Origin: Escherichia coli
GTDB taxonomy: Bacteria; Pseudomonadota; Gammaproteobacteria; Enterobacterales; Enterobacteriaceae
NCBI RefSeq assembly: GCF_001677475.2
Contig: NZ_CP015229.1
Reading direction: 5' to 3' (one strand)
DNA: 64,000 nucleotides
Shown: one piece after another, positions 1 through 64,000 of the stretch
How positions within the stretch are numbered: position 1 is the stretch's first letter
How the letters are laid out: the number at the start of each line of letters is the position of its first letter
The notes under the pieces: generated by a model
What the model was told of the DNA's origin: nothing
Seen by the model: only the letters and a program-made list of their open reading frames with translations
Database searches by the model: none
Translations under genes and position numbers: made by a program

Positions 1-766
1 CAATGGTGCGCCCGCTGACTTTGGTCATTGCCGTACCAAATGGCTGGAAATCATTATTTTTGGTTTGGTCGACCAGAATGTTGCGATCGGCAAGGAACAG
101 AATGCGTTTTTTATTTTTTGATTTCCACAGGCGCCAGATGATCTGGAATGCGGTATAGGTTTTCCCTGTTCCGGTCGCCATTACCAGCAGAACACGGTTT
201 TGCCCGTTGGAGACGGCTTCTATGGTTTTGTTGATTGCCTGAAGCTGGTAATAACGTGGCGATTTACCGCTGCCATCGTCGTAATAGTCCTGAGTAATCA
301 CCGGAAGCTGAGCTTGTGTGTATCCTTTCCAGAGGCAGAATTTTTGCCAGAGTTCAGCGGGGGAGGGGAAGTCATCCAGCGTTATTTGCTTTTCAAGGCA
401 TTCACCTTCGGCTGCGGTAGCATCGCGGAAGATAAAGCCATCACCGTTGGTGGCAAAAACAAAAGGAACGTCCAGCAGGCGCGCGTATTCAATGCCCTGT
501 TGCATCCCTTTGCCAATTTCATGTTTGTTGGCTTTTGCTTCAATCACGGCTAAGGGAATGCCTGGTTTGTGATACAGCACGATGTCAGCAGATTTTACCG
601 TTCTGCGTGCCGCAACTTTACCACGTACGATGACTTTACCGTCCCGGAGTTTGACCTCCTGTCTGATTTGCGTTGTGTTGTCCCAGCCTGCATTGAGAAT
701 GGCTGGCATAACGCATTTGGTAATGATGTCTGCTTCCGTCAGGTTACTTAGGTTCAGTTCCGCCAT
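1..766 (-). CDS. hsdR: Type I restriction enzyme R subunit-like protein, N-terminal ~255 aa; gene continues beyond window start
   Basis: Own reverse-strand translation from ATG (complement 764-766) gives [18 protein letters not shown]... open to position 1; nuclease-like D..IEAK motif and helicase motif [15 protein letters not shown]; N-terminus differs from EcoKI HsdR as I recall it. Confidence 0.6.
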
Positions 767-906
767 GGGGTGTTCTCATCTAAATGCGATGCGCAAATTC
801 TACACAGAAAAATAGATGAATTCATCTGTTCAAAGAGTATTATCAGCGTTAAGTCACTGTTTTAAAGGTATTCTTGAGTTTCATCAATAGTAGGATAAGG
901 ATTCAT

Positions 907-1875
907 ATGGAGAATGTTCGGTTCTTGCAAGGAGTGAAACAATATTTTTGTACTAAGGCATTAGATGTCATTCTGCTAATTTATCTACTCCTTGGTTTTA
1001 TACTTCTCCCTTATAAATATCTGTGGAAAGATATTATTTTATCTCTGTGCTTTGTTGGTATTCTTCTTTATGCATTAGTGGAAGAAAATCGCATTACAGA
1101 ATATATGGGGTATTTTGTCAAGTTCAGTAATAAAAACAGTTTGAATAGTTGTGCTGCCTGGTGTTCACTTATTGCATGGTTTATATTTTTGTTTTTTGTG
1201 CTTTCAATTAATATTTTTCCAGTCAGTGTCTCTGTATACGTTTTTAGTGCTTTTTCAGTATTTGTTTTTCTGGGAGGTGTTTTTATTATATTAGAGTTGG
1301 AATTTAAAAATAATAAAAAATTAATGATTATTAGGTCTATGACTTTAGCTGTCATACCAATTATATATTTATTCTCAAGTAGTTTTTCTTCCAGTTTATT
1401 TTTAAGTTTGAGTAATCTAAATATCACACTATCACCATGGGTTGAGTATTTCTGGAAAGGGATGGCTTTTTTGTTTCTTTTCTTCATGTTAATGCAACTT
1501 ATTATCTATTTTACTTTTTTAACTCTGTGGGCTAAATTAAGTGTGTACAGGTTGTTTATACTTGCCGGAGCATTTATAGCATCTACTATTTTAGTGGTTT
1601 TTGCTTCAAAAAACGTAGAGAGTATTTCGTACTACGTTTTAAAAAGTACTATAGATTTTGAATGGCGCAGTCAGGTTAAATGTGGACAGTTGAATATTTC
1701 ACATCCGGATGAAAGGTATTTCGGGTTTAATACCGATAAATATACTGTATTTTATTCCAATAGAGAGGGTAAATGGGGGTTCAATGAGTTGAAATGTAAG
1801 AAAGGTTCTGACAGGAGAGATGCATATTCCATTGAGAATGTCTCAGAATATAACGTGCCAGGATGGCTGAAATAA
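907..1875 (+). CDS. Hypothetical polytopic membrane protein (about 7 predicted TM helices plus ~85 aa hydrophilic C-terminal domain); AT-rich orphan gene
   Basis: ORF track 874..1875 (TTG start); ATG at 907 with AAGGA-like RBS preferred; very low GC relative to flanks; occupies the slot where K-12 has mrr. Confidence 0.5.
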   Translation: MENVRFLQGVKQYFCTKALDVILLIYLLLGFILLPYKYLWKDIILSLCFVGILLYALVEENRITEYMGYFVKFSNKNSLNSCAAWCSLIAWFIFLFFVLSINIFPVSVSVYVFSAFSVFVFLGGVFIILELEFKNNKKLMIIRSMTLAVIPIIYLFSSSFSSSLFLSLSNLNITLSPWVEYFWKGMAFLFLFFMLMQLIIYFTFLTLWAKLSVYRLFILAGAFIASTILVVFASKNVESISYYVLKSTIDFEWRSQVKCGQLNISHPDERYFGFNTDKYTVFYSNREGKWGFNELKCKKGSDRRDAYSIENVSEYNVPGWLK

Positions 1876-1914
1876 GTTATCTTTATAATTAAATCGTAAA
1901 GGTTCTGGACATAA

Positions 1915-2106
1915 ATGAGCATGGTTAAACATAAACGGGGCACACTCTACACACTTGATGTGCAGCAAGAAGCTGAACTCAAGGCTTTGGTTAATAAATC
2001 CGACGATTATATTGATTACAGCGATATTCCTGCGTCTGGTAGCGATGCATGGGCTGACGCCAAACGCAGCAATTTTTTGCCAAATCCAGGTATTCACGCG
2101 CAATAA
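1915..2106 (+). CDS. Hypothetical small protein (63 aa)
   Basis: ORF track; ATG start; followed by hairpin at ~2115-2146 shared with convergent yjiA; no family recognised. Confidence 0.3.
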   Translation: MSMVKHKRGTLYTLDVQQEAELKALVNKSDDYIDYSDIPASGSDAWADAKRSNFLPNPGIHAQ

Positions 2107-2185
2107 AACTTAGCGGAGGGGAGCTCGTCGTTCTGCTTCCCCCTCACTGCTAAATGGGGCATTGAACTGCTTTACACTCAACCTT

Positions 2186-3148
2186 TCACGCAGACTTCCT
2201 CAACCCCGCAAACGCCGCCCGAATCTCATCCTCCGGCAGCTGAATCCCGATAAACACCATCGTGCTATGCGGTTTTTCATCGCCCCACGGGCGGTCCCAG
2301 TCGGCGCTGTAGAGGCGCTGGACGCCCTGGAACAGCAGGCGGTTAGGTTCGCCGTCAATCCATAGCATCCCTTTGTAACGCAGCAGTTTATCCGCCGACT
2401 CCAGCAGCAGGTTTTCCATCACCCGGGAAACTTCGCTGATATCTACCGGGTAATCCAGTTCCACCACAATCGACGAAATATCGTTTTGTTTATCCGCGAT
2501 AAAGTGAAAACGTGGCTTGGTGCTGACGACGTTCTCTTCCAGCATAAAACCGTTGGTGTTGAACAGCAGGCCCAGGTCGATGTCGCCGTGGGTGACGGTG
2601 TAGACCGGTGCGCGGGCGTTGATGCGCGCCAGGCGTTCACGCAGTTTCTCTGCTTCGCCTGCGACGTCGGTTTTAGTCAGCAGAATACGGTCGGCGTAGC
2701 CAACCTGGGACTGGGCGATGGTGAACTGGTTCATCTGCTCATCGGCATGTACCGCATCCACCAGCGCAATCACGCCGTCCAGCAGGTAGCGCTGGCATAA
2801 AATCTCATGGGAGAAAAAGGTCTGAATAATCGGGCCGGGATCGGCCATGCCGGTGCATTCAATGACCAGACGGTCGAACTGAATATTGCCCTTGTCGAGA
2901 TTATCCAGCAGGTCGAGTAGCGCGTCTTCCAGCTCGTTGGAGCGCGAACAGCAGATGCAGCCGTTGGTCAGCGTTTTGATCTGCGTGGCGCGGTCGCCAA
3001 TCAGTTGATCATCAACGGAGACTTCGCCGAATTCGTTTTCAATCACGGCAATCTTGTAGCCGTGTTGTTCGTTAAGAATATGGCGCAACAGGGTGGTTTT
3101 GCCCGCGCCTAAAAAACCGGTGAGTAGGGTAACTGCAATCGGGTTCAT
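2186..3148 (-). CDS. yjiA: GTP-binding protein YjiA (CobW/P-loop GTPase family)
   Basis: ORF track 2186..3232; start set at internal Met giving MNPIAVTLLTGFLGAGKTTLL (Walker A), 318 aa as recalled for YjiA. Confidence 0.9.
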   Translation of the reverse strand: MNPIAVTLLTGFLGAGKTTLLRHILNEQHGYKIAVIENEFGEVSVDDQLIGDRATQIKTLTNGCICCSRSNELEDALLDLLDNLDKGNIQFDRLVIECTGMADPGPIIQTFFSHEILCQRYLLDGVIALVDAVHADEQMNQFTIAQSQVGYADRILLTKTDVAGEAEKLRERLARINARAPVYTVTHGDIDLGLLFNTNGFMLEENVVSTKPRFHFIADKQNDISSIVVELDYPVDISEVSRVMENLLLESADKLLRYKGMLWIDGEPNRLLFQGVQRLYSADWDRPWGDEKPHSTMVFIGIQLPEDEIRAAFAGLRKSA

Positions 3149-3158
3149 GCTCTCTCCA

Positions 3159-3362
3159 TTAACAACAGCGCATACCGCCTTTACCATCGCCGCCGTAGCG
3201 CGCGTTCTGGCGTTCGCGGAAGAATTCTTCATAGCTCATGTACGGCTTGTCGGGATGGTTGGTCTTCATATGCTCGACGTAGTTGTCGTAGTCTGGAATG
3301 CCAATCAACATCTTCGCCGCCTGGCCGAGATATTTTTTTGCCTGTCCTAAGTTACCAAACAT
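3159..3362 (-). CDS. yjiX: Small DUF466 protein YjiX (67 aa)
   Basis: ORF track 3159..3488; internal Met [17 protein letters not shown] matches YjiX as recalled; upstream part of ORF overlaps REP repeats. Confidence 0.8.
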
Positions 3363-3404
3363 TTTGCCTTCCAGATATGCGTAAAGCCCGGAAGGTCCGG
3401 GCTG

Positions 3405-3490
3405 GGGATTTGCCGGATGCGGCGTACACGCCTTATCCGGCCTACGATAGACACTTTGTAGGCCGGATACGCGCAGCGCATCCGGCAACC
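3405..3490. repeat. REP (repetitive extragenic palindrome) elements
   Basis: gccggatgcggcgtacacgccttatccggcctac and inverted copy gtaggccggatacgcgcagcgcatccggca. Confidence 0.8.
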
Positions 3491-3492
3491 GG

Positions 3493-5643
3493 TTAGTGGT
3501 GCGAAGAGATCTTCACGCCGCCTTCCGGGATTGGAACGTACGGCGTTTCTTTGTCAGTACGTTTGTCGCTGTTACGCACCTTCAGCCAGGTTTTGAAACC
3601 GTAGAAGATGATGCTGTACACCACAATCAGGAACAGAATACTCAGGCCTGCGTTGGTGTAGTTGTTCACAACGATGTGGTTCATGTTGGCAATCTGCTGC
3701 GCCGTCAGGTCAGTACCGTTAGCAATCTTCTCTTTGTACTGGCTTGCCATGTAGAAGAAGCCTTCCATCTGCGGGTTGGTGCTGAACAGTTTCAGACCCA
3801 GCGCCCAGGTGGTGCAGATAAGCAGCCATACCGCCGGAACAACAGTTACCCAGATGTATTGGGTGCGCTTCATCTTAATCAGCACAACGGTGCCCAGAAC
3901 CAGCGCTACGGCTGCCAGCATCTGGTTGGAGATACCGAACAGCGGCCACAGGCTCTTAACGCCGCCCAGCGGATCGACCACGCCCTGATACAGCAGGTAG
4001 CCCCACAGACCCACACAGCCCGCTGTACCGATGATACCGGCAACCAGAGAGTCGGTTTTTTTCAGGAACGGGATGAAGTTACCCAGCAGGTCTTGCAGCA
4101 TAAAGCGGCCAGAACGGGTACCGGCATCCAGCGCGGTCAGGATGAACAGGGCTTCGAACAGGATACCGAAGTGATACCAGAAGCCCATGTCAGCCATCGG
4201 CAGCACTTTGTGGAATACATGAGCGATACCTACCGCCAGCGTCGGCGCACCACCTGCACGGTTCAGGACAGAAGGCTCACCAATGTCTTTCGCGGTTTGC
4301 AGGATCTGCTCTGGCGAAATCACGAAGCCCCAGGAGCTGACAGTCGCCGCCGCGTGTGCGGTAACGTCTTTCAGCTGCGCCATGATGATTGGCGCGTTCT
4401 CGCCACCCATTTCATGCAGGTTAGGCATGGTGATGCCGAGGCCAGCAGGCGGGGTGTTCATCGCGAAGTAAAGACCCGGTTCGATGATGGACGCAGCAAC
4501 CAGCGCCATAATCGCCACGAAGGACTCCATCAGCATTGCGCCGTAGCCGATGAAACGCGCATCGGTTTCGTTAGCCAGCAGTTTCGGCGTCGTACCGGAA
4601 GAGATCAGCGCGTGGAAGCCAGATACCGCACCACAGGCGATGGTGATGAACAGGAACGGGAACAGAGCGCCTTTCCACAGCGGGCCAGTACCATCAATGT
4701 ACTGAGTCATCGCAGGCATTTTCAGTTCCGGGTTCAGCACCACGATACCCAGCGCCAGGCCGACGATAACGCCGATTTTCAGGAAGGTTGCCAGATAGTC
4801 GCGCGGTGCGAGGATCAGCCACACCGGCAGCAGTGCGGAAACAAACGCATAGCCAATCAGCGCGAAGGTAATGGTGGTGTCTTTAAAGGTCAGTGCCGGA
4901 CCCCAGTACGGATCGTGAGCAATCACGCCACCGAAGTAGATAGAGGCAACCAGCAGCACGATACCAATGACAGAGACTTCACCTACACGCCCCGGACGAA
5001 TAAAGCGCATGTAGATACCCATAAACAGCGCAATCGGTACGGTTGAGCAAACGGTGAAGACACCCCACGGACTTTCGGCCAGGGCTTTAACCACAATCAG
5101 CGCCAGGACGGCAAGGATGATGATCATGATTAAGAAACAGCCAAACAGCGCGATAGTCCCCGGTACTGGTCCCATCTCTTCTTTGATCATCTCACCGAGA
5201 GATGCGCCGTTACGGCGAGAGGAGATAAACAGCACCATAAAGTCCTGTACCGCACCGGCCAGCACTACCCCCGCCAGCAGCCACAGCGTGCCAGGCAGGT
5301 AGCCCATCTGCGCGGCGAGCACCGGACCAACCAGCGGACCGGCACCGGCGATAGCGGCGAAGTGGTGACCAAACAACACGTAACGGTTGGTCGGAACGTA
5401 GTTCAGACCGTCGTTGTTAATAACCGCAGGCGTCGCGCGCGTGGGGTCGAGTTTCATCACCTTCTGGGCGATGTACAGACTGTAGTAGCGATACGCCACC
5501 AGATACACCGACACAGAGGCGACCACGATCCACAGGGCGCTGACGTGCTCCCCCCGACGTAATGCAACTACCGCGAGGCAGAATGCACCGATGATTCCGA
5601 GAATCACCCAGGGTATGTGCTTGAATAGTTTTTTCGTATCCAT
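3493..5643 (-). CDS. btsT: Pyruvate/proton symporter BtsT (CstA family; YjiY)
   Basis: ORF track 3493..5658, 721 aa polytopic protein; start likely at [16 protein letters not shown]. Confidence 0.9.
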
Positions 5644-6035
5644 AGTAAAACCTGGCATTTTACTCGTCGTCTTTTGGCTTACAGGTGCGACAGCTGCATT
5701 TGTTCACCTCTGTCACTTACTGTTGTAAGCTCCCGGGGATTCACTCACTTGCTGCCTTCCTGCAAACCAAAATCCATTGAGTAATTTGTTAATCATAGGC
5801 CGAAGCCGTTCTAGGTTTGCGTTGCGTTTGAGGAGGTAAATTGACCGCTATCCTGCAGTGATGTTGCCAGAGTTACGCGCGCGTAAAGTAAGGTAAATAA
5901 CTGAGTGGTTATTTTAGGGACGTAAGCGGTCAGGAATGGCGGTGAGCGGTTGGGCAAGAATTATTCATCGGGTGGATATGTGATTGAGATCACAATAAAA
6001 ATGCCCCTTCGACGAATACGTGAAGGGGCTGGAGC

Positions 6036-6548
6036 TTAAATCGCAGCTTCCATTTCCAGCATCACCGGATGGAAACGGCGTTTAAAGTAGATAAGTCCGT
6101 GACCTTCTGCACTGAGGATGATGTTTTTAATCTCCACCAGATACACCAGATGTGTGCCAATTGCCTGCACATCGCGGATCTCACCTTCAAGACTGGCCAG
6201 CGAACCTTTCAGCACCGGCTGCGCCAGCGGACCTTTTTGCCAGCATGAGAGGCTAAAACGCTCTTCCATCGCCATGCCTGTCATGCCCGCGAAGTGGCGT
6301 GCCATCAGTTCCTGCTCATGGTTGAGGACGTTGACGCACAACTTGCCGTTGCCCTGAAAAACCGGGTTCATCGCACTGTTGGCGTTAATGCACACCATCA
6401 GCGACGGTGGTGTATCCGTGACCGAGCAGACAGCCGTTGCCGTAATCCCGCATTGTCCGGCGTCGCCCTCGGTGGTGATAATATTTACCGCTGCCGACAG
6501 GCTGGCCATCGCGTCACGAAAGCGCAGGCGTTGTTCATCTAATTGCAT
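6036..6548 (-). CDS. hpaC: 4-hydroxyphenylacetate 3-monooxygenase reductase component HpaC (flavin reductase)
   Basis: ORF track 6036..6566; MQLDEQRLRFRDAMASLSAAVNIITT... matches HpaC as recalled; immediately downstream of hpaB. Confidence 0.85.
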   Translation of the reverse strand: MQLDEQRLRFRDAMASLSAAVNIITTEGDAGQCGITATAVCSVTDTPPSLMVCINANSAMNPVFQGNGKLCVNVLNHEQELMARHFAGMTGMAMEERFSLSCWQKGPLAQPVLKGSLASLEGEIRDVQAIGTHLVYLVEIKNIILSAEGHGLIYFKRRFHPVMLEMEAAI

Positions 6549-6565
6549 CTTAACCTCCTGCTGCA

Positions 6566-8128
6566 TTATTTCAGCAGCTTATCCAGCATGTTGATATCGT
6601 CGTTGTTGTGCAGGTGCGGCACAGTCCAGCCGTTCTGGTCGTATTCCGACAGGCAGCGATCAACCATCGCCATCATCTTGTCCATATTGCCGGAGCTTTG
6701 TGCCTGGCGCAGACATTGCAGGCGAATCTCATCCTGGCTACCGGAGTAGTTGATTTCATACAGTTCGTGACGACCACCAAATTCGCTGCCAATGGCATCC
6801 CACATCAGTTTGAGGATCTTGATGCGCTGGACGTGATCCATACCATTCGAACCGCGCACATACTTCGCCAGATACTGGTCGATCTGCGGATTGTTCAGGT
6901 CACGGGCACTGGAAGGGAGATAGATCAGGCCACTGGTAACGTTGCGTTCGATAATGTTTTTGATCTTCGCGTAGGCCATTGGTGCCAGTACGCGATAGGT
7001 TTGCAGTGCGGCATGATCCGGTAAATAAGCCCCGTTGACCCACGGCGTCGCTTCAGAACACATCGAGTCACTCAATGCCCAGAAGGTGTTGCGCCACGCC
7101 ACCACTTCACCGAGATCGGCCTGCACACCACGGAACTCCAGGGTGCCGGTACATTCGAGTGATTTTTTCAGCAGTGCCGTAATGAAGTCTAATTTCACTG
7201 CCAGGCGCACACAGGCTTGCAGCGGATACATACGGGCAAAACCACCTTCCATTGTCCAGCGACGGCAGCGATCGAAATCGCGGTAGATCAGTACGTTTTC
7301 CCATGGGATCAGCACGTTATCCATCACCAGAATCGCATCGTTCTCATCAAAGCGGCTGGAGAGCGGGTAGTCGTACGGCGAGCCGGTAGCACCCGCGACC
7401 ATCTCATAAGAGGCGCGGGAGATTAATTTCACGCCATCGGCATCCATTGGCGCAACGAACATCAGTGCGAAGTCCGGGTTTTCGCCCATCACTTGTGCCG
7501 AGCCGAAGCCAATCATGTTGTAGTGAGTCAGCGCCGAGTTGGTGGCAACCACTTTCGCACCGCTGACGATAATCCCGGCGTCAGTCTCTTTTTCCAGCTT
7601 GATGTAAACGTCTTTCACTTTATCGGTCGGCAAATGACGATCGATCGGTGGGTTAACAATCGCGTGGTTAAAGTAGAGGCCAGTTTCCTGAATACGGGTG
7701 TACCAGTTACGGGCGTTCTGCTCGAACTGACCGTAAAAGCCCGGATTCGCGCCCAGTGCGCAACCGAAAGCAGCTTTGTAGTCTGGGGTACGGCCCATCC
7801 AGCCATAGCTCAGGCGTGACCACTCAGCGATGGCGTCGCGTTGCTGGCGCAGGTCGTCGGCACTTTTCGCCACGCGGAAGAATTTATGGGTATAGCCGCC
7901 GCTGCCGGTGTCGGTGTTCCAACACAGAGAGTCCTGCATCTCCGGTTTGTGTAGCGCGTCGTACAGTTGGGCAACAGACGCTGCCGCATTACGAAATGCC
8001 GGATGAGTGGTGACGTCTTTCACTCGCTCGCCGTAGATATAGATCTCGCGACCATCCTGCAGGCTTTTCAGATACTCTTCCCCGGTGAACGGACGTTGGG
8101 TACTGGCGCGGAAATCTTCTGGTTTCAT
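6566..8128 (-). CDS. hpaB: 4-hydroxyphenylacetate 3-monooxygenase oxygenase component HpaB
   Basis: ORF track, 520 aa, MKPEDFRASTQRPFTGEEYLKSLQDGREIYIYGERV. Confidence 0.9.
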   Translation of the reverse strand: MKPEDFRASTQRPFTGEEYLKSLQDGREIYIYGERVKDVTTHPAFRNAAASVAQLYDALHKPEMQDSLCWNTDTGSGGYTHKFFRVAKSADDLRQQRDAIAEWSRLSYGWMGRTPDYKAAFGCALGANPGFYGQFEQNARNWYTRIQETGLYFNHAIVNPPIDRHLPTDKVKDVYIKLEKETDAGIIVSGAKVVATNSALTHYNMIGFGSAQVMGENPDFALMFVAPMDADGVKLISRASYEMVAGATGSPYDYPLSSRFDENDAILVMDNVLIPWENVLIYRDFDRCRRWTMEGGFARMYPLQACVRLAVKLDFITALLKKSLECTGTLEFRGVQADLGEVVAWRNTFWALSDSMCSEATPWVNGAYLPDHAALQTYRVLAPMAYAKIKNIIERNVTSGLIYLPSSARDLNNPQIDQYLAKYVRGSNGMDHVQRIKILKLMWDAIGSEFGGRHELYEINYSGSQDEIRLQCLRQAQSSGNMDKMMAMVDRCLSEYDQNGWTVPHLHNNDDINMLDKLLK

Positions 8129-8378
8129 GTCGACCTCTACAGTATTAATCGGAATACGATTGTTAATTTTGTGTGTTGTTTTTGTTATTCAATTGAAGCT
8201 TGCAGAGGCGATTACGGGAAGACACTTTTGGGACAATGGCTGGTACTTTTCAGGTCGGGTACGGTTTTGTGATCGAGGTCGCTTTTAGCAATTTTTGACG
8301 TTACTAAATCCCCTTGCTCCAGGCGGAGAAAGGGGAATAGCAGGTGGTGCCTGGTTTCCCGTTAAGGCTAAGGGATTT

Positions 8379-9269
8379 TCACGTCACAGGTACTTTTTTG
8401 GCACGATAAGCACTGGGCGAGCAACCGACTAAGCGATTAAAAAAGCGGGCAAAATAAGCCGGATCTTTAAAACCGAGTTGCCAGGCAATATTGTTCACGG
8501 CGTTATCAGAAAACAGCAGCAGCCGCTTGGCTTCTCGCAGCTGCCTGTCGAAAATCAACCGTTTTGGCGGACGGTTGGCAAAGCGGCGGCAGATGTCGGT
8601 GAGGCGTGATTCGGTGATATGCAGTTCGTTAGCGTAATCCGGTACTGTCCAGTGCTGATGAAAATGGCTTTCAATCAGCATATTAAAACGCTGGAACAGT
8701 TTTAATTCTCCGCGCATTCCGCTGGCGGCATGGTCGTCGAGTTTTGCGTTACGCAGCAGTAGGGTGAACACTGCCTGTGCCAGTAACGTCAGGGTGTGTT
8801 CCCGTCCAGGCAGTTGTTCCACCGATTCCCGCTCTATCAGTTGCCAATAGTGTTCCAGCGCCGCCAGTTCGTCGGGTTTATCTGCCAGTGACAGGCAAAT
8901 CCCCGGGAGGCCGAAGGTTTCCCGAGTGCCCGGATAAAGAACTTCCAGCAGGGGCCAGATCAGATCTTCCCGTACCGTCAATACATGACCGTCGGCGTCA
9001 GACTCCGTAATAAACGCATGAGGTACTGACGGCGGCGTCAGGACAAACAGGGGCGCTTCCACCGAGTAACGATGATCGTCAAGCTGTAGCTCAATCTGTC
9101 CGCTATTGAGGAAATGCATCTGAAAGTACTGTTCGTGGCGATGTGGCAGCATATGGCGGCCAAAAAATGCCGCCATGCGGGCGAACGACTGATAATGCAC
9201 ATCGTCCGTGCCCAGGCTTTCATCGTACTCTTTGCTGATATCAATATTGGCAATCTGAGGGTCACACAT
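8379..9269 (-). CDS. hpaA: AraC/XylS-family transcriptional activator HpaA
   Basis: ORF track 296 aa; C-terminal AraC-type HTH; position between hpaX and hpaBC. Confidence 0.8.
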   Translation of the reverse strand: MCDPQIANIDISKEYDESLGTDDVHYQSFARMAAFFGRHMLPHRHEQYFQMHFLNSGQIELQLDDHRYSVEAPLFVLTPPSVPHAFITESDADGHVLTVREDLIWPLLEVLYPGTRETFGLPGICLSLADKPDELAALEHYWQLIERESVEQLPGREHTLTLLAQAVFTLLLRNAKLDDHAASGMRGELKLFQRFNMLIESHFHQHWTVPDYANELHITESRLTDICRRFANRPPKRLIFDRQLREAKRLLLFSDNAVNNIAWQLGFKDPAYFARFFNRLVGCSPSAYRAKKVPVT

Positions 9270-9278
9270 CGTCGTTCC

Positions 9279-10655
9279 TTACGGGGTCGCTCGCGGACGG
9301 GAGGACTGCATTGGAATCGCCCAGATAATCCCCGCACCAATCACCAGCAGCGCGGCAACAAACCACAATCCACTGTTAAAGCTGCCGGTCAGATCTTTCA
9401 ACCAGCCGATCATAAACGGACTTAACGCTGAACCAATGTTGCCAGTGGCGTTGATCACCGCAATACCGATCGCTCGTGCCCGCAGGCTGATGGATTGATC
9501 CGGTGTTGTCCAGAAAATCGCCATTGCGCTGAATGATCCGGTCGAAGCCATAATGATCCCCAGCATCTGGATCATGTTGTGATCAGTTGCCGAAGCCAGT
9601 AACCAACCAGCGGCAGCGAACAAATAAGGAAGGGCGGTGTGATGCCTTCGTTCCTGGCGGCGATCTGAGTGACGGCTCCAGTAGATCATCCCGAGAATGG
9701 TACAAATCTGCGGTACGGCGGCCAGCAGGCCGATGGTGATATTACTGCTGCCCTGATTAAAACTTTGCAGGATCTGCGGTGTCCAGATGCTGATCGCACT
9801 AAGTGTGTTGGTCAGGCAGAAATACGCCAGGGTATACATCATCACCACCGGAGTGAAGATCTCCCGCCACATACTGCGTTGTTGCATGGCGTGGTGGCTG
9901 ATGGCTCCCTCTGGCTGAACCAGCTTCAGACGATCGTTATCCATCATCTCTTGCAGGCATTTTTTGTCTTCTTTCGTCAGCCACTTAGCTTTGTCCGGTG
10001 AGTCATCAAGCCAGAACCACACCATGACGCCGAGTAATACCGACGGGAAGCCTTCCAGCAAAAACAGCCACTGCCAGCCTTTTAATGCCATTACACCATC
10101 CAGCGACAAAATGTAGCCGGAAACGATCGAGCCCAACGCTGTCGTTACCGGCATTGCTACCATAAACAAGGCGTTGGCACGGGCGCGGAAGTAGGCCGGA
10201 AACCAGAAGGTTAAATAGAGCAGAATGCCAGGCAGAAAGCCGGCTTCGGTAATGCCAACCAGTATACGCAGTACGTATAAGCTGGTGGGGCCAGTGGCAA
10301 ACATGGTAGCAGTAGAGGCGATGCCCCAAAGCACCATGATGGTGGCGATCCAGCGCCGCGCACCGACAATACTCAGCATAATGTTGCTGGGAATGCCGAA
10401 GATGACATAAGCGGCATAGAACAGGGTGGTAGCTAGGCCAAACATGGTGGCGCTCAGACCGAGATCGCGTCCCATCGTTAGTCCGGCAAAGCCGATGTTG
10501 ATGCGATCAAGGAACGAGAAGATAAACAGCACGAACAGAAAGACGATCAGGCGGCGAAATAGCTTCTTAATAACCGCCTGTTGTCCGGCAGTCAGCGCTT
10601 TATGCTGATTCGCCGGATCGATACTCTCCGGTATGGCAGGTGAGGTGTCGCTCAT
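9279..10655 (-). CDS. hpaX: 4-hydroxyphenylacetate MFS transporter HpaX
   Basis: ORF track 9279..10715; start set at MSDTSPAIPES; 12-TM MFS-like composition. Confidence 0.8.
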   Translation of the reverse strand: MSDTSPAIPESIDPANQHKALTAGQQAVIKKLFRRLIVFLFVLFIFSFLDRINIGFAGLTMGRDLGLSATMFGLATTLFYAAYVIFGIPSNIMLSIVGARRWIATIMVLWGIASTATMFATGPTSLYVLRILVGITEAGFLPGILLYLTFWFPAYFRARANALFMVAMPVTTALGSIVSGYILSLDGVMALKGWQWLFLLEGFPSVLLGVMVWFWLDDSPDKAKWLTKEDKKCLQEMMDNDRLKLVQPEGAISHHAMQQRSMWREIFTPVVMMYTLAYFCLTNTLSAISIWTPQILQSFNQGSSNITIGLLAAVPQICTILGMIYWSRHSDRRQERRHHTALPYLFAAAGWLLASATDHNMIQMLGIIMASTGSFSAMAIFWTTPDQSISLRARAIGIAVINATGNIGSALSPFMIGWLKDLTGSFNSGLWFVAALLVIGAGIIWAIPMQSSRPRATP

Positions 10656-10699
10656 TTTTCTTCCTCTAATGGGATTTTTGTAGGGTACGACAAGGTTTA

Positions 10700-10829
<130 letters not shown>

Positions 10830-11618
10830 TTAATACACGCCGGGCTTCACGGCGGTGGCCTGCGCACCAAACCGTGCTGCCAGCGCTTCGGCGGCGCGGG
10901 CGAGCAGGGTGGTGTCAACGCCGACGGCGACAAACAGCGCGCCCAGTTCCAGATAGCGTTTTGCCAGTTGCTCATTGGCGATCAGGATCCCCGGTGCTTT
11001 GCCCGCTTCGCGGATCTGCACGATCGCCTGCTCAATAGCGGCCTGTACTTCCGGGTGCTGCGGATTACCGGCATAACCCATATCGGCGCTCAGATCCGCC
11101 GGGCCGATAAACACGCCGTCTACTCCTTCCACGTCCAGAATCTGCGGTAAGTTCTTCATTGCCTCACGCGTTTCGATCTGCACCAGCACGCACATTTGAT
11201 CGTTGGCTTTTTGTAGGTAATCAGGAATACGATTCCAGCGCGAGGCGCGGGCCAGCGCACTGCCCACACCGCGAATACCGGCGGGGGGATAACGGGTGGC
11301 GCGTACCGCTTCACGGGCTTCGTCGGCGTTTTGTACCATCGGCACCAGTAAGGTTTGTGTGCCGACGTCCAGCAGTTGTTTGATTTGCACCGGATCGTTC
11401 CACGACGGACGCACTACCGGCTGGCTGGGGTAGGGCGCAATCGCCTGTAGCTGGGTGAGCACGGTTTGCACGTTATTCGGCGCGTGCTCACCGTCGATCA
11501 ACAACCAGTCGAATCCTGCTCCGGCCAGTAACTCTGCGCTGTAGCTGCTACTCAGCCCCAGCCATAATCCGATCTGCGGGCGGCCTGCTTTCAGCGCCGC
11601 TTTAAAACTGTTTTCCAT
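10830..11618 (-). CDS. hpaI: 2,4-dihydroxyhept-2-ene-1,7-dioate aldolase HpaI
   Basis: ORF track 10830..11759; internal Met [19 protein letters not shown] gives 262 aa class II aldolase-like protein. Confidence 0.85.
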
Positions 11619-11628
11619 CGTTCTCTCC

Positions 11629-12432
11629 TTAAACAAAGCGGCAGCTAATGGAACCCATGTTGCCGTAATCGACGTGGAAGGTGTCCCCCTTACGCGCCGG
11701 AACCGGGCGGGTGAACGAACCGCCGAGAATGATTTGCCCGGCTTCCAGTTGCACGTCATACGGTGCGAGTTTGTTCGCCAGCCAGGCCACGCCGTTTGCC
11801 GGATGATTCAGCACACCAGCGGCGACGCCGGTTTCTTCAATCACGCCATTGCGATACATCAGGGCGGAGATCCAACGTAGATCCAACTCATCGGGCTTAA
11901 TGGGACGACCTCCGAGAATCACCCCGGCATTGGCGGCGTTATCGGAAATGGTGTCGAATACTTTGCGCGGGCGCTGGGTTTCCGGATCGATGTTGTGGCA
12001 GCGAGCGTCGATCAGCTCCAGCGCCGGGATCACGTAGTCCGTGGCGTTGTAAACGTCGAACAGCGTGCAGTTTGGCCCACGCAGCGGTTTTGCCAGCACA
12101 AAAGCCAGCTCCACTTCAATGCGCGGCACGATGAAGCGATCGGTCGGGATATCGCTGCCATCGTGGAAGAACATGTCATCCAGCAGGGCACCGTAATCCG
12201 GTTCGCTGATTTGTGAGCTGGCCTGCATCGCTTTCGAGGTCAGGCCGATTTTGTGGCCTTTCAGCGTGCGGCCTTCGGCAATTTTCAGGCGTACCCATTC
12301 GCGCTGTACGGCGTAGGCGTCTTCGATGGTGATCTCCGGGTAATCCAGCGAGATCGCGCGGATCTGTTCGCGCTGTTTTTCTGCCTGATCCAGACGCTGG
12401 GCGATCAGTGTGTAGGTGTGTTTGTCGAACAT
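11629..12432 (-). CDS. hpaH: 2-oxo-hept-3-ene-1,7-dioate hydratase HpaH
   Basis: ORF track 11629..12498; start set at [19 protein letters not shown], 267 aa. Confidence 0.85.
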
Positions 12433-12500
12433 AGCGATATCCTGTGGCATTGCCGGATGGCGGCTGCGCCTTATCATCCGGCCTGGAAGCTGGTGCAAAT

Positions 12501-12881
12501 TTATTTAAACAACGCGTGTACGTTGTTCTGTTTGAAATTCAACGTCGGGTGCAGCTCTGCAATCTCAAATGAAAGCGCCAGGTAACGGCTCTCCATCAGT
12601 GAGGCGAAGTGCGTTTTAATCAGATCAAACAGCATTTCGCCCACTTCCTGACGGCTTTCCAGACTGCGTCCGCTGCCGATTTTTAGTGTCATATGCACAA
12701 AGGCGTAATCGTGCTTGCCATCAGCCATTTGCCAGGTATCGATCCAGTGCGCCCGGCTACGTATTCCCCCAAGCGGAAAAATCCCCGTCGCCGCCAGTGC
12801 AGTGTTAACACTGGCAAACAGCTCAGGTAAGCGGGCTTCTTGACGAATATTTTCAGTACATTCCACGATAAAGTGCGGCAT
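12501..12881 (-). CDS. hpaF: 5-carboxymethyl-2-hydroxymuconate isomerase HpaF
   Basis: ORF track, 126 aa, [22 protein letters not shown]. Confidence 0.85.
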
Positions 12882-12890
12882 GGTGGTTCC

Positions 12891-13742
12891 TTACGCGGGC
12901 AGCGGGAAAACAGCGTTAACCTGACCGGTGCCAGAGCTTGGGAACAGCTCGGTGATAAACTCCACCTTGCCGTCGTATTTATCCCAGCCGAGCATCCCCA
13001 GCAGCATCACCGTGTCGTGCATATTGCCTTCGCCGTAGCAGTAGTCGGCGTACTCCGGCAGCATATTGCAGAACTCTTTGAACTGGCCTTCGCGCCACAG
13101 CTTCACCACGCGCTCGTCCATCTGGCGGTCGAACTCGCGGGTGTAGCTGTTCATCCCTTCTTCTGCACGCTGATCGTCAATAAAGCGGTGCGATAACGAA
13201 CCGCTGGCAAGGACCGCCACGGTACCGTCGTACTGTTCGATCGCTTTCAGAATCGCTTCGCCCAGCTTGCGGCTGTCGGCAAAATCGTGAACCGTGCAGA
13301 AAGCCGAAATGGAAACCACTTTGAAGTGCTTGTCTTCATTCATGTAGCGCATTGGCACCAGCGTGCCGTATTCCAGTTTCAGGCTGGGAATGTTGTGCGC
13401 TTTCGCCCGCACGCCGAGCTTTAAGGCTTCATCGGCAATTAGCTGCCCCAACTCCGGGTTGCCCTCGTAGTTGTAGGTCATGTCACGAATAAAATGCGGC
13501 AGCTCGTTACTGGTGTAGACGCCTTCAAAATGGTCTGCACAGTTGATGTGATAAGCACTGTTGACCAGCCAGTGGGTATCGAAAACGATAATGGTATCGA
13601 CGCCCATTTCCCGGCAACGCTTGCTGATCTCTTTATGCCCGTCGATCGCGCCCTGGCGGCAACCGTGGTTTTTCCCTGGCAGTTCAGAGAGATACATCGA
13701 CGGTACGTGCGTGATCTTGGCGGCTAACGCTAACTTACCCAT
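12891..13742 (-). CDS. hpaD: 3,4-dihydroxyphenylacetate 2,3-dioxygenase HpaD
   Basis: ORF track, 283 aa extradiol dioxygenase-like; position in hpa operon. Confidence 0.85.
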   Translation of the reverse strand: MGKLALAAKITHVPSMYLSELPGKNHGCRQGAIDGHKEISKRCREMGVDTIIVFDTHWLVNSAYHINCADHFEGVYTSNELPHFIRDMTYNYEGNPELGQLIADEALKLGVRAKAHNIPSLKLEYGTLVPMRYMNEDKHFKVVSISAFCTVHDFADSRKLGEAILKAIEQYDGTVAVLASGSLSHRFIDDQRAEEGMNSYTREFDRQMDERVVKLWREGQFKEFCNMLPEYADYCYGEGNMHDTVMLLGMLGWDKYDGKVEFITELFPSSGTGQVNAVFPLPA

Positions 13743-13743
13743 A

Positions 13744-15210
13744 TCAGACTCCCCATTTCGGAATTGGATGGTCGCCCATGGAAATGCAGACGTTCTTCAT
13801 TTCCGCGAACACTTCGAAGCTGTACTCACCGCCTTCACGCCCGGTGCCGGAGGCTTTTACGCCGCCAAACGGCTGGCGCAGGTCGCGCACGTTCTGGGTG
13901 TTGACGAACACCATGCCTGCTTCAATGCCACGCGCCAGGCGTAACACTTTGCTGACATCCTGTGTCCAGATGTACGACGCGAGGCCGTACTCCACGTCGT
14001 TTGCCAGGCGCAGACCTGCGGCTTCGTCTTTAAACGGCAGCAGGCAGGCGACCGGCCCGAAAATCTCTTCCTGGGCGACGCGCATACGGTTATCAACGTC
14101 TGCCAGCACCGTTGGGCGCAGGAAGTTACCGCCTTTCAGGTGCGCAGGCAGGTCGGACGGTTTATCCGGACCGCCCGCCAGCAGGGTTGCGCCTTCTTCA
14201 ATGCCGAGACGGATATAGCCGGAGACTTTTTCCCAGTGTTGCTGGCTGATAAGCGCCCCAACCTGGGTATTCGGATCGTTCGGATCGCCCACGCGCAGAC
14301 GGTTGGCGCGTTCGGCAAAGCGTTTAACGAATTCTGGATAGATGCTCTGTTGAATAAAGATGCGCGAACCGGCGGTGCAGCGTTCGCCGTTGATTGAGAA
14401 GATGGTGAACAGGGCGGCGTCCAGCGCGCGCTCAATATCGGCATCTTCAAAAATCAGCACCGGCGATTTTCCGCCCAGTTCCATGGAGTATTTTTTCAGC
14501 CCGGCGTTTTTCATGATGTTGCGCCCGGTGGCGGTACCGCCGGTGAACGACACGGCACGCACGTCATGATGACGGACCAGCGCATCGCCTGCGGTTGCGC
14601 CGTAGCCCTGTACCACGTTCAGCACGCCCGCCGGAATACCGGCTTCCAGCGCCAGCTCACCCAGGCGGTCAGCGGTCAGCGGGGAGAGTTCTGACATTTT
14701 CAGTACCGCGGTATTGCCCAGCGCCAGACACGGCGCGACTTTCCAGGTGGCGGTCATAAACGGCACGTTCCACGGCGACACCAGTGCACAAACGCCTACC
14801 GGCTGCACCAGCGTGTAGTTGAGCATCTTGTCGTCGACCGGATAAGTCTTGCCGTTCATCTGCTGGCAGACTTCCGCGAAAAATTCAAAGTTGTGGGAAG
14901 CGCGTGGGATCAACACATTTTTGGTCTGATGGATTGGCAGGCCCGTGTCAGCGGTTTCCATCGCGGCGATCTCAGGCACGTTCTGGTCGATCAGATCGCC
15001 CAGACGGCGCATCAGGCGCGCACGCTCTTTCATCGGCAGATTGGCCCATTTCGGGAACGCCTCTTTCGCTGCCGCTACCGCCTGATTGATCTCCGCTTCA
15101 CCGCCGGAGGCCACATCCGCCAGCACCTCACCGGTTGCTGGATTGGTGGTCTGGAAATAGTCGTTACCTGCAACATTTTTGCCGTTGATCCAATGATTTA
15201 CTTTTTTCAT
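13744..15210 (-). CDS. hpaE: 5-carboxymethyl-2-hydroxymuconate semialdehyde dehydrogenase HpaE
   Basis: ORF track, 488 aa aldehyde dehydrogenase family. Confidence 0.85.
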   Translation of the reverse strand: MKKVNHWINGKNVAGNDYFQTTNPATGEVLADVASGGEAEINQAVAAAKEAFPKWANLPMKERARLMRRLGDLIDQNVPEIAAMETADTGLPIHQTKNVLIPRASHNFEFFAEVCQQMNGKTYPVDDKMLNYTLVQPVGVCALVSPWNVPFMTATWKVAPCLALGNTAVLKMSELSPLTADRLGELALEAGIPAGVLNVVQGYGATAGDALVRHHDVRAVSFTGGTATGRNIMKNAGLKKYSMELGGKSPVLIFEDADIERALDAALFTIFSINGERCTAGSRIFIQQSIYPEFVKRFAERANRLRVGDPNDPNTQVGALISQQHWEKVSGYIRLGIEEGATLLAGGPDKPSDLPAHLKGGNFLRPTVLADVDNRMRVAQEEIFGPVACLLPFKDEAAGLRLANDVEYGLASYIWTQDVSKVLRLARGIEAGMVFVNTQNVRDLRQPFGGVKASGTGREGGEYSFEVFAEMKNVCISMGDHPIPKWGV

Positions 15211-16496
15211 TTCGCTGTATCCTCACTCACAATTCGGTTCACCAGGTGGCCCACGCCTTCTACTTCCACCACTACTTCATCGCCAGGCACCACGTCAGAT
15301 AAGCCTTTTGGTGTGCCGGTGGCGATCATGTCGCCCGGATTCAGGGTCATAAATTCGCTTAAGTAGGCGATCAGGAAGGGCACGCTGAAGATCAGATCGG
15401 CGGTGGTGCCTTGCTGGCGTAACTCGCCGTTGACGAAGGTGCGAAGGGTCAGATTATGCGGGTCCGGGATCGCCTCTTTCGGCACGATGGTTGAAAGCAT
15501 CGGCGTCAGTCCGTCGCGGCTTTTTACCCGCAGGTTAGGGCGGTAGTAGTTTTCCAGATAGTCGCGAATGGCGTAGTCGTTACACACGGTGTAGCCCGCG
15601 ACATAATCCATGGCATCGGCTTCACTGACGTTACGCGCCTGCTTGCCAATAACTACCACCAGCTCCGCTTCGTAGTGCATGTATTCAATCTTGTTCGGGC
15701 GCACGGAGGTCTGGTTATCGCCAGTGAGGGTATTCGACGCTTTCAGGAACACCAGCGGCTCTTCCGGTGGCTTAAATTCCAGTTCGCTGGCGTGGTCGGC
15801 GTAGTTCAGGCCGAGGGCAAACAGCGTACCGTGCGGGTGTGGCAGCGTTGGGAAGCTCTTGCGCGTGGTCACTTCACGTTCGTCCACTACCGGATTTTCC
15901 AGCGGCGGGAAACCTTCTGCGAGAACACGAACGCGATCGCCTGGCTGTATTTCCACGCGCGCCTGTGGCGTGCCGAGCAGAATGGCATCGCCTGGATTCA
16001 GCGTGGCAAATTCGCTCAGGGCGCTCAGCAGCTGTGCGGCGTTACGTTGTAAATCGGCGGTGTTCCAGTGATCGGCAGGACGCCCGTTGATCTCGGTATA
16101 GATGGTCAGATTATCGACATTGCTGAGAGCCACGGTTTCGCCAATGGGGCAGAATCCATCACGACATTTTGCTTTGATTGCCGGGCGGTAAAAGCTCTCT
16201 TCCGGCAGGCTGACGTCGTTAGCCAGCGCATATCCGGCGATGTACTCTGCCGCATCTTCTTCACGTACTTTCGTCGCCGTTTTCCCCACAATCAGCGCAA
16301 CAGTCGCACCGCTCAGTACCTTTTCACCCTGTGGAAAGGGAATCGGTTCACCGCAACCAATCACCGTATTGCGCGGTTTAATAAACCAGACCGCAGTTTT
16401 AGGCGGGGCTTTGTAGGGGGATTTCTGGAACGCTTCCTGCCATGCATCAAGTTGGCTGCGATGGTTCAACGCTACGGCGAAGATAGTGCCTTTCAT
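15207..16496 (-). CDS. hpaG: Bifunctional 4-hydroxyphenylacetate degradation isomerase/decarboxylase HpaG
   Basis: ORF track 15207..16502 (GTG); ATG two codons in gives MKGTIFAVALNHRSQLDAW, 429 aa, duplicated FAH-like halves. Confidence 0.85.
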   Translation of the reverse strand: MKGTIFAVALNHRSQLDAWQEAFQKSPYKAPPKTAVWFIKPRNTVIGCGEPIPFPQGEKVLSGATVALIVGKTATKVREEDAAEYIAGYALANDVSLPEESFYRPAIKAKCRDGFCPIGETVALSNVDNLTIYTEINGRPADHWNTADLQRNAAQLLSALSEFATLNPGDAILLGTPQARVEIQPGDRVRVLAEGFPPLENPVVDEREVTTRKSFPTLPHPHGTLFALGLNYADHASELEFKPPEEPLVFLKASNTLTGDNQTSVRPNKIEYMHYEAELVVVIGKQARNVSEADAMDYVAGYTVCNDYAIRDYLENYYRPNLRVKSRDGLTPMLSTIVPKEAIPDPHNLTLRTFVNGELRQQGTTADLIFSVPFLIAYLSEFMTLNPGDMIATGTPKGLSDVVPGDEVVVEVEGVGHLVNRIVSEDTAK

Positions 16497-16521
16497 TACC
16501 ACTCCTCGGATTCGATCATCT

Positions 16522-16545
16522 TAATCATTAATATATTAATGATTA
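16522..16545. promoter_or_regulatory. Perfect 24-bp palindrome in hpaG/hpaR divergent promoter region; candidate HpaR operator
   Basis: taatcattaatatattaatgatta is its own reverse complement; lies ~25 bp upstream of hpaG start. Confidence 0.5.
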
Positions 16546-16767
16546 CTTTTATTCCCGATTGCGTAGTTTGGCAAAAGTAAGTGATGTAAATGTGATCTAA
16601 TTAACAAACTATTTACATTTAAAGATAATAAAATATTAAATATCAGCAAGTTAACAAAACATGCTCAATTTTGATAAAATGAAGAATTGCAGGGGCAGCG
16701 CAGTCCCGGTAACGTGATGATTAACTGTTTCTATATTAATGATTTTGAATTTTTCAGGGGAAAGATA

Positions 16768-17214
16768 ATGCACGACTCTCTAACCATTGCGTTGCTCCAG
16801 GCGCGAGAAGCGGCGATGAGTTATTTTCGCCCAATCGTTAAACGGCATAATTTGACTGAGCAACAGTGGCGCATCGTGCGTATTCTGGCGGAAAGCCCAT
16901 CAATGGATTTTCACGATCTGGCGTATCGCGCCTGCATTTTGCGCCCAAGCCTGACCGGGATCCTCACGCGGATGGAACGCGACGGTTTAGTGTTGCGATT
17001 AAAGCCGATCAATGATCAGCGGAAGCTCTATATCTCGCTGACCAAAGAGGGGCAGGCGCTGTATAACCGCGCTCAGACACAGATTGAAGAAGCCTATCGG
17101 CAGATTGAAGCTCAGTTTACTGCTGAGAAAATGCAACAGTTAACCCATCTGTTAGAGGAATTTATTGCTCTGGGTAATTCCCGACAAGAAGACATCCCGG
17201 GCGATAATGAATAA
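16768..17214 (+). CDS. hpaR: MarR-family repressor of the hpa meta-cleavage operon HpaR
   Basis: ORF track 16687..17214; ATG at 16768 preceded by AGGGGAAAG RBS; MHDSLTIALLQAREAAMSYFRP, 148 aa winged-helix protein divergent from hpaG. Confidence 0.8.
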   Translation: MHDSLTIALLQAREAAMSYFRPIVKRHNLTEQQWRIVRILAESPSMDFHDLAYRACILRPSLTGILTRMERDGLVLRLKPINDQRKLYISLTKEGQALYNRAQTQIEEAYRQIEAQFTAEKMQQLTHLLEEFIALGNSRQEDIPGDNE

Positions 17215-17332
17215 CTTTTTAGTATCTGATAACCAGCGTCTGGTTTTTCCATGGATGGCGGGTTACACCTTTTCATAAAGTTTTTGCTTTCCAGGCCGAA
17301 AATCTTGCATCGGTCCACAGGAAAGAGAAACC

Positions 17333-18997
17333 ATGTTAAAACGTATCAAAATTGTGACCAGCTTACTGCTGGTTTTGGCCGTTTTTGGCCTTTTACAACT
17401 GACATCAGGCGGTCTGTTCTTTAATGCCTTAAAGAATGACAAAGAAAATTTCACTGTTTTACAAACCATTCGCCAGCAGCAATCCACGCTGAATGGCAGC
17501 TGGGTCGCGTTGTTGCAGACGCGTAACACCCTCAACCGCGCGGGTATCCGCTACATGATGGATCAGAATAATATTGGTAGCGGTTCAACCGTTGCTGAGC
17601 TGATGCAGAGTGCCAGTACTTCGCTGAAACAGGCGGAAAAAAACTGGGCGGATTACGAAGCGTTGCCGCGTGACCCGCGTCAGAGCACCGCCGCAGCGGC
17701 AGAGATCAAACGTAATTACGATATTTATCACAATGCGCTGGCGGAGCTGATCCAACTATTAGGTGCAGGCAAAATCAACGAGTTCTTTGATCAGCCGACT
17801 CAGGGATATCAGGACGGTTTCGAGAAGCAGTATGTGGCTTACATGGAGCAAAACGATCGGCTCTATGATATTGCCGTCAGCGATAACAATGCCTCCTACA
17901 GCCAGGCGATGTGGATTCTGGTGGGCGTGATGGTCGTCGTACTGGCGGTCATCTTCGCCGTCTGGTTCGGTATTAAAGCCTCGTTGGTAGCGCCAATGAA
18001 TCGCCTGATTGACAGCATTCGTCATATTGCAGGCGGCGATCTGGTGAAACCGATTGAGGTGGATGGCTCTAATGAGATGGGGCAACTGGCAGAGAGTTTG
18101 CGCCATATGCAGGGAGAGCTGATGCGTACCGTCGGTGATGTGCGCAACGGGGCCAATGCCATCTATAGCGGTGCCAGCGAAATAGCTACCGGCAATAACG
18201 ATCTCTCTTCGCGCACCGAGCAACAGGCCGCTTCGCTGGAAGAGACGGCAGCCAGCATGGAGCAACTGACCGCAACGGTGAAGCAGAACGCCGAAAATGC
18301 GCGCCAGGCCAGCCACCTGGCGTTAAGTGCTTCCGAAACGGCGCAACGCGGTGGCAAAGTGGTGGATAACGTGGTGCAGACTATGCGCGATATCTCCACC
18401 AGTTCGCAGAAAATCGCCGATATTATCAGCGTAATTGACGGCATTGCCTTCCAGACCAATATTCTGGCTTTGAACGCGGCGGTTGAGGCTGCGCGTGCTG
18501 GTGAGCAAGGACGCGGTTTTGCGGTGGTCGCGGGAGAAGTGCGTAATTTAGCCCAGCGTAGCGCTCAGGCGGCTCGTGAAATTAAAAGCCTGATTGAAGA
18601 CTCGGTGGGGAAAGTAGATGTTGGCTCTACGCTGGTCGAAAGCGCTGGGGAAACAATGGCGGAGATTGTCAGCGCCGTGACCCGCGTGACGGACATTATG
18701 GGCGAAATTGCTTCTGCTTCTGATGAGCAGAGCCGTGGTATCGATCAGGTTGGCTTAGCGGTTGCTGAGATGGACCGGGTAACTCAACAGAACGCCGCGC
18801 TGGTGGAAGAATCTGCCGCCGCCGCCGCCGCGCTGGAAGAGCAGGCCAGTCGCCTGACCGAAGCAGTGGCAGTGTTCCGGATTCAGCAACAGCAGCAACA
18901 GCATCGTGAAACATCGGCTGTGGTAAAAACCGTGACGCCAGCTACGCCGCGTAAAATGGCCGTGGCAGATAGCGAGGAGAACTGGGAAACATTTTAA
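17333..18997 (+). CDS. tsr: Methyl-accepting chemotaxis protein I (serine chemoreceptor) Tsr
   Basis: ORF track 554 aa; [40 protein letters not shown]..., HAMP and MCP signalling domain, C-terminal NWETF. Confidence 0.95.
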
Positions 18998-19010
18998 TCG
19001 TCATAAAAAT

Positions 19011-19036
19011 GCCCGATAAGCAAAATGTTATCGGGC
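19011..19036 (-). terminator. Hairpin terminator between convergent tsr and lgoT
   Basis: gcccgataa/ttatcgggc stem, A-run upstream and T-run on minus strand. Confidence 0.5.
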
Positions 19037-19045
19037 ATAGGGAGA

Positions 19046-20407
19046 TTAATCTTTCCGTGGGTCGTTGATCGGCTGACGAACCAGGAAGATGTACGCCAGT
19101 GCCCCCGCTGCGGTGACGCAACCGCAGATGATTAGTGCCAGACGGAATGAGTGGGTGGTATCAACAATAAAACCAGTAATGATCGGCGCGAAAGAGGCGC
19201 AGATGAAGCTGGCAAAGTTCTGGATACTGCCCACCGACGCAGTCATGCGAGAAGCAACTGCGACGTGGATCAATCCCCAGCAGGATGTTCCTGCAAAGTG
19301 AATACAGAACAGTGCCATACCAATCAGCAGAACCGCTGTCATAGATGTTGTCGCTTGCGGTACGACCAGCGTAAAGGCGGCAGAACAGAACATCCCGGCA
19401 ATAATGCAGATCTTACGGCTTTTAATCGGAGCCATTCCCCCTTTGACCAGCCAGTCAGTAACGTAACCGTTGACCAGCATCCCGGCAGCCCCAAACAGGA
19501 AAGGGATAGCCGCCATCAACCCTGTGCTTTTTAAATCCAGGTTATAGGCTGTTTGCAGGTAACCAGGAAGCCAGGCCAGGTACAGCCACGCAGTGTAGTT
19601 GATGCCACTGAATCCGAGCATCATTCCCCACATTGTGCGGTTACGGAACAGGCTGCGCCATTCGGCAAAACTGAGCGGATCTCGGCGGGCATTGACACTA
19701 CCAGCATTGAGGTAAGCTTGTTCAACGGCAGTCAGTTCTACGTGCTCGCGGTTGCGATAGAGCATATACCAGCCAATGGCGAGAAAAATCCCCAGCACAC
19801 CAATGGTAATAAACATCCCACGCCAGCCCATCACCAGCATCATCGCCGCCAGAATCGGTGGGCTTACGGCAACGCCAATGGTAGAAGCTGCGTTGAAGAA
19901 GCCCATCGGGCGTCCGCGCTCTTTGATGTTGAACCAGTCATTAATGACTTTTACACCACATGGGTTCATCGGCGCTTCACCAATTCCCATACCGATACGC
20001 ACCAACACGAACTGCGTAAAGCTGTGCACCATGCCAGACATTGCCTGGAACAGTGACCAGAAGAACATCCCAAGTCCCAGCATCAGGCGCGGGCCTTTAC
20101 GATCCAATAGTGGGCCGCAAGGAAGTTGCGCAATCCCGTAAGCGAGTGAAAACACGGAGAGCAAAGCGCCGATTTCGGTGGCACTTAATCCCAATTCTTC
20201 ACGAATCGTTAAATTTGCTACCGACAGCGAACTGCGGTCGAGATAATTGATTACCGCCGCAAAAAATAATAACAACATGGCGGTGGTTTGAATGCGTTTA
20301 ATTCGGGTACTGCGTTGAACTAATCCATCTGGTGGCACGGGAATATCTGCCGACGAAGATGGAGTAAATGAAGAACGCGGATCGAGGGTGATATTTTCTT
20401 TTTCCAC
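19046..20407 (-). CDS. lgoT: L-galactonate MFS transporter LgoT (YjjL)
   Basis: ORF track 453 aa MFS protein; synteny tsr-yjjL-yjjM-yjjN. Confidence 0.85.
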   Translation of the reverse strand: MEKENITLDPRSSFTPSSSADIPVPPDGLVQRSTRIKRIQTTAMLLLFFAAVINYLDRSSLSVANLTIREELGLSATEIGALLSVFSLAYGIAQLPCGPLLDRKGPRLMLGLGMFFWSLFQAMSGMVHSFTQFVLVRIGMGIGEAPMNPCGVKVINDWFNIKERGRPMGFFNAASTIGVAVSPPILAAMMLVMGWRGMFITIGVLGIFLAIGWYMLYRNREHVELTAVEQAYLNAGSVNARRDPLSFAEWRSLFRNRTMWGMMLGFSGINYTAWLYLAWLPGYLQTAYNLDLKSTGLMAAIPFLFGAAGMLVNGYVTDWLVKGGMAPIKSRKICIIAGMFCSAAFTLVVPQATTSMTAVLLIGMALFCIHFAGTSCWGLIHVAVASRMTASVGSIQNFASFICASFAPIITGFIVDTTHSFRLALIICGCVTAAGALAYIFLVRQPINDPRKD

Positions 20408-20621
20408 GCCGGACTCCTGTATTTATAATTTTAATTGTTTACGTAATTGTGCATTACGCAAGGTTGACATTAACGGCAGGTTAAAGTTTTAGGACTTTAC
20501 TACCGCTCACAAAAACATTTTTAGTCGACTGATTGTGAGCATAGGTAAGCGGGAATTTCCCGGTATTTATCTTTTGATAAAACCGTGCACCCGCTAATAG
20601 TTTGCTGTTTTTAATCCGTAC

Positions 20622-21536
20622 TTAATGAGCATAACGCGTGTTCTCATTAATGGATCGAATCATTGATTGTTTAGCTGAATTCAAATGGTTACGGAGCGCA
20701 AGGGTGGCATCAAGGTCACTGCGGCAAATCAGAGCGCTGAGAATGGTCATATGCTCATCGACGGCAATGATATTGCGCTGTTTAAGATCGCTTTCGTCCC
20801 ATTGATAGTGAAAATGAAAGATGACTGAGATGATCTCAAGCGATTGATCAAAAAAGATATTGTCGGCAGCTGAAAGCAGTAAGGAGTGAAAATCTCTGTC
20901 AAGTTGCGAGAACATGCGAAAGCTATTGCCGATGTTGTCACGCAGTAGCCGATGACGTTCGAGCATGGTTTTCGCCTGCAGCCAGCGGGGATCATGATCA
21001 GGCAGGTTGAGAAAGTGCTGAAGTGAATGTGTTTCGAGCATTTCGCGTAGCTCAAACAGCTGCTCGGCGTAGGATTGATCGAATTGTTTCATGCTCCACT
21101 GGCCGCGCTTTTCGCTTTGAATAAGATTATAACGGCCGAATTTTAAAAGATATTCTCTTACTACAACCGGGCTGACACCCGCGGCCCGAGCCAGTTGCAG
21201 TTCAGAAAAAGTTTCCCCAGGGCGTAACTGACGCTGGTTTATCATCGTGAAAAAAGCCTGCTCAAACACTTTGTTTTGTTCACTCATTGAAGCGGTAGTA
21301 CAGGCGAAACCGTCATCATGGTCAGGTTTACGCGCAATAACATAGTCGTTTCCAACCTGCGTTAAGACGCCGCATTCGCGTAAGTGGCTGAGAATATGAC
21401 GCACTGTAGTGCGGCTGATGTTGTACATTTCCGCCAGCGCACTTTGCGATGGAAGTGGGGAAGGGATATGACCCCGCGCCATATCATCAATGACCTGGTT
21501 AATCACATTGTGGCGTAAATTTTGTGAACGACTCAT
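20622..21536 (-). CDS. lgoR: GntR-family regulator LgoR (YjjM)
   Basis: ORF track 304 aa; N-terminal GntR HTH; synteny. Confidence 0.85.
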   Translation of the reverse strand: MSRSQNLRHNVINQVIDDMARGHIPSPLPSQSALAEMYNISRTTVRHILSHLRECGVLTQVGNDYVIARKPDHDDGFACTTASMSEQNKVFEQAFFTMINQRQLRPGETFSELQLARAAGVSPVVVREYLLKFGRYNLIQSEKRGQWSMKQFDQSYAEQLFELREMLETHSLQHFLNLPDHDPRWLQAKTMLERHRLLRDNIGNSFRMFSQLDRDFHSLLLSAADNIFFDQSLEIISVIFHFHYQWDESDLKQRNIIAVDEHMTILSALICRSDLDATLALRNHLNSAKQSMIRSINENTRYAH

Positions 21537-21674
21537 ATTTTCCTCCTTGTGAGTCCATTAAAACCCGATTTAAAACATTTTTATGCGTGTGTTTTCACAA
21601 AACAGATTTTCCGTTCCGCTGCCATTTTTCATTTTCATTGATATCTAAGGCAACAAAAAATGGAGAGCCGAATC

Positions 21675-22697
21675 ATGTCTACGATGAATGTTTTAATTTG
21701 CCAGCAGCCGAAAGAATTAGTCTGGAAACAACGCGAGATACCTATTCCGGGTGACAATGAAGCATTAATAAAAATTAAGTCTGTCGGGATTTGCGGTACC
21801 GATATTCATGCCTGGGGTGGAAATCAACCATTTTTTAGTTATCCACGGGTTTTAGGCCATGAAATATGTGGGGAGATTGTTGGGCTGGGTAAAAATATTG
21901 CTGATCTTAAAAATGGTCAGCAAGTTGCTGTGATCCCTTATGTTGCCTGTCAGCAATGCCCGGCGTGTAAAAGCGGTCGTACCAATTGCTGTGAAAAAAT
22001 TTCAGTCATTGGCGTGCATCAGGATGGCGGTTTTAGTGAGTATTTGAGCGTGCCGGTGGCGAACATTTTGCCCGCAGATGGTATTGACCCGCAGGCGGCA
22101 GCATTGATTGAACCTTTCGCTATTAGCGCTCATGCGGTGCGTCGCGCAGCCATTGCTCCCGGCGAGCAGGTGCTGGTGGTCGGGGCGGGGCCAATCGGTC
22201 TGGGCGCGGCGGCAATCGCTAAAGCCGATGGCGCACAGGTGGTGGTGGCGGATACCAGTCCGGCGCGCCGTGAACATGTGGCAACGCGTCTGGAATTACC
22301 TGTACTGGACCCGTCAGCCGAAGATTTTGACGCGCAGCTGCGGGCGCAGTTTGGTGGTTCTCTGGCGCAGAAAGTGATCGACGCGACAGGTAATCAACAT
22401 GCGATGAATAACACCGTGAATCTGATTCGTCACGGCGGCACGGTGGTATTTGTCGGCCTGTTTAAAGGTGAGTTGCAGTTCTCCGATCCGGAATTCCATA
22501 AAAAAGAAACGACGATGATGGGCAGCCGCAACGCCACGCCGGAAGATTTCGCTAAAGTCGGTCGACTGATGGCGGAAGGGAAAATCACTGCCGACATGAT
22601 GTTAACCCATCGCTATCCGTTCGCCACGCTGGCAGAAACCTACGAGCGCGATGTGATTAACAATCGTGAGTTGATTAAGGGTGTAATTACTTTCTGA
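21675..22697 (+). CDS. lgoD: L-galactonate-5-dehydrogenase LgoD (YjjN), zinc-dependent MDR family
   Basis: ORF track 21660..22697; start set at MSTMNVLICQQPKELVWKQ; GHEICGEIV zinc-ADH motif. Confidence 0.85.
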   Translation: MSTMNVLICQQPKELVWKQREIPIPGDNEALIKIKSVGICGTDIHAWGGNQPFFSYPRVLGHEICGEIVGLGKNIADLKNGQQVAVIPYVACQQCPACKSGRTNCCEKISVIGVHQDGGFSEYLSVPVANILPADGIDPQAAALIEPFAISAHAVRRAAIAPGEQVLVVGAGPIGLGAAAIAKADGAQVVVADTSPARREHVATRLELPVLDPSAEDFDAQLRAQFGGSLAQKVIDATGNQHAMNNTVNLIRHGGTVVFVGLFKGELQFSDPEFHKKETTMMGSRNATPEDFAKVGRLMAEGKITADMMLTHRYPFATLAETYERDVINNRELIKGVITF

Positions 22698-22778
22698 TAA
22701 GGCGAGATTATTAAAGTTGCCATGCAGCGTCCGGGGAAGTGTTGGGCGCTGTTTTTTTCTGTTTCTCAATGATGTTTT

Positions 22779-22826
22779 GTAGGCCGGAGAAGGTGTGTAG
22801 GTCGCACCTTATGCGACCTACACATC
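22779..22826. repeat. REP-like palindromic element
   Basis: gtaggccggagaaggtgtgtaggtcgcaccttatgcgacctacac. Confidence 0.6.
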
Positions 22827-22835
22827 AGTCAGGAA

Positions 22836-25127
22836 TTACCCTTCACGTTCTACCACTTTAATTTCCACCATGCCGATCCCGAGCTTACGCGGCGAGTGTC
22901 CGAGGATATTCCCTTCGTTGGTTGAGACAGGTTCCGGCGGCACAATTACCAGTGTGTCTGCATCGGTTGGGTTATCGAAATGCAGTGTGGTGGTGGTCAC
23001 TTCATTGCCCAGCACAAGGGTTTGTTCTTCATTGCCTACGCGTACCGGAATAGGACGGCTGGCGTTATTGCCGTATGCTTTGGCGGTAATTACCAGGTCA
23101 AATTTCTTCGGCAGCGGATGCTTGTACTCGATTTTTACTTCATCGCCCAGCTGAGCGTTGGACCAGCGGCCCCACGACTCCGGACGGGAAATTCCGCTAA
23201 ACTGTTTCACCTCTTCTGGCGCACCGGCGACGTTAAAGATGAAACTGTCGGCTTTGTAGCGAATATCGTTATCAACAATCTTCAGCGTATCGACATTGCC
23301 TTTGTAACGCGCCATGTCGATGACCGTATCTTTAAATGCCGTTTTGCCCTTCCATGTTGTTTTGTCAACATGCTGAACAATTTGCTGACCGCCAAGCTGC
23401 CCTTGCGAGACACACCAGTCGGTGGAAAGTGCCAGTTCCGGAGCCCAGAGTTGTGCCATCTTATAGCAACGGTCAACCCAGACGAAATTGTCGCGTGGAG
23501 CGAAATCGGCCAGCTGGAAACGCAGCGGTGCTGAGTATTCGCTTTCCGGCAGCGGTTCCACGCGTTTGTCTGAAACCCGCAACAGCAGCGGCAAACGGAA
23601 ATGGCTACCCGAGAAGGCAATCATGTTTTTCTGCTGGTCGATGGTGAACTCTTTCATCTCTTTAGGGAATTTCCACAGGCGGATGATATCCGGCTTCCAC
23701 GCCAATGTTTTCTCTTTGATATTGAGGAAGATTTCCGACATTGACTGCCCGGATAAACTGCTACGACCAAGTCCGAGATAGTTATCGCCACCGAGAATGT
23801 CCAGCACCGTCGCGCCGTTATCCATCGTGTTACGCTTCACCGCCAGCGTCTCTTGCTGCGGCTTGTCGCCACGGATGACAAAAAACAGGTTATTGCGATC
23901 CTGTTTATTAAGGTATTTCCACGCCGTGTTGTTCATCGCTAAATGGTCAGAAGAGACGACGATAACAGTATCTTTAAACCACGGTGACGCTTTGATTTTG
24001 TTGATAAACGTCGCGATATTCTCCTGACTGCAACTTACCGCGCTGAATGACTGATTCGGCTTACCGTCAAAATCATATTTTTTGCGGTGACAGGTACGCG
24101 AGATAAAACCATCCGGGTGATGGGTATCGACTGTCAGGGTAAACAGTGAGAATCGCTGACCTGAGCGGGAAAGCTCTTCAAACTTTTTCCACGCTTCATC
24201 GAGAACGGTATCGTCGTAGAATCCCCAGTCGTTGCGATAGTGCGGGTCGGCCACCACGCTTTTCAGCTCTTCTGAGCCGAATAAGTGGTCGAAGCCGTGC
24301 GATTTCAGGAACACATCTTTACCGGCAAAACGCAGATTCGCGCCCTGCACGAAATAGTTCTGATAACCCGAGTTTTTCAGGATATCGCCCAGACAGATGT
24401 TCTGCGGGAAGAAGCTGGAGACAGAGGCGGAGGCGTTGCCTTCAAAGGGGGCAAACAGCGGTATGCCGCACTGAGAAGCCACCATGCCCGCAATCGTGTA
24501 ATCCGTTCCTGGCAGCTGCTGCGTGTGGCTGAAATCCAGGCCTTCATTTTTCAACGCGCCCAGTTCAGGCGTGAGATCCGGGAAAGCTTCGTTATCAAAA
24601 TAGGTTCGCTCGAGACTTTCGCCGTAGATATAAACCAGGTTGAGTTTCGGGTCAGGTATAGTTTTCGACGGCTCTTTATAATAAGCCGCAAAGTCCGGGT
24701 CGCCGTCGCGTGACTGGGATTTCACCAGTTCCGTTATCTGACGAAATGCCGGGCTGGCATCCACTGAACCCAGCGCCAGTAAGAGTGCCAGCAGGCTGTA
24801 ACCAAAATGGTGCGGATGATGACGACGACGGCGCAGGATCCAGCCCAGAGCACCGAACACCGCCGTCAGCCCCAGCACAATGCCGATACCCGGAAGAATG
24901 TATTTGCTGACGCCAGCACCGGTCAGGCTGTTGGTTAAGGTATAGAGAACCGCGTCGTTAATACCATCACCAGTAAAATAGTCGCTGGCAAACAGGGTGA
25001 TATTTAAAACGACAAATAGCCCCAGCACCGTTAACGTGGCTGCAAACCACCAGGTGTTACGTCCCGCTTTCCATGCGTAAATCAGCACAGAGGCGAGAAA
25101 AAGGGCGAAAGAGAGTAGTTCTGACAA
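22836..25127 (-). CDS. opgB: Phosphoglycerol transferase I OpgB (MdoB)
   Basis: ORF track 763 aa, N-terminal TM segments plus sulfatase-like domain; synteny. Confidence 0.9.
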
Positions 25128-25380
25128 CGGGCGATCCTCACTAAACCGGGCCGTTTAGCCAACGTTTAAGCTTTTTGAGAAGCACAATGTAATGGCGTCG
25201 CCATATTGCTGCAATTCTAGTGTCAAAAAAATGCGATGTTGTTAGGAATTAGTTTATAAACAGACTTTTTTGATTACGGTCGCTTCCCGTGTAACAGGGG
25301 GAAAACCGTCCAGGAGCAGGGAAAAGCGCAGGAGAGAGCCGCGTCAGCCGGGTAACAGCTAAAACGCGGCGTTTCGCGGT

Positions 25381-25875
25381 TCAGGAAATGAAGTTCAGCC
25401 CCTGTTTTAACACCAGATCGCAGGCTTTGGTTTTCACCTTTTCTGCCAGCGGAGTCGTTCCGATATTATCCAGATTGAGTTGCTGACCATCTTTAGTTTT
25501 CAGCAAACCCTGAATGCCATCCAGATAGTTGGTGTCTTCTTTTTGCTCTTCACTGTTCAGGCCCAGTTTTTCCAGTACCTGATTCTTGATGTTTTCGGCA
25601 TCGGTTACCGAAGCCAGCTTTTGCTTCGCGCAGTATTGCAGAATGCCTGCGGCATTGTTCATGTTATCTGCGCTTAAGGCCTGGTTCCCGCTGCTAAGCA
25701 AGTTAGTTAATGACGCGAGCGACCAACCGCCTTCCTGTGTCGTGTTGTTTTGGTTGCCAAGTTCGCTGGCGGCGCTGGAGAGCGCATCTTTCCATGACGC
25801 AGCATGTGCCCCGGTGGAAATTAATGCGCTGGCGGCAATGGCACAGCACAGAAGATGTTTAATAGTTTTCATCAT
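25381..25875 (-). CDS. yjjA: DUF2501 periplasmic protein YjjA
   Basis: ORF track 25381..25878; signal peptide MMKTIKHLLCCAIAASALISTGAHA; synteny upstream of dnaC. Confidence 0.8.
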   Translation of the reverse strand: MMKTIKHLLCCAIAASALISTGAHAASWKDALSSAASELGNQNNTTQEGGWSLASLTNLLSSGNQALSADNMNNAAGILQYCAKQKLASVTDAENIKNQVLEKLGLNSEEQKEDTNYLDGIQGLLKTKDGQQLNLDNIGTTPLAEKVKTKACDLVLKQGLNFIS

Positions 25876-25923
25876 CATTACTCAAGGTTGAATTGTGTCA
25901 CAGTATACCGCCCGAAACGGGGA

Positions 25924-26661
25924 TTAATACTCTTTACCTGTTACACGGCTACGGTAGCTATCCCAGTTGAAGATCACCCACAAACTGTTACCCAGGCGCA
26001 TACGGTCCATCACGCGTTCGCCCAGCAACTTGGTCATCTCTTCCATATTACTGTTGGTCAGCATCCCGGTTGGGCGTTTGGAAGAAGAGCGGCGATCGAC
26101 GATCTGGTTGATGATCACTTTTTCGTATTTCGATTCGGTCTGCACGCCGATCTCATCGATCACCAGCAGATCAACGTTACTCAGATCGTTAAGCAGTTGT
26201 TCTTCGCTTGTACCGCTATTCCTGAAGGTATCTTTCATCGCCGACATAATATCGGCCACGGTGATAATCAATACGGATTTACCGCGTAGCAGCAGTTCGT
26301 TGCAGATTGCCGCCGCCAGATGGTTTTTGCCGGTTCCTGGCTTACCAGAAAAGATGAAGCTGGCGATGTTGCCGTCAAACTCTTCGACATACTGGCGCGC
26401 TTTGCTTAACGCATTCATTTGCCCTTCACACTCAACGCGATAGTTCTCAAAGGAGCAGTTCTGATGCAGTGGACGAATACCGGAGCGGTTAAAGGTGCGC
26501 TGCATTTTCATCGCCCGATTTTCACGTTCGAGAGCGGCGGAGCGGATCGCCCCTTGTTCTTTCTGCCAGGCCAGTAGTTCTTCACCCGTTTTGAAAGCAG
26601 GTTTGATATGGGCAGGCATCATTTTTTGCAGGCGTTGCATCAGGTCGCCAACGTTTTTCAT
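25924..26661 (-). CDS. dnaC: DNA replication helicase loader DnaC
   Basis: ORF track 245 aa; MKNVGDLMQRLQKMMPAHIKPAF...; Walker A GKPGTGKNHLAAA. Confidence 0.95.
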   Translation of the reverse strand: MKNVGDLMQRLQKMMPAHIKPAFKTGEELLAWQKEQGAIRSAALERENRAMKMQRTFNRSGIRPLHQNCSFENYRVECEGQMNALSKARQYVEEFDGNIASFIFSGKPGTGKNHLAAAICNELLLRGKSVLIITVADIMSAMKDTFRNSGTSEEQLLNDLSNVDLLVIDEIGVQTESKYEKVIINQIVDRRSSSKRPTGMLTNSNMEEMTKLLGERVMDRMRLGNSLWVIFNWDSYRSRVTGKEY

Positions 26662-26663
26662 CG

Positions 26664-27203
26664 TTACCCTCTGAATCCTGGTGGAATTTGGCTGTCAGGT
26701 TCACTGACCGTATTCACATCTCGTTTCGGCAGTCCGCCGTTGCTGGCACGGCCGATTTGCAGGCTGCGCGCCAGTTTTTGTTGCCACTGTACATGGTGAA
26801 AGACTTTACCTTCCGCCTGCCAGTAGGCAATGAATGAGGCCAGTTCTTCGGTGGTCACCGGCTCTCTTAGCGCCACGCCCCATAGCGCCGCCAGGCGGAT
26901 AAAGTCGGCATCGGGTTGCCAGTCCGGATACATGGCGAATTTCCCCATGGGTACAGCAACGGGAGCAGCTTGCGGTTCCTGATAGAGTTGATCGTCCAGA
27001 GCGACATCGCTTCCCGGACGCGCCAGCTTTTCTTCCAGCGCCAGCAGTTCAGCCAGGCGTGCAGGCGTGACGGCATAAAACGCCGGGGCATTGTTAGCAA
27101 ATACGGCAACCACACCGCCTTCAGCTTTTGCCAGAACGGTTTGGTGATCGTGTACCAGGGCGTCAATACCAACGACGTCCGGGGTCAAAACTCTGGAAGA
27201 CAT
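26664..27203 (-). CDS. dnaT: Primosomal protein 1 DnaT
   Basis: ORF track 26664..27215; start at [17 protein letters not shown], 179 aa; ends ...[10 protein letters not shown]. Confidence 0.95.
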
Positions 27204-27309
27204 ACTGTTTCTCAAATATGGAACGATGAACGAGAAGGGAGATAACTTTTATAGTAACACACGGAGGAGAGGAGGCTGTCTCTCATCCGTGTGCTTAAGC
27301 GAGGCAATT

Positions 27310-27783
27310 TTATACGCGAGGGCGCTTGCGGTACAACCATAATCCAGGAATGGAAAGACCGATGGATAATGCACCAACAATCGATGAAGCTGTAAGAAAG
27401 TTGGTTAACAGGGTAATCATCAATGACTCGCTGTAGCCTAACTGGCTGATTTTTACCGCCGAAATCATTGCGGTATAAGCCGATATGCCAGGGAACATAG
27501 GGATAACGGCCGCCACGGTAAACACTTTCGGATGCGCCAGATACCAGCGCGACCATTGAATACCAATGGTGCCGACCAGCATGGAGGCCATAAAGGTTGA
27601 CCACTCAATATTCAGCCCGCTGGTCATTAAGATCATTCGTGAACCATGACCAATCGCGCCAAGCAGCGCACACCAGCGTAACGCCCGAACGGGAACGTTG
27701 AACACCATCGCAAAGCCGACCGCTGGAATGGCGGCGAGGATCATATCCTGCGCCAACGCTAACAGAAATTCGATCACACCCAT
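27310..27783 (-). CDS. yjjB: ThrE-family exporter small subunit YjjB
   Basis: ORF track 27310..27798; start at [24 protein letters not shown], 157 aa. Confidence 0.85.
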
Positions 27784-28544
27784 CCGCGTAGCCCCCAAAT
27801 CGTCAGTGCCATCACCACGCCGACGCAGGTAGCCAGTGTCAGCAGACTGGCGATCGCCCAGCGTGCCAGTCCGGTATTGATGTGGCCTTTAAACATATCG
27901 GCGACGGCATTAATCAACGGAAAACCCGGCACCAGCAGCAGAACGCTGGCGGCCATCGCGATAGTGGGTGTATTGCTGAAAGTTGGAAGTTGCAAAAGCA
28001 AACCGGAAATGGTGGTGGCGGCGAAAGCGGTGAGGCAAAAGTTGATCTGTGGATGAAGATGACGTTGTGCCAGCAGCTGGCGGATATACATCGCGACCGT
28101 ACTGGCAAAGAAGGTGATGACGGCACCATCCCAGCCACCTTTATTGAGTTTACAGAAACAGGCGCAAGAAAGGCCGACCATTAAGGCTACCAGCCATCTC
28201 GGGTAACGTAATGGCTGAATTTGGCTAAATCGTTTCTCTACACCTTTGTAATCCAGCAGATGATGCTCCGCCAGAATTACAATGTGCTGGACTTCAGTCA
28301 CCACATGCATATTAATGCCGCGATCGTGATTTTTTCGTGTCGATGTCAGGCATTGCCCATCTTTAATGGTTGTCAGCACTATGGCGTTCGAAGAGATAGA
28401 ACTTTCGACGCTGTCCATTCCCAACGCCCGACCCAGTCGTGAGGAAAGCTCATCAACCAACGCGCTTTCCGCACCATGTTGCAAAAGAAATAATCCACAC
28501 TGGATACAAAGCCGTGTTACGGCTCGCTGTTGCTCAGTTTGCAT
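27774..28544 (-). CDS. yjjP: ThrE-family exporter large subunit YjjP
   Basis: ORF track 27774..28607; start at [21 protein letters not shown], 256 aa. Confidence 0.85.
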
Positions 28545-29162
28545 AACTCGCCCTTTGTCATAGACGTGCTGCGTATTGTTCAGATAATGAGAATCCATTT
28601 GTATCATGAAGCACGGTTGTTTTGCGGTAGGTTAAGATCAAAATTGCGCTGATTAATCCTGGTTATCGGGAGAAGCTCGGTGATAAAAAGCGAATTATCT
28701 CTCGTCGCAAACAAATTATCACATGAATATTATCACTATAATGAATTTATTGTTTAGCCTTTACGAATCAGGATAAAAGATAACTGGGCGCGTTTTTTAA
28801 TTTTTACAAGTTAAAACTATCAGATTTTATTGAATAAATATTGATTGTGTGATTTTTCATTCTGTGGGAAGGGATATCAGTTAATTATAAATTAAATGAA
28901 TGAGAATTCTGTTTTCTATTAAGTATTTCTAACAACTTAATGTAGATATTTTAAATGTCTCCAGGCTATTTCACCAGGTTATCATTTGATGCTAACCTTC
29001 TGACACATGCAGTGGAGTTGTTGTGCAGCAGGAGTATGCTGATATGAAAGTGAATGCTAAGGATAATTTATTCGCTTAATCTATTAATTTGCTGGAAACA
29101 TGTAAGGAATGAATATCCTGAATAAACCATCATGATTTTTAGACAGTGGATGTGGAGGAAAT

Positions 29163-29888
29163 ATGTTGCCAGGATGCTGCAAAAATGGAATTGTTATCAG
29201 TAAAATACCTGTTATGCAAGCAGGGTTAAAAGAGGTCATGAGGACTCACTTCCCTGAATATGAAATAATATCCAGCGCCTCTGCGGAGGACCTTACCTTA
29301 TTACAATTACGTCGTTCCGGATTAGTCATTGCTGATTTAGCCGGTGAAAGTGAAGATCCACGTTCTGTTTGTGAACATTATTATTCTTTAATCTCGCAAT
29401 ATCGGGAAATTCACTGGGTTTTCATGGTGTCACGCTCCTGGTATTCCCAGGCAGTAGAATTGCTCATGTGCCCTACGGCGACGTTATTGTCTGATGTTGA
29501 ACCCATTGAGAATCTGGTCAAGACCGTACGTTCCGGCAATACGCACGCAGAGCGTATCAGCGCCATGCTGACCTCTCCGGCAATGACTGAAACTCATGAT
29601 TTTAGCTATCGCTCCGTCATTCTCACTCTTTCAGAGCGCAAGGTACTGCGGCTATTAGGTAAAGGATGGGGCATCAACCAGATAGCTTCATTGCTTAAGA
29701 AAAGTAATAAAACTATCAGCGCCCAAAAAAACAGTGCGATGCGTCGACTGGCAATTCACAGCAACGCTGAAATGTATGCATGGATAAATAGCGCGCAGGG
29801 TGCAAGAGAACTTAACTTGCCTTCTGTTTATGGAGATGCCGCAGAATGGAACACAGCCGAATTAAGAAGAGAAATGTCGCACTCATAG
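29163..29888 (+). CDS. yjjQ: LuxR-family transcriptional regulator YjjQ
   Basis: ORF track 241 aa; C-terminal LuxR-type HTH; AT-rich upstream region. Confidence 0.85.
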
Positions 29889-30523
29889 AAAAATGCGTCA
29901 TGAGCAGTATCGGTATTGAGAGTTTATTCAGAAAGTTTGCGGGTAACCCTTATAAGCTCCATACCTATACCAGTCAGGAGCCATTTCAGGATGCCATGTC
30001 GCGGATCTCGTTTGCGGCGGTCATTTTTTCTTTTTCTGCCATGAGAAGTGAGCGCAGAGAGGGATTATCTTGCCTGACTGAACTGGCGATTAAGTTTCCG
30101 CGTACCCGGCGTTTAGTTATTGCGGATGATGATATTGAAGCTCGGCTGATTGGTTCATTGTCGCCATCACCGCTGGACGGTGTATTAAGTAAAGCATCAA
30201 CGCTGGAGATTTTTCATCAGGAACTCTTTTTGTCATTAAATGGTGTACGTCAGGCGACCGACCGACTGAACAATCAGTGGTACATTAACCAAAGTCGGAC
30301 GCTAAGCCCGACGGAGAGAGAAATATTGCGCTTTATGTCGCGTGGCTACTCAATGACACAAATTGCCGAGCAGCTTAAACGCAATATCAAAACGATCCGT
30401 GCACATAAATTTAATGTGATGTCGAAACTGGGCGTCAGTTCTGATGCAGGGTTGTTGGAGGCCGCAGATATTCTGTTATGTATGCGGCATTGCGAAGCAA
30501 GTAATGTGTTGCATCCCTATTAA
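29846..30523 (+). CDS. bglJ: LuxR-family transcriptional activator BglJ
   Basis: ORF track 225 aa; overlaps yjjQ 3' end as in yjjQ-bglJ operon. Confidence 0.85.
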
Positions 30524-30560
30524 TCCGCATGATGCCGGGTTTACTTCCCCGGCAGTGCTT

Positions 30561-31349
30561 TCATTTCAGCGTACAATCGCCACATTGCTGCACATCCGGT
30601 AAGCGATAACGCTGGCAGCAAGTGCGGCGCACCAGCAGGCCGTCGCGCAGTACCACGGTACGCCAGAGTGGATTATCATCACCGTTCGTGAGCGTTTTCT
30701 CAAAAAAGAGGGCATGGCGCAGCGATTCAACAGTAGCCTCGCCGAGCAGTTGCTTCATCTCAGTGAGATACCAGTTGATCAAATAACCGGTATTACTCCA
30801 GATAAGTTTGCCGTTGATCTCTCCGGTCGCTTCTAGTGCTTGCACAACCGGAACCAGCGCCTGGCTGATTAACGTTTCCATTCGATGCTGCGGCGAATGT
30901 GGTGTTGCGTTTTTATCTTCACACACATCGACCCAGAAACAGGCGACGCGTCCGGTTTCGTGAAACTCAGCATGGAAATGTTCCGGCGACACATCTAATG
31001 CTTTTTCCTGCGTCAGTAGCGCCAGCATTAATGGTGGCACCATCAGGCCGATATACCATTGTGCCCATAGTGAGATCAGCGGTTTGTTCTCGCGGATCAT
31101 CGTTGGTTGGTTGCGATAGATATGATCGGAATAGACCGCGAGTAGAGAACTTAGCGCATTCGGTGATGACCATTGCGCCAGCGTCATGGCGTTAAGCGGA
31201 GCGGGTTCATCCAGGCGGATAAACTCCAGCAAATGTTCACGATGTTCGGCGATCGTCGCCCGTACGGCTTGTGCAAGCCCAGCATCCTGCGGCTGGAGAT
31301 GCGTTCGCCAGATAACATCTTCATAGAGCGGTGCGGAACGATAGGCCAT
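30561..31349 (-). CDS. fhuF: Ferric-siderophore reductase FhuF (2Fe-2S)
   Basis: ORF track 262 aa; C-terminal cysteine cluster RRTCCQRYRLPDVQQCGDCTLK. Confidence 0.9.
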   Translation of the reverse strand: MAYRSAPLYEDVIWRTHLQPQDAGLAQAVRATIAEHREHLLEFIRLDEPAPLNAMTLAQWSSPNALSSLLAVYSDHIYRNQPTMIRENKPLISLWAQWYIGLMVPPLMLALLTQEKALDVSPEHFHAEFHETGRVACFWVDVCEDKNATPHSPQHRMETLISQALVPVVQALEATGEINGKLIWSNTGYLINWYLTEMKQLLGEATVESLRHALFFEKTLTNGDDNPLWRTVVLRDGLLVRRTCCQRYRLPDVQQCGDCTLK

Positions 31350-31365
31350 AATCGGGATAGTAATC

Positions 31366-31476
31366 TAAATGATAATGATTGCTAATCCTAGCGATAGGTT
31401 TACCCGATAGCAAGGGATTTCTCTGGCTTGCAAATGATAAAAATTATCATATGATATTAGTTATCATTATCAATGA
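31366..31476. promoter_or_regulatory. Fur-box-like iron-regulatory sites in fhuF/yjjZ divergent promoter region
   Basis: gataatgattgctaatcc and tgataaaaattatcatatgatattagttatcattatc resemble Fur consensus GATAATGATAATCATTATC. Confidence 0.6.
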
Positions 31477-31489
31477 AAGAGATGAAACC

Positions 31490-31726
31490 ATGTTGCAACG
31501 TACGCTGGGCAGTGGCTGGGGAGTGTTGCTGCCGGGATTGCTGATTGCAGGGCTGATGTATGCGGATTTATCGCCGGATCAATGGCGGATTATCATTCTG
31601 ATGGGATTAGTATTGACGCCGGTGATGCTGTATCACAAACAGTTGCGGCATTACGTTTTGCTGCCATCGTGCCTGGCGCTTATTGCTGGCGTCATGCTGA
31701 TGATGATGAATTTGAAGCAGGGATGA
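31490..31726 (+). CDS. yjjZ: Small inner-membrane protein YjjZ (78 aa)
   Basis: ORF track 31379..31726; ATG at 31490 gives MLQRTLGSGWGVLLPGLLIAGLMYADL... Confidence 0.75.
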   Translation: MLQRTLGSGWGVLLPGLLIAGLMYADLSPDQWRIIILMGLVLTPVMLYHKQLRHYVLLPSCLALIAGVMLMMMNLKQG

Positions 31727-31764
31727 TAAAACAGGGAAGCAACAAGAAAGGAAGTAAAGATAAT

Positions 31765-31851
31765 TGGTGCGAGGGGGGGGACTTGAACCCCCACGTCCGT
31801 AAGGACACTAACACCTGAAGCTAGCGCGTCTACCAATTCCGCCACCTTCGC
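31765..31851 (-). tRNA. leuV: tRNA-Leu (anticodon CAG)
   Basis: Reverse complement reads GCGAAGGTGGCGGAATTGGTAGACGCGCTAGCTTCAGGTGTTAGTGTCCTTACGGACGTGGGGGTTCAAGTCCCCCCCCTCGCACCA; encoded CCA. Confidence 0.95.
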
Positions 31852-31885
31852 ACAGTCATCTTACTTTTTTTGATATCGCCTCGTT

Positions 31886-31972
31886 TGGTGCGAGGGGGGG
31901 GACTTGAACCCCCACGTCCGTAAGAACACTAACACCTGAAGCTAGCGCGTCTACCAATTCCGCCACCTTCGC
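31886..31972 (-). tRNA. leuP: tRNA-Leu (anticodon CAG), one-base variant in variable arm
   Basis: Same 87-nt tRNA with aagaacac instead of aaggacac on plus strand. Confidence 0.95.
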
Positions 31973-32000
31973 CCAGTGCGAGCAATATCAACGTGGTTTT

Positions 32001-32087
32001 TGGTGCGAGGGGGGGGACTTGAACCCCCACGTCCGTAAGGACACTAACACCTGAAGCTAGCGCGTCTACCAATTCCGCCACCTTCGC
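32001..32087 (-). tRNA. leuQ: tRNA-Leu (anticodon CAG)
   Basis: Third tandem copy identical to the first. Confidence 0.95.
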
Positions 32088-32192
32088 ATACCGTCAATTC
32101 TTAAAAAGAATTGCTACCACGGAGGCGCATTCTAGTGGTTTTCAGCTTTTCGTCAATAGTTAATTATCGCCGGAGGTGTAATTGCTGGAAAA

Positions 32193-32387
<195 letters not shown>

Positions 32388-33419
32388 TTAACCTTTCTTC
32401 GCCTGGCGGGTCATAATGGCGCGATACACCTTGAAACGCCCGGTTTGCGCGATAACTTCGTGGAAGCCAAATGTCTCATCCAGCACGTCCGGATAAGGCA
32501 GGAAGGCGTTCGCTACAATTCGCAGCTCGCCGCCGCTATTAAGATGACGCACCGCGCCGCGAATCAGCGTTTGCGCGGCATCCAGGCTGGTTTGCATCCC
32601 ATCGTGGAACGGCGGGTTGGAGATGATCATATCAAAACGACCTTTCACCTCGGAAAAGACGTTACTGGCAAAGACTTCACCTTCAACACCGTTGGCCGCA
32701 AGTGTTGCGCGGCTGGCTTCTACCGCTGGCGCAGAGACATCGCACAGAGTGAGACGAATTTTCGGTGAATGGCGCGCAAAGGCAACCGAAAGCACGCCCG
32801 CGCCGCAGCCGACATCCAGCACTTTACCTTTCGTGTGCGGAGTTAACGTCGAGAGCAGCAACTGGCTACCGACATCCAGACCGTCGCGGCTAAACACGCC
32901 AGGCAGCGTTTTGACCGTCAGGCCATCGACGCTGTATTCGCCCCAGAATTTATCGGCATCAAACACCGGCTGTTTTTCCAGACGACCAAAATAGAGGCCA
33001 CAGCGACGGGCGCTGTCGACTTTATTCAACGGCGCATAATCTGCCAGCATCTGTTCGGCGCTGCGCACGCCGCTGCGGTTCTCGCCAACGACAAAAATAT
33101 CCGTGCCCACCGGCAGCAGAGAAAGTAAATTCATCAACTGGAACTGGGCTTCCGGTTTGTTCTTCGGCCAGTAGTAAATCAAAGTATCGCAATCTGCGAC
33201 GTCATCCGCCGTGGCGACCAGGCTAAAACGGGCGTTATCCCCCATCTGGCGGCTTAACACCTGCCAATGGTGGAATTGCTGGGTATGAGCACGGCTGGCC
33301 GCGGTATCTAAACGCGCGGGCAGGTCATCCTGTAAGTCTCCGGCAAAAAGAATACGGCTTTGTTCGAAATCATCACTGTGACGCAGCAAGACTTCACTTG
33401 CCGGGGTAAATGCAGACAT
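32388..33419 (-). CDS. rsmC: 16S rRNA (guanine1207-N2)-methyltransferase RsmC
   Basis: ORF track 343 aa; SAM-MTase motif [11 protein letters not shown] and NPPFH. Confidence 0.9.
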
Positions 33420-33521
33420 GGAATGCTCCTCAATTAATACTGGCGGCGATTATAGCCATATGTTGGCGCGGTATCGACGAATTTGCTATATTTGCGCCCC
33501 TGACAACAGGAGCGATTCGCT

Positions 33522-33935
33522 ATGACATCCCGACGAGACTGGCAGTTACAGCAACTGGGCATTACCCAGTGGTCGCTGCGTCGCCCTGGCGCGTTGCAGG
33601 GGGAGATTGCCATTGCGATCCCGGCACACGTCCGTCTGGTGATGGTGGCAAACGATCTTCCCGCCCTGACTGATCCTTTAGTGAGCGATGTTCTGCGCGC
33701 ATTAACCGTCAGCCCCGATCAAGTGCTGCAACTGACGCCAGAAAAAATCGCGATGCTGCCACAAGGCAGTCGCTGCAACAGCTGGCGGTTGGGTACTGAC
33801 GAACCGCTATCACTGGAAGGCGCTCAGGTGGCATCACCGGCGCTCACCGAATTACGGGCAAACCCAACGGCACGCGCCGCGTTATGGCAACAAATTTGCA
33901 CATATGAACACGATTTCTTCCCTCGAAACGACTGA
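33522..33935 (+). CDS. holD: DNA polymerase III psi subunit HolD
   Basis: ORF track 137 aa; synteny rsmC-holD-rimI. Confidence 0.9.
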   Translation: MTSRRDWQLQQLGITQWSLRRPGALQGEIAIAIPAHVRLVMVANDLPALTDPLVSDVLRALTVSPDQVLQLTPEKIAMLPQGSRCNSWRLGTDEPLSLEGAQVASPALTELRANPTARAALWQQICTYEHDFFPRND

Positions 33936-34350
33936 TTTACCAGCGGCTTACCACATTGAACAACGCGCCCACGCCTTTCCGTGGAGTGAAAAAACCTTTG
34001 CCAGCAACCAGGGCGAGCGTTATCTCAACTTTCAGTTAACGCAAAACGGCAAAATGGCGGCGTTTGCGATTACGCAAGTGGTGCTAGATGAAGCTACATT
34101 GTTCAATATTGCGGTCGATCCTGACTATCAGCGTCAGGGATTGGGAAGGGCGCTGCTGGAACATCTGATCGACGAACTGGAAAAACGCGGCGTGGCGACG
34201 CTATGGCTGGAAGTCCGTGCTTCAAACGCTGCCGCCATTGCCCTGTACGAAAGTTTAGGCTTTAACGAGGCGACAATTCGCCGCAATTACTACCCCACCA
34301 CGGACGGTCGCGAAGACGCCATCATCATGGCGTTGCCAATCAGTATGTAA
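33904..34350 (+). CDS. rimI: Ribosomal protein S18 alanine N-acetyltransferase RimI
   Basis: ORF track 148 aa GNAT; overlaps holD 3' end. Confidence 0.9.
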
Positions 34351-34364
34351 GACAAGGTGGAATA

Positions 34365-35042
34365 ATGAAGTGGGACTGGATTTTCTTTGATGCCGATGAA
34401 ACGCTGTTTACCTTTGACTCATTCACCGGCCTGCAGCGGATGTTTCTTGACTACAGCGTCACCTTTACCGCTGAAGATTTTCAGGACTATCAGGCCGTTA
34501 ACAAGCCACTGTGGGTGGATTATCAAAACGGCGCGATCACTTCATTACAGCTTCAGCACGGGCGGTTTGAGAGCTGGGCCGAACGGCTGAACGTCGAGCC
34601 GGGTAAACTCAACGAAGCCTTTATTAATGCGATGGCGGAAATCTGTACGCCGCTGCCGGGCGCGGTTTCTCTGCTTAACGCCATTCGTGGCAACGCCAAA
34701 ATCGGCATCATCACCAACGGCTTTAGTGCCTTGCAACAGGTGCGTCTGGAACGCACGGGCCTGCGTGATTACTTCGATTTGCTGGTGATTTCCGAAGAAG
34801 TTGGCGTTGCCAAACCGAATAAGAAAATTTTCGATTATGCGCTGGAACAGGCGGGCAATCCTGACCGTTCACGCGTGCTGATGGTTGGCGACACTGCCGA
34901 GTCCGATATTCTCGGTGGCATCAACGCCGGGCTTGCGACCTGCTGGCTGAATGCGCACAATCGCGAGCAACCAGAAGGCATCGCGCCCACCTGGACCGTT
35001 TCTTCGTTGCACGAACTGGAGCAGCTCCTGTGTAAACACTGA
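34365..35042 (+). CDS. yjjG: Pyrimidine 5'-nucleotidase YjjG (HAD family)
   Basis: ORF track 225 aa; HAD motif [10 protein letters not shown]. Confidence 0.9.
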
Positions 35043-35427
35043 TTGCCTCCCCCCCGTTGATGGGTAAAATAGCCGCAATTTTTCGTTTTCAACAAGCGCG
35101 GCGCGATGCCGCTTACTCAAGAAGAAAGAATTATGACGTTGTCTCCTTATTTGCAAGAGGTGGCGAAGCGCCGCACTTTTGCCATTATTTCTCACCCCAA
35201 TAATTAAGCCTAAATTAAAGCTCTTTTACTTTTTCAAAGTCCTTTCAGTTAATTGATGTTTGGTTTTATAAGTCATTTAAATACAGTTAGTTATGTGGCT
35301 TCTTTAATTGAAAATTCTTTCATGTAACTTTAAATCGATCAGGTTGCTTTCATCAAAAATCTGTACATATGCTTGTACATAATGTACAAAGCAGCAGAGG
35401 TGTTTTGCGATTTGTACAAGGTGAGTA

Positions 35428-36663
35428 ATGGCGCTGTCTGATGCGTGGTTGCGTTCAGTCGTTGGAAAGGAACGTGATAAGGTTTTGGTTAAATCCGATC
35501 GTGATGGTCTGTCTGTCAGAGTATCACCGAAAGGTCGCGTAGTGTTCCAATATCGTTATCAATGGGCAGGGAAAGGTGAGCGCCTTGATATCGGAACTTA
35601 CCCGGCAACTGGATTAAAAGAGGCCAGAGAAGAAGTTATCCGTCTCCGTGGTGAACTCGAGTCAAACCGCAATCCACGATTAGTCAAGCAGGCTGAAAAA
35701 CGAAAAGCTACTGAAGCCATGACGGTAGAGTCTGTGATCCGTGCCTGGTATGAAGCATATTGTGTAAAAAATAAAAAAGGTTCTGAACAGATACTCCGCT
35801 CGTTTGAGCTGCACCTGTTCTCTAAAATCGGGAATATCCCTCACGATGCAGCTACATTGCATGATTGGTTAGAAGTCCTGGAGCCTCTTAGCACCAAGAC
35901 TCCAGCAATAGTAGACCGATTGCTAATTAACGCAAAGCAGGCTCATGTCTGGGCGTATAAGAGAAAGCTCATTGAAACTCGCCCACTGTCGGATATCACG
36001 GGTAAAGATATGGATATCCGTAAAGGTCAGAAAAAACGGTTTCTGACACATGATGAAATTAACATCCTTTATGCTGCGATCGATGGTTCTCGAATGGTTC
36101 CTAAATACCGAGCCTTCATTAAACTATTGCTGCATTTTGGTTGCCGTAGTTCAGAGCTAATTACTGCTAGGGTGGATGATTTTGATTTCATAAATAAGGT
36201 ATGGACTGTACCACCAGAACGACATAAGACTGGGGACATAACAGGCGAACCGCTAAAGCGGCCCATTATTGAACCGGTTGAAGAGCTTATAAAATACGTT
36301 ATCTCTATGAACAACGGTTCCGATATGCTTTTTACTAAGGAAGGAAGCAGGGAGCCAGTTGGTCGGACATCATTGCAGTCGCTGCCTTACAATTTAATGC
36401 AGTTCGCATGGCGACGTTTGGGGTATCAATTTCCTCATTGGTCTCTTCATGATTTGAGACGAACAGCACGAACAAACTTTTCTGATCTTACTGCTCCTCA
36501 TATTGCTGAAATAATGCTTGGTCATAAACTGCCAGGTGTATGGCAAGTTTATGATAAGAGCGATTATCTAGAAGAACAGCGTAAAGCTTACTGGGCATGG
36601 TGGGAGAGGGTTGAATCGATCGTTACTTGTACTGACTTAATCTCCAACGGACAGTTTGCGTAG
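35428..36663 (+). CDS. int: Phage tyrosine integrase
   Basis: ORF track 411 aa; C-terminal catalytic region with HDLRRTARTN and LGH..VYD motifs; RBS AAGGTGAG. Confidence 0.85.
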   Translation: MALSDAWLRSVVGKERDKVLVKSDRDGLSVRVSPKGRVVFQYRYQWAGKGERLDIGTYPATGLKEAREEVIRLRGELESNRNPRLVKQAEKRKATEAMTVESVIRAWYEAYCVKNKKGSEQILRSFELHLFSKIGNIPHDAATLHDWLEVLEPLSTKTPAIVDRLLINAKQAHVWAYKRKLIETRPLSDITGKDMDIRKGQKKRFLTHDEINILYAAIDGSRMVPKYRAFIKLLLHFGCRSSELITARVDDFDFINKVWTVPPERHKTGDITGEPLKRPIIEPVEELIKYVISMNNGSDMLFTKEGSREPVGRTSLQSLPYNLMQFAWRRLGYQFPHWSLHDLRRTARTNFSDLTAPHIAEIMLGHKLPGVWQVYDKSDYLEEQRKAYWAWWERVESIVTCTDLISNGQFA

Positions 36664-36821
36664 CCAGAGCGTAATCATATCTGCCAGTCCGCTGCGGATA
36701 CCTTGTGTACTGGGTTTTTAGCCAGACTACGTTAACCGGTAGCTTCAGTATTTGGGGTGTCGGCAGGAGTTTGATGGTTTATTGGGTTACTGTGGGACTA
36801 AGGATGTAGGGATGCCAATCG

Positions 36822-37955
36822 ATGAATTATGAAAAATATCATAGCACAAACAGAAGCAAGGGTTTGCGAACCTTCTGCTACTTAATTTATTATGTGCAGG
36901 TGATTTTTAATGTGATGAAGTGTTTTATGACTCGCGGAAACTTTGATTTTATAAACTCTAACGTGGTTTTCTCAGAAGCCGATAAGTCATTGTGGATTGA
37001 TCTCATTAACACCGATTGTATTTGGTATGATATGATAATTAATCCTCCTGATGATATAAGAACAAATAAGATAATAAAGAACTATCTCAGAATTATGGAA
37101 AAATATACGAGGGAAAGCTGTGAAAAGAGATTTATTTATTTCTTAGGTTCAAGAAAAAAAGTGAGGTTTTCAACCAAGAAACAGCCTAGGTATAACCCAT
37201 TCACAAAAAATATAGTATTCACTCTGTTGATTGGCAAAGAAGAGCGAAAGCTTCGGATAAAATATTCCTTTTGCACGTTTACGCAGAATGGGGTAGTGAA
37301 GGTAACTCCAAATGTTAGAGTAACTGAGAAGTTTCTCTACATTGAATATGAAAATGGCAATTTATGTGTGATGTCAGTTCATGATTTCGTAAACGGACAT
37401 TATATTGATTTAGGAATTCATACAGAAGTGCATTACGTAGGATATACACGTCATCCGCATCGGCGCCCTGTTGATTTTATTCACCGTGGCTTATCAAAGA
37501 TGCTGTATAGCGTTTCAAATGACGATAATGATTTTTTTGTTTGTTTTAGTATATTTAATCCAAGGATTATATCTCTGAATAATAAATGTAATGTGGTCTT
37601 TAATATTTCAAATTCTCTACTGGATGAAATTGATGTTGATAATGAGGGGAGAATTATTGAAAACTGCTTAATACGTTACTTTGATCCTAAGCTTCAAGAT
37701 GATGACAAGGAAAGTAAAAGGTCAGATTTAAATAAAATGTTTATGGACCTGGTGGAAAATAAAAAAATTAAAAAAATATACGTTAATTTTCAATATGAAA
37801 GGAATAATGAGTATTTCTGCTTTTACTCTAAAGTTGTTCCGCCGAAATTTCATCATTTCTTTGTGTTGGATTTTTCTGATGGCAAGATAAATATTGATAG
37901 AGACCAGGATATGATGACTCAGATGGCATTGTGCATGGGGTATTATAATTATTAA
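36822..37955 (+). CDS. Hypothetical protein, AT-rich orphan gene adjacent to integrase (candidate moron)
   Basis: ORF track 377 aa; ATG start; GC far below prophage average; no recognisable domain. Confidence 0.45.
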   Translation: MNYEKYHSTNRSKGLRTFCYLIYYVQVIFNVMKCFMTRGNFDFINSNVVFSEADKSLWIDLINTDCIWYDMIINPPDDIRTNKIIKNYLRIMEKYTRESCEKRFIYFLGSRKKVRFSTKKQPRYNPFTKNIVFTLLIGKEERKLRIKYSFCTFTQNGVVKVTPNVRVTEKFLYIEYENGNLCVMSVHDFVNGHYIDLGIHTEVHYVGYTRHPHRRPVDFIHRGLSKMLYSVSNDDNDFFVCFSIFNPRIISLNNKCNVVFNISNSLLDEIDVDNEGRIIENCLIRYFDPKLQDDDKESKRSDLNKMFMDLVENKKIKKIYVNFQYERNNEYFCFYSKVVPPKFHHFFVLDFSDGKINIDRDQDMMTQMALCMGYYNY

Positions 37956-38164
37956 TATTTCGCCTGATGCCAACTCAAAATCTTTTTTGTCGCATCCATT
38001 GTGGATTAATATTCAGAGGTAAGGGGTATCTGCGGAATTTATATTTTGCAGGATGAGCATACAATACATGATATAACATCTGTTTTTGGCACAGAGCATA
38101 TAGTCAGATTATGTTTAGTTCTGTGCCATAGATGGATATTATCTCACCTCTTGGCTAACTCTCA

Positions 38165-38359
38165 TTACTCAATAACTCCAGCAAATCTGTATATTTTGCG
38201 TGATGCCCATTTATTTGGGCAGGATTTAATATCAGGATCTGGAAAATCTGGCCTGTATTTCTGGCCTGTCCTCCTGTTTACGCTGTTCCAGCGAAGCACC
38301 GTCGATATTGAAACGCCACAGAATTCGGCGACTTGTTTTGTTGTCATTAAGTTGCTCAT
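38165..38359 (-). CDS. xis: Excisionase / AlpA-family DNA-binding protein
   Basis: ORF track 64 aa; TTKQVAEFCGVSISTVLRW HTH typical of phage Xis/AlpA. Confidence 0.7.
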   Translation of the reverse strand: MSNLMTTKQVAEFCGVSISTVLRWNSVNRRTGQKYRPDFPDPDIKSCPNKWASRKIYRFAGVIE

Positions 38360-38393
38360 TGCTACCCCTCCAGCGGTTGTTCAGTTGAAAGAC

Positions 38394-38930
38394 TCATGCG
38401 CATGTGCGTAACTCCGATAACTCGTTAAAGCGTTCCATAAACATCCCGTAGGCATGGCCTGGCGACAGTGGAATAACTTTGAACATCTCTGTGGCAGAGA
38501 TGCCTTCCAGTACTGGCCAGAAAGAGCCATCATCAAGCCCGAGATCGCGGCGTTCGGTTGCCAGCATGATGAGATCGGCATATTTCACGGGTGTACTCAT
38601 AACCGGGGGTAACCCGTATTTCTCACGGATTACTGTGTCTATTTTTTCTTCCATCCGTTTATAGTCAGGAAGAAAGCGTTTCAGTGGTGCGGGGATGTCC
38701 TGGCAATACGCTTCTGTTGCATCATGCATTAACGCTTCAAAAGCAAATTCCTGCGGTACCAGCTGGCTGCAAAGCACCGCATGTTGGGCGACGCTGTAGA
38801 AGTGTGAAAGATGACCGGCAAAGCGACAGATATTTGAAAGGGAAACCGCGATATCGTTAATATCGATGTCGTCTTTATTTATCCTGTCATAATAAAAATG
38901 CTTCCCGGAAAAAGTTTTAATAAATGACAT
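38394..38930 (-). CDS. HD-domain phosphohydrolase (YfdR-like)
   Basis: ORF track 38394..38957; ATG at 38930 with GGAG RBS gives 178 aa; H..HD metal-binding motifs (AQHAVLC, LMHDATE). Confidence 0.6.
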   Translation of the reverse strand: MSFIKTFSGKHFYYDRINKDDIDINDIAVSLSNICRFAGHLSHFYSVAQHAVLCSQLVPQEFAFEALMHDATEAYCQDIPAPLKRFLPDYKRMEEKIDTVIREKYGLPPVMSTPVKYADLIMLATERRDLGLDDGSFWPVLEGISATEMFKVIPLSPGHAYGMFMERFNELSELRTCA

Positions 38931-39057
38931 TTTGTTCTCCACGTATATGCGTTGCACCGTGCTGAATTCTGGTAAAAGGAAGCCCTCACCATCTGGCGAT
39001 TATTGGGTAAATTATGTTGACATAAATGCCCCCGCAGGGGCATTTGCAGTAATGAAA

Positions 39058-39882
39058 TCAGGCGGTGAAAGTACCAATAAAGGTTTCTACTTTGCTGTCT
39101 TTGAATTTCTCAACAAGCAGATCACGAAATTCGTTAGCCATTTCTTCCTGCACCGCTTCCAGCTGAATAATGCGCAGAACCAGTACAGGACGATCGCCAG
39201 TGATAATGCTGAGGCGTAATTTAAACGGACGTTCTTTCAGACCTTCAAACGGAACGCATTTAAATTCAAATGCCACTGGCATAATGTCTTTGGTCTTCGC
39301 TTCGACAGACTCCATCAGGGAGCGTTTGCCGCTGAAGTCATTATCTTCAAAATCAGCGGTCTGGTTCGCTTCAATTGTGATTTTACGGATCGCCGCAGCC
39401 GCTTTGGTTGCCTGAATGGCGTCACCATTAGCATCAAAGCCCACAAGGTAGTCGGCCCAGTCTTCAATCCATTCTGCCAGTGACTTCTGGGAGTTACGCT
39501 CGCCGTTAACAGACAACAGGGCAGAGAACGGTGCTGTCTTTTTCAGTTTGAGAGTGGCGGTGTTATCTGCGTGACCTGGTTCATCAATAGTACCCAGGTT
39601 AAGCACACTGACTGCTCGCATATTATCGGCATCGATAAAGCAGCGGGTGCCTTCATCTGCAAGATCTTTAGAATAACGGGTAAAGTCATCGATGCTGGCA
39701 GTGGAAAGCGCACCACGGAAACGGAAGCGATTTAAATTAAATTTTTCCAGATCATGAATGCGGAAATTCTCAGGCAATGCCACAGCATCGGCACCAATCT
39801 TACTGATAATTTCATTAACACCCTGAGCAGAAATAAGGGCATGGATTTGATTAATTGCGGTTGCGTCTAAGTTCTGAGACAT
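39058..39882 (-). CDS. Hypothetical prophage protein (YfdQ-like, 274 aa)
   Basis: ORF track; good RBS GTGAGGA; length and position match yfdQ as recalled. Confidence 0.5.
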
Positions 39883-39947
39883 AATAAGTCCTCACTATAT
39901 AAAGATATTCAGTGATGAGATAAATAATCGGTTAATTAAGAACGATA

Positions 39948-40310
39948 TTAATGACCTGCTGCGCGGAGTTTTCCGTCAGGTTCACCGGCAAGAGTCAGTA
40001 ATTGTCCCTGGTCTTCCTGCAGAATAGTCAGGCGACCACCGCGATTGACATACATCGGCGTTTCGGTGGTGTCTTCTTCGGAAATTTTCCCGCGGTTAGT
40101 CGGGCGAACATATGAGAGTTTGTGTTTGATTTTCACACGGTTCTCATCAAATGGTTCGATTTCCAGGTTGAGTGAGACCTTACCTTTGGTTTTCGTGTTC
40201 ATCACACCTGAAGCGACTTCACTGAGAACTGCGCCGATTTTGGTTTCAAATACGCCGCCGTCCAGCTCCCCGATAAATGCCTGCACATCAGTACTGCGTT
40301 CGCTAGCCAT
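39948..40310 (-). CDS. Hypothetical prophage protein (YfdP-like, 120 aa)
   Basis: ORF track 39948..40496; internal ATG with GAGGAGCAGCAA RBS gives MASERSTDVQAFIGELDGGVFETK... Confidence 0.45.
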   Translation of the reverse strand: MASERSTDVQAFIGELDGGVFETKIGAVLSEVASGVMNTKTKGKVSLNLEIEPFDENRVKIKHKLSYVRPTNRGKISEEDTTETPMYVNRGGRLTILQEDQGQLLTLAGEPDGKLRAAGH

Positions 40311-40990
40311 TTTGCTGCTCCTCATCATATCGACCCTGCAAGGTCGGTTGGTTTCTCCACAAAACAGAGAAGAACACCTGCGGTGGCAGCCGCCCGGATG
40401 GATTGGGTTATGAGCCCGTCGTCCGGTGATGCTCTTCTCTGTTTTGTAAAAAGAGCGGTACCAGCCGGAAGCAAGTGTACAAACTGGTACCGCCAAAGCA
40501 GTGGCTGTTGTGGTGACCGGTGCTGATCTCCGGCTTGCGGTTATTTCAGACTCTCACGGGTGTTTAATTGCCCCGCCGAACAGCTCTTTTCCGCAATAGC
40601 TGCAATGTCTTTCGCGCATCAGCCTGCGCATTCACCACAACGCTGAGAGCACTTAGCCAGTTACGGCACCACACTTTGTCGCGGTTCCATAAATGCCCTC
40701 ATCGTTGCACCCTGGTCTCTTCCCAGGTGTCAAACCGAACCGCCACGCTGGTTAGGCGTCTTATCAGCATCATCATTGACTTGCACATTCCGGCTACCTG
40801 GTTTGTTTGCCCGAGCAAGGAGTGGATTGTCCCCTTTAACGTCCCCAGACCGCTAACGACGCATGTGCCATACGCCGTGTTACAACCAAATTTTGTTAGT
40901 ACCTTGTTTGTTGGTCTGGAAAGAAAGATAAAATGAAGTTGCGCATTATGCAAGTGTTTTTGTTGCGAGATATGCAATTTGATGGGTAAT

Positions 40991-41012
40991 GAAAAGCCAC
41001 CTTCGGGTGGCT
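40991..41012 (-). terminator. Putative intrinsic terminator downstream of cI
   Basis: agccacc-ttcg-ggtggct hairpin followed on minus strand by T-run. Confidence 0.5.
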
Positions 41013-41032
41013 AATTGATGAGGAGGTAAGGG

Positions 41033-41725
41033 TTAATTGTGTCGCTTAAGGGTTTGTGACTGGCTGATTAAGACCTTTCCAAAGACCATAAACCGGTGTT
41101 CATTTTCGCTGGTAATTCCCCATTCACGGTAAATCTGGTTATCAGAAATCACCAGTAGTTTGTCAGGTATCATTTGCAGTCGTTTGACATAAATTTTATC
41201 ATCAAAACCAAATACATAGATACCATCTCCATCAAACTGATTGATACTGACATCAACGAAGATGAGATCTCCTGGCTCAATGGTTGGACACATACTGTCC
41301 CCACGAACGTTGATTACTTTAATGTGATTTGCTGGCCGTCCGCCAAACATCGATACAGCATTATCAGTTCTGTATTCAATGGCATGAATCACATCAATGA
41401 CATCACCGCCCTGGATAAGGCCATTTCCCGCACTGGCACTGATATCCAGCATTTCAATACGGAATACATCCTTCACCTGCGCAACATCCTCACTAATACT
41501 GTTTTTACATACAGTATTACTTTTGAAGTCTGAGGTAAAGAGATCAGCAATATCAACACCTAAGCTCCTGGCAATATTACTCAGGGCTTGTTCAGTGAAT
41601 TGTTTCTGCTTACCTGTTTCCAGGCGCGAGATATTTGCCGCATCCACTCCTATTGCTTCAGCGAGATCGGCGATTTTCATGTTCTTCGCTTGGCGAAGTT
41701 GTCTGACTCGATTTCCTATGTTCAT
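41033..41725 (-). CDS. cI: CI-like phage repressor (XRE HTH + S24 LexA-like peptidase domain)
   Basis: ORF track 230 aa; N-terminal HTH VRQLRQAKNMKIADLAEAIGVDAANISRLETGK; C-terminal GDSMCPTIEPGD..KRL. Confidence 0.85.
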   Translation of the reverse strand: MNIGNRVRQLRQAKNMKIADLAEAIGVDAANISRLETGKQKQFTEQALSNIARSLGVDIADLFTSDFKSNTVCKNSISEDVAQVKDVFRIEMLDISASAGNGLIQGGDVIDVIHAIEYRTDNAVSMFGGRPANHIKVINVRGDSMCPTIEPGDLIFVDVSINQFDGDGIYVFGFDDKIYVKRLQMIPDKLLVISDNQIYREWGITSENEHRFMVFGKVLISQSQTLKRHN

Positions 41726-41822
41726 GCGTTTATTACATTTCTTTATTGCGCGTTAAGCAAATCAACTTGCGCAAAATATTTGCGTGAAATAATATGCTCA
41801 TCACGCAATATGTGGAGGTTAT
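41726..41822. promoter_or_regulatory. Immunity-region divergent promoters/operators between cI and cro
   Basis: Repeated TTGCGC/GCGCAA half-sites and inverted repeat ttgcgtga-N13-tcacgcaa. Confidence 0.55.
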
Positions 41823-42083
41823 ATGCAATCACCATTACGGAATGTGCGTAAAGCGCACGGATTTACTTTGCAGCATGTTGCTGCTGGCGTTCAGGTCAAT
41901 CCAGCGACGCTGAGTCGTATTGAAAGACTGGAACAAATTCCATCTATCGAGCTTGCAGAACGTCTGGCCAATTTTTTTAAGGGTGAAATCAGCGAAATGC
42001 AGATTCTTTATCCGGCACGTTTTCAATCTAGCCAAAACCAGAATGGGTTTAAACCACAGGAACAGGAGATAAGCCGTGGGTAA
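41823..42083 (+). CDS. cro: Cro-like HTH regulator
   Basis: ORF track 86 aa; HTH AHGFTLQHVAAGVQVNPATLSRIER; divergent from cI. Confidence 0.75.
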   Translation: MQSPLRNVRKAHGFTLQHVAAGVQVNPATLSRIERLEQIPSIELAERLANFFKGEISEMQILYPARFQSSQNQNGFKPQEQEISRG

Positions 42084-42627
42084 GCATCACTGGAAAGTGG
42101 AAAAACAGCCTGAGTGGTACGTGAAAGCTGTCAGAAAAACTATCGCGGCGTTGCCGGGGGGTTACGCTGAAGCTGCTGAGTGGCTGGATGTAACAGAGAA
42201 CGCTTTATTCAACCGCCTTCGTGCAGATGGCGATCAGATTTTCCCGCTGGGATGGGCAATGATTTTACAGCGCGCTGCTGGCACTCACTACATTGCGGAT
42301 GCTGTCGCACAGTCTGCTGGTGGGGTGTTTGTATCGCTTCCTGAAATTGAGGAAGTAGAGAACGCCGATATAAACCAGCGCCTGCTGGAAGTCATCGAAC
42401 AAATCGGGAGTTACTCAAAGCAGATTCGTTCGGCAATCGAAGATGGGGTAGTGGAGCCACACGAGCAGACAGCAATTAATGATGAGTTGTATCTGTCGAT
42501 TTCGAAGCTCCAGGAGCATGCGGCACTGGTCTACAAAATTTTCTGCGCTCCAGAAAAGAGTGACGCCCGCGAGTGTGCAGCTCCGGGCGTCGTGGCGTTT
42601 TGTGTCTGTGGAGAAACTAACGCATGA
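42076..42627 (+). CDS. Putative CII-like early regulatory protein
   Basis: ORF track 183 aa directly after cro; family assignment is a guess. Confidence 0.35.
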   Translation: MGKHHWKVEKQPEWYVKAVRKTIAALPGGYAEAAEWLDVTENALFNRLRADGDQIFPLGWAMILQRAAGTHYIADAVAQSAGGVFVSLPEIEEVENADINQRLLEVIEQIGSYSKQIRSAIEDGVVEPHEQTAINDELYLSISKLQEHAALVYKIFCAPEKSDARECAAPGVVAFCVCGETNA

Positions 42628-42952
42628 ACAGTTTAACGGCAAATAACCGTTTGTCGCAACAGCTGGTGGTCAGCGTCTCTGAACACCTGTTGTTACGGCA
42701 TGAATGCAGATTACCAAATCACCAGGCTGTAAGTAACCACAGAGAACTTTACCTGACTGTGGGGGGCGAGTTGTGCAGGAACTTAACCGCTGGTTTCGTG
42801 ACGGAAGAGGGCTTTATGTTCATGTTATTCGTTGGGAACCAGAAACACAGCGCGTTATCTATCTTCGCAAAGACTACCCGCATGAGTGCTTTAGTCCTTT
42901 GTGGAAATTCAGGCGTGATTTTGTTGAGTGTGACGGACCACCAACACATTGA
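42624..42952 (+). pseudogene. Putative frameshifted early gene (~109 aa if restored) interrupted at a G6 tract
   Basis: ATG at 42624 overlaps upstream stop (ATGA); at G-run 42761-42766 the protein-like reading moves to another frame (VQELNRWFRDGRGLYVHVIRWEPETQRVIYLRKDYPHE...) ending TGA 42950-42952. Confidence 0.35.
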
Positions 42953-43229
42953 TTCTGCCATTCCGGGACGTTACACTGTTCAGGCACCTTATAAAACGGG
43001 TGCCGGGCGTGGAAACCCGGAATTCACCAAAGCGCACAACCGCGCTCTTGCGGTTTTTTTGTGTCATGAGCAGCATTACGCCCAAATTATGGTGGGGCGT
43101 GCAGGGCCAACTTCGGTTGGGCCGGGTTCTTTGGTGACCGGTATTTCCACCCCTGTACGTCTCACCACCAATAAGGTCGTGGAAAGCCTTGGTGGTGAGT
43201 TATTAAAAATCACCAAAGAGGCTGCCATC

Positions 43230-43775
43230 ATGGCTACGATCCCAACCCTCACTCAACCTGAAATTGCCATCGTTGATGGTCAGGTTGTTACTTCATCCCT
43301 GGCTGTTGCCAACTTCTTCTCCAAACGTCATGACGATGTACTGAAAAAGATCCGCACGCTTGAATGCTCAGCATCATTCACTGCCCGCAATTTTTCGGTG
43401 AGTGATTACACTGATTGCACAGGTCGCAAACTTCATTGCTACCAAATCACACGCGACGGTTTTGCGTTTCTTGCTATGGGTTTCACGGGTAAACGTGCTG
43501 CCCAGTTCAAAGAGGCATATATCAATGCCTTTAACCAGATGGAGAAACAGCTTTCAAAGCCCGCTGTACCGAGCGACGTTGCACATAACGCCAGCGTTCT
43601 CTGTTCCTACATTTCATCAATTCATCAGGTCTGGCTGCAGCAGCTTTATCCTATGTTGGCAAAAGCCGAATCTCCGCTGGCTGTTAGCTTATATGATTAT
43701 ATTAATGATGCTTCGGCGCTGGCCTGCCTCATAAATTTGTCGCTGAACCCTTCAGAGGTAAGGGGGCGCAAATGA
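43230..43775 (+). CDS. rha: Rha-family phage regulatory protein
   Basis: In-frame ATG with AAGAGG RBS inside ORF-track 42624..43775; MATIPTLTQPEIAIVDGQVVTSSLAVANFFSKRHDDVLKKI matches Rha domain. Confidence 0.65.
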   Translation: MATIPTLTQPEIAIVDGQVVTSSLAVANFFSKRHDDVLKKIRTLECSASFTARNFSVSDYTDCTGRKLHCYQITRDGFAFLAMGFTGKRAAQFKEAYINAFNQMEKQLSKPAVPSDVAHNASVLCSYISSIHQVWLQQLYPMLAKAESPLAVSLYDYINDASALACLINLSLNPSEVRGRK

Positions 43776-43996
43776 TCCGGAATATTTTCAAACGTTTTAC
43801 CAATCAGACTTTCCGTTGTCCTCGTCCGGGTCAGTGGTACACCACGCCTGCAGGGCATGTTCTACGTGTTAGCCTGGTTGACCGTGAATGTCAGAAGGTG
43901 GTTTGTGAACCGCTGGGCCGTAATTACCGCGTCAGTATGCCGCTTATAGCCTTTTGCTCCGGAAAAAACATGAAGCATCTCGGAGGTGCAGCATGA
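43772..43996 (+). CDS. Hypothetical small phage protein (74 aa)
   Basis: ORF track; ATGA overlap with rha stop. Confidence 0.4.
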   Translation: MIRNIFKRFTNQTFRCPRPGQWYTTPAGHVLRVSLVDRECQKVVCEPLGRNYRVSMPLIAFCSGKNMKHLGGAA

Positions 43997-44811
43997 GTAT
44001 GGAGCTGATGGTTAAAGCGATGAAAATTCGAGTGGGTAATCCATTGCGAAAACTGGTTCTGATCAAGCTGGCTGATAATGCCAGCGATCAGGGTGAGTGC
44101 TGGCCCAGCTACCAGCATATTGCTGACCAGTGCGAGATTAGCAAACGTTCTGTGATGAATCATATTGCGGCCCTTTGTGATTCCGGGCTGGTAAAAAAAG
44201 TCACCCGGAAAGGTGAAAAAGGTAACTCAAGTAATATCTATCTCCTTCATCTTGATGGTGCAGGAGATTCACTAGGGGGTAGTGCAAATAATTCACTATC
44301 TGGTGCAGCAAATTCACCAGGTAGTGCAGGAGTTGCACCAGGGGGTGGTGCAGGAGATTCACCCAGAACCAGTCACTCTTTTGAACCAGTCAAAGAACCA
44401 GTCAATGAACCAATAGCTGTTGGTGCATCTGCTGATGAGTCTGTGCGAGTTCGTTCAAACCGACCGGAATACTCTCCGGAGTTTGAGCAGGCATGGCTGG
44501 CATACCCCAAACGTGCTGGTGGCAATTCAAAATCTGCAGCCTTCAAAGCCTGGAAAGCCCGTTTGAATGAGGGGGTAAAACCCGAAACCATGCTGGAAGG
44601 TGTGAAACGCTACGCGGGCTGGGTATCTGCGATGGGTAACAGCGGCACACAATTTGTGAAACAGGCTGTCACGTTCTTTGGTCCGGATCGTCATTTCGAA
44701 GAATCCTGGGAAGTTCCTGCGGTATCTGCAGCCAGACGCGAGGACCCGTACTTCAAAGCCAGTTACGACAACGTGGACTACAGCCAGATCCCGGCAGGAT
44801 TCAGGGGGTAA
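43993..44811 (+). CDS. Phage replisome organiser with DnaT-like C-terminal domain
   Basis: ORF track 43954..44811; N-terminal HTH (LIKLADNASDQGECWPSYQHIADQCEISKRSVMNHIAAL); Gly/Ser/Ala linker; C-terminus ...DYSQIPAGFRG close to host DnaT ...[10 protein letters not shown]. Confidence 0.65.
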   Translation: MSMELMVKAMKIRVGNPLRKLVLIKLADNASDQGECWPSYQHIADQCEISKRSVMNHIAALCDSGLVKKVTRKGEKGNSSNIYLLHLDGAGDSLGGSANNSLSGAANSPGSAGVAPGGGAGDSPRTSHSFEPVKEPVNEPIAVGASADESVRVRSNRPEYSPEFEQAWLAYPKRAGGNSKSAAFKAWKARLNEGVKPETMLEGVKRYAGWVSAMGNSGTQFVKQAVTFFGPDRHFEESWEVPAVSAARREDPYFKASYDNVDYSQIPAGFRG

Positions 44812-44813
44812 TC

Positions 44814-45302
44814 ATGAGTCTTTTGAATGAAGTTCAGAAATTCATTGAAGCCCATCCGGGGTGTACTTCCGGAGACATTGCAGATGCTTTTGCAGGTTAC
44901 TCACGGCAGCGCGTTCTGCAGTCAGCAAGCAAGTTACGTCAGAGTGGGCGTGTGGCTCACCGTTGTGAAGGAGATACACGCAGACATTTCCCGCGCCTGA
45001 CTGAGAGAGCGCAGGAGCCGGAACCACAACCAGTTCGTGAAACCAGACCTGTGCGCAATTTCTATGTCGGCACTAACGATCCCCGGGTAATTTTGTGCCT
45101 GACCCGCCAGGCTGAAGAACTGGAGTCCAGGGGCTTATACCGTCGTGCTGCAACCGTGTGGATGGCGGCATTCCGTGAAAGCCACTCCCAGTCAGAACGA
45201 AACAATTTTCTGGCGCGCCGTGAGCGGTGCTTACGGAAAAGCAGCAAGCGCGCTGTATCGGGTGATGAGTGGTATCTGTCAGGGAATTACGTGGGGGCTT
45301 AA
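44814..45302 (+). CDS. PerC-family-like transcriptional regulator
   Basis: ORF track 162 aa; LESRGLYRRAATVWMAAF...RRERC resembles PerC/Pch motif. Confidence 0.5.
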   Translation: MSLLNEVQKFIEAHPGCTSGDIADAFAGYSRQRVLQSASKLRQSGRVAHRCEGDTRRHFPRLTERAQEPEPQPVRETRPVRNFYVGTNDPRVILCLTRQAEELESRGLYRRAATVWMAAFRESHSQSERNNFLARRERCLRKSSKRAVSGDEWYLSGNYVGA

Positions 45303-45955
45303 TGAGTAATAAATATTGCCAGGCGCTGGTGGAACTGCGGAACAAACCAGCCCATGAACTGAAGGAAGTGGGCGATCAGTGGCGCACGCCGGACAACATT
45401 TTCTGGGGAATTAACACCCTGTTTGGCCCGTTTGTTCTGGATCTGTTCACCGACGGTGATAACGCCAAATGTGCCGCGTATTACACGGCGGAAGACAATG
45501 CGCTGGCGCATGACTGGTCAGAACGTCTTGCGGAGCTTAAAGGTGCTGCCTTTGGTAATCCCCCATACAGCCGCGCCAGTCAGCATGAGGGGCAATACAT
45601 CACCGGCATGCGTTACATCATGAAGCATGCCAGTGCCATGCGTGATAAGGGCGGACGCTATGTTTTCCTGATCAAAGCTGCCACCAGCGAAGTGTGGTGG
45701 CCGGAAGATGCAGATCATATTGCTTTTATTCGCGGGCGTATTGGTTTTGAAGTGCCTGCCTGGTTTATCCCGAAAGACGAGAAGCAGGTGCCGACAGGCG
45801 CTTTCTTCGCTGGTGCTATTGCTGTTTTCGATAAGACCTGGAAGGGACCGGCAATCAGCTACATCGGGCGCGATGAACTTGAGGCATGTGGTGAGGCGTT
45901 TCTGGCGCAGGTTCGCCAGCAGGCAGAACGGCTGGTCAGGGAGATAGTGGCATGA
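45302..45955 (+). CDS. Phage DNA N6-adenine methyltransferase (Dam-like)
   Basis: ORF track 45269..45955; start at MSNKYCQALVEL; catalytic NPPY motif (FGNPPYS). Confidence 0.7.
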   Translation: MSNKYCQALVELRNKPAHELKEVGDQWRTPDNIFWGINTLFGPFVLDLFTDGDNAKCAAYYTAEDNALAHDWSERLAELKGAAFGNPPYSRASQHEGQYITGMRYIMKHASAMRDKGGRYVFLIKAATSEVWWPEDADHIAFIRGRIGFEVPAWFIPKDEKQVPTGAFFAGAIAVFDKTWKGPAISYIGRDELEACGEAFLAQVRQQAERLVREIVA

Positions 45956-46341
45956 AGCTGATCCTGCCTTTTCCGCCCAGCGTGAACACGTACTGGCGAC
46001 ACCCCAACAAAGGGGCGTTTGCAGGTAAGAGCCTGATAAGCGCGGCGGGGCGCAAATTCCAGAGCGCGGCGTGTGCAGCAATAGTTGAGCAGTTACGTCG
46101 TCTGCCGAAACCAACGTCGGCACCTGCTTCAGTGGAGATCGTGTTGTTTCCTCCGGATAACCGGATCCGCGATCTGGACAACTATAACAAGGCGCTGTTT
46201 GACGCCCTGACCCACGCGGGTGTGTGGGAAGACGACAGTCAGGTGAAAAGAATGCTGGTGGAGTGGGGACCGGTTATCCCGGAAGGGAAGGTCGAGATCA
46301 CTATCAGTAAGTACGAGAAAACGGCGGGTGCAGCCGCCTGA
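45952..46341 (+). CDS. rusA: RusA-family Holliday junction resolvase
   Basis: ORF track 129 aa; MKLILPFPPSVNTYWRH...RDLDNYNKALFDALTHAGVWEDDSQV. Confidence 0.8.
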   Translation: MKLILPFPPSVNTYWRHPNKGAFAGKSLISAAGRKFQSAACAAIVEQLRRLPKPTSAPASVEIVLFPPDNRIRDLDNYNKALFDALTHAGVWEDDSQVKRMLVEWGPVIPEGKVEITISKYEKTAGAAA

Positions 46342-46360
46342 TCAAGAGGAGAAACGAAGT

Positions 46361-47203
46361 ATGAATAATCTGATGGTCATTGATGGTATTGAAGTTCGTC
46401 GTGATGCTTATGGGCGTTACAGCCTGAACGATCTGCATCGGGCTGCTGTTGCATCTGGTGCAAATGCCAGAACTAAGGAGCCGGGAAAGTTTCTTTCCAG
46501 CCAACAGATTACTGAGCTGGTTCAGGAATTGATCGATACCCAAAATTTGGGTGTCGGTTCATTCAATGAAACTACCCAAAATTTGGGTAGTAAACCAGTA
46601 AGTAAAATAGAAGGGCGGAATGGAGGAACGTATGTCTGCAAGGAACTGGTGTATGCCTATGCAATGTGGATCAGCCCGTCATTCCATCTGAAGGTGATCC
46701 GTACTTTCGATATGGTAACCAGCACACCGGAAAAATTATCCGGGCAGGCTGCTGACAAGATGCAGGCTGGCGTGATCCTGCTGGACTTTATGCGCCGGGA
46801 ATTAAACCTGTCTAACTCATCAGTGCTTGGAGCCTGTCAGAAGCTTCAGGAGGCTGTTGGCTTACCGAATCTGGCACCGCGCTATGCCATTGATGCTCCT
46901 GCTGACGCGCCTGATGGCTCAAGTCGCCCCACGCTGTCGCTGAGTGCACTGCTGAAACAGTATGGTATCCGCCTGACGGCTAATCAGGCATATCACCAGA
47001 TGGTGAAGCTGGGGATCGTTGAACAACGCGAACGATACAGCCGTACCGCGATTAACAACATCAAAAAATTCTGGTCGCTGACGGCGAAAGGCTGCATGTT
47101 CGGCAAGAACATCACCAGTCCTGCAAATCCGCGCGAGACGCAGCCGCATTTCTTCGAATCCCGATTCCCTGAGCTGTTAAAGCTGCTCGATACCGTTCAT
47201 TGA
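46361..47203 (+). CDS. KilA-N domain protein
   Basis: ORF track 46328..47203; start MNNLMVIDGIEVRRD with GAGGAG RBS; N-terminal KilA-N-like region. Confidence 0.55.
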   Translation: MNNLMVIDGIEVRRDAYGRYSLNDLHRAAVASGANARTKEPGKFLSSQQITELVQELIDTQNLGVGSFNETTQNLGSKPVSKIEGRNGGTYVCKELVYAYAMWISPSFHLKVIRTFDMVTSTPEKLSGQAADKMQAGVILLDFMRRELNLSNSSVLGACQKLQEAVGLPNLAPRYAIDAPADAPDGSSRPTLSLSALLKQYGIRLTANQAYHQMVKLGIVEQRERYSRTAINNIKKFWSLTAKGCMFGKNITSPANPRETQPHFFESRFPELLKLLDTVH

Positions 47204-47204
47204 G

Positions 47205-48200
47205 GTGACCGTGAGAGCACTACTGACCCCTGAAATTGCCCCGCGTATGGGGATCGTATTGTTCAGGCCAGGTTCAGAGCTGATGCCCCTGTTTATGCAG
47301 GGGCGTGTCCTGCTGGAGCCTGAGCCGGAACGTTATTCATCTTTCGCCAGTGGTGCCGTTCCGGCGGCATCACAACCGCTGGCGGATGATCCTGCCGTTC
47401 GGGCCGTGTTCCGCAATGAGGCAGTGATCCGTCGTGCTGGTGGCGTGGAATGTCTTGAAAGCTGGTTACTTCGTGAAAAGGGCTGTCAGTGGCCTCATTC
47501 CGACTGGCACAGCGAGAACATGACCACAATGCGACACGCGCCGGGCGCAATCCGTCTGTGTTGGCACTGCGATAACCAGTTGCGTGATCAGTTCACGGAA
47601 CGGCTGGAATCAATGGCAACGGATAACTGTGCCCGCTGGGTGTTATCTGTCGTGCGTCGGGATCTCGGTTTTGATGACAGTCACGTAGTGACAATGCCGG
47701 AACTGTGCTGGTGGCTGGTTCGTAATGACCTGGCGGATGCCTTACCGGAAAGTGCAGCCCGTAAGGCACTGAGATTACCGAAGCCTGTTGTGCCGTCTGT
47801 CACCCGGGAAAGTGACCTTGTGCCTTCGGTTCCTGCCACCAGCATCATCCAGGATAAAGCGAAAAAGGTGCTGGCGCTGAAAGTGGATCCGGAGTCGCCG
47901 GAGTCTTTTATGTTACGCCCAAAACGTCGCCGCTGGGTTAATGAAAAGTACACGCGCTGGGTTAAGACACAGCCGTGTGCATGTTGTGGAAAGCCCGCTG
48001 ATGATCCCCACCACCTGATAGGCCACGGTCAGGGTGGAATGGGTACAAAAGCGCATGACCTTTTTGTGTTGCCTTTGTGCAGAAAGCATCACGACGAGCT
48101 GCATGCGAATACCGTGGCATTTGAAGAGAATTATGGCTCCCAGCTGGAGCTGATATTTCGTTTTATCGATCGTGCGCTGGCAATAGGCGTACTGGCGTAA
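47205..48200 (+). CDS. DUF968-like prophage protein with C-terminal HNH-like zinc finger
   Basis: ORF track 331 aa; CACCGKPADDPHHLIGHGQGG...LCRKHHDELH; resembles YdfU-type proteins found next to Q. Confidence 0.55.
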   Translation: MTVRALLTPEIAPRMGIVLFRPGSELMPLFMQGRVLLEPEPERYSSFASGAVPAASQPLADDPAVRAVFRNEAVIRRAGGVECLESWLLREKGCQWPHSDWHSENMTTMRHAPGAIRLCWHCDNQLRDQFTERLESMATDNCARWVLSVVRRDLGFDDSHVVTMPELCWWLVRNDLADALPESAARKALRLPKPVVPSVTRESDLVPSVPATSIIQDKAKKVLALKVDPESPESFMLRPKRRRWVNEKYTRWVKTQPCACCGKPADDPHHLIGHGQGGMGTKAHDLFVLPLCRKHHDELHANTVAFEENYGSQLELIFRFIDRALAIGVLA

Positions 48201-48213
48201 GTGGAGAACGAGC

Positions 48214-48966
48214 ATGAACCTTGAAGCTTTACCAAAATATTACTCCCCAAAATCGCCAAAATTGAGTGATGACGCACCGGCGACAGGCTCGGGTGGTTTA
48301 ACAATAACAGATGTGATGGCTGCGCAGGGGATGGTGCAGTCGAAAGCTCCGCTTGGTTTTGCCTTATTCCTGGCAAAAGTTGGTGTTCAGGATCCTCAGT
48401 TTGCGATTGAAGGTCTGCTCAATTACGCGATGGCAATGGATAATCCGACATTGAACAAATTGAGTGAAGAAATCCGGTTACAGATCATCCCTTACCTTGT
48501 GAATTTTGCCTTTGCTGATTATTCCAGGTCTGCGGCAAGTAAGGCTCGCTGTGAGTATTGTGCTGGTACTGGATTTCATAATGTATTGCGCGAAGTGGTG
48601 AAACACTCCAGAAGCGGGGAATCTGTTATCAAGGAAGAGTGGGTGAAGGAACTATGTCAGCATTGCCATGGTAAGGGAGAAGTCAGCACAGCGTGCAGAG
48701 GGTGTAAGGGGAAAGGTATTGTCCTGGATGAAAAAAGAACCCGGCTTCATAGCACGCCTGTTTATAAGGTTTGTGGGCGTTGCAATGGAAACCGGTTTAG
48801 TCGTTTACCAACGACACTGGCGCGGTGTCATGTCCAGAAGCTGGTACCAGACCTGACGGATTATCAGTGGTACAAAGGATATGCAGATGTCATTGATAAA
48901 CTGGTTACAAAGTGCTGGCAGGAAGAAGCATATGCTGAGGTGCAATTAAGAAAAGTGACGAGATAA
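48214..48966 (+). CDS. Q: Late-gene antitermination protein Q (phage 82/Qin QuuQ type)
   Basis: ORF track 250 aa; zinc-finger repeats CEYCAGTG, CQHCHGKG, CRGCKGKG; immediately upstream of lysis module. Confidence 0.75.
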   Translation: MNLEALPKYYSPKSPKLSDDAPATGSGGLTITDVMAAQGMVQSKAPLGFALFLAKVGVQDPQFAIEGLLNYAMAMDNPTLNKLSEEIRLQIIPYLVNFAFADYSRSAASKARCEYCAGTGFHNVLREVVKHSRSGESVIKEEWVKELCQHCHGKGEVSTACRGCKGKGIVLDEKRTRLHSTPVYKVCGRCNGNRFSRLPTTLARCHVQKLVPDLTDYQWYKGYADVIDKLVTKCWQEEAYAEVQLRKVTR

Positions 48967-49111
48967 ATGATTTTCACCGAACGATGGCGACATAACGATT
49001 GTATTTTCTAAGGAAACGTGCAAAGAGTTTTCCAATGATGAGCCTTATATGCATACCGGTGGAAAATATCAATAAGCCGCGCAGAGTGGTTTTTTTGTGG
49101 ACATAAACTTT

Positions 49112-49155
49112 GTGCAGAACGGTAACCATTATGGTTGCCGTGAATGCAGTTTTTT
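49112..49155 (+). terminator. Putative tR'-like intrinsic terminator downstream of Q
   Basis: tgca-gaa-cggtaacca tta tggttgccg-tgaa-tgca hairpin followed by TTTTTTT. Confidence 0.5.
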
Positions 49156-49727
49156 TACATTGCTGGCTTTTTTAGATTTGTGTTAGTTATTGATATTAAC
49201 AAGAAGGGGAAAAGACATGCTAAAACGGCAGGATATGAAGGAAACGGTTATGCGTGAATGTTCCAGTGTGATTAACCATATCATCTGGAGAAGCCATCCT
49301 GATGCAGGGAAGAGGTAACAGTAACGCGCATCAATCAGGCTGCAAATAAATGGCTTACGCCGGAAATCTGGCTATCGATGTATTACCGGTTTGTTACCCA
49401 TGAAGAAAATTAAGGTGATAACGAAACTGATTTTATAGGTGTCTTGTCAGAGTGTTGCGATGAAACTTGTGTTGGCAGTGCAGGGAAAACAGTAGGATGA
49501 AAATTATAAATTGCTTTAAATTAGCTTGATTTTCCTCATGTTATGAGATATTTGTCTTATATTGCTGGTTAATTATGAAAATTTTTGTAAATCTACAGCA
49601 ATAAAATCCATATTAATTAAAGCACTAGATGCGTTTCTGATTTGTGCATGAAACATACATATCATAATGATTAATTGCATCTATAATTACAGATACAGCA
49701 TTGTGCTGTTAAAAAACTGGAGTCCCC

Positions 49728-49835
49728 ATGAATACATTATATGTAAGTGATTCAAATGAAAAATCTCATGACAGGAATAAAAACAATGAGGATAGTAAGG
49801 GTAAGGATAATAAAAAAGACAACCGGAAAGAGTAA
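49728..49835 (+). CDS. Candidate small hydrophilic protein (35 aa)
   Basis: Own reading: ATG with GGAG RBS, MNTLYVSDSNEKSHDRNKNNEDSKGKDNKKDNRKE; below ORF-track length cut-off. Confidence 0.3.
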   Translation: MNTLYVSDSNEKSHDRNKNNEDSKGKDNKKDNRKE

Positions 49836-49870
49836 ATAATCTTTCCTGCATAAAAATACTAGGGTGGAAT

Positions 49871-49990
49871 ATGTCAGAACATCCAGATTTTGATGACCGT
49901 AAGCCTGATGATGAGCCCGTTGAGCGTCCTGATGAGGGGCAACCATTGAACCCTTTTTCACCGGATGATAAAAGAGATCCTATTATTTAG
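49871..49990 (+). CDS. Candidate small acidic protein (39 aa)
   Basis: Own reading: ATG with GGGTGG RBS, MSEHPDFDDRKPDDEPVERPDEGQPLNPFSPDDKRDPII; followed by terminator. Confidence 0.3.
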   Translation: MSEHPDFDDRKPDDEPVERPDEGQPLNPFSPDDKRDPII

Positions 49991-50044
49991 ATATAGCAGA
50001 ATATAGCCGTTTAAAGTAGGTTGTGTTTTGTTGCTATCCTTAAA

Positions 50045-50069
50045 CCACCTCCACAGGAGGTGGTTTTTT
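50045..50069 (+). terminator. Intrinsic terminator
   Basis: ccacctcc-aca-ggaggtgg then TTTTTT. Confidence 0.7.
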
Positions 50070-50126
50070 ACTAATGGAACATTAATTGGCAGATGTGATT
50101 GTGTACAACTTATGGGAGGCTTAAGA

Positions 50127-50315
50127 TTATTTTCTGCCAATAATAAAACCAAGCGTTAACCCTATGCTTAGAGCAACCACCACGCTAGTCAGTGGATAAT
50201 TTCTAAATTTATCTTTAACGTTTTCTTTGCCTCCCTGCAAAGCATCGTCAGCACATGATGCATATTTTTTGACAGTATTAACTATTTCGTTTTCAGATTG
50301 ATTTGAAGTCATGTT
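50127..50315 (-). CDS. Small membrane-anchored protein with ElaB/DUF883-like C-terminal tail
   Basis: ORF track 50127..50411; internal ATG gives MTSNQSENEIVNTVKKYASCADDALQGGKENVKDKFRNYPLTSVVVALSIGLTLGFIIGRK. Confidence 0.4.
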   Translation of the reverse strand, partial: NMTSNQSENEIVNTVKKYASCADDALQGGKENVKDKFRNYPLTSVVVALSIGLTLGFIIGRK

Positions 50316-50765
50316 TGAAGTCCTGATGTTAAGTGGCTTTTTAATTATAGCAGATATGCTTTCAATGATAGGGCGGAGAGTTGTTATTGAGGTGATACTA
50401 TGACCACTCAATCAACATTACATAAAATGACGTTTACTCCTGTTTGGCACAGTAGCAGAATTTTGCTTCTGCTACTGAAGTCGCTTTAGCACTAGAATAT
50501 GCAGATGGATAAAGCAGTTCAGCGTATGTACTGCGTCATGCATATCGGTCTTGCAGATATGACGAGAAGGGGAGACAAGGTGTGTGTAATGTAGAAGTCT
50601 TTAAAGTGCTGTCTGGGATAACTCTATACTGAAGTGCAATTGATAAAAGTAACACGATAAAGGTTTTTCAATGAAGATGGTAACGTGATGCTTGCATTTT
50701 TCAAAAAATATGGATAAAATTTTTTCAACGATGGGCTTTGTATACCCGACGTTAAGAAAAAGTAG

Positions 50766-50788
50766 AAAACCCGCTGATGAGCGGGTTT
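50766..50788 (-). terminator. Hairpin terminator downstream of cspF-like gene
   Basis: aaacccgct-gatg-agcgggttt with T-rich flanks both sides. Confidence 0.5.
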
Positions 50789-51081
50789 TGTGCTTTAAAT
50801 GGGGCAATGGTAATGTTGAATCTCATCCCGGGACTCATGTCTGTTAACTTATTATTTAGCTGGTGACTTGGTTATTTGCCTGATGTTTAAAATGTTTTCT
50901 TCCAGTACAATGTCCCTAAACACAATGAGTCTGCTTATTATATTATTAGCAGAGCTATTACGGCCAAAGTACAGCATAAGCTTTTAAAGCCAGTCAACCA
51001 GTCATCAAGACAGACGGGGTTATTCATAAAAACTCTCCATGTGTGATCCGATGGGGCCTGAAATTAAAGCTTTAATATAGC

Positions 51082-51294
51082 TCATGAAAGGTAAACATTG
51101 GCAGCTGAAGGGCCACGCAGAGCATTTATCCGGCAAAATTCCACGCGTAATCCGGTGGTAATTTCTTCTGCATCGCGGAGATTGAGCGCTGAAACATGAA
51201 GCTGGACATCGATACGACCATCGGATGGGGTGATAAGACCCTTGCCGCTTTTGCCGTCAAAGGTTTTGACAATTCCTGTCATTTTACGGGACAA
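51082..51294 (-). CDS. cspF: Cold-shock-domain protein, CspF/CspH-like
   Basis: ORF track 70 aa; [37 protein letters not shown]... Confidence 0.8.
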
Positions 51295-51594
51295 AAAAAT
51301 TCCTTAATACTGATAACTTGGCGCACTATACACACGTTCCTGAAGAAAGCTATAGTTTTTTGATGGGGTTGAAGATGGCTGGATGTCTAAAATAAACATT
51401 GCTTCATATGTTCAACTATGCGTTAATGATTGCGTCGGTTTGAAGAACAGACGATATACGAAGTAGTTTACTAAAGCAGTTCTCATTTCAGGTGTTATTC
51501 ACTTATTCCTTCTTTGAGTCTCTCCAATTAAGTACGAAGTCGTTTCTGTTATACAAGCCATTTATGCCGAAAGGCTCAAGTTAAGGAATGTAGA

Positions 51595-51810
51595 ATGTCA
51601 AATAAAATGACTGGTTTAGTAAAATGGTTTAACGCTGATAAAGGTTTTGGCTTTATTTCTCCTGTTGATGGTAGTAAAGATGTGTTTGTGCATTTTTCTG
51701 CGATTCAGAATGATAATTTTCGAACCTTATTTGAAGGTCAAAAGGTTACCTTCTCTGTAGAGAGTGGTGCTAAAGGTCCTGCAGCAGCAAATGTCATAAT
51801 TACTGATTAA
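51595..51810 (+). CDS. cspB: Cold-shock protein, CspB-like
   Basis: ORF track 71 aa; [38 protein letters not shown]; divergent from cspF as in Qin. Confidence 0.85.
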
Positions 51811-52093
51811 AATTAATAGTTTGTCTGTATACGATAACGAAGAAGGCTGATGCCTGAGTGGAGATACAGACAGAGTGGTGAATATTGGATCTCTTTAATA
51901 AATAGTAAGGAGATCCAATACATGAAACAATGGCCAGCATATTTGGCAATAACTTAATCAGGAAAAGTATGCTAACCATTGTGGTGAAGTGCAGGTTTGC
52001 TGCATGAATAGTTTTACAGCAGAAGCTAACTGCTAGCATAGCAAAACAAAGTGCGTAAGTGGATGACTCCCACAAAAAGCACCACAATATTAA

Positions 52094-52116
52094 ACCCGCT
52101 CAGGCGGGTTTTTTAT
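52094..52116 (+). terminator. Intrinsic terminator after cspB
   Basis: acccgc-tcag-gcgggt followed by TTTTTT. Confidence 0.7.
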
Positions 52117-52173
52117 TATCTGCTTTAAATATGTTATTAAAATATAAAAAATACTTGTTACGAATAAAATCAA

Positions 52174-52344
52174 TCAAGCTACAGCTTTAAGATTTGTCTG
52201 GAATACTTTGTTGCAATGAGGGCAGATCAAAAGAGCACCTTTTTGTACTCTTGAAAAACTGTGTTCTGACTCTTGGGTGCAGTTTGGGCAGGAACATTTA
52301 ACGAGATAATTACGGCGTGATTTTGAGTCTTTACGTTCTGACAT
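52174..52344 (-). CDS. Hypothetical small zinc-ribbon protein
   Basis: ORF track 52174..52395; CSCPNC...CPHC cysteine pairs; start uncertain. Confidence 0.3.
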   Translation of the reverse strand: MSERKDSKSRRNYLVKCSCPNCTQESEHSFSRVQKGALLICPHCNKVFQTNLKAVA

Positions 52345-52562
52345 AGGCTTTTCCTGTATAAATGGCCGTATACAGTACACTAAATATGAAAACATATCTC
52401 GTATTATTATTTAATATATGATTTTCTTTTAAAATAATTACCCACATTTTTAATGTGTCTGTTTTTTAGCGCCGTTGAGAACAACGTTTGCTATAAAAAC
52501 TAACCCATAGACTCCGATCTTTTCAAACATATTGCACCATCTGTGTACATCGGGGTGAGGAT

Positions 52563-52778
52563 ATGAAATCAATGGATAAGTTAACAACAGGTATCGCCTA
52601 TGGCACATCGGCTGGTAATGCTGGTTTCTGGGCATTGCAGTTACTCGATAAAGTAACTCCGTCACAGTGGGCTGCAATCGGTGTGCTGGGTAGTCTGGTT
52701 TTTGGCCTGCTGACATATCTGACAAACCTTTATTTCAAGATTAAAGAAGACAGGCGTAAGGTTGCGAGAAGAGAGTAA
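52563..52778 (+). CDS. Phage holin (phage 21 S-type pinholin, EssQ/EssD-like) with dual-start motif
   Basis: ORF track 71 aa; [66 protein letters not shown]. Confidence 0.85.
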
Positions 52779-52782
52779 TCCA

Positions 52783-53334
52783 ATGACTCAAGACTATGAA
52801 CTGGTTGTGAAAGGAGTTCGCAATTTTGAGAATAAAGTGGCGGTAACTGTAGCCTTACGGGACAAAAAACACTTTGACGGTGAAATTTTTGACCTGGACA
52901 TCTCGCTGGACCGTGTTGAAGGTGCCGCGCTGGAGTTTTATGAGGCAGCAGCCAGAAGGAGCATCAGACAGGTCTTCCTGGATGTTGCTGCCGGGTTATG
53001 TGAAGGGGATGAGCAGTCGCCGGAAAAGCGCCCCATAATTTTAGAGGCGCAGAATGTGTGGATAACCTACAAAGGAAAGCTACCGGGAAGAATTACTGGT
53101 TCTCTGAAGACGCCACCGACGGCATTGCGGTCAGAAAAAGATGATATTGAATCGCCCATTGAAAAACTGGAGGGCAGCGTCGCTGATCTGAATAAAAAAT
53201 TGTCGGTGCTGATTCCTTCTGAAGATGAAAAAAAACGCCGCGATGAGCAGTTTGCGGCGTTTTACGATTATTGCATTGAAGTTACTCGCAGGAATTTTGT
53301 GAAGATTTTTGAGGAGGGTAAATCTCTTCAGTAA
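52783..53334 (+). CDS. Hypothetical protein inserted between holin and endolysin (183 aa)
   Basis: ORF track 52762..53334; ATG at 52783 just after holin stop; no recognised domain. Confidence 0.45.
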   Translation: MTQDYELVVKGVRNFENKVAVTVALRDKKHFDGEIFDLDISLDRVEGAALEFYEAAARRSIRQVFLDVAAGLCEGDEQSPEKRPIILEAQNVWITYKGKLPGRITGSLKTPPTALRSEKDDIESPIEKLEGSVADLNKKLSVLIPSEDEKKRRDEQFAAFYDYCIEVTRRNFVKIFEEGKSLQ

Positions 53335-53542
53335 GCTTATTGGCGGACGCTGCAATTAATTCAGGAAGGTCCGCAAGGTCATCTGTCAGTGGATATGATG
53401 AAAAATCGGCGGCAGTTCTGTTAAGAAGCGCTTTAACTAATTCCTTTTCCTTCTCCGGCAACAAGTTGATTAGAGCTACGACTGCTTGCCTGAGTGCGAT
53501 TAAATCAGCAAAAGTTTGTTTTGGTAGATTTGTGTAATCCAT
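53282..53542 (-). CDS. Hypothetical acidic protein (86 aa), convergent with and overlapping the preceding gene
   Basis: ORF track; ATG at top with GAGG RBS; 3' end overlaps 3' end of 52783..53334 by ~50 nt. Confidence 0.4.
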   Translation of the reverse strand: MDYTNLPKQTFADLIALRQAVVALINLLPEKEKELVKALLNRTAADFSSYPLTDDLADLPELIAASANKLTEEIYPPQKSSQNSCE

Positions 53543-53655
53543 AGTCGCCTCGGTGTTTATCAGATTGACATCCTCCTCCCGCCAGTGCCCATCACTGGTG
53601 AGGTAAGATTTAACATATCCGGGGATTTGAAGCCGATAAATCCTGATAAATATCC

Positions 53656-54683
<1,028 letters not shown>

Positions 54684-55045
54684 ATTAATATTAAATCGGA
54701 TTATTTTTAGCGCTGAATGTGAAATTTAAATAAAAAGGACTCTTCCATGAGTCAAAATCCTTGAAATCTTAAGGGTAAGATAAAAGGTCATTAGACAGAA
54801 TGACACGTTTTATTAATAAATAAAGCTATTGTTTCATTCGTGTGTTTTTCTTTACAAAAGTAATCCTTGCTATGGTTGGTTAATCATGCGTTAATGGTGT
54901 TCTGGTTTGTTACAAAATTATCTGAAGCAGTCATTGTTATAATTTTATTATTTGTACCTCTTGAGATTTCCTTGTTGGTTTTTCTCTCTGATATTTTTTT
55001 CGGACCATTCTGCCCAAGGGCTAACTTCTTCAAAAGGTAATAATG

Positions 55046-55258
55046 ATGTCTAACAAAATGACTGGTTTAGTGAAATGGTTTAACCCTGAAAAAGGTTTTG
55101 GTTTCATCACGCCGAAAGATGGTAGCAAAGATGTGTTTGTCCATTTCTCAGCTATTCAGAGCAACGATTTCAAAACGTTAACTGAGAATCAGGAAGTCGA
55201 ATTTGGTATTGAGAACGGACCTAAAGGCCCCGCGGCTGTTCATGTTGTGGCACTTTGA
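55046..55258 (+). CDS. cspI: Cold-shock protein, CspI-like
   Basis: ORF track 55043..55258; [45 protein letters not shown]. Confidence 0.85.
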
Positions 55259-55457
55259 GGTAGAAAATATTACAAACCATATTCACTTTAGATGCCCGTG
55301 TTGCCATGGTTCTCAGTATAGAACATCATCTTTTGATGTTTCTGACAGGAATCCTTTCGGGGCAAAATGTATCTTTTGTAAATCAATGATGATTACATTT
55401 GATAATATTTCACAATACTTAAATGTTAGCCGTCTGTCGTTAGATTTAAGAAAGTGA
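55242..55457 (+). CDS. Hypothetical small zinc-ribbon protein overlapping cspI 3' end
   Basis: ORF track 55203..55457; internal Met gives [26 protein letters not shown]...CIFCKS. Confidence 0.3.
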
Positions 55458-55463
55458 AAATGA

Positions 55464-55486
55464 AGGCTCCTTCGGGAGCTTTTTTG
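55464..55486 (+). terminator. Intrinsic terminator
   Basis: aggctcc-ttcg-ggagctt then TTTTT. Confidence 0.7.
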
Positions 55487-55529
55487 CTTAGTGTCTAGTC
55501 GATGGATACTCACATATTACGGTAACATT

Positions 55530-55760
55530 ATGAAAAAAATAATAGTTTTTTTTAACTCTGAACCAGCAATGGTAGTGCCAGTGATGACCGGAGTTAACAC
55601 CATCATGCGTGAATATCCAAATGGCGAAACAACACACCTCACTGTAATGGCTGCAGGGTTTCCATCTCTGACCGGAGATCATAAAGTCATTTATGTAGCA
55701 GCGGATCGACATGTAACTTCAGAAGAAATTCTGGAAGCAGCAATGAGACTCTTGAATTGA
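55530..55760 (+). CDS. Hypothetical small protein (76 aa)
   Basis: ORF track 55491..55760 (GTG); first ATG gives MKKIIVFFNSEPAMVVPVMTGVNT...; weak RBS. Confidence 0.3.
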   Translation: MKKIIVFFNSEPAMVVPVMTGVNTIMREYPNGETTHLTVMAAGFPSLTGDHKVIYVAADRHVTSEEILEAAMRLLN

Positions 55761-55932
55761 TTTGATTCTAATGCATTGATAATAAATGATAATCATCTTT
55801 ATCTGTTTGTGTGAAATTTAGACCGTCGTATGTTGATTATTGCGATGTTTCATCTTATCTTTTATACGTTTGCTCCATATAATTGACACTACTGTGTACC
55901 AGGAAAGTCATAACAGACTAAAAGAGGAAATG

Positions 55933-56106
55933 ATGAACATTGAAGAGTTAAAAACAAAAACAGAAGCAGATATTTCTGAATATATAACAAAAAAAATCAT
56001 TGAGCTTAAGAAAAAGACCGGGAAAGAAGTTACCAGTATCCAGTTTACTGCACGGGAAAAAATGACTGGTCTTGAAAGCTATGATATCAAGATTGATTTA
56101 ATCTAG
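55933..56106 (+). CDS. gnsB: GnsA/GnsB-family protein
   Basis: ORF track 55840..56106; ATG with AAAGAGG RBS gives MNIEELKTKTEADISEYITKKIIELKKKTGKEVTSIQFTAREKMTGLESYDIKIDLI. Confidence 0.75.
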   Translation: MNIEELKTKTEADISEYITKKIIELKKKTGKEVTSIQFTAREKMTGLESYDIKIDLI

Positions 56107-56401
56107 TCTGTTTATAGTATTAGCATCAATTTCTTGTCAGATGCTATTCAACAATACAATTTACCCATAAACCTCGTTTTTACGGGGTTTTGTTATATTT
56201 AAACATTACCGAATAGATATAAATCTCGATAGTCGGTGGTATTGGTTGTGTGACAATACCTAGTCTTTTCGGTATGCCTGGAGAGAATACAAACGACAGA
56301 TTATGTAAGGGAAACGCGCTGAAACTTTCACACTTTCATGCTGAGTGATTTGACGTTATATTTTTAGCCGCAAGTGAAGAGCAAACGCATGGAGCGACAA
56401 A

Positions 56402-56608
56402 ATGCATAAAGATCAATACACTGATGACTCATCCCTGGATCAGGTCCGTGTAAAAACTATGCTCACTAGCACCATTTCTATGAGTTATCCGGATGTTGTA
56501 ATTGCATGTATAGAACATCAAGTGTCTCTGGAAGCATTCAGGGCAATTGAGGCAGCGTTGGTGAAGCACGATAAGAATTCGAAGGATTATTCCCTGGTGG
56601 TTGACTGA
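56402..56608 (+). CDS. Hypothetical small protein (68 aa)
   Basis: ORF track; ATG with GGAG RBS. Confidence 0.35.
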
Positions 56609-56858
56609 TCACCATAACTGCTAACCATTCAAACTATTTCACCTGTGACAGAGTCAATATCGCATTCTGTCACTGTCAGGCTAATACAGAACTACAATTC
56701 AACTACTGCAATGCCTCGTAATTAGGTGAATTTACAATATCGTCCTGTTCGGATGCCAACTGCATTTCTGAGGATAAGGCGTTTATGACTCACATATTTG
56801 TCCCACACGCTCGCCAGTCCTGTGCGGGGTGGGAGGGGAGGTAAAGAAACCGGGATGT

Positions 56859-57053
56859 TCATCCATCATCACTTTGGATTGATGTATATGCTCTCTTTTC
56901 TGACGTTAGTCTCCGACGGCAGGCTTCAATGACCCAGGCTGAGAAATTCCCAGACCCTTTTTGCTCAAGAGCGATGTTAATTTGTTCAATCATTTGGTTA
57001 GGAAAGCGGATGTTGCGGGTTGTTGTTCTGCAGGTTCTGTTCTTCGTTGACAT
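56859..57053 (-). CDS. Small basic ribbon-helix-helix-like protein next to cos
   Basis: ORF track 64 aa, MSTKNRTCRTTTRNIRFPNQMIEQINIALEQKGSGNFSAWVIEACRRRL; matches my recollection of the small ORF adjacent to cos in lambda. Confidence 0.55.
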   Translation of the reverse strand: MSTKNRTCRTTTRNIRFPNQMIEQINIALEQKGSGNFSAWVIEACRRRLTSEKRAYTSIQSDDG

Positions 57054-57252
57054 GAGGTTGCCCCGTATTCAGTGTCGCTGATTTGTATTGTCTGAAGTTG
57101 TTTTTACGTTAAGTTGATGCAGATCAATTAATACGATACCTGCGTCATAATTGATTATTTGACGTGGTTTGATGGCGTAGATGCACGTTGTGACATGTAG
57201 ATGATAATTATTATCATTTTGCGGGTCCTTTCCGGCGATCCGACAGGTTACG

Positions 57253-57264
57253 GGGCGGCGACCT
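57253..57264 (+). other. cosN cohesive-end site, lambda type (GGGCGGCGACCT); cosB expected just downstream
   Basis: Exact 12-nt lambda cohesive-end sequence, flanked by ...caggttacg and cgcggtttttcgctatttatga as at lambda genome ends; ~220 bp upstream of the small terminase gene. Confidence 0.8.
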
Positions 57265-57480
57265 CGCGGTTTTTCGCTATTTATGAGATTTTTTGAGGGG
57301 GTGGTTGTTGTTTAATTGTTTGGTATATCTAATTGATAAGTAAGGTGAAAATAAAATAAATACAACAACCTTACGATGTGCTTTGATGTCATTAATGTGA
57401 AAAAATTAAATGATATCAAATGGTTTTGTAAAAACACATGGTTGTTGTATCGCTTTTTATCGATGACTTATGGAGAGGAG

Positions 57481-57987
57481 ATGGCCTTTTTATTGAATAA
57501 AAGTGATATGGCCTCCTCCATCGGTATCTCTGTTCAGGCATTTGATAAATGGGGCGTTCCTCCTGTCGAGCGTCGGGGGAGGGAAGTTTTTTATGACGTT
57601 AAAACTGTACTGGAGATAGATCGCGAGCGGCGACAACACAATCATAGAACACCTGATGACGGGGGCGATCTGGAGGAAAGGCTGCTTCGGGCCAGAGCTG
57701 AACTGACAGAAGAACAGGCCGTAGCTCAAAAACTTAAAAATCAGGTAACCGAAGGTAAGCTCATCGATTCAGACTTCTGCGTTTTCGCCCTCAGCAAGCT
57801 GGCGATGGCATTGTCCAGTACGCTTGATTCTATTCCGTTATCCATGCAGCGACAGTTCCCGGATTTAACGCCACGTCATCTTGACCATCTGAAAACCCTT
57901 ATTGCGAAGGGCGCAAATCAGTGTGCGCGGGCAGGGGATAAATTACCGGATTTGCTGGATGAATATATCAGAGCAACAACTGAATAA
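57481..57987 (+). CDS. nu1: Terminase small subunit (Nu1-like)
   Basis: ORF track 57376..57987; ATG with GGAGAGGAG RBS; VFYDVKTVLE...FCVFALSKLAMALSSTLDSIPLSMQRQFPDLTPRHLDHLK close to lambda Nu1. Confidence 0.85.
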   Translation: MAFLLNKSDMASSIGISVQAFDKWGVPPVERRGREVFYDVKTVLEIDRERRQHNHRTPDDGGDLEERLLRARAELTEEQAVAQKLKNQVTEGKLIDSDFCVFALSKLAMALSSTLDSIPLSMQRQFPDLTPRHLDHLKTLIAKGANQCARAGDKLPDLLDEYIRATTE

Positions 57988-59887
57988 TCTGATGGCTGCC
58001 GTTTCGGTTGCGCTGCAGCCTCTGGTCAGGGTTGTACCGATGACGGCAGTTGAATGGGCTGACCAGTATTATTATCTGCCGAAAGAATCCTCATACGGTG
58101 ACGGCGAATGGAAAACGCTGCCGTTCCAGATCGCCATCATGAACAGTATGGGGAATGATCAGATCCGCACTGTTAATCTGATTAAATCTGCCCGTGTTGG
58201 CTATACAAAGATGTTGCTGGGGGTGGTCGGGTATTTTATTGAGCATAAATCCCGAAACAGTCTGCTTTTTCAGCCCACGGATTCTGCCGCTGAAGATTTT
58301 ATGAAGTCTCACGTGGAGACGACGATTAGGGACGTGCCATGCCTGAAAGACCTTTCCCCATGGCTGGGTCGTAAACATCGTGATAATACCCTCACGCTGA
58401 AACGCTTTTCATCGGGCGTCGGTTTCTGGTGCCTGGGCGGCGCTGCCGCCAAAAACTACCGTGAAAAATCCGTGGATGTGGTCTGCTATGACGAACTTTC
58501 CTCGTTCGAACCGGATGTTGAAAAAGAGGGTTCGCCAACCCTGCTGGGGGATAAACGTATTGAGGGCTCTGTATGGCCAAAATCCATTCGCGGCTCGACG
58601 CCTAAAATCAAAGGCTCCTGCCAGATCGAAAAAGCCGCTAACGAGTCGGCACATTTCATGCGTTTTTATGTGCCCTGTCCGCACTGTGGGGGGGAGCAGT
58701 ATCTGAAATTTGGCGATGATGCCTCGCCTTTCGGTCTTAAGTGGGAGAAGAATAAGCCAGAAAGTGTTTTCTACCTTTGTGAGCATCATGGCTGTGTGAT
58801 CCATCAGTCTGAGCTTGACCAGAGTAACGGGCGGTGGATCTGTGAAAACACGGGCATGTGGACCCGTGACGGCCTGATGTTTTTCAGCGCCCGGGGTGAT
58901 GAAATTCCGCCGCCGCGCTCCATCACTTTCCATATCTGGACGGCGTACAGTCCGTTCACCACCTGGGTACAGATTGTCTATGACTGGCTGGATGCACTGA
59001 AAGATCCCAACGGCCTGAAAACCTTTGTGAACACCACGCTGGGCGAGACCTACGAAGAGGCCGTGGGCGAAAAACTCGATCACCAGGTACTGATGGATAA
59101 GGTTGTGCGTTACACGGCGGCGGTGCCTGCCCGGGTGGTTTATCTGACGGCCGGCATTGACTCGCAGCGAAACCGTTTTGAGATGTATGTCTGGGGATGG
59201 GCTCCGGGAGAGGAAGCCTTTCTGGTGGATAAAATCATCATTATGGGGCGTCCCGATGAGGAAGAGACGCTGTTACGTGTGGATGCGGCGATCAACAAAA
59301 AATACCGCCATGCAGACGGAACCGAAATGACCATTTCCCGTGTCTGCTGGGACATCGGGGGGATCGATGGCGAAATCGTTTATCAGAGGTCAAAAAAACA
59401 CGGTGTTTTCCGGGTGCTGCCGGTAAAAGGCGCATCTGTCTATGGCAAGCCGGTGATCACCATGCCAAAAACCCGCAATCAGCGGGGCGTGTATCTGTGT
59501 GAAGTGGGGACGGACACCGCAAAAGAAATTCTCTATGCCCGTATGAGAGCCGATCCCACGCCTGCGGATGAAGCCACGTCGTATGCCATCCGTTTTCCTG
59601 ATGATCCGGAGATTTTTTCGCAGACAGAGGCGCAGCAACTGGTGGCGGAAGAGCTTGTGGAGAAGTGGGAAAAAGGAAAGATGCGTCTGCTGTGGGATAA
59701 CAAAAAGCGGCGTAACGAAGCGCTGGACTGCCTGGTGTATGCCTACGCGGCATTACGTGTGTCCGTGCAACGTTGGCAGCTTGATCTGGCTGTACTGGCA
59801 AAATCCCGGGAAGAAGAGACGACCCGGCCAACCCTTAAAGAACTGGCAGCGAAGCTGTCCGGAGGAGTGAATGGTTACAGTCGCTGA
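57959..59887 (+). CDS. A: Terminase large subunit (gpA-like)
   Basis: ORF track 57902..59887; start MNISEQQLNNL; strong similarity to lambda gpA as recalled (AVEWADQYYYLPKESSYGDGEWKTLPFQ, SPFTTWVQIV). Confidence 0.9.
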   Translation: MNISEQQLNNLMAAVSVALQPLVRVVPMTAVEWADQYYYLPKESSYGDGEWKTLPFQIAIMNSMGNDQIRTVNLIKSARVGYTKMLLGVVGYFIEHKSRNSLLFQPTDSAAEDFMKSHVETTIRDVPCLKDLSPWLGRKHRDNTLTLKRFSSGVGFWCLGGAAAKNYREKSVDVVCYDELSSFEPDVEKEGSPTLLGDKRIEGSVWPKSIRGSTPKIKGSCQIEKAANESAHFMRFYVPCPHCGGEQYLKFGDDASPFGLKWEKNKPESVFYLCEHHGCVIHQSELDQSNGRWICENTGMWTRDGLMFFSARGDEIPPPRSITFHIWTAYSPFTTWVQIVYDWLDALKDPNGLKTFVNTTLGETYEEAVGEKLDHQVLMDKVVRYTAAVPARVVYLTAGIDSQRNRFEMYVWGWAPGEEAFLVDKIIIMGRPDEEETLLRVDAAINKKYRHADGTEMTISRVCWDIGGIDGEIVYQRSKKHGVFRVLPVKGASVYGKPVITMPKTRNQRGVYLCEVGTDTAKEILYARMRADPTPADEATSYAIRFPDDPEIFSQTEAQQLVAEELVEKWEKGKMRLLWDNKKRRNEALDCLVYAYAALRVSVQRWQLDLAVLAKSREEETTRPTLKELAAKLSGGVNGYSR

Positions 59888-60077
59888 ACTGCAGGCGCTG
59901 CGTCAGGCGCGCCTTGATTTATTAACCGGTAAACGGGTGGTGTCTGTCCAGAAAGATGGTCGCAGAATTGAATATACGGCGGCTTCTCTGGATGAGCTTA
60001 ACCGGGCGATCAATGATGCGGAGTCGGTACTGGGGACAACCCGACGTCGCCGTCGTCCGCTGGGAGTGAGGTTATGA
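59871..60077 (+). CDS. W: Head-tail joining protein (gpW-like)
   Basis: ORF track 68 aa; LTGKRVVSVQKDGRRIEYTAASLDELNRAINDAE. Confidence 0.8.
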   Translation: MVTVAELQALRQARLDLLTGKRVVSVQKDGRRIEYTAASLDELNRAINDAESVLGTTRRRRRPLGVRL

Positions 60078-61666
60078 AACGAACGCCTGTCCTGATTGAT
60101 GTGAACGGTGTTCCGCTTCGTGAGAGTCTCAGCTACAACGGGGGCGGCGCAGGATTTGGCGGGCAAATGGCGGAGTGGTTGCCACCGGCGCAGAGTGCCG
60201 ATGCGGCCCTGCTGCCCGCGTTGCGTCTGGGGAATGCCCGGGCAGATGATCTGGTGCGCAATAACGGAATAGCGGCTAATGCGGTTGCCCTGCATAAGGA
60301 TCACATTGTCGGGCATATGTTTCTGATCAGCTACCGTCCGAACTGGCGCTGGCTGGGGATGCGGGAGACCGCAGCAAAAAGCTTTGTCGATGAGGTGGAG
60401 GCGTCCTGGTCGGAATACGCCGAAGGGATGTTTGGCGAGATCGACGTGGAAGGAAAACGCACGTTCACGGAATTTATCCGTGAAGGTGTGGGCGTTCATG
60501 CGTTTAACGGCGAAATCTTTGTGCAGCCGGTCTGGGATACGGAAACCACGCAGTTATTCCGTACGCGTTTTAAAGCTGTGAGTCCGAAACGGGTGGACAC
60601 GCCTGGACACGGTATGGGGAACCGTTTTCTGCGGGCCGGTGTGGAGGTCGATCGATATGGCCGTGCCGTCGCGTACCATATCTGTGAGGATGATTTTCCG
60701 TTCTCTGGTAGTGGACGATGGGAACGGATCCCGCGTGAACTTCCCACCGGGCGTCCGGCCATGCTGCATATTTTCGAGCCGGTGGAGGACGGGCAGACCC
60801 GTGGGGCTAATCAGTTTTACAGCGTCATGGAACGGCTGAAGATGCTCGATTCCCTGCAGGCAACACAGCTTCAGTCGGCCATAGTGAAGGCGATGTATGC
60901 AGCGACGATTGAAAGTGAACTTGATACCGAAAAGGCCTTTGAATATATCGCCGGCGCGCCACAGGAGCAGAAGGATAATCCGCTTATTAATATTCTGGAG
61001 AAGTTCTCCAGCTGGTATGACACGAATAACGTGACACTGGGCGGAGTCAAAATTCCGCACCTTTTCCCTGGTGATGATCTGAAACTACAGACTGCGCAGG
61101 ATTCAGACAATGGATTTTCTGCACTTGAACAGGCGCTGCTGCGGTATATCGCCGCCGGTCTTGGCGTTTCCTACGAACAGTTGTCCCGTGATTACTCGAA
61201 GGTCAGTTACTCAAGTGCCCGCGCCTCCGCCAATGAGTCGTGGCGCTATTTTATGGGGCGGCGAAAATTTATTGCGGCCCGGCTGGCCACGCAGATGTTT
61301 TCCTGCTGGCTGGAAGAGGCACTTCTTCGGGGGATTATTCGTCCGCCACGGGCACGTTTTGATTTTTATCAGGCGCGATCAGCCTGGTCACGGGCAGAGT
61401 GGATTGGTGCCGGAAGAATGGCCATTGACGGGCTCAAGGAAGTCCAGGAATCAGTGATGCGCATTGAGGCCGGACTGAGCACGTATGAGAAAGAGCTGGC
61501 GCTAATGGGCGAGGATTATCAGGACATTTTCCGCCAGCAGGTCAGGGAATCTGCAGAGCGGCAAAAAGCCGGACTCTCACGTCCGGTGTGGATATCGCAG
61601 GCGTATCAGCAGCAGATAGCGGAGAGTCGCAGGCCGGAAGAGGAGACAACACCACGTGAGACGTAA
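60074..61666 (+). CDS. B: Portal protein (gpB-like)
   Basis: ORF track 530 aa; position after W and before protease; lambda-like. Confidence 0.85.
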   Translation: MKRTPVLIDVNGVPLRESLSYNGGGAGFGGQMAEWLPPAQSADAALLPALRLGNARADDLVRNNGIAANAVALHKDHIVGHMFLISYRPNWRWLGMRETAAKSFVDEVEASWSEYAEGMFGEIDVEGKRTFTEFIREGVGVHAFNGEIFVQPVWDTETTQLFRTRFKAVSPKRVDTPGHGMGNRFLRAGVEVDRYGRAVAYHICEDDFPFSGSGRWERIPRELPTGRPAMLHIFEPVEDGQTRGANQFYSVMERLKMLDSLQATQLQSAIVKAMYAATIESELDTEKAFEYIAGAPQEQKDNPLINILEKFSSWYDTNNVTLGGVKIPHLFPGDDLKLQTAQDSDNGFSALEQALLRYIAAGLGVSYEQLSRDYSKVSYSSARASANESWRYFMGRRKFIAARLATQMFSCWLEEALLRGIIRPPRARFDFYQARSAWSRAEWIGAGRMAIDGLKEVQESVMRIEAGLSTYEKELALMGEDYQDIFRQQVRESAERQKAGLSRPVWISQAYQQQIAESRRPEEETTPRET

Positions 61667-63161
61667 TCTTTCACACATTATTGCCGCAGCATTCAATGAA
61701 CCGCTGCTTCTGGAGCCCGCCTATGCGCGGGTTTTCTTTTGCGCGCTCGGGCGCGAGATGGGGGCAGCAAGTCTTTCGGTACCACAACAACAGGTACAGC
61801 TTGATGCTCCCGGAATGCTGGCTGAAACGGACGAGTATATGGCCGGAGGTAAACGACCGGCCCGTGTTTACCGGGTGGTGAACGGTATTGCTGTACTGCC
61901 GGTGACCGGCACGCTGGTGCACCGGCTGGGTGGTATGCGGCCATTTTCCGGAATGACAGGCTATGACGGCATTGTCGCCTGTCTTCAGCAGGCAATGGCG
62001 GATAGCCAGGTGCGGGGCGTACTGCTGGACATTGACAGTCCGGGCGGGCAGGCCGCCGGCGCGTTTGACTGCGCTGACATGATTTACCGCCTCCGTCAGC
62101 AGAAGCCGGTCTGGGCACTGTGCAATGACACGGCCTGTTCTGCAGCCATGCTGCTGGCGTCGGCCTGCTCCCGACGGCTGGTTACCCAGACATCCCGTAT
62201 CGGCTCCATTGGCGTGATGATGAGCCATGTCAGCTATGCCGGTCATCTGGCGCAGGCCGGTGTGGATATCACGCTGATTTACTCAGGGGCGCACAAGGTG
62301 GATGGCAATCAGTTTGAAGCGTTGCCGGCAGAGGTTCGCCAGGACATGCAGCAGCGGATTGATGCGGCGCGCCGGATGTTTGCCGAAAAAGTGGCGATGT
62401 ATACCGGTCTGTCTGTTGATGCCATCACGGGAACAGAGGCTGCCGTTTTTGAAGGTCAGTCCGGCATTGAGGCCGGGCTGGCGGATGAATTAATCAATGC
62501 GTCGGATGCCATCAGTGTGATGGCCACGGCGCTGAACAGTAATGTCAGAGGAGGCACTATGCCGCAATTAACTGCAACGGAAGCCGCCGCGCAGGAGAAC
62601 CAGCGAGTGATGGGGAGCCTGACATGCCAGGAAGCGAAAGGACGTGAACAGCTTGCCACGATGCTGGCAGGACAACAGGGCATGAGCGTTGAACAGGCCC
62701 GGGCGATTCTGGCCGCGGCGGCACCGCAGCAGCCGGTGGCATCCACGCAGAGTGAAGCCGATCGCATTATGGCGTGTGAAGAAGCGAACGGTCGTGAACA
62801 ACTGGCGGCAACGCTGGCGGCGATGCCGGAGATGACGGTGGAAAAAGCCCGCCCGATCCTGGCTGCTTCACCGCAGGCGGATGCCGGACCATCACTCCGT
62901 GATCAGATCATGGCACTGGATGAGGCAAAAGGGGCTGAGGCGCAGGCTGAACAGCTGGCTGCCTGCCCGGGAATGACAGTGGAGAGCGCCCGGGCTGTGC
63001 TGGCTGCGGGATCAGGTAAGGCAGAACCGGTCTCTGCATCCACAACCGCCATGTTTGAACATTTCATGGCGAACCATTCACCGGCAGCGGTACAGGGTGG
63101 CGTGGCACAGACGTCAGCAGACGGTGATGCGGACGTGAAAATGCTCATGGCCATGCCATGA
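61656..63161 (+). CDS. C: Head maturation protease / scaffold (gpC with Nu3-like C-terminal region; S49 family)
   Basis: ORF track 501 aa; S49 peptidase core; C-terminal third has three tandem ~40-aa repeats. Confidence 0.8.
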   Translation: MRRNLSHIIAAAFNEPLLLEPAYARVFFCALGREMGAASLSVPQQQVQLDAPGMLAETDEYMAGGKRPARVYRVVNGIAVLPVTGTLVHRLGGMRPFSGMTGYDGIVACLQQAMADSQVRGVLLDIDSPGGQAAGAFDCADMIYRLRQQKPVWALCNDTACSAAMLLASACSRRLVTQTSRIGSIGVMMSHVSYAGHLAQAGVDITLIYSGAHKVDGNQFEALPAEVRQDMQQRIDAARRMFAEKVAMYTGLSVDAITGTEAAVFEGQSGIEAGLADELINASDAISVMATALNSNVRGGTMPQLTATEAAAQENQRVMGSLTCQEAKGREQLATMLAGQQGMSVEQARAILAAAAPQQPVASTQSEADRIMACEEANGREQLAATLAAMPEMTVEKARPILAASPQADAGPSLRDQIMALDEAKGAEAQAEQLAACPGMTVESARAVLAAGSGKAEPVSASTTAMFEHFMANHSPAAVQGGVAQTSADGDADVKMLMAMP

Positions 63162-63197
63162 AGTCAGTGCTGACCATCAATAGGAGGTTTTTACAAT

Positions 63198-63545
63198 ATG
63201 GTGACGAAAACCATCACTGAACAGCGTGCGGAAGTACGTATTTTTGCCGGTAATGATCCGGCTCATACCGCCACAGGCAGCAGCGGGATTTCTCAGGCAA
63301 CACCGGCACTGACGCCCCTGATGCTGGATGAGTCTACCGGGAAACTGGTGGTCTGGGACGGACAGAAAGCCGGTAGTGCGGCTGGCATACTGGTACTGCC
63401 GCTTGAAGGCACAGAGACGGTGCTGACGTATTACAAGTCGGGAACCTTTGCGACGGAGGCAATCCACTGGCCTGAAAGTGTGGATGAACACAAAAAGGCC
63501 AACGCCTTTGCCGGCAGTGCCCTGAGTCACGCGGCGCTGCCGTAA
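63198..63545 (+). CDS. D: Head decoration protein (gpD-like)
   Basis: ORF track 115 aa; MVTKTITEQRAEVRIFAGNDPAHTATGSSG... Confidence 0.85.
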   Translation: MVTKTITEQRAEVRIFAGNDPAHTATGSSGISQATPALTPLMLDESTGKLVVWDGQKAGSAAGILVLPLEGTETVLTYYKSGTFATEAIHWPESVDEHKKANAFAGSALSHAALP

Positions 63546-63602
63546 CACGTTATCAGGCCACCGCGGTGGCCTGACTGATTTCTGAATGAAAGGAACTGAT
63601 TT

Positions 63603-64000
63603 ATGGGATTGTTTACGACCCGCCAGTTGCTCGGTTATACCGAACAAAAAGTGAAATATCGTGCGCTGTTTCTGGAGCTGTTTTTCCGCCGTACGGTGAA
63701 TTTCCATACCGAAGAGGTGATGCTGGACAAAATTACCGGAAAAACGCCGGTGGCGGCCTATGTCTCCCCGGTTGTTGAAGGAAAAGTGCTGCGTCATCGT
63801 GGTGGTGAAACCCGCGTGTTGCGTCCGGGCTACGTCAAGCCGAAACACGAATTTAATTACCAGCAGGCGGTTGAGCGCCTTCCTGGTGAAGATCCATCTC
63901 AACTGAACGATCCGGCTTACCGCCGTCTGCGTATCATTACCGATAACCTCAAACAGGAAGAGCACGCGATTGTCCAGGTGGAAGAAATGCAGGCGGTAAA
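63603..64000 (+). CDS. E: Major capsid protein (gpE-like), 5' part; continues beyond window
   Basis: Own translation from ATG ~63603: MGLFTTRQLLGYTEQKVKYRALFLELFFRRTVNFHTEEVMLDKITGKTPVAAYVSPVVEG...; RBS AAAGGAACTG. Confidence 0.8.
   Translation, partial: MGLFTTRQLLGYTEQKVKYRALFLELFFRRTVNFHTEEVMLDKITGKTPVAAYVSPVVEGKVLRHRGGETRVLRPGYVKPKHEFNYQQAVERLPGEDPSQLNDPAYRRLRIITDNLKQEEHAIVQVEEMQAV

What the first reader, a model, noticed from the sequence alone, without database searches (positions are those of the whole stretch)
40311..41032. ~700-bp ORF-free structured region downstream of cI
Between cI and the first early-left gene there is no convincing ORF in any frame. The region contains long inverted repeats (acaaaacagagaag ... 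cttctctgttttgt about 60 nt apart; ggtaccag ... ctggtacc) and a terminator-like hairpin. In lambda this position holds pL/N; here it may encode a structured RNA or an unusual regulatory region.
Basis: seen in the sequence. Interest (0 to 1): 0.45.

Follow-up and report, generated by a model that had tools for sequence, protein, structure and literature searches.

The report
Phage leader packed with tRNA-like RNAs
The gene-free stretch next to the prophage repressor gene is an untranslated leader that encodes a chain of folded RNAs, one of which belongs to a widespread, previously uncatalogued family of tRNA-like phage RNAs whose function is unknown.

Summary
Observation confirmed. Window 40311-41032 has no conserved ORF.

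Read on the minus strand, the gap holds:
- the cI terminator;
- two operator repeats and an inferred pL promoter;
- a conserved ~190-nt structured RNA ("AB");
- a covarying stem module ("G");
- a tRNA-like junction RNA ("C", 40507-40641);
- an intrinsic terminator ("D", the ggtaccag hairpin);
- a 23-bp-stem hairpin ("E", the acaaaacagagaag repeat);
- the ribosome-binding site of the yfdP-like gene.

C belongs to a large family:
- A 7-bp closing stem covaries strongly and stacks on a 5-bp hairpin, giving 12 bp as in tRNA.
- A 21-nt hairpin is almost invariant, and the middle is variable.
- Members lie in tRNA arrays, downstream of cI-type repressors, and between Q and the lysis genes.
- Hosts span Gamma- and Betaproteobacteria.

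Rfam does not detect C. Its architecture and position match the prophage sRNA STnc100 (related to PasD).

Best reading: pL makes a non-coding RNA that is processed like a tRNA and terminated at D. Its function is not established. This is a new variant of a known kind.

The parts
40995..41012 (-). Intrinsic terminator of the cI-type repressor gene (AGCCACCCGAAGGTGGCT followed by TTTCATT).
   Evidence: Terminator scan. The position is conserved in ST64B and Eeyore.
40938..40977 (.). OL: two 16-bp operator repeats, GTTGCGCATTATGCAA (40938-40953) and GTTGCGAGATATGCAA (40962-40977), of the form TTGC-N7-GCAA.
   Evidence: Direct repeat D1. A third perfect TTGC-N7-GCAA site lies at 41746-41760, between cI and cro. 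Function as operators is inferred.
40925..40953 (-). Inferred pL promoter: -35 TTGCAT (40953-40948), 17-nt spacer, -10 TATCTT (40930-40925). The transcription start would be near 40918.
   Evidence: Read from the sequence. The -10 hexamer (TATCTT in phiNP and Eeyore, TAATTT in ST64B) and the operator-overlapping -35 are conserved in ST64B, phiNP and Eeyore. The consensus scan did not list it, so it is inferred.
40702..40891 (-). AB: conserved ~190-nt structured RNA. It has the hairpin CGGCG-UAUGGCACAUG-CGUCG (within 40856-40878), the invariant block CCAGGUAGCCGGAAUGUGCAAG (40780-40801), and the hairpin CCUGG-GAAGAGA-CCAGG (40711-40727).
   Evidence: 66-80% identical copies occur in P1/P7 (directly after tRNA-Ile, before ban), in phiV10/SPN1S/Tyrion-type phages (before tRNA-Arg or a C element), and in Klebsiella and Stenotrophomonas phages. 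Compensatory changes appear in several hairpins. There is one copy in the window.
40645..40700 (-). G: stem module. GAGGGCAUUUA (40690-40700) pairs with UAAGUGCUCUC (40645-40655) around a 34-nt insert. It ends a few nucleotides before C.
   Evidence: A helix of at least 9 bp at this position occurs in 45 of 82 distinct family loci, against a mean of 4.05 (maximum 10) in shuffled controls, with 35 distinct covarying sequences.
40507..40641 (-). C: tRNA-like junction RNA.
- Closing stem: GUUGUGGUGA (40632-40641) with UCACCACAAC (40507-40516).
- Junction: AAU.
- Hairpin H1: GCGCA-GGCUGA-UGCGC (40614-40629).
- Folded 79-nt variable insert (40535-40613).
- Hairpin H2: GCCGG-AGAUCAGCA-CCGGU (40516-40534), which abuts the closing stem.
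   Evidence: Covariance model R1 scores 45.3 bits, E 6.8e-10. The single-sequence minimum-energy fold gives the same structure. Family members were collected.
40494..40506 (-). Single-stranded spacer AGCCACUGCUUUG, which contains CCA 2 nt after the extended closing stem. It occupies the position that carries an RprA-like motif in some relatives.
   Evidence: A role as a base-pairing seed is inferred only.
40448..40493 (-). D: intrinsic terminator. GCGGUACCAG, a 19-nt loop, CUGGUACCGC, then UCUUUUU.
   Evidence: Inverted repeat I4 and a 13-bp stem in the fold. It is homologous to the terminator in phiNP. Terminator-like hairpins follow 65 of 166 family members against 10 of 166 random segments. 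The scan tool missed it because the loop exceeds 8 nt.
40359..40447 (-). E: an approximately 23-bp closing stem that encloses two small hairpins, forming a three-way junction.
   Evidence: Repeat I1. Fold energy -58.9 kcal/mol, z = -5.2. It is conserved in ST64B, phiNP and Eeyore, with a few compensatory changes and large indels in the inner hairpin.
40308..40346 (-). F hairpin CGACCUUGCAGGGUCG (40331-40346), followed by the Shine-Dalgarno sequence GAGGAG and the ATG of the yfdP-like gene (40308-40323).
   Evidence: The last ~30 nt are identical upstream of yfdP in E. coli K-12 CPS-53, which lacks C, D and E.

Best explanation
The 722-bp gap is the untranslated, promoter-proximal leader of the early-left (pL) operon of an mEp460/SfV/ST64B-type lambdoid prophage. 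It is a cassette of non-coding RNA modules read on the minus strand.

When the repressor leaves OL, transcription starts near 40918 and runs through AB, G and C to terminator D. That gives a non-coding RNA of about 470 nt.

C is built like a tRNA without an anticodon arm. A 7-bp acceptor-like stem stacks directly on a 5-bp hairpin (12 bp in all). A second hairpin sits in the D-arm position. A variable folded insert sits where the anticodon arm would be.

I infer that C is cut out by the tRNA-processing machinery, with RNase P acting at its 5' end. This would leave a stable RNA of about 190 nt (C plus spacer plus terminator D), the same layout as the prophage sRNAs STnc100 and PasD. That RNA would then act in trans. 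Polymerases that read through D go on through hairpin E, a likely RNase III or translation-control structure, into yfdP, yfdQ and yfdR.

Shown here: the absence of coding signal, the anatomy, the covariation, the family and its genomic contexts. Inferred: the promoter and start site, the processing, the stability, the trans action, and the role of E.
For: Non-coding.

Strand:
- Flanking genes are co-directional with C: cI upstream in 57 of 58 loci and yfdP downstream in 27 of 27.
- tRNAs and terminators lie on the same strand.
- G-U pairs outnumber A-C pairs 21 to 9.

C structure:
- Six closing-stem pairs show double changes. Pairs 9-68 to 12-65 each have 7-13 double changes, and at most 6 of 53 sequences are unpaired.
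- The H2 stem covaries.
- The covariation score is 0.176 against 0.084 for shuffles (0 of 500 as high) and at most 0.087 for slid controls.
- The GCACA/UGUGC variant of H1 occurs in P1.
- The single-sequence fold agrees.

tRNA relation:
- The same leader ...UAAGUGCUCUCAGCGUU is followed by tRNA-Arg in O157 typing phage 9 where the window has C.
- C lies 8 nt after tRNA-Met and 3 nt before tRNA-Ala in L024, and just before tRNA-Phe, tRNA-Gly or tRNA-Pro elsewhere.
- 30 of 211 elements have a same-strand tRNA within 400 nt, against 1.3% of random positions.
- CCA begins 0-3 nt after the stem in 22 of 53 sequences, against 9.9 expected.

sRNA layout:
- A terminator follows C.
- In locus L031 a TTGACA-18-TACATT promoter ends about 10 nt before the closing stem, so the transcript starts with C.
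- The STnc100 consensus has the same plan: GGUGAAU, hairpin..., CCGGGAGGCACCCGG, CACC.
- An STnc100-like element occupies the orthologous place in ST64B.
- Published work reports PasD as an abundant Hfq-associated sRNA in EPEC and relates STnc100 to it by structure (bioRxiv 10.64898/2026.05.13.724894).
Against: - No transcript data were available, so the promoter, start site, processing and stability are all inferred.
- The consensus promoter scan did not flag pL.
- C is not recognised as a tRNA by ARAGORN or Rfam. Its H2 loop has 9 nt and lacks the T-loop consensus. CCA is present in only 42% of members.
- The C-D fold alone is not unusually stable (z = -1.5).
- Rfam's STnc100 model does not reach the window even at E 10, so homology rests on architecture and position.
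- The insert is folded rather than single-stranded, and the window's spacer lacks the motif seen in some relatives. A classical seed is therefore not evident.
- If D is efficient, the early-left genes need an antitermination mechanism that I could not identify.
- The near-invariance of H1 over Beta- and Gammaproteobacteria is more than a passive scaffold would need.
Confidence: 0.55

Rival explanations
1. Cis-acting processive antitermination or anti-Rho RNA, working like HK022 put. C (or AB plus C) would bind the transcribing RNA polymerase or Nus factors as it emerges. The polymerase would then read through D and later terminators, which would replace the missing N protein.
For: - The position is right after pL, as for putL. 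A terminator lies immediately downstream and there is no N ORF.
- C sits inside co-directional operons downstream of 48 distinct cI-type repressors.
- The exact 18-nt H1 core is kept across Beta- and Gammaproteobacteria, as expected for contact with a universal host machine.
- The box before C (UGCUCUUU in most members) resembles boxA.
Against: - There is no sequence similarity to putL.
- The window holds only one copy of AB and of C, with no counterpart on the pR side.
- In the late-leader context a Q antiterminator gene lies just upstream, so C is not needed for antitermination there.
- The boxA-like box is one strand of a covarying helix whose sequence changes freely.
- Many members lie in tRNA arrays of virulent phages, flush between tRNAs.
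Confidence: 0.2
2. tRNA-mimic decoy or sponge. The tRNA-like chassis would present variable inserts to host enzymes that act on tRNAs, such as anticodon nucleases of defence systems, RNase P, or modification and repair enzymes. It would be made at the very start of infection to protect translation.
For: - The acceptor-like and T-like stems stack to 12 bp. C occupies tRNA slots and is enriched next to tRNAs.
- It is expressed from the earliest promoter (inferred).
- It occurs in very different phages, both virulent and temperate.
- Phage tRNAs are already known to counter a tRNA-targeting defence: T5 tRNA-Tyr against retron 78 (bioRxiv 10.1101/2023.03.15.532788, abstract listed).
Against: - There is no anticodon stem-loop mimic in the window's insert.
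- Inserts differ completely between members, and one member has an insert of only 6 nt (L080).
- No defence or anti-defence gene is consistently adjacent.
Confidence: 0.15
3. Decayed remnants of a phage tRNA array with no present function, carried along by mosaic recombination.
For: C, G and some neighbouring modules are tRNA-like, and some contain T-arm sequences. The region is a mosaic of modules with separate histories.
Against: - Compensatory changes keep the helices intact.
- 18-21 nt are invariant across phages of different bacterial classes.
- The same order of modules recurs in unrelated phages.
Confidence: 0.04
4. A DNA-level element (operator array, origin, recombination or packaging site), or small unannotated protein genes.
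For: - OL and pL do occupy the cI-proximal ~100 bp.
- Depositors annotated hypothetical ORFs here in mEp460 and phiSTEC1575-Stx2k.
- PHROG hits exist for two small ORFs over E.
Against: - The ORFs are not conserved and show no codon-position bias. Annotations disagree in strand and frame between records. NCBI's pipeline annotates nothing across most of the gap.
- Strand-specific features argue for RNA: same-strand tRNAs and terminators, a G-U excess, and co-directional genes.
Confidence: 0.04

Closest known systems
STnc100 (Rfam RF02076) and the related PasD prophage sRNAs
   Same: - The plan is the same: a closing stem ending ...GGUG, an AAU junction, a hairpin, a variable middle, a second hairpin abutting CACC..., then a spacer and an intrinsic terminator.
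- An STnc100-like element sits at the orthologous place in ST64B.
- Both are prophage leader or intergenic RNAs of unknown function.
   Different: - The hairpin sequences differ: GCGCAGGCUGAUGCGC and GCCGGAGAUCAGCACCGGC here, against CCCCC...GGGG and CCGGGAGGCACCCGG.
- The Rfam model does not detect the window copy at E 10.
- The C type has a far wider host range.
- The published STnc100 and PasD copies lie in the late region near stx or Q, not at pL.
C4 antisense RNA of P1/P7 (Rfam RF01695) and the P4 CI RNA
   Same: - Both are phage RNAs with paired 5' and 3' ends enclosing two hairpins.
- The ends are alike: UGGUG...CACCACCAAU in the window's own C4 copy, against UGUGGUG...CACCACA-N-CCAAAUC in the C family.
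- C4 and CI are released from longer transcripts by RNase P. This last point is from my own knowledge (Hartmann et al. 1995) and was not checked here.
   Different: - The C4 closing stem has 17 bp rather than 7, and it has no variable insert.
- Its loops are the antisense determinants against the ant leader.
- The Rfam C4 model hits 43085-43172 but nothing in the finding's region.
tRNAs, and the T4 stable RNAs species 1 and 2 (rnaC, rnaD)
   Same: - C is encoded in or beside tRNA arrays on the same strand and only a few nucleotides from its neighbours.
- It has a 7 + 5 bp coaxial stack.
- T4 rnaC and rnaD are likewise stable RNAs annotated at the end of the T4 tRNA cluster; that their function is unknown is from my own knowledge, not checked here.
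   Different: - C has no anticodon arm and no T-loop consensus, and is not called by ARAGORN or the Rfam tRNA model.
- Model R1 finds no similarity to T4 rnaC or rnaD.
HK022 put RNA; the lambda nutL/N leader with its RNase III hairpin; the lambda pR' 6S RNA and tR'
   Same: - All are structured RNA immediately downstream of a major phage promoter and upstream of terminators.
- The family also occupies the Q-to-holin late leader, the place of lambda 6S RNA and tR'.
- A long hairpin before the first early-left gene recalls the N-leader RNase III site. The lambda details are from my own knowledge.
   Different: - There is no sequence similarity to put.
- There is no N gene and no boxB.
- Members also occur in tRNA arrays of virulent phages.
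ROOL and GOLLD large phage RNAs
   Same: They are multi-domain non-coding RNAs of phages that often lie next to tRNA genes and have no known function. This is from my own knowledge.
   Different: There is no Rfam match. The present modules occur separately in different phages and belong to proteobacterial phages.

Membership tests
STnc100 (Rfam RF02076) | Scores at or above the family's gathering threshold (47 bits) with the Rfam covariance model | tested here: not met
   No STnc100 match in window 39800-41900 even at E 10, and none in the whole window at gathering score.
STnc100 (Rfam RF02076) | Architecture: closing stem ...GGUG, AAU, hairpin, variable region, hairpin abutting CACC..., then a terminator | tested here: met
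   Compare the consensus with the C-D structure.
STnc100 (Rfam RF02076) | Positional correspondence with a recognised family member | tested here: inconclusive
   ST64B has an STnc100-like element at the orthologous site, but it scores 35.1 bits, below the threshold of 47.
tRNA | Cloverleaf with anticodon arm and T-loop consensus, as detected by ARAGORN or Rfam RF00005 | tested here: not met
   No tRNA call in the region. The H2 loop is AGAUCAGCA (9 nt), and a variable insert replaces the anticodon arm.
tRNA | 7-bp acceptor stem stacked coaxially on a 5-bp T stem (12 bp) | tested here: met
   The covarying core of the closing stem is 7 bp (columns 9-15 with 62-68). The 5-bp H2 stem abuts it with no spacer.
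tRNA | 3' discriminator base plus CCA | tested here: inconclusive
   CCA begins 0-3 nt after the stem in 22 of 53 members, against 9.9 expected. In the window it begins 2 nt after the extended stem.
tRNA / RNase P substrates (C4, CI) | 5' end generated by RNase P | not testable with these tools
   Indirect support only: slot sharing with tRNA-Arg, flush placement between tRNAs, and U at position -1 in 34 of 53 members.
C4 antisense RNA (Rfam RF01695, clan CL00128) | Match to the Rfam model; long closing stem with two antisense loops complementary to a target leader | tested here: not met
   C4 is found at 43085-43172 but not in the finding's region.
HK022 put RNA | Sequence or structure similarity to putL or putR (two stem-loops of about 70 nt) | tested here: not met
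   Only chance-level words are shared. The AB profile finds nothing in HK022. Model R1 finds nothing there below E = 2.3.
HK022 put RNA | Paired copies downstream of both pL and pR | tested here: not met
   There is a single AB copy and a single C copy in the 64-kb window.
HK022 put RNA | Makes RNA polymerase terminator-resistant through the beta' zinc-binding domain | not testable with these tools
   Needs transcription assays.
Lambda-type nut site with N | An N gene downstream of pL, and boxA plus a boxB hairpin | tested here: not met
   No ORF lies between pL and yfdP. The boxA-like UGCUCUCA is one strand of a covarying helix.
Protein-coding gene | An ORF conserved in relatives, with codon-position bias or a family match | tested here: not met
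   The PHROG hits fall on both strands of hairpin E.
ROOL / GOLLD | Match to the Rfam models | tested here: not met

The most novel reading that the evidence does not exclude
C is not just a processing handle. It would be a universal phage RNA chassis whose invariant hairpins dock onto a conserved host machine: RNA polymerase or Nus factors (a second, put-unrelated class of RNA antiterminator), or RNase P or a tRNA-targeting immune nuclease. The variable insert would tune a second activity. AB-G-C-D would then be a multi-domain host-takeover RNA made from the first phage promoter to fire, and the known sRNAs STnc100 and PasD would be members of the same superfamily.
Probability: 0.25. Interest if true: 0.85.

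Novelty: new variant of a known kind. Interest (0 to 1): 0.62.

Why it matters
- About half of the complete E. coli genomes searched (2664 of 5426) carry some part of this unannotated region.
- The core RNA occurs in phages and prophages of many Gamma- and Betaproteobacteria.
- It sits at the two key control points of lambdoid phages, the early-left leader and the late leader, and also in phage tRNA arrays. Even so, it is absent from Rfam and from genome annotation.
- It links the uncharacterised sRNAs STnc100 and PasD to a tRNA-like architecture.
- It raises a concrete question: how do these N-less phages pass a terminator placed right after pL?
- It also exposes likely mis-annotated "hypothetical proteins" in several phage records, including P1 upl and plp.

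Tried and rejected
- Rfam at gathering score and at E 10: nothing in the region. ARAGORN: no tRNA or tmRNA.
- Protein coding: rejected.
- HK022 put homology: no significant similarity. I noticed the shared words ACGGCG..CAUGCGUCG..AGCG between putL and the AB hairpin, but treat them as chance.
- T4 rnaC/rnaD homology: none.
- Hammerhead-like core around CUGAUG: by eye, the flanking junction strands do not fit, and Rfam ribozyme models are silent.
- Integron attC or mobile-element ends: the core motifs do not fit, and the strand-specific RNA features argue against this.
- Kissing of the H1 and H2 loops (GCUGA/UCAGC): 98% pairable, but H1 was fixed by the way sequences were collected, and STnc100-type relatives do not keep the complementarity. 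It is left open.
- RprA mimicry: an RprA-like 17-mer follows only 11 of 201 family members and is absent from the window.
- boxA reading of the UGCUCU box: undermined by helix covariation.
- E. coli K-12 CPS-53 as a source of transcript data: it lacks C, D and E.
- Literature searches with the sequence itself and with topic terms found no description of the family.
- RNAalifold on AB gave a long-range pairing that rests only on invariant columns. The local hairpin has one compensatory change instead. The AB fold remains unresolved.
Full report
**Setting**

The window is an E. coli chromosome that carries a lambdoid prophage. The finding's region is 100% identical to phage PhiR63_1 and 98.5% identical to mEp460.
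- The cI-type repressor gene is 41033..41725 on the minus strand (HTH plus Peptidase_S24).
- A cro-like gene starts at 41823 on the plus strand.
- The first early-left gene is a yfdP homologue, 39948..40310 on the minus strand, followed by yfdQ and yfdR.
- The finding covers exactly the gap between cI and yfdP.

Yes.
- No ORF in the gap has a Pfam match.
- The largest ORF (122 aa, plus strand, annotated as a hypothetical protein in mEp460) is not preserved in relatives. It carries 2-6 in-frame stops there. The indels are mostly not multiples of 3. Substitutions fall evenly on the three codon positions.
- Depositors' ORF calls in different phage records disagree in strand and frame. NCBI's pipeline annotates nothing across most of the gap in E. 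coli genomes.
- The region folds better than shuffles on both strands (z about -4.4 to -4.5).

**Which strand, and where does transcription start?**

- Two 16-bp repeats of the form TTGC-N7-GCAA lie at 40938-40977. A third perfect site lies between cI and cro. I take these as operators.
- A -35 TTGCAT (40953-40948), a 17-nt spacer and a -10 TATCTT (40930-40925) can be read on the minus strand. The -10 hexamer (TATCTT in phiNP and Eeyore, TAATTT in ST64B) and the operator-overlapping -35 recur in the three phages, although their downstream leaders differ.
- This promoter is inferred. The consensus scan did not list it.
- Everything downstream points to the minus strand as the RNA strand: same-strand tRNAs, terminators and genes in relatives, and an excess of G-U over A-C pairs, 21 to 9.

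**The region is a mosaic of modules**

BLAST shows that separate pieces have separate distributions. In RNA order the modules are AB, G, C, a spacer, D, E and F. Coordinates are in the parts list.

**Module C (40507-40641)**

*How the family was collected*
- A 40-nt stretch of C is more than 88% identical in very different phages: lambdoid, P22-like HK620, P1, and many other virulent and temperate phages of Klebsiella, Erwinia, Cronobacter, Edwardsiella, Aeromonas, Stenotrophomonas and Pseudomonas, with genomes from about 38 kb to about 160 kb.
- BLAST matched the two ends and left a variable middle.

*Common plan*
- a closing stem of variable sequence ending GUG/CAC;
- the junction AAU;
- hairpin H1, GCGCA-GGCUGA-UGCGC;
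- a middle of 6 to more than 400 nt (overall length: median 126 nt, range 58-520);
- hairpin H2, GCCGG-AGAUCAGCA-CCGGC, directly abutting the 3' strand of the closing stem.

*Covariation*, on 53 distinct sequences with the middle removed
- Four closing-stem pairs (9-68 to 12-65) each show 7-13 double changes, and at most 6 of the 53 sequences are unpaired at any of them.
- The covarying core is 7 bp.
- The H2 stem covaries (GCUGG/CCAGC, GCAGG/CCUGC, GACGG/CCGUC).
- The covariation score is 0.176, against 0.084 in shuffles (0 of 500 as high) and at most 0.087 when partners are slid.
- H1 could not vary in this set because it was the search key. A GCACA/UGUGC variant occurs in P1.
- The window sequence alone folds into the same structure.
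- A covariance model built from the set scores the window copy at 45.3 bits (E 6.8e-10). It finds several tandem, diverged copies in P1 between tRNA-Thr and tciA.

**C behaves like a tRNA gene without being one**

- The 7-bp stem plus the 5-bp H2 stem make the 12-bp stack of a tRNA acceptor/T arm.
- In O157 typing phage 9 the same upstream sequence...UAAGUGCUCUCAGCGUU, is followed by tRNA-Arg at the point where the window has C.
- In other loci C lies 8 nt after tRNA-Met and 3 nt before tRNA-Ala, or just before tRNA-Phe, tRNA-Gly or tRNA-Pro.
- Of 211 distinct elements, 30 have a same-strand tRNA within 400 nt, against 1.3% of random positions in the same loci.
- CCA follows the stem more often than chance but not always: 22 of 53 against 9.9 expected.
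- ARAGORN and Rfam do not call C a tRNA.
- The nearest architectural relatives are RNAs that RNase P releases from longer transcripts, such as P1/P7 C4. The window's own C4 copy ends UGGUG...CACCACCAAU. That C4 is an RNase P substrate is from my own knowledge and was not tested here.

**C is followed by a terminator and resembles STnc100**

- D is a 10-13-bp GC-rich stem followed by UCUUUUU.
- Terminator-like hairpins lie within 170 nt downstream of 65 of 166 family members, against 10 of 166 random segments (examples).
- In locus L031 a TTGACA-18-TACATT promoter with an operator-like palindrome ends about 10 nt before the closing stem, so there the early-left transcript begins with C.
- The Rfam consensus of STnc100 has the same plan.
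- ST64B carries an STnc100-like element (35.1 bits, below threshold) at the position orthologous to C, followed by homologous D, E and yfdP.
- Published work describes PasD as an abundant Hfq-associated prophage sRNA, and relates STnc100 to it by structure. Neither has an established function (bioRxiv 10.64898/2026.05.13.724894; PMC12370729).
- Rfam's STnc100 model does not detect the window copy. I therefore call C a sister type rather than a member.

**Genomic contexts of the C family**

- In 58 of 211 loci C lies downstream of, and co-directional with, a cI-type repressor gene. These comprise 48 distinct repressor sequences.
- At least 21 loci lie between a Q antiterminator gene (with NinG and RusA further upstream) and holin-lysozyme-Rz. 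This is the late leader that corresponds to lambda's 6S RNA and tR' region.
- The rest include tRNA arrays.
- Flanking genes are almost always on the same strand as C.

**Modules G and AB**

G:
- The sequence just before C, (C/A)AGUGCUCU.., pairs with a partner 34-95 nt upstream.
- 45 of 82 loci have such a helix of at least 9 bp, against a mean of 4.05 (maximum 10) in shuffled controls. There are 35 distinct covarying versions, for example GAUUGCAUUG/CAGUGCAAUC and AUGAGUAUUG/CAGUACUCAU.
- Some G inserts contain T-arm-like hairpins.

AB:
- It is conserved at 66-80% identity in four settings: in P1/P7, directly after tRNA-Ile and before ban; in phiV10/SPN1S/Tyrion-type phages, before tRNA-Arg or C; in a Klebsiella phage; and in a Stenotrophomonas phage.
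- Invariant blocks of 20-25 nt alternate with hairpins that show compensatory changes: CCUGG/CCAGG, CCUCG/CGAGG and GCCGG/CCGGC; AACC/GGUU against CACC/GGUG; CGGCG/CGUCG against CGGCA/UGCCG.
- Its overall fold and its function remain unresolved.
- AB is optional. L031 has a promoter in its place, and ST64B-type phages have a different leader module.

**Module E**

- E is a stem of about 23 bp that encloses two small hairpins (z = -5.2).
- It is conserved together with yfdP in ST64B, phiNP and Eeyore. A few compensatory changes are present, and large indels in the inner hairpin exclude coding.
- Its position before the first early-left gene suggests an RNase III site or a translation-control structure, by analogy with the lambda N leader. 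This is inference from my own knowledge.

**How it most likely works**

- Shown here: the anatomy, the covariation and the contexts.
- Inferred: derepressed pL makes an AB-G-C-D RNA of about 470 nt. tRNA-type processing, probably by RNase P, frees a C-D RNA of about 190 nt that is stable and acts in trans, as its STnc100 and PasD relatives are thought to do. Read-through of D expresses yfdP, yfdQ and yfdR.
- Open problems: how D is passed without an N protein, and why H1 is nearly invariant across bacterial classes.
- These problems keep two rivals alive: a put-like cis antiterminator and a tRNA-mimic decoy.
- Against the antiterminator idea: there is no similarity to put, the window holds single copies only, and Q is present in the late-leader context.

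**Verdict**

It is best filed as a new variant of a known kind: prophage leader sRNAs of the STnc100 type, with a tRNA-like, C4-like architecture. Its function is unknown.

Noticed in passing
window 42984-43060 and 43085-43172 (+): IsrK (67.9 bits) and C4 antisense RNA (83.6 bits) lie inside the 383-aa ORF 42624..43775 that mEp460 annotates as 'regulatory protein Rha'. This looks like a P1 immI-type antirepressor control module, and the long ORF is probably over-called at its 5' end.
   Followed up: partly
window 51434-51873 and 54889-55304 (+): Two cspA thermoregulator 5' UTR matches (159 and 111 bits) lie downstream of the prophage immunity and replication genes; they may belong to prophage-borne cold-shock genes, but the prophage boundaries were not mapped.
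   Followed up: no
window 31765-32087 (-) and 32227-32309 (+): Three tandem tRNA-Leu(CAG) genes and an naRNA4 match, about 8 kb to the left of the finding; their position relative to the prophage boundary was not determined.
   Followed up: no
L006 (phage P1 AF234172) 3484-4117, minus strand of the locus: Three to four tandem C-family or STnc100-like RNAs lie between tRNA-Thr and tciA, partly overlapping, on the opposite strand, the annotated P1 ORFs upl and plp. Those ORFs may be mis-annotations.
   Followed up: partly
L233 (phage Eeyore) 757-855; also phiNP, the Stenotrophomonas phage BUCT708 (L329) and 11 of 201 C-family loci: The spacer between scaffold and terminator carries AUUGCUGUGUGUAGUCUU(U/G)G, which matches the conserved 3' region of the host sRNA RprA (Rfam RprA 41.2 bits, E 0.009). 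It also occurs in a Stenotrophomonas phage. The window lacks it.
   Followed up: partly
window 40580-40590 versus 40449-40459: An 11-nt stretch in the insert of C (AAAAGAGCUGU) is complementary to the 3' arm plus U-tract of terminator D, with one mismatch. It could act as an antiterminator pairing. It could also be chance (repeat I3).
   Followed up: no
window 40645-40652 and the equivalent position in family loci: The box just upstream of C reads UGCUCUUU in most members (UGCUCUCA in the window) and resembles rrn and lambda boxA. However, it is one strand of a covarying helix.
   Followed up: partly
L235, L241, L244, L251, L255, L259, L295, L305 (genome contigs): The exact 18-mer of hairpin H1 also appears in a few assemblies labelled Treponema, Melainabacteria, Peptococcaceae, Microtetraspora, Bacteroidales, Verrucomicrobiota, Pyrinomonadaceae and Phycisphaerales. 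This may reflect mis-binned phage contigs or a still wider range.
   Followed up: no
L005 (Klebsiella phage Madison) 396-3609: A 3.2-kb stretch with no annotated gene lies next to tRNA-Met. It contains a C element (236 nt), an above-threshold STnc100 match (994-1208) and T-arm-like motifs. It looks like a long array of tRNA-like non-coding RNAs.
   Followed up: partly
L328 (E. coli K-12 CPS-53) 5248-5604: The K-12 cryptic prophage keeps only the last ~30 nt of this leader upstream of yfdP. Modules C, D and E have been replaced.
   Followed up: yes

What the first reader, a model, noticed from the sequence alone, without database searches (positions are those of the whole stretch)
41726..41822. 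cI/cro divergent switch with repeated GCGCAA-type half-sites
The 97-bp interval between the S24-peptidase repressor and cro contains several TTGCGC/GCGCAA half-sites and an 8-bp-arm inverted repeat. These are candidate operators defining this prophage's immunity specificity.
Basis: seen in the sequence. Interest (0 to 1): 0.3.

Follow-up and report, generated by a model that had tools for sequence, protein, structure and literature searches.

The report
Prophage repressor operators, redefined and extended
The gap between this E. coli prophage's repressor and cro genes does carry repressor-binding half-sites, but comparison with relatives points to 15-bp TTGC-N7-GCAA dyads as the real operators: two in the gap, two behind the repressor gene and one inside cro, making this an ordinary lambda-type switch whose specificity has not been studied.

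Summary
The interval 41726-41822 is exactly the 97-bp gap between an HTH+S24 repressor (41033-41725, -) and an HTH cro (41823-42083, +). It holds five TTGCGY hexamers against about 0.12 expected, and a perfect 8-bp inverted repeat.

Comparison with about 170 related loci (27 control-region variants under 92% identical) shows the conserved unit is a 15-bp dyad, (T/A/G)TGCG-N5-CGCA(A/T/C), with invariant arms and a free centre.

- **In the gap:** two full sites, L (41746-60) and R (41794-41808).
- **Outside the gap:** three more. An OL pair lies just past the repressor terminator (40939-53, 40963-77). Site C lies in cro codons 8-12 (41844-58), and codon usage shows DNA-level selection on it.
its left arm (41780-87) is not conserved, so the repeat is not the operator unit.

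The sites overlap predicted PR, a PRM that would give a leaderless cI mRNA, and PL.

This is the immunity region of mEp460, SfII, Stx2a_1447 and (more distantly) ST64B, present in about 19% of complete E. coli genomes. I found no experimental work on it. All evidence is computational.

It is a new member of a known kind, of modest interest.

The parts
41033..41725 (-). CI-type repressor, 230 aa. N-terminal Cro/C1 (434-like) HTH and C-terminal S24 autopeptidase. Ala99-Gly100, Ser144 and Lys181 are in the LexA-like positions.
   Evidence: Pfam matches. Best solved relatives are dh434 for the N-terminal domain and UmuD' for the C-terminal domain. SAG and GDSM align with P22 C2 and with lambda CI's GNSM.
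41823..42083 (+). Cro-like HTH_3 protein, 86 aa, with SD GGAGG at 41814-18. Its recognition helix ATLSRIE resembles CI's ANISRLE.
41746..41760 (.). Operator L (OR3-like), TTGCGCGTTAAGCAA. It is centred about -28 from the predicted PRM start, and its right half doubles as the PRM -35.
   Evidence: Exact TTGC-N7-GCAA match. PWM score 17.4 from held-out sites. Arms invariant in 27 representatives.
41794..41808 (.). Operator R (OR1-like), ATGCTCATCACGCAA. It overlaps the last 2 bp of the PR -10 and the predicted PR start.
   Evidence: PWM score 15.3. ATGC and CGCA arms invariant, always 48 bp from L.
41767..41774 (.). Invariant core TTGCGCAA. It is the PR -35 (TTGCGC, 41767-72) and the surviving half-site of a middle operator. 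That operator is near-consensus in relatives but decayed here.
   Evidence: 2.0 bits per column. The middle site M2 scores up to 12.5 in relatives and -8.8 in the window; M1 scores -3.7 here.
41844..41858 (.). Site C, GTGCGTAAAGCGCAC, an operator-like dyad that exactly spans cro codons 8-12, 50 bp right of R.
   Evidence: PWM score 11.6-12.4. The codon test shows arm third positions fixed while the same amino acids elsewhere use many codons.
40939..40953 (.). OL1, TTGCGCATTATGCAA. It is the best-scoring site in the window, and its right half is the PL -35 (TTGCAT on the - strand).
   Evidence: (score 21.1).
40963..40977 (.). OL2, TTGCGAGATATGCAA, 24 bp from OL1.
   Evidence: score 19.3. 113 of 119 distinct OL regions have two sites 22-24 bp apart.
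41767..41795 (+). Predicted PR: -35 TTGCGC (41767-72), 17-bp spacer, -10 TAATAT (41790-95). The start is expected at about 41800-41803.
   Evidence: Read from the sequence. The -35 and the TA..AT of the -10 are invariant in relatives. The simple consensus scan did not report it.
41732..41760 (-). Predicted PRM: -35 TTGCTT (41760-55), 17-bp spacer, -10 TGTAAT (41737-32). The A of the cI ATG (41725) is the 7th base after the -10, and no SD precedes it, so the cI mRNA would be leaderless.
   Evidence: Sequence. ATTACA is conserved at a fixed distance from the ATG. This is an inference; the start site is not mapped.
40925..40953 (-). Predicted PL: -35 TTGCAT (40953-48), 17-bp spacer, -10 TATCTT (40930-25).
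   Evidence: AAGATA is conserved at a fixed distance from OL1 in at least 80% of 27 representatives.
40995..41012 (-). Intrinsic terminator after the repressor gene, separating it from OL.
   Evidence: SfII annotates a terminator in the same place.
41780..41808 (.). Its right arm is part of operator R. Its left arm TTGCGTGA is a half-site found only in the window/mEp460/SfII clade and has no supported function.

Best explanation
This is the immunity (lysis-lysogeny) control region of a lambdoid prophage of the mEp460/SfII/Stx2a_1447 immunity type.

**Operators.** The repressor is a 434-like HTH fused to a LexA-like self-cleaving domain. It most likely binds as a dimer to 15-bp dyads, (T/A/G)TGCG-N5-CGCA(A/T/C). 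The 5-bp arms are contacted and the centre is free, as in 434 and P22.

**Sites in this phage (five strong):**
- R overlaps the -10 and start of PR and shuts off cro and the early right operon.
- L overlaps the -35 and spacer of PRM and would give negative autoregulation. It may be the preferred Cro site, as OR3 is in lambda.
- OL1 and OL2, 24 bp apart immediately after the cI terminator, cover PL.
- Site C, inside cro codons 8-12 and 50 bp downstream of R, is a further binding site. It probably acts as a roadblock or as an anchor for repressor-repressor contacts.

**Promoters.** In each of the three promoters the -35 hexamer is itself an operator half-site (TTGCxx). The cI mRNA from PRM is predicted to be leaderless.

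**Other components.** Cro has a similar recognition helix and presumably uses the same sites. RecA-stimulated cleavage at Ala99-Gly100 would induce the prophage.

**Shown versus inferred.** Shown: site positions, their conservation, codon-level constraint, and the protein domains. Inferred: binding itself, the order of occupancy, transcription start sites, and the role of C.
For: - **Genes and domains:**
- **Exact matches in the window:** three of the seven exact TTGC-N7-GCAA matches in 64 kb flank the repressor gene.
- **Fixed positions in relatives:** the same five sites sit at the same positions in mEp460, SfII, ST64B, two Klebsiella phages, Flotzy and phiNP (repressors 67-99% identical). 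Their centres differ. L-R spacing is 48 bp in all, including ENT47670 and Yersinia 30.14 at 48-50% identity.
- **Held-out PWMs:** PWMs built only from relatives rank 40939, 40963, 41746 and 41794 as four of the top five or the top four positions of the whole window. The null expectation for score >= 14 is 0.9 per 64 kb.
- **Column conservation:** the arms, the promoter hexamers and CTTGCGCA are at or near 2 bits. Site centres score 0.4-1.4 and 41775-89 scores 0.3-1.2.
- **OL:** 113 of 119 distinct OL regions have two sites 22-24 bp apart.
- **Site C:** Leu is always TTG (46/46), Val GTG (14/14), Ser TCG (45/45), Ala GCG (15/15) and Arg always CGN. The same residues at nearby codons use 4-6 different codons.
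- **Shared recognition helix:** CI and Cro both carry an x-(N/T)-x-S-R-x-E helix.
Against: - There is no binding, footprint or transcript-start data for any member of this group.
- The window has only two full sites in OR, 48 bp apart (about 4.6 helical turns), so lambda-style adjacent cooperativity at OR cannot be assumed.
- By PWM score L (17.4) beats R (15.3). That is the opposite of what stable repression of PR ahead of PRM would need, if PWM score tracked CI affinity.
- The consensus scan did not call the PR and PRM I propose. It found a different weak leftward candidate, TCCACA-16-TATTAT.
- The sequences compared are related, so conservation counts are not independent events.
- Site C scores lower (11.6) and is absent from the two most distant relatives that share the motif.
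Confidence: 0.8

Rival explanations
1. The operators are the TTGCGC/GCGCAA hexamers and the long inverted repeat TTGCGTGA-N13-TCACGCAA, confined to the 97-bp gap. The 29-bp repeat is one binding unit, or a cruciform or hairpin.
For: The repeat is perfect over 8 bp. As RNA it folds at -9.3 kcal/mol, z = -3.0. TTGCG at 41780-84 is retained in all near-identical copies of this clade, while neighbouring bases vary.
Against: - The left arm is not conserved outside the closest clade (CTGTATGA, TAGCGTAG, ACTACACA), and 41775-89 is the most variable part of the gap.
- In SfII (91% identical) the arms shrink to 5 bp.
- The half-site centres are 24 bp apart, not the 10 bp seen at every conserved site.
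- The predicted PR start (about 41801) lies inside the repeat, so the left arm would not be in the cro mRNA.
- Equally good sites lie outside the gap.
Confidence: 0.08
2. The conserved TTGC elements are only promoter -35 hexamers and related RNA-polymerase signals. The dyads are not repressor sites.
For: In all three predicted promoters the -35 coincides with a TTGCxx half-site. The invariant TTGCGC at 41767-72 is a plausible PR -35.
Against: - R (at the PR start), OL2 (upstream of the PL -35) and C (inside cro) are not at -35 positions, yet they keep both arms.
- The second, symmetric arm (GCAA) is as conserved as the first.
- A -35 hexamer does not explain fixed synonymous positions in cro codons 8 and 11.
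Confidence: 0.04
3. The dyads are real protein-binding sites, but their main ligand is not CI. It would be Cro alone, or another phage HTH protein such as the YmfL/CP76 cII-like or the Rha-family protein.
For: Cro carries a similar recognition helix. No experiment assigns the sites to CI. The highest-scoring OR site (L) overlaps PRM, as expected for a Cro-preferred site.
Against: - The site layout (over PR, PL and PRM, flanking the repressor gene) is the classic CI layout.
- When the repressor's DNA-binding domain diverges, the predicted sites change at the same positions (Fels-1: ATGT-N7-ACAT).
- From memory, 186-type CII proteins use widely spaced half-sites at the -35 of establishment promoters, not such dyads.
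Confidence: 0.08

Closest known systems
Phage lambda OR/OL-CI-Cro switch
   Same: - Divergent cI and cro genes with a gap of about 100 bp (97 bp here, 100 bp in lambda).
- A repressor made of an HTH plus a LexA-like self-cleaving domain.
- Back-to-back PR and PRM.
- An operator over the PR start, an operator over PRM, and an OL pair 24 bp apart (lambda OL1-OL2 is also 24 bp).
- A predicted leaderless cI mRNA.
   Different: - The operators are 15-bp TTGCG-N5-CGCAA dyads, not 17-bp TATCACCGC-type sites. The motif is absent from lambda's operators.
- The repressor is not alignable with lambda CI outside the catalytic motif.
- This phage has only two full OR sites, 48 bp apart.
- OL sits directly after cI, with no rex genes between.
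- There is an extra site inside cro.
- The cII is of the CP76/YmfL type.
434 and P22 c2 repressor-operator systems
   Same: - The DNA-binding domain is 434-like (best solved match dh434, E = 2e-4).
- P22 C2 aligns over both domains at 24% identity, including the Ala-Gly and GDSM motifs.
- The operator design is the same: short conserved arms with a variable, presumably non-contacted centre. That 434 and P22 work this way is from memory.
   Different: - The sequence and length differ. 434's ACAA-N6-TTGT has no match in the window.
- P22's operator region has no TTGC-N7-GCAA site.
Stx phage 933W switch
   Same: It is a lambdoid Stx-phage switch with only two OL sites and non-canonical cooperativity. 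PMC5977221 states that 933W lacks OL3 and does not bind OR1 and OR2 cooperatively. The present immunity type also occurs on Stx2a and Stx2k phages.
   Different: The repressor and operator sequences are different. 933W has three OR sites. Nothing has been measured for the present type.
TP901-1 / phi13 CI with OL, OR and OD operators
   Same: Three related palindromic operator locations, including one downstream of the lytic promoter (PMC11149083). From memory, OD lies within the early lytic gene. That parallels site C inside cro.
   Different: These are Gram-positive phages. The TP901-1 CI has a different C-terminal domain and uses Mor instead of a DNA-binding Cro. There is no sequence relationship.
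Relatives with the same geometry: ST64B, phiNP, Flotzy, Klebsiella Kp4873-4/P7641, ENT47670, Fels-1
   Same: The gene order is the same and the 15-bp site geometry sits at the same offsets (L-R 48 bp). ENT47670 and Yersinia 30.14 use ATGCG/TTGCG arms.
   Different: - Many relatives keep a third, middle OR site (for example TTGCGCAATTCGCTA) that has decayed in the window clade.
- Fels-1 has switched to ATGT-N7-ACAT.

Membership tests
Lambdoid CI/Cro immunity switch (LexA-like self-cleaving repressor) | Divergently transcribed repressor and cro genes separated by a short control region | tested here: met
   A 97-bp gap between 41725 and 41823. Domains confirmed.
Lambdoid CI/Cro immunity switch (LexA-like self-cleaving repressor) | Repressor made of an N-terminal HTH plus a C-terminal S24 peptidase with an Ala-Gly cleavage site and a Ser/Lys dyad | tested here: met
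   Peptidase_S24 at 6.6e-19 plus HTH families. SAG and GDSM align with P22 C2 and lambda CI. Lys181 sits 37 residues after Ser144, by inspection of the sequence.
Lambdoid CI/Cro immunity switch (LexA-like self-cleaving repressor) | Several related dyad operators overlapping the divergent promoters | tested here: met
   L and R with conserved arms and variable centres overlap the predicted PRM and PR. This is sequence evidence only.
Lambdoid CI/Cro immunity switch (LexA-like self-cleaving repressor) | A second operator cluster (OL) at the early leftward promoter | tested here: met
   OL1 and OL2 at 40939-77. Two sites are present in 113 of 119 distinct relatives. The PL -10 is conserved.
Lambdoid CI/Cro immunity switch (LexA-like self-cleaving repressor) | Three adjacent OR operators about 23-24 bp apart, allowing pairwise cooperativity | tested here: not met
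   The window has two full sites 48 bp apart. The middle candidates score -3.7 and -8.8. Relatives reach 12.5-15.1.
Lambdoid CI/Cro immunity switch (LexA-like self-cleaving repressor) | Demonstrated repressor and Cro binding, bistability and SOS induction | not testable with these tools
   This needs footprinting, reporter assays and induction assays.
Immunity group of phage lambda | 17-bp lambda-type operators and a lambda-like CI | tested here: not met
   The cI-cro gaps of the two phages share no operator sequence. CI is alignable only at the catalytic Ser motif, E = 0.25.
Immunity group of P22 (immC) and of 434 | P22 18-bp operators, or the 434 pattern ACAA-N6-TTGT | tested here: not met
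   The P22 operator region has no TTGC-N7-GCAA site, and C2 is 24% identical. The 434 pattern has no match in the window.
mEp460 / SfII / Stx2a_1447 immunity type (uncharacterised) | A near-identical repressor and an identical operator set | tested here: met
   The repressor is 97-100% identical to PhiR63_1, mEp460, 1720a-02, Stx2a_1447/WGPS2 and SfII. The control regions align without gaps and have the same sites.

The most novel reading that the evidence does not exclude
The conserved dyad inside cro (site C, 41844-58) is a genuine repressor operator. Together with R (50 bp upstream) and the OL pair (about 850 bp away), it would form a multi-point repressor complex that brackets the PR start. 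That would be an OD-like intragenic operator of the kind known from TP901-1-type Gram-positive phages, which to my knowledge has not been described for lambdoid coliphages. In the window clade, which has lost the middle OR operator and weakened R, this contact may be what keeps PR shut.
Probability: 0.35. Interest if true: 0.45.

Novelty: new member of a known kind. Interest (0 to 1): 0.28.

Why it matters
This immunity region is common. At least 80% of the 1.7-kb cI-cro-cII segment is found in 1027 of 5426 complete E. coli genomes. It also sits on Shiga-toxin phages (Stx2a_1447, Stx2a_WGPS2, phiSTEC1575-Stx2k, 1720a-02) and on the Shigella serotype-converting phage SfII.

For Stx phages the repressor-operator design sets how easily the prophage is induced, and therefore how much toxin is made (PMC5977221). 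No operator set has been described for this type in the literature I could search.

A concrete, testable operator model gives a starting point for three things:
- footprinting;
- predicting cross-immunity among the many phages that share the TTGCG arms;
- annotation, since the motif would mark the immunity regions of this family.

It does not change how such switches are understood.

Tried and rejected
- **Perfect palindrome CGCAAAATATTTGCG (41770-84).** It lies exactly 24 bp from both L and R and looked like a middle operator. I rejected it because the half-sites face outward and it is absent from ST64B, the Klebsiella phages, Flotzy and phiNP.
- **Middle operator candidates M1 (41760-74) and M2 (41767-81).** Neither passes in the window (-3.7 and -8.8). 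M2 is near-consensus in many relatives and M1 in one lineage, so a third operator exists in the family but has decayed here.
- **29-bp units TTGCG-N19-CGCAA (41746-74 and 41780-41808) and the 32-nt-arm imperfect palindrome.** These are explained by the layout of L, the core and R. The inner parts are not conserved.
- **RNA hairpin as the reason for site C.** The hairpin is -8.2 kcal/mol here but only -4.0 (z = -1.0) in ST64B, and positions 1 and 15 do not covary.
- **Lambda CII-type TTGC-N6-TTGC direct repeats (from memory) and LexA boxes.** The spacing and orientation do not fit.
- **The scan's leftward promoter TCCACA-16-TATTAT.** Its -35 is not conserved in ST64B.
- **First IMG/VR scan.** It returned only 99-100% identical copies, so it added no diversity. 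A second scan seeded with Flotzy's repressor gave the diversity used.
- **Script to extract CI N-termini.** It mis-framed most sequences. Only the Cro set and a few CI sequences from it are used.
- **Literature searches.** Searches for mEp460, ST64B, ymfK, the motif itself and Stx-phage regulatory regions found no operator description for this type. Two searches failed on term length.

Full report
**1. Observation**

The interval 41726-41822 is exactly the gap between the start codon of a leftward 230-aa ORF (41033-41725) and the ATG of a rightward 86-aa ORF (41823-42083).

- The first ORF matches Peptidase_S24 (6.6e-19) and several Cro/C1 HTH families. The second matches HTH_3.
- A CP76/YmfL-type cII-like gene and a Rha-family gene follow.
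- The gap contains TTGCGC at 41746 and 41767, GCGCAA at 41769, TTGCGT at 41780 and ACGCAA ending at 41808.
- It also contains a perfect 8-bp inverted repeat, TTGCGTGA (41780-87) / TCACGCAA (41801-08).
- TTGCGY occurs only 77 times in the whole window on both strands. Five hits in 97 bp compare with about 0.12 expected.

**2. Identity**

- The 1.7-kb cI-cro-cII segment is 100% identical to Escherichia phage PhiR63_1.
- It is about 97% identical to mEp460, phiSTEC1575-Stx2k, 1720a-02 and Stx2a_1447/WGPS2, 91% to Shigella phage SfII, and 73.5% to Salmonella phage ST64B.
- At least 80% of the segment is present in 1027 of 5426 complete E. coli genomes.
- From PhiR63_1 coordinates the prophage begins near window 35196, with the integrase at 35428-36663.

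**3. What the operators are**

Reading outward from the gap, I noticed that TTGCGCGTTAAGCAA (41746-60) has the form TTGC-N7-GCAA. Two more exact copies lie 24 bp apart just beyond the repressor gene's terminator: TTGCGCATTATGCAA at 40939-53 and TTGCGAGATATGCAA at 40963-77. These are three of only seven exact matches in 64 kb. A one-mismatch copy, ATGCTCATCACGCAA, lies at 41794-41808, 48 bp from the first.

Relatives carry the same sites at the same offsets with different central bases.
- These relatives are mEp460, SfII, ST64B, Klebsiella phages Kp4873-4 and P7641, Escherichia phage Flotzy and Citrobacter phage phiNP, with repressors 67-99% identical.
- They also share a fifth site 50 bp right of R, inside cro. 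In the window it is GTGCGTAAAGCGCAC at 41844-58.
- Cronobacter ENT47670 and Yersinia vB_YenM_30.14 (48-50% identical) keep L and R 48 bp apart with ATGCG/TTGCG arms.
- Fels-1 (51%) has ATGT-N7-ACAT sites in the same geometry.

The comparison was then broadened.
- A second IMG/VR scan seeded with the Flotzy repressor brought the total to about 170 loci, with 87 distinct control regions and 27 representatives under 92% identical.
- Per-column information is at or near 2.0 bits for the arms of L (41746-50, 41757-60) and R (41794-97, 41804-07), for CTTGCGCA (41766-73), for TA..AT of the proposed PR -10, and for most of ATTACA (41732-37).
- It is 0.4-1.4 bits in the site centres and 0.3-1.2 bits across 41775-89.
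- 113 of 119 distinct OL regions have two exact-format sites 22-24 bp apart.

Position weight matrices built only from relatives' sites recover the window's sites.
- One used 17 sites and one used 100. The window's own sites were excluded.
- 40939, 40963, 41746 and 41794 rank as four of the top five and as the top four positions of the whole window.
- About 0.9 positions per 64 kb are expected by chance at score >= 14.

**4. Site C inside cro**

The site coincides exactly with cro codons 8-12. Among 62 distinct sequences:

| Codon | Inside site C | Comparison codons in the same sequences |
|---|---|---|
| 8 | always xTG: Leu TTG 46/46, Val GTG 14/14, Met 2 | Leu at codons 5 and 16 uses five or six codons; Val at codons 19 and 23 uses all four |
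| 11 | xCG in 61 of 62: Ser TCG 45/45, Ala GCG 15/15, Thr ACG 1, one exception TTG | Ser at codons 3 and 17 uses three or four codons; Ala at codon 20 uses all four |
| 9 | Arg always CGN | Arg at codon 6 is AGA or AGG in 36 of 62 |

Third positions in the site's centre (codons 9 and 10) vary freely. This contrast is made within the same set of sequences, so relatedness cannot explain it. It points to selection on the DNA arms.

An RNA hairpin is a poor alternative. It folds at -8.2 kcal/mol here but only -4.0 (z = -1.0) in ST64B, and positions 1 and 15 do not covary.

**5.

- The repeat's right arm is simply the right arm of R.
- Its left arm, TTGCGTGA, is confined to the window/mEp460/SfII clade. 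It becomes CTGTATGA in ST64B, TAGCGTAG in the Klebsiella phages and ACTACACA in Flotzy. In SfII the arms shrink to 5 bp.
- The invariant core TTGCGCAA (41767-74) is the left half of a middle site (M2). M2 is near-consensus in many relatives, for example TTGCGCAATTCGCTA at score 12.5, but scores -8.8 in the window.
- The overlapping alternative M1 scores 15.1 in one lineage and -3.7 here.

This phage's OR therefore has two full operators plus leftover half-sites.

**6. Promoters and mechanism (inferred)**

| Promoter | -35 | Spacer | -10 | Predicted start |
|---|---|---|---|---|
| PR | TTGCGC, 41767-72 | 17 bp | TAATAT, 41790-95 | about 41800-41803 |
| PRM (- strand) | TTGCTT, 41760-55 | 17 bp | TGTAAT, 41737-32 | A of the cI ATG, 41725 |
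| PL (- strand) | TTGCAT, 40953-48 | 17 bp | TATCTT, 40930-25 | about 40918 |

- R therefore covers the -10 and the start of PR.
- For PRM, the A of the cI ATG is the seventh base after the -10 and no Shine-Dalgarno sequence precedes it. The cI mRNA would be leaderless, as in lambda. In P22 the annotated RM start is 4 nt from c2.
- L is centred at about -28 of PRM, and OL1 at about -28 of PL.
- The PL -10 is conserved in at least 80% of representatives.
- In each promoter the -35 is an operator half-site.

On the protein side:
- The repressor's SAG (Ala99-Gly100) and GDSM (Ser144) align with those of P22 C2 and lambda CI, so RecA-dependent induction is expected.
- CI and Cro share a similar recognition helix, ANISRLE and ATLSRIE, with pairwise E = 1e-5. 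The same helix motif appears in the CI sequences read and across the family's Cro proteins.

**7. Comparison with known systems**

- The layout is lambda-like: a 97-bp gap against 100 bp, and an OL pair 24 bp apart as in lambda.
- The DNA-binding domain is 434-like.
- The motif is absent from the operator regions of lambda and P22, and the 434 pattern is absent from the window.
- Two OL sites recall 933W, which lacks OL3 (PMC5977221).
- An operator downstream of the lytic promoter recalls OD of TP901-1 (PMC11149083). That OD lies within the early lytic gene is from memory.
- I found no description of operators for this immunity type. A 2025 paper calls the specificity of another mEp460-named repressor unknown (PMC12315714), but that is a different protein group.

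**8. Caveats**

- Everything here is computational.
- The related sequences are not independent.
- The consensus scan did not call the PR and PRM I propose.
- By PWM score L outranks R in this phage. This fits badly with simple lambda logic unless L is mainly a Cro site or PWM score does not track CI affinity.

**9. Verdict**

This is a real and well-supported operator system of a known kind, in a common but unstudied immunity group.

Noticed in passing
window 42984-43060 and 43085-43172 (+), inside ORF 42624-43775: Rfam finds an isrK Hfq-binding RNA (67.9 bits) and a C4 antisense RNA (83.6 bits) inside the 383-aa ORF that public records annotate as one Rha protein. The ORF's Pfam 'Ash' match (aa 117-213) overlaps them. 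This looks like a P1-c4/IsrK-type antisense-controlled antirepressor module just after cII, that is, a possible second immunity layer. The annotated N-terminus of Rha is doubtful.
   Followed up: partly
window 40310-40918: About 600 bp lie between the predicted PL start (about 40918, leftward) and the first annotated leftward gene (yfdP-like). Public records annotate only small + strand ORFs here (for example 40568-40936), and they run against PL. No N-like gene or nut/put RNA was identified.
   Followed up: no
window 20447-20461 (host DNA): TTGTGCATTACGCAA scores 14-16 with the operator matrix, fifth best in the window. It sits 40 bp upstream of an MFS transporter gene (19046-20407, -) and next to a GntR/FCD regulator gene (20622-21536, -). 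About 0.9 such hits are expected by chance, so it may be chance or the host regulator's own site. A prophage-repressor target in the host is not excluded.
   Followed up: partly
L001 (mEp460, JQ182728) 3035-3682: GenBank starts the mEp460 repressor at the internal Met16, which removes helix 1 of the HTH domain. SfII and PhiR63_1 use the longer start, which the Pfam alignment supports.
   Followed up: yes
L088 (Fels-1) and L089 (ENT47670) control regions: Fels-1 and ENT47670 have nearly the same recognition helix (VGNISRLERG and VGNLSRLERG) but different predicted half-sites (ATGT against ATGCG) in the same 15-bp geometry. The residues that set specificity may therefore lie outside the recognition helix. 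ENT47670's two OL sites abut, 15 bp apart.
   Followed up: partly
window 51434-51873 and 54889-55304 (+): Two cspA thermoregulator matches (159 and 111 bits) lie in the prophage's later region, implying phage-borne cold-shock-protein genes.
   Followed up: no
window 31768-32309: Three tandem tRNA genes with identical scores (31768-32087, -) and a naRNA4 element (32227-32309) lie about 3 kb left of the prophage end at about 35196.
   Followed up: no

Follow-up and report, generated by a model that had tools for sequence, protein, structure and literature searches.

A prophage replication initiator of Escherichia coli with iterons inside its gene and a DnaT-type C-terminal tail, a candidate docking peptide for the host helicase loader

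The Initiator Gene and Its Setting

We analysed a prophage gene within a 64-kb stretch of E. coli DNA (the window). The gene (43993..44811, + strand), delimited as an open reading frame with its translation, encodes 272 amino acids plus stop and corresponds to RefSeq CDS WP_000061487.1, labelled 'helix-turn-helix domain-containing protein'; the protein ends in ...NVDYSQIPAGFRG. A reading of the letters alone (the sequence-only reading) had called it a phage replisome organiser, and the match to phrog_270 'replication initiation protein' (E = 1.5e-88) agrees. By its sequence matches the gene is a phage replication initiator ('replisome organiser') of the lambda-O type, here forming an 'initiator-solo' module. 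Its PHROG relatives are annotated 'replication initiation O-like'. An origin-binding-like helix-turn-helix had likewise been seen at the N-terminus, and Pfam places HTH_36 there: within an N-terminal domain of about aa 1-90, it covers a winged-helix DNA-binding core at aa 17-67 (44041..44193, + strand; E = 2.8e-11, above cutoff). DnaD_N scores weakly (23.2 bits, below the cutoff of 27). This N-terminal domain is kept across the relatives found in a representative search (13,494 matches at E ≤ 1e-3). The C-terminal half has no Pfam match, and in particular none to a lambda-O-type C-terminal domain; it comprises a small helical domain at aa 160-239 (44470..44709, + strand) with the motifs YPKRAGGN ... 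TFFGP, which is not a DnaT domain, and a predicted disordered 24-aa tail, REDPYFKASYDNVDYSQIPAGFRG (44737..44808, + strand; block-mean pLDDT 54-66).

The early operon runs cI-like, cro-like, YmfL, Rha, small ORF, initiator, PerC-like, RusA, KilA-N, Q. The genes next after the initiator (PerC-like, methylase, RusA) are neither P-type nor loader genes. Phage 2H10 has a 100% identical initiator protein, and its 46.3-kb genome carries no annotated helicase, loader or primase gene. Since the prophage module lacks a P-type, loader or helicase gene, host helicase-loading proteins must serve. The sequence-only reading had supposed that the phage recruits the host primosome instead of encoding O/P-type functions; reliance on host helicase-loading proteins fits, and the protein itself is of the lambda-O type.

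Among 5,426 complete genomes, 2,717 have a match to the gene, and in 896 the match spans 80% or more of its length. Other E. coli genomes have the identical gene at many further chromosomal sites, so the distance of about 17 kb to host dnaT, which had been pointed out correctly, is coincidental, and we set aside any functional meaning for it. For annotation, 'HTH domain protein' undersells the gene, and 'primosomal protein I', the name that some pipelines give to relatives, misfiles it.

Iterons Within the Gene

The Gly/Ser/Ala linker of the initiator is encoded by five 15-bp dyad-symmetric iterons, GTGCA-N5-TKCAC, at 44258, 44282, 44303, 44324 and 44348 (span 44258..44362, spacing 24/21/21/24). 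This pattern has five matches on the + strand and six over both strands, all within 44258-44362, against 0.45 expected in the 64-kb window; none of 100 shuffles reached six. The linker had been described as encoded by short tandem DNA repeats, and these are real and far above chance. It had also been suggested that the linker could vary in length, which the alleles contradict: length is constant across 31-32 of them, most keep five iterons at fixed spacing, and the differences of 268- and 276-aa variants from the 272-aa form lie outside the linker. A slippage-prone, length-variable linker was rejected on these grounds.

The homologue in Vibrio phage D67 has three copies of GTGAC-N5-GTCAC, spaced 21/24, at the equivalent position in its gene; in other relatives the linker holds different repeat peptides. 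Pattern and analogy together make the iterons most likely the phage origin, as in lambda O, and annotation should allow for a probable origin within coding sequence. Directly after the iterons are three copies of (A/T)GAACCAGTCA (44365..44404), which encode the family-conserved peptide SHSFEPVKEPVNEP; the form PRTSHSxEPVxEP is conserved in most relatives. These repeats are possibly an origin element, either for unwinding or as a host-factor site. The lambda origin is A+T-rich; after the iterons here we found no clear A+T-rich unwinding region, the stretch being mildly A+T-rich (GC 0.40-0.475).

The Tail and Host DnaT

Host dnaT (26664..27203, - strand; NCBIfam PRK02854, E = 2.8e-105; Pfam DnaT domain at aa 89-154) ends in seven codons for IPPGFRG (26667-26687, - strand), and the initiator tail ends in the DnaT-type core IPAGFRG (44788-44808, + strand). 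BLASTP of the two proteins aligned only the last nine residues, eight of them identical (SQIPAGFRG and SQIPPGFRG), with a pairwise E of 0.01 that takes no account of both matches lying at the extreme C-terminus. The C-terminus had been called nearly the same as that of DnaT, and over these residues it is; the pairwise alignment proposed as a check thus succeeds for the tail but yields no DnaT match at domain level.

An alignment of 16 DnaT orthologues (70-85% identity) shows I173, P174, G176, F177, R178 and G179 to be invariant, while the IPxGFRG codons differ synonymously. The motif recurs across the 120 DnaT matches listed. Position x is P, R, K, T, F, Q or H in orthologues, so that the alanine of the initiator is plausibly tolerated. 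A contig scan for distant DnaT orthologues (patterns QWQQKLAR and YWQAEGK) returned only Enterobacteriaceae, at 69-95% identity. Judged by residue identity, position and conservation, the resemblance of the initiator tail to DnaT is no chance match. A clamp-binding or SSB-Ct-like motif seems an unlikely identity for the tail: its glutamine varies, an acidic run is missing, and it ends in RG.

Distribution of the Tail

Scans of viral contigs gave 119 matches to IPPGFRG*, 119 to IPAGFRG* and 32 to IPxGFRGAK*, nearly all where an initiator-like ORF of 250-400 aa ends; the invariance of the tail in these scans is partly by construction, as the search patterns demanded those residues. The tail-bearing ORFs have at least six penultimate domains and at least four N-terminal domains. 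About 50 other prophages have the identical 24-aa tail after a C-terminal domain of a different, unrelated kind (class A, SPSKLREKWD), gp46 of Salmonella phage SPN1S combines the tail with a complete Pfam DnaT domain (E = 3.9e-18), YdaU of the Rac prophage has the tail, and RepA (Pfam RPA) of the IncX6/IncU plasmid pGN2-KPC ends in EPDSEIPPGFRG. The 17-24-aa stretch before the core is also conserved at the protein level. A GFRGAK variant with PDK upstream is common to the DnaT of some genera and 32 phage initiators. Phage and plasmid matches to the tail outside the window are from Enterobacterales throughout; the Vibrio and Burkholderia phage homologues are without it.

By this distribution, which takes in hundreds of enterobacterial phage initiators, the tail is a portable module on unrelated initiators of phages and plasmids of Enterobacterales. 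We propose that initiators with a DnaT-type tail form a class: a disordered segment followed by the tail, on an Enterobacterales element without a phage helicase or P gene. The present initiator has the terminal tail and the disordered segment, and its module has no helicase or P gene.

Neighbor Genes and the Tail Junction

We examined the genes following 217 tail-bearing initiators. A DnaB-like or lambda-P-like gene follows none of them, and in 65 cases the next gene encodes a DnaC/YdaV-like loader that shares about 50% identity with DnaC of the host. Each of the tail-less relatives (P0270, P0236, P0245 and Stx1 EH1992) has genes for an IstB-like loader and a DnaB-like helicase after it; the tail-less side of this contrast consists of these four loci only, and the 80 near-identical copies of the present gene returned by a locus search with the alignment of the C-terminal domain are uninformative for it.

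At the junction with the next gene, AGGGGG-TAA-TC-ATG (44803..44816, + strand), the last two codons of the initiator (rare Arg AGG, then GGG) form at the same time a Shine-Dalgarno-like sequence for the PerC-like gene (44814-45302). Part of the conservation of the tail could therefore be at the RNA level. The host dnaT-dnaC junction, AGAGGG-TAA-CG-ATG, has the same geometry. Some phage tails are written with CGC-GGT codons, keeping the peptide with no Shine-Dalgarno-like run, and the tail also precedes unrelated downstream genes (PerC-like, methylase and others). The resemblance of the phage junction between tail and DnaC-like gene to that of host dnaT-dnaC suggests shared ancestry, specifically of the DnaT C-terminal domain with its tail and dnaC on the one hand and a phage initiator-loader module on the other.

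DnaC as Candidate Partner

The handover from PriA-PriB-DnaT to DnaB-DnaC is a recognised gap in knowledge, with no DnaT-DnaC or DnaT-DnaB contact documented (PMC5778457, PMC11087952, PMC13377028). The published description of the preprimosome is silent on DnaT 154-179, the added DnaT C-terminal domains having been docked from the 84-153 crystal structure (PMC13377028; PMC5778457), and our literature search returned nothing relevant on a PGFRG or IPPGF motif or on the DnaT C-terminal tail. Invariant in DnaT and repeatedly attached to unrelated, helicase-less initiators, the tail is a cheap-to-test candidate for the missing contact. From its sequence pattern we infer that it is a binding motif, a candidate docking peptide.

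Its direct partner is most likely DnaC, as modelling and sequence covariation indicate. Host dnaC (25924..26661, - strand; identified from the annotation of the identical S88 region) encodes the helicase loader and is translationally coupled to dnaT. An AlphaFold2 fusion of DnaC, a GS linker and DnaT(154-179) gave pLDDT of 31-37 for the linker, a block average of 83 for residues 291-300 and a beta-bridge at residue 300; this fusion was uncontrolled, with the chains covalently tethered, and was read from pLDDT and secondary structure only. In a comparison of 78 dnaT-dnaC loci, the residues at DnaC positions 79 and 228, and at no others, sorted without exception by tail type, and the next-best positions lie in clusters 75-87 and 204-232. 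The GAK-type loci belong to one dnaC gene clade, so this covariation may reflect a single evolutionary event, and five phage GAK-type loaders that retain W228 count against it. Comparison with IstB-like loaders was uninformative on 'specific' DnaC residues (28-33% identity). The cluster 75-87 adjoins A84, the residue changed in dnaC1331 (A84Y), an allele with a specific block in the PriA/PriB/DnaT pathway (PMC11087952).

The explanation that we favor, and consider rather probable as a whole, is that of an O-type initiator with its iterons as an in-gene origin and a portable DnaT-type tail that docks host DnaB-DnaC, most likely through DnaC. The initiator would be the sole replication protein of a lambdoid prophage, in three parts. 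Its N-terminal winged-helix domain would bind the five iterons in its own linker-coding DNA, the presumed phage origin. The helical C-terminal domain, of a widespread phage family (YPKRAGGN...TFFGP), may serve in oligomerisation or ssDNA contact. The flexible tail would share its IPxGFRG end with the invariant C-terminus of DnaT, the adaptor handing DnaB/DnaC to the restart preprimosome. Recombination would have put this docking tail onto numerous Enterobacterales initiators, of phages and of plasmids, that are unrelated to one another. An origin-bound initiator that has it would bring the host DnaB-DnaC complex, or else DnaB accompanied by a DnaC-like loader of the phage, to the opened origin and would need no lambda-P-type protein.

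A bolder form of this explanation, which we hold only tentatively and would not bet on, makes IPxGFRG the missing DnaB-DnaC recruitment element of the restart preprimosome itself. Its docking site on DnaC would lie close to helix 79-88 and strand 227-231, where the dnaC1331 A84Y defect maps, and initiators of Enterobacterales phages and plasmids would have copied or shared the peptide so as to load the helicase of the host without P.

Alternative Explanations

The stronger form of the sequence-only reading would make the initiator a true domain-level homologue of DnaT, a phage-encoded DnaT. An hhalign comparison of the C-terminal domain family with DnaT, tails included, gives 69% probability and E = 4.5e-5, and the pipelines that label relatives 'primosomal protein I' point the same way. 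For this protein the idea is nevertheless refuted, and we give it next to no credence: BLASTP aligns nothing beyond the tail, NCBIfam finds no DnaT match, and the N-terminal oligomerisation domain, the acidic PriB-binding linker and the three-helix ssDNA-binding C-terminal domain of DnaT are all absent. It is also very improbable that the shared C-terminus is a recombination scar from exchange at the dnaT(3′)-dnaC junction, with AGG-GGG-TAA kept for ribosome binding and translational coupling and the peptide without function. Such a scar would account for the similar junction sequences, for AGG or AGA followed by GGG and a stop 2-6 nt from the next ATG in host and phage alike, and for the DnaC-like gene after 65 of the 217 tails. 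However, the codons for I, P, G and F lie upstream of the Shine-Dalgarno-like run, and in DnaT orthologues synonymous changes leave the residues fixed. The CGC-GGT tails, the tails before unrelated genes or on plasmid RepA, and the protein-level conservation of the 17-24 aa before the core speak further against a scar.

The other alternatives accept a docking tail and change the partner. It is fairly unlikely, in our estimate, that the tail docks on PriA, PriB or DnaT itself, the initiator then seeding a PriA-type primosome at the origin or joining or nucleating DnaT filaments on the unwound strand. DnaT does make contact with both Pri proteins, with PriA by a conserved hydrophobic surface and with PriB by its linker (PMC13377028), but the described PriA interface is the folded C-terminal domain, docked from the 84-153 structure, and not the tail. 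Comparison of DnaT 84-153 with 84-179 shows that the C-terminal segment affects cooperative ssDNA binding, which is weaker without residues 154-179 (PMC4132743), so that the tail could act within DnaT filaments instead; some phage initiators do carry the whole ssDNA-binding DnaT C-terminal domain with the tail. Against this, the tail is also found on plasmid RepA and on initiators with no DnaT-like ssDNA-binding domain, 30% of tail-bearing initiators are directly coupled to a DnaC-like gene, and confidence in the tail rises with DnaC in the (uncontrolled) AlphaFold fusion. Unlikely too is direct binding to the DnaB helicase, with the DnaC-family loader, host or phage, merely accompanying DnaB. 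The tail never occurs with a phage DnaB-like helicase (0 of 217), and the four tail-less relatives have their own helicase. Older primosome biochemistry has DnaT remaining with DnaB after DnaC departs, which we count in favor of DnaB. Yet DnaB is universal and the tail is seen only in elements of Enterobacterales, whose hosts have DnaC and DnaT, and the covariation and AlphaFold signals favor DnaC.

Docking on DnaB-DnaC through DnaC thus stays our preferred explanation. A docking tail would account for the replication of the 'initiator-only' lambdoid phages that are common in E. coli. It would also offer itself as a peptide competitor of replication restart, and it gives an evolutionary link from dnaT-dnaC to phage replication modules. 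If the bolder form is true, the dnaT-dnaC operon would be an initiator-loader module of a phage that has been domesticated, relatives from other hosts would use other tails (…DTDW; …RDYxxG…DGSYxF) matched to other helicase systems, and there would be a general 'tail code' between initiators and helicase loaders.

Comparison with Known Systems

Like lambda O, this is an early-operon origin-binding initiator with an N-terminal DNA-binding domain and with 4-5 dyad-symmetric iterons, spaced by about 20-24 bp, in mid-gene linker-coding DNA; the lambda O iterons are annotated at a comparable position. Unlike lambda O, it has no lambda-P partner gene and no Pfam lambda-O-type C-terminal domain, and its N-terminal domain is HTH_36, its tail is that of DnaT, and the region after its iterons is not clearly A+T-rich.

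In the account of Brezellec et al. (2017; PMC5509034), DopC of Cellvibrionales and Oceanospirillales appears beside DnaT-DnaC and lambda O-P as part of a phage-derived pair that manages the helicase. It too joins an HTH_36 O-like N-terminus to a DnaT-related C-terminal element, but it is chromosomal, reportedly without iterons, and has a DnaT_C domain (HHpred to 2RU8) and a P-like partner, DopE (PMC5509034), whereas the present initiator has iterons, no DnaT domain and no partner gene.

With E. coli DnaT (primosomal protein i) the initiator shares the IPxGFRG end after a disordered stretch and an equal geometry of the junction with the next gene. It lacks the DnaT N-terminal domain and three-helix C-terminal domain, and is predicted to bind a duplex origin through its winged helix, whereas DnaT joins PriA/PriB. 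SPN1S gp46 and Rac YdaU are phage initiators with the same tail, and SPN1S also has an initiator-solo module. They differ in that gp46 has the complete Pfam DnaT domain and an N-terminal domain resembling that of YdaU, and in YdaU, which precedes the DnaC-like YdaV, the C-terminal domain is different again.

The C-terminal tail of SSB (…DDDIPF) is a short conserved peptide that ends a disordered tail and recruits replication and repair partners, including PriA. It serves here as a working analogy only; the tail of the initiator and DnaT differs from it in sequence, has no acidic run, and appears to move between unrelated proteins by recombination.

The tail shared with DnaT

The peptide at the end of the phage protein, rather than its gene, is the interesting result: a portable tail common to DnaT and to many unrelated mobile-element initiators. 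The phage protein ends ...YDNVDYSQIPAGFRG, and the near-identity with the C-terminus of host DnaT (26664-27203, minus strand) that the sequence-only reading had claimed was borne out by BLASTP. The alignment covers only the last nine residues, eight of them identical, with nothing else of note; similarity did not extend further into DnaT, whose own Pfam domain is at aa 89-154. Identification of the phage protein as a DnaT homologue was rejected, its likeness to DnaT being confined to the tail.

Among 16 aligned DnaT orthologues (70–85% identity to E. coli DnaT), I173, P174, G176, F177, R178 and G179 are invariant and the preceding ~15 residues variable. Common endings among the 120 DnaT matches listed are [EQ]PD[SN][QH]IP[PR]GFRG, with a minority PDKxIPxGFRGAK; the latter ending, with PDK upstream, is found in 32 phage initiators as well as in DnaT of some genera. 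Both tail types occur under one genus name in Citrobacter and in Lelliottia.

With the phage protein's C-terminal region as query, a search yielded relatives with the same C-terminal domain ending QRCVNQISEPDTEIPPGFRG, and also the identical 24-residue tail on a completely different domain, in two relatives (P0101 and P0097, the second called 'Primosomal protein I' in one source). That label is given to such proteins by some annotation pipelines, which evidently detect the DnaT similarity. Viral contigs were scanned with degenerate-codon patterns for IPPGFRG-stop and IPAGFRG-stop, yielding at least 120 loci each, with the tail residues fixed by the search pattern itself; among the matches listed, nearly every one closes an initiator-like ORF 250–400 aa long. 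Evidence of constraint free of that bias lies in the DnaT orthologues and in relatives recovered via the domain, not via the tail.

Six classes of pre-tail domain were told apart by sequence signatures: A (...SPxKLREKWD), B (YPKRAGGN...TFFGP, the class of the prophage protein studied here), C (YdaU-type, including Rac prophage YdaU), D (the genuine DnaT C-terminal domain), E (...ARGIKKF) and F (...KFxxYLxSA); these are joined to N-terminal DNA-binding domains of at least four kinds. Class D is exemplified by gp46 of Salmonella phage SPN1S (Pfam DnaT domain, E = 3.9e-18). The tail also reaches plasmids: RepA of pGN2-KPC (IncX6/IncU, Proteus; locus L416, NZ_MF156710.1, 1-1029), a Pfam RPA protein (E = 3.4e-75), has the C-terminus ...NPGEPDSEIPPGFRG with closing motif ...EPDSEIPPGFRG, and some two dozen plasmids of 31–49 kb from Klebsiella and Proteus gave like matches. 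Serratia plasmids annotated 'replication initiation protein' also give similar tail matches. The organisms named among the phage and plasmid matches are all Enterobacterales, and in Vibrio and Burkholderia phages the homologues of this initiator have no such tail. No paper describing the portable tail was found in our literature search.

Gene junctions and possible ancestry

A rival reading is that the tail is conserved at the RNA rather than the peptide level. Its penultimate Arg uses the rare codons AGG/AGA in host and phage, and AGG/AGA with GGG and the stop codon forms a Shine-Dalgarno-like run 2–6 nt ahead of the next gene's ATG (window 44803-44816 and 26659-26672); this run overlaps the tail codons, so that one stretch is under both peptide and translation-signal constraint. 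The phage junction, GGATTCAGGGGGTAA-tc-ATG, resembles that of host dnaT-dnaC, GGATTCAGAGGGTAA-cg-ATGAAAAAC, as do those ahead of phage DnaC-like genes, ...TTCAGGGGGTAA-N6-ATGAAAAAT. Against a purely RNA-level explanation, however, codons upstream of the run vary synonymously, as they do in the DnaT tail, some tails are encoded by CGC-GGT, and the downstream genes are varied. The tail is a real module common to DnaT and phage initiators.

The unit of DnaT C-terminal domain, tail and DnaC would share a common ancestor with a phage initiator-loader module, the tail then having spread by mosaic recombination. Such ancestry, with either direction of transfer, would fit the class D initiators, the published evidence that dnaC-type loaders are phage-domesticated, and DopC, a protein with HTH_36 and DnaT_C (PMC5509034).

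Loaders and helicases beside the tail

Among the matches listed, we inspected the next one to three ORFs after 217 initiators that bear the tail and are no shorter than 200 aa; contig ends shorten some loci, 37 of the 217 having at most one downstream ORF. A DnaC/YdaV-like loader, ~50% identical to host DnaC, lies downstream in 65 of the 217, and a lambda-P-like protein or DnaB-like helicase in none. Within class B, again among the matches listed, 55 lack the loader and nine have it. Phage 2H10 encodes a protein identical to that of our prophage, and no helicase, loader, primase or polymerase is annotated anywhere in its complete genome of 46.3 kb. Among relatives that share the C-terminal domain but lack the tail, all four loci examined have an IstB-like loader and a DnaB-like helicase downstream, a small and phylogenetically non-independent sample (three end ...GFxxR(D/E)YGxT..., and the fourth is from Stx1 phage EH1992). 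After one relative, whose tail is the variant IPDGFTGYLP, comes only a DnaC-like loader, and one examined relative ending ...NIHDTDW stands alone. These neighbor genes indicate that the tail marks modules relying on host DnaB loaded by a DnaC-family protein.

Two other endings recur in homologous HTH_36 initiators of other hosts: ...NIHDTDW or ...DTSW... (P0258, P0260, P0272, P0285, P0333, P0350) and ...HxGFxxRDYxxGL...(D/E)DG(S/T)YxF (P0244, P0319, P0346, P0358, P0364). These (...DTDW; ...DYxxG...DG[ST]YxF) may serve other helicase systems as docking tails.

The candidate partner

The way in which the preprimosome brings in DnaB/DnaC is described as unknown, and no DnaT-DnaC interaction is documented (PMC13377028; PMC5778457; PMC11087952; PMC13220808). 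The 2026 cryo-EM paper gives no description of DnaT residues 154-179, its additional DnaT C-terminal domains having been docked from the 84-153 crystal structure (PMC13377028). The dnaC1331 mutation (A84Y) specifically blocks PriA/PriB/DnaT-dependent loading (PMC11087952).

We rank DnaC first as candidate partner of the tail; it fits better than the universal DnaB, because the tail is restricted to hosts that have DnaC. Among 78 Enterobacteriaceae dnaT-dnaC loci (L128-L207), just two DnaC positions share no residue between the tail types: 79 (E/D in GFRG hosts vs Q in GFRGAK hosts) and 228 (W vs Y/F), with GFRGAK represented by nine species. The next most informative positions fall in clusters 75-87, flanking A84, and 204-232; A84 does not vary in either host DnaC or phage DnaC-like loaders. 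This covariation may reflect a single event, since the GAK-type loci form one dnaC gene clade. The five phage GAK-type loaders retain W228, and P79 in them follows lineage rather than tail type. The genus names that cover both tail types suggest that the dnaT-dnaC block (dnaC at 25924-26661, minus strand) moves or is inherited as a unit.

AlphaFold2 was run on fusions of DnaC or a phage DnaC-like loader, a 30-residue GS linker and the cognate 26-residue tail, using an alignment (A4) of 27 naturally paired sequences from 12 host dnaT-dnaC loci and 15 phage loci. In this uncontrolled, tethered model, read through its pLDDT and secondary structure, the linker has pLDDT 31–37, residues 291-300 have mean 83, and residue 300 forms a beta-bridge; the raised tail pLDDT in the DnaC fusion suggests a predicted docked state. 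The prophage protein bears the putative docking peptide of the DnaT C-terminus, and the portable tail supplies a specific candidate, open to testing, for the link from DnaT to DnaB/DnaC that has long been missing.

The prophage and its neighboring genes

The window is a piece of the E. coli chromosome. The ORF at 43993-44811 (272 aa; RefSeq WP_000061487.1, 'helix-turn-helix domain-containing protein') lies in a lambdoid prophage that starts at an integrase gene near 35428 and extends beyond the window end. Its early rightward operon reads cI-like, cro-like, YmfL, Ash/Rha, 74-aa ORF, initiator, PerC-like, RusA, KilA-N, DUF968, Q. The gene is 100% identical to copies in strains S88 and APEC O1, and 2,717 of 5,426 complete E. 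coli genomes have matches, which in 896 genomes span at least 80% of the gene's length; taken singly, it is an unremarkable and very common part of prophages.

The Ash/Rha ORF (42624-43775, 383 aa) has Ash at aa 117-213 and Rha at aa 223-308, with no Pfam match in its first 116 aa; its 2H10 counterpart is much shorter (546 nt, 'putative antirepressor'). The 74-aa ORF (43772-43996) is also without a Pfam match, and its 4-nt overlap (ATGA) with the initiator start codon hints that the two are translationally coupled; S88 and 2H10 too have a small ORF annotated at its position. On the 3′ side of the PerC-like gene is a 228-aa, adenine-methylase-like ORF with an NPPY motif (45269-45955), in place of which S88 (L001, 21310-21636) and 2H10 have a LexA-like gene, a mosaic exchange directly beside the replication gene.

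The initiator and its candidate origin

The N-terminal helix-turn-helix noticed from sequence was confirmed as Pfam HTH_36 at aa 17-67 (E = 2.8e-11), alongside a sub-threshold DnaD_N match. PHROGs assigns the protein to phrog_270, 'replication initiation protein' (E = 1.5e-88), and its N- and C-terminal halves match different PHROG families, which hints at modular construction.

The Gly/Ser/Ala linker is encoded by five 15-bp dyad-symmetric iterons, GTGCA-N5-TKCAC, at 44258, 44282, 44303, 44324 and 44348, spaced 24/21/21/24 bp or about two helical turns. The 64-kb window has six matches on both strands against 0.45 expected, a count reached by no shuffle, and the motif is absent elsewhere in the window. 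The sequence-only reading was right about tandem repeats under the linker but not about variable length: the linker is 39 aa in all 31 delimitable alleles from viral contigs, and the 268- and 276-aa protein variants differ outside it. Most alleles retain five copies and their spacing (two allele patterns have no exact match at one copy), and this constancy speaks against changes of length by slippage. In Vibrio phage D67 the homologue (48% identical) has three copies of a different dyad motif, GTGAC-N5-GTCAC, spaced 21/24, at the same place in the gene.

Other relatives have their own repeated peptide in the linker, then a conserved PRTSHSxEPVxEP, encoded in the window by three GAACCAGTCA repeats (44365-44404). 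Just after the iterons, and leaving the HTH aside, no stretch is better conserved across nearly all relatives than PRTSHS(F/L)EPVxEP (alignment A2). It may be conserved at the DNA level, as an origin element, rather than as protein; the DNA beyond the iterons has just a mild A+T bias (GC 0.40–0.475). From this anatomy the likeliest arrangement is a putative origin inside the gene, bound by the N-terminal domain. The gene is a lambda-O-type initiator within an initiator-only module; in lambda O, the four annotated iterons are comparably placed within the gene.

Follow-up and report, generated by a model that had tools for sequence, protein, structure and literature searches.

In Stx phages the order Q, PR', tR', tRNAs, stxAB and lysis genes places the toxin downstream of a Q-dependent late promoter, which raises the question of what occupies the same gross Q-to-holin interval in a prophage without stx, and when it would be expressed. 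We addressed this for positions 48967-51081, the 2115 bp between Q and the cspF side in a 64,000-nt stretch of Escherichia coli DNA (hereafter the window); the prophage that carries this interval is an inducible E. coli prophage. A first-pass annotation had described the locus as a moron-like insert at the Stx toxin position, with no stx or tRNA genes. The insert is evident from the Q-to-cspF distance, which is 421 bp in the K-12 Qin prophage against 2115 bp here. The lack of stx and tRNA genes was likewise borne out: ARAGORN reported no tRNA or tmRNA in the interval, no ORF in it exceeded 94 aa and thus none was stx, and Rfam at E ≤ 1 returned nothing inside the interval except a chance snoRNA match (across 47-54 kb, a cspB 5' UTR thermoregulator was matched outside it). 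The features described in that annotation are all there, where it had placed them; it missed an intact second late-promoter/terminator module (50692-50796), ynfS (50938-51027, - strand) and the gene relics that account for roughly half of these 2115 bp. We interpret the interval as a patchwork assembled by recombination rather than a single unit; its anatomy includes a promoter module that has been duplicated and has decayed in one copy.

The interval follows a Q antiterminator gene (48214-48966, + strand) whose 250-aa product, with extra DnaJ-type zinc-finger repeats, matches Pfam PF03589 (E 4e-50), the Q-lambda family (PMC9388147), and lambda Q in PDB 7UBM (E 2.5e-35). The Q gene is 97% identical in nucleotide sequence to that of phage SfV. 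Beyond it lies a first late promoter module (copy 1; 48999-49042, +), which we judged by alignment with SfV, Ayreon, K-12 Qin and the second module further on (copy 2). Copy 1 reads TTGTAT-17-AAAGAG, followed by AATGATGAG where AACGATGGG would be expected; the -10 has no final T, GGG has become GAG, and a consensus scan called no promoter-like site. Between its -35 and -10 it shares no more than 67% identity with SfV PR', compared with 97% for the Q coding sequence, and the variant is confined to the 39 genomes with the complete block. The associated relic tR' (49074-49099, +) lies where SfV, Ayreon and K-12 have their tR', and consists of a 7-bp stem (49074-49092) with two G-U pairs and then a U-run; the hairpin reaches about -7.8 kcal/mol, and the 73-nt relic RNA -10 kcal/mol with a z of +1.45. 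A second, stronger intrinsic terminator follows at 49113-49156 (+; -20.1 kcal/mol, z -2.4, stem then U7). No working combination of PR', pause element and intrinsic terminator was found at 48999-49099, and the post-Q module is, as far as its sequence tells, a decayed SfV-type late-control module in which the -10 is destroyed and the terminator weakened. We read copy 1 as probably non-working, though it may keep residual activity, because of the low promoter identity beside a well-conserved Q, the poor fold and the presence of a cognate copy downstream. The tR'-like terminator that the first-pass annotation saw after Q is therefore real as a hairpin, as part of a decayed PR' copy and not as a working tR'.

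The module is duplicated: 48909-49050 and 50603-50743 align to one and the same K-12 segment, and the second of these includes a relic of the 3' end of a second, Qin-like Q gene, stop codon included (50603-50660, +). The late promoter PR' of copy 2 (50692-50735, +) comprises TTGCAT (50692-50697), a 17-bp spacer, TAAAAT (50715-50720), 6 bp and AACGATGGG (50727-50735), the last being a sigma-dependent pause element, in the same layout as lambda PR' (TTGACT-17-TAAATT-6-AACGATGGG). From -35 to -10 it is identical to SfV PR' at 28 of 29 positions (97%), and K-12 Qin has the promoter in identical form. TTGCAT is a poor -35 (3/6), and copy 2 also went uncalled in the consensus promoter scan. It is followed by a functional-looking tR' (50759-50796, +; -30.4 kcal/mol, z -6.7) that none of 200 shuffles matched in folding and that was also called as a terminator on the opposite strand. 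In sequence, 50692-50796 thus holds PR', pause element and terminator together, and is predicted to be active. Following the logic of Q-dependent late regulatory cassettes (PMC9388147), we infer that copy 2 is the cognate late promoter, 1.7 kb downstream of copy 1: Q-modified RNA polymerase would start at its PR', with the spacer as the Q-binding spacer, and read into cspF/cspB/ynfU, the holin and the lysis genes.

With its PF03589 Q, lambda-like spacing from -35 to pause element and strong intrinsic terminator, this arrangement resembles the lambda-type late cassette, and the short predicted PR'-tR' RNA of about 70 nt occupies a position like that of lambda 6S RNA and StxS. It differs in that the module is duplicated, the Q-adjacent copy is decayed and the putative working copy stands 1.7 kb from Q, across relics and a moron. 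The tR' also lies only some 40-70 nt past the start site, whereas that of lambda lies at 194 nt. The same arrangement is found at 99.7-100% identity in two deposited complete phage genomes, PhiR63_1 and HannyBb, which suggests that late control works with such a layout; the PhiR phages probably stem from Brenes & Laub 2025 (reference 25 in PMC13190303). Within Escherichia the block is nearly clonal: of 5426 E. coli genomes, 39 carry it, with identities of 99.5% or more throughout, with O121, O103 and O84 strains among the carriers.

Much of the remaining DNA consists of scraps of other phage genes. A chimeric relic ORF of 33 aa (49217-49318, +), traced by blastn to SfV and Ayreon, fuses an SfV orf47-like start (8 of its first 10 residues are those of orf47) to a 53-bp fragment (49250-49302) of orf48, a DNA-methylase gene (Pfam N6_N4_Mtase), and at 49367-49479 lies a lambda ren-like fragment whose matches, at 73-75% identity, carry the annotation 'protein ren'. 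On the far side of the cassette described below, a frameshifted, N-terminal relic of Bro-N / P22 antirepressor type (50388-50582, +) matches the first part of a gene with 203 codons in phage IdasGreatGrand at 79.7% identity (Pfam Bro-N and P22_AR_C). The last gene is a 29-aa ynfS homologue with a hydrophobic C-terminus (50938-51027, -; PGAP CDS WP_122993159.1), which shares 28 of 29 residues and a common 90%-identity cluster with K-12 YnfS. It holds the equivalent place between cspF and PR'/Q in K-12 Qin, with no notable difference, and YnfS has been detected in K-12 by SPA-tagging (PMC6001520).

Between these scraps lies a compact three-gene cassette (about 49680-50353), organised as two convergent transcription units with one common bidirectional intrinsic terminator (50042-50069; 11-bp stem at 50042-50066 plus T6; -17.7 kcal/mol on the + and -18.5 on the - strand). 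The + strand unit contains the two small ORFs with ribosome-binding sites and the strong terminator behind them that had been noticed at the outset. Small ORF 1 (49728-49835, 35 aa, RBS GGAG at 49719-49722, 5 nt before the ATG) is basic, rich in K, N and D, and very hydrophilic (GRAVY -2.5, pI 8.1); small ORF 2 (49871-49990, 39 aa, RBS GGGTGG at 49862-49867) is acidic and proline-rich (8 Pro, net charge -8, pI 4.1). Both products are probably disordered as well as highly charged. Neither ORF is annotated by PGAP, and nothing usable was found for them in Pfam, NCBIfam, PHROGs or PADLOC. The opposite-strand gene (50127-50312, -; PGAP CDS WP_000203370.1; phrog_11629, PHROG E 5e-47) encodes a C-tail-anchored protein, reported earlier as 62 aa long: the gene stands, and the length is 61 aa, the 62nd codon being the stop. 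GC content is 25-40% in the cassette and 45-59% in the adjacent Q and DUF968 genes, and the cassette is absent from K-12 Qin, SfV and Ayreon.

Each unit has a promoter of its own, as predicted from sequence. The small-ORF operon has a -10, TCTATAATTAC, at 49680-49690 (+), which is kept in the Escherichia type and in the Enterobacter type introduced below, although the more distal upstream DNA is not. A palindrome kept in both types, ACAGCA-N3-TGCTGT (49695-49709, +), lies at the predicted 5' end of the RNA, where it would form a small hairpin (-7.5 kcal/mol) of putative function; we rejected it as a LexA box, as the order and spacing of its half-sites are wrong for CTGT-N8-ACAG. The predicted promoter of the 61-aa gene (50341-50353, -) is TG-C-TATAAT-TAA, an extended -10 with -13C and a downstream TAA, and the core C-TAT..TTAA is invariant in three diverged lineages, 27-31 nt from the ATG (gCTATAATTAA in the window, aCTATACTTAA in the sister lineages). 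This matches the sigma-S extended -10 consensus TCTATACTTAA (PMC3367168) and may point to sigma-S dependence. Both predicted promoters, that of the small-ORF operon too, have -13C and TATAAT(TAA) and so resemble sigma-S promoters. The earlier suggestion that these genes are stress-expressed agrees with such sigma-S-like -10 boxes.

Their other proposed timing, late expression, appears unlikely. The cassette ends upstream of the intact PR' at 50692, so it would lie outside the Q-dependent late transcript and is not cargo at the Stx position, as the first-pass annotation had it; in Stx phages stx lies downstream of PR'/tR', and the true equivalent of that position here holds ynfS, cspF, cspB and ynfU. 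Because the cassette has its own sigma-S-like promoters and the 61-aa gene runs against phage rightward transcription, a moron expressed in the lysogen, of stationary-phase or stress type, is most likely. Own (predicted) promoters and terminator, GC below that of the flanks and presence or absence among related phages are the marks of prophage morons, as is its occurrence at two different late-region sites in Escherichia and Enterobacter prophages. It is unlike them in comprising two convergent units with a common terminator, in having its place between Q and PR' and not within the late operon, and in that two of its three products are family-less proteins of 35-45 aa.

A diverged Enterobacter version of the cassette is located elsewhere in its prophage, between Rz and Nu1, yet gene order, orientation, terminator (an equivalent hairpin at the corresponding place), RBSs and -10 boxes are all as in the Escherichia type. 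Small ORF 1 corresponds to a 41-aa ORF at the equivalent place (31% identity between types) and small ORF 2 to a 45-aa ORF (59% amino-acid identity, with an in-frame 18-nt indel), so that conservation in related prophages, the check proposed earlier for the small ORFs, was passed. All three genes occur at 16 of 16 IMG/VR loci carrying the acidic ORF. Among 10 Enterobacter haplotypes, variable sites amount to 2.2% in the acidic ORF, 3.2% in the basic ORF and 6.8% in the 61-aa gene, compared with 14.5% for intergenic DNA on the 3' side (p versus intergenic 3.5e-4, 1.6e-3 and 0.023, respectively), which makes the small ORFs 4-7 times less variable than flanking DNA. For the 61-aa gene and the basic ORF pS is 0.75-1.0, with synonymous sites saturated in the 61-aa gene, against a pN of about 0.3-0.4, in a comparative sample that is small, at two or three cassette lineages only. 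When 100,044 species-representative genomes were scanned for the pattern, only Enterobacter wuhouensis matched, tblastn against phages returned only the two already-known phages, and an exhaustive HMMER search yielded three short relatives and otherwise repeat-protein noise; in word-indexed protein searches, the 61-aa protein and the Enterobacter 45- and 41-aa ORFs retrieved only their own clusters. A 'WEDEGG' ORF that adjoins the sister cassettes has no counterpart in the window. The three genes are conserved, linked and under purifying constraint, and the cassette is a real moron conserved in Escherichia and Enterobacter prophages.

The 61-aa protein has a hydrophilic segment (residues 1-39, mean Kyte-Doolittle -1.11), a single hydrophobic stretch (residues 41-59, mean 2.19) and a C-terminal RK, with no signal sequence, as expected of a C-tail anchor. 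AF2 predicts, at low confidence (pLDDT 68, 4 sequences), a helix at 4-38, which would be cytoplasmic, a break at 39-40 (P40) and a helix at 40-60. An ElaB/DUF883-like anchor had been proposed from the first reading, and hhalign against ElaB/YqjD/YgaM agrees (probability 88.9%, E 2.4e-6), over the C-terminal 28 columns only. DUF883_C (PF19029) is the best Pfam match in all four lineages, always below the cut-off of 27 (12.3 bits, E 0.14, for the window protein; 11.8-17.0 bits for the sister lineages). [quoted passage not shown] P40, G55 and G59 are invariant across the four-lineage alignment. The Trp after Pro is missing in all four lineages, where the residue is L, A, T or R, and the C-terminus is RK in the window protein and RR in the three sister lineages. 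The protein is also shorter (61 aa against 101-109 aa), is prophage-borne, and is accompanied by two small hydrophilic ORFs in 2 of 3 lineages. The N-terminal DUF883 region, the ribosome-binding part that YqjD requires for ribosome inactivation, gave no Pfam match in it even at E ≤ 10. A literature search for WP_000203370 found nothing. A Usp gene adjoins the sister lineage whose protein has 64 aa.

Taken together, these observations make it fairly probable that the interval is a patchwork in which a decayed late module is followed by orf47, methylase and ren scraps, a self-contained cassette expressed in the lysogen, antirepressor and second-Q scraps, a working late module and ynfS, in that order. 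The account implied by the first-pass annotation, in which PR' of copy 1 fires, its tR' works and Q drives late expression of the small ORFs at the Stx position, can draw on what copy 1 retains (a -35 TTGTAT, a TG one base upstream of the -10, AATGAT as a -10-like pause element and a hairpin with U7) and on the SfV-like orf47 and methylase scraps flanking the cassette, which probably entered downstream of copy 1. We nevertheless consider it very improbable, given the AAAGAG -10, a divergence concentrated in the uncalled promoter while Q has stayed close to SfV, a copy 1 RNA that folds no better than shuffles and the intact cognate module downstream. About as improbable is the proposal that everything between Q and PR', the cassette with it, is just decaying junk; the extent of the relics and the near-clonal Escherichia block would suit it, but three genes intact in two lineages saturated at synonymous sites, varying far less than their flanks and keeping their promoters, RBSs and terminator, speak against it.

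The + strand unit might be a non-coding RNA or functionless, its ORFs being short, of low complexity and without annotation or a Pfam, NCBIfam or PHROG family. For small ORF 1 this finds some echo in the Enterobacter type, where it shows 1 synonymous to 3 nonsynonymous changes besides an in-frame 6-nt insertion: constraint on this low-complexity ORF could act on RNA or DNA rather than on protein, and the kept 5' palindrome could be an RNA element. Small ORF 2, however, has a dN/dS of 0.34 between the types and 3 synonymous to 0 nonsynonymous changes in the Enterobacter type; third codon positions are the most variable, starts, RBSs and frames are kept between diverged types with both indels in frame, and Rfam found no RNA family, which leaves untranslated small ORFs unlikely. 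We also rejected a frameshifted larger gene as their source, as the ORFs are separate in the Enterobacter cassette too and have an RBS apiece. For the 61-aa protein, a superinfection-exclusion or anti-phage role in the inner membrane, exerted with the small proteins or without them and functionally unrelated to YqjD/ElaB/YgaM, may be considered, though we think it rather unlikely. Small moron-encoded membrane proteins can block DNA entry, HK97 gp15 being an example, and this one is a small single-pass moron product with its own predicted promoter, oriented against the lytic transcripts and variably present among related phages. Against this, no cassette protein of either type matched the PADLOC-DB v2 defence models at E ≤ 1, and the anchor motif (Pro, Gly-rich TM, RR/RK end), the sigma-S-like -10 and the Usp gene beside a sister lineage point to the YqjD/ElaB/YgaM kind. 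As a speculative mechanism of that kind, the protein would insert tail-first into the inner membrane, dimerise through its glycine-rich helix and then affect the stationary-phase physiology in which YqjD/ElaB/YgaM act, with the co-inherited small proteins as partners. The stronger version, a minimal phage-borne relative that has kept anchor and Pro hinge, lost the ribosome-binding N-terminus and lets the prophage control ribosome hibernation, seems to us improbable; it would act through mixed dimers that disable the host proteins, or by bringing its own short helix to ribosomes, and the two disordered proteins, one basic and one acidic and Pro-rich, would be its partners or regulators.

For Qin/SfV-like prophages, the analysis corrects the regulatory map: the Q-adjacent terminator would be a fossil and the late promoter would lie 1.7 kb further on, so that the genes in between would be genes of the lysogen. 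This is relevant to how Q-to-lysis regions of pathogenic E. coli, such as the O121, O103 and O84 strains with the block, are read. A portable three-gene module is delineated as well, and comparison supports both unannotated small proteins (35-45 aa) alongside a minimal tail-anchored protein of YqjD/ElaB-like design. Should the 61-aa protein have no part in host ribosome hibernation, it would be another uncharacterised moron; if it does touch that process, it would represent a new prophage route to shape stationary-phase physiology.

Between 46 and 54 kb, the window covers the late-control region of a Qin/SfV-type lambdoid prophage. A DUF968 gene (47205-48200) comes first and is followed by the gene for a 250-aa Q antiterminator (48214-48966), which matches Pfam PF03589 (E 4e-50), the Q-lambda family (PMC9388147), as well as the lambda Q structure PDB 7UBM (E 2.5e-35). 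This Q is of the lambda family, aligning to lambda Q (207 aa) in two blocks, one on each side of an insertion of ~43 aa that brings in zinc-finger repeats of the DnaJ CxxCxGxG type (Pfam DnaJ_CXXCXGXG, 34.9 bits). Downstream of the Q-to-lysis interval (48967-51081) are, in order, cspF, cspB, ynfU, the holin gene essQ and the lysis genes. The late transcript has its true cargo stretch at 51082-52395, where cold-shock genes are found on both strands as in K-12 Qin (cspF (-), cspB (+), ynfU (-)) and the 5' UTR of cspB is an Rfam cspA thermoregulator (159 bits). The complete genomes deposited for phages PhiR63_1 and HannyBb are 99.7-100% identical to the window across this region, suggesting that the arrangement is functional in live phages. 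The region 3' of the holin differs among carriers of the block: the ydfR-family gene found there is a truncated pseudogene according to PGAP in strain CFSAN004176 (9817-10152 of that locus, L001), and there is a longer ORF of this family in the window (~52780-53334, 190 aa) and in PhiR63_1.

All features listed for the interval by the first-pass annotation are present at their positions, including a 35-aa basic ORF (49728-49835) with GGAG five bases 5' of its ATG, a 39-aa acidic ORF (49871-49990) with GGGTGG upstream, and a strong terminator after them (50042-50069), i.e., an 11-bp GC-rich hairpin with a T-run that folds well on both strands. The tail-anchored protein on the opposite strand (50127-50312) has one hydrophobic stretch (residues 41-59) and a terminal RK, and its length is 61 aa rather than 62. 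Together these form an AT-rich (25-40% GC) cassette at ~49680-50353, arranged as two convergent units that share the terminator. The NCBI pipeline places only two genes inside the interval, those of the 61-aa hypothetical protein and of a 29-aa protein. A tRNA scan found no tRNA genes in the interval, and since its longest ORF is at most 94 aa there is no stx, both as had been stated; no Rfam family lies inside it.

The interval was also proposed to be the position at which Stx phages carry their toxin genes, and its small genes to be candidates for late expression; neither proposal agrees with the structure of the late-control module, which is duplicated. The gap between Q and cspF is 421 bp in K-12 Qin, with ynfS within it, compared with 2115 bp in the window. 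The window aligns to K-12 at 47883-49050 (88%) and at 50603-52988 (96%), and both alignments overlap on one K-12 segment comprising the last ~60 bp of Q and 84 bp downstream, therefore this segment is present twice. An alignment of the two copies with K-12, SfV and phage Ayreon gave a family consensus, in which the Q stop is followed by ~30 bp, TTGCAT, 17 bp, TAAGAT or TAAAAT, 6 bp, AACGATGGGC and a GC-rich hairpin with a T-run. The layout is the same as that of lambda PR' (TTGACT-17-TAAATT-6-AACGATGGG), and a promoter, a sigma-dependent pause element and a terminator are the parts of a Q cassette (PMC9388147). Copy 2 (50692-50796) is a perfect match to the consensus and does not differ from the K-12 version. 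In copy 1 (48999-49099), directly 3' of Q, the sequence is TTGTAT-17-AAAGAG-6-AATGATGAG, and the hairpin after it contains two G-U pairs. The terminator reported right after Q corresponds to this hairpin (49074-49092), which does have a U-run, yet it is a weak relic and a better terminator is found at 49113-49156.

The lambda Q-binding element is located in the -35 to -10 segment of PR'. Identity to SfV is 97% in the Q gene of the window and falls to 67% in this segment of copy 1, and the same segment of copy 2 matches SfV at 28/29 positions. The PR'-tR' RNA of about 70 nt predicted for copy 2 has a folding energy of -30.4 kcal/mol (z -6.7); the equivalent RNA of copy 1 folds no better than shuffled sequence, and the copy 1 variant is restricted to the 39 E. 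coli genomes that also have the insert and copy 2. We regard copy 1 as a probable fossil and infer a late transcription start near 50727, which would place the cassette upstream of the working late promoter, in contrast to the stx genes of Stx phages, which are downstream of PR' and tR' (PMC7547250). Late expression of the cassette is therefore unlikely, as it would be outside the late transcript. The intact PR' should constitutively yield the strongly structured ~70-nt RNA (50727-50796) ending at tR', identical in sequence in K-12 Qin and without an Rfam family, corresponding in position to lambda 6S RNA and to StxS, the latter a regulatory sRNA in Stx lysogens (PMC7547250). Just 3' of tR', and antisense to the late transcript, is a ynfS homologue that the first-pass annotation did not list (50938-51027 (-), 29 aa), differing by one residue from K-12 YnfS, a protein that has been detected by epitope tagging (PMC6001520). 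With cspF, ynfU and ynfS all on the minus strand, late transcription must run antisense through all three.

Gene remnants make up most of the DNA between copies 1 and 2. The similarity to SfV extends to 49247 and takes in the first ten codons of orf47; next come 53 bp from the DNA methylase gene orf48 and, at 49367-49479, a ren-like fragment. On the 3' side of the cassette, the beginning of a Bro-N/P22-antirepressor gene remains in frameshifted form (50388-50582) and is followed by a relic of the Q 3' end (50603-50660).

The cassette itself is rare: of 5426 complete E. coli genomes 39 have it, with identities of at least 99.5% throughout, and it is also present in PhiR63_1, HannyBb and prophages of Enterobacter. 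It is a real, conserved moron that includes the small ORFs. For the 61-aa protein, an exhaustive search with HMMER yielded three short relatives only (64, 95 and 82 aa). The gene for the 82-aa form belongs to a lambdoid prophage, where it lies between Rz and Nu1, and across a bidirectional hairpin from it are a 45-aa acidic ORF (MSGRPDFDD...EGQP...PDDKRD) and a preceding 41-aa basic ORF, an arrangement that matches the three genes of the window. The NCBI cluster of the 41-aa ORF is named Enterobacter, Enterobacter wuhouensis was the only species-representative genome matched in a pattern scan, and all 16 IMG/VR loci found via the acidic ORF have the other two genes as well, the basic ORF and the convergent tail-anchored one. 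The 64-aa lineage is without the small ORFs and is flanked by a small ORF with a NEWEDEGGA motif and, at several loci, by a Usp gene (PF00582) just downstream. The NEWEDEGGA ORF (62-68 aa, no Pfam family) adjoins both the Enterobacter cassette and the 64-aa lineage in our comparison loci (L009 4939-5136 (-); L033 1325-1522 (-); L008 307-495 (-); L020-L023), and no ORF of this type is present in the window.

Divergence between the two cassette types is half-saturated to saturated at synonymous sites. In the acidic ORF, 59% amino-acid identity is retained (dN/dS 0.34), with an indel of 18 nt that keeps the frame; for the 61-aa gene, pS is about 0.75 against a pN of about 0.4, and the basic ORF is 31% identical, with composition kept more than sequence. 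Conservation extends to start codons, ribosome-binding sites and the -10 box, but not to the distal upstream DNA. Across ten distinct haplotypes of the Enterobacter type, variable sites make up 2.2% of the acidic ORF (Fisher test against the 3' intergenic DNA, p 3.5e-4), 3.2% of the basic ORF (p 1.6e-3) and 6.8% of the 61-aa-type gene (p 0.023), compared with 14.5% of the 3' intergenic and 33% of the distal upstream DNA. None of the three changes in the acidic ORF alters the protein. In the basic ORF, three changes are nonsynonymous and one is synonymous, and 6 nt are inserted in frame. These patterns provide good support for the acidic ORF and the 61-aa gene being coding, while the basic ORF is constrained, less certainly at the protein level.

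The ElaB-like anchor proposed for the 61-aa protein was recovered by profile-profile comparison with ElaB, YqjD and YgaM (88.9% probability), over the last 28 residues only, and DUF883_C is the best Pfam match in all four lineages, below threshold every time. P40, G55, G59 and a terminal G-R-(R/K) are invariant in the four-lineage alignment, and a low-confidence AF2 model has a helix at 4-38, a break at the proline and a helix at 40-60. The conserved features of the YqjD/ElaB/YgaM family are a helix-breaking proline, transmembrane glycines, a Trp after the Pro and a terminal RR, and ribosome inactivation by YqjD requires both its N-terminus and dimerisation mediated by the transmembrane segment (bioRxiv 2024.08.16.608256). 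The 61-aa protein has the hinge and the anchor, but neither the Trp after the Pro nor a detectable N-terminal DUF883 domain, therefore we describe it as built like the anchor of this family and do not assign it as a member. None of the cassette proteins matched defence-system models.

Both cassette units have putative promoters. Upstream of the 61-aa gene, C-TAT..TTAA is invariant in three lineages, 27-31 nt from the ATG; the predicted -10 is gCTATAATTAA, preceded by TG, in the window and aCTATACTTAA in two sister loci, and the sigma-S extended -10 consensus is TCTATACTTAA (PMC3367168). For the small-ORF unit the predicted -10 is TCTATAATTAC, and a conserved palindrome lies beyond it, where the RNA is predicted to begin. 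This palindrome is perfect (ACAGCA-N3-TGCTGT; 49695-49709 in the window, ~4685-4699 (-) in L009, the Enterobacter type), with arms identical in both cassette types and a differing 3-nt loop, and could be a 5' stabilising hairpin of the mRNA or an operator. The -10 features, an orientation antisense to rightward transcription of the phage, a predicted location outside the late transcript and the Usp neighbour of the sister lineage together suggest that the cassette is a lysogen-expressed moron of the stationary-phase or stress type.
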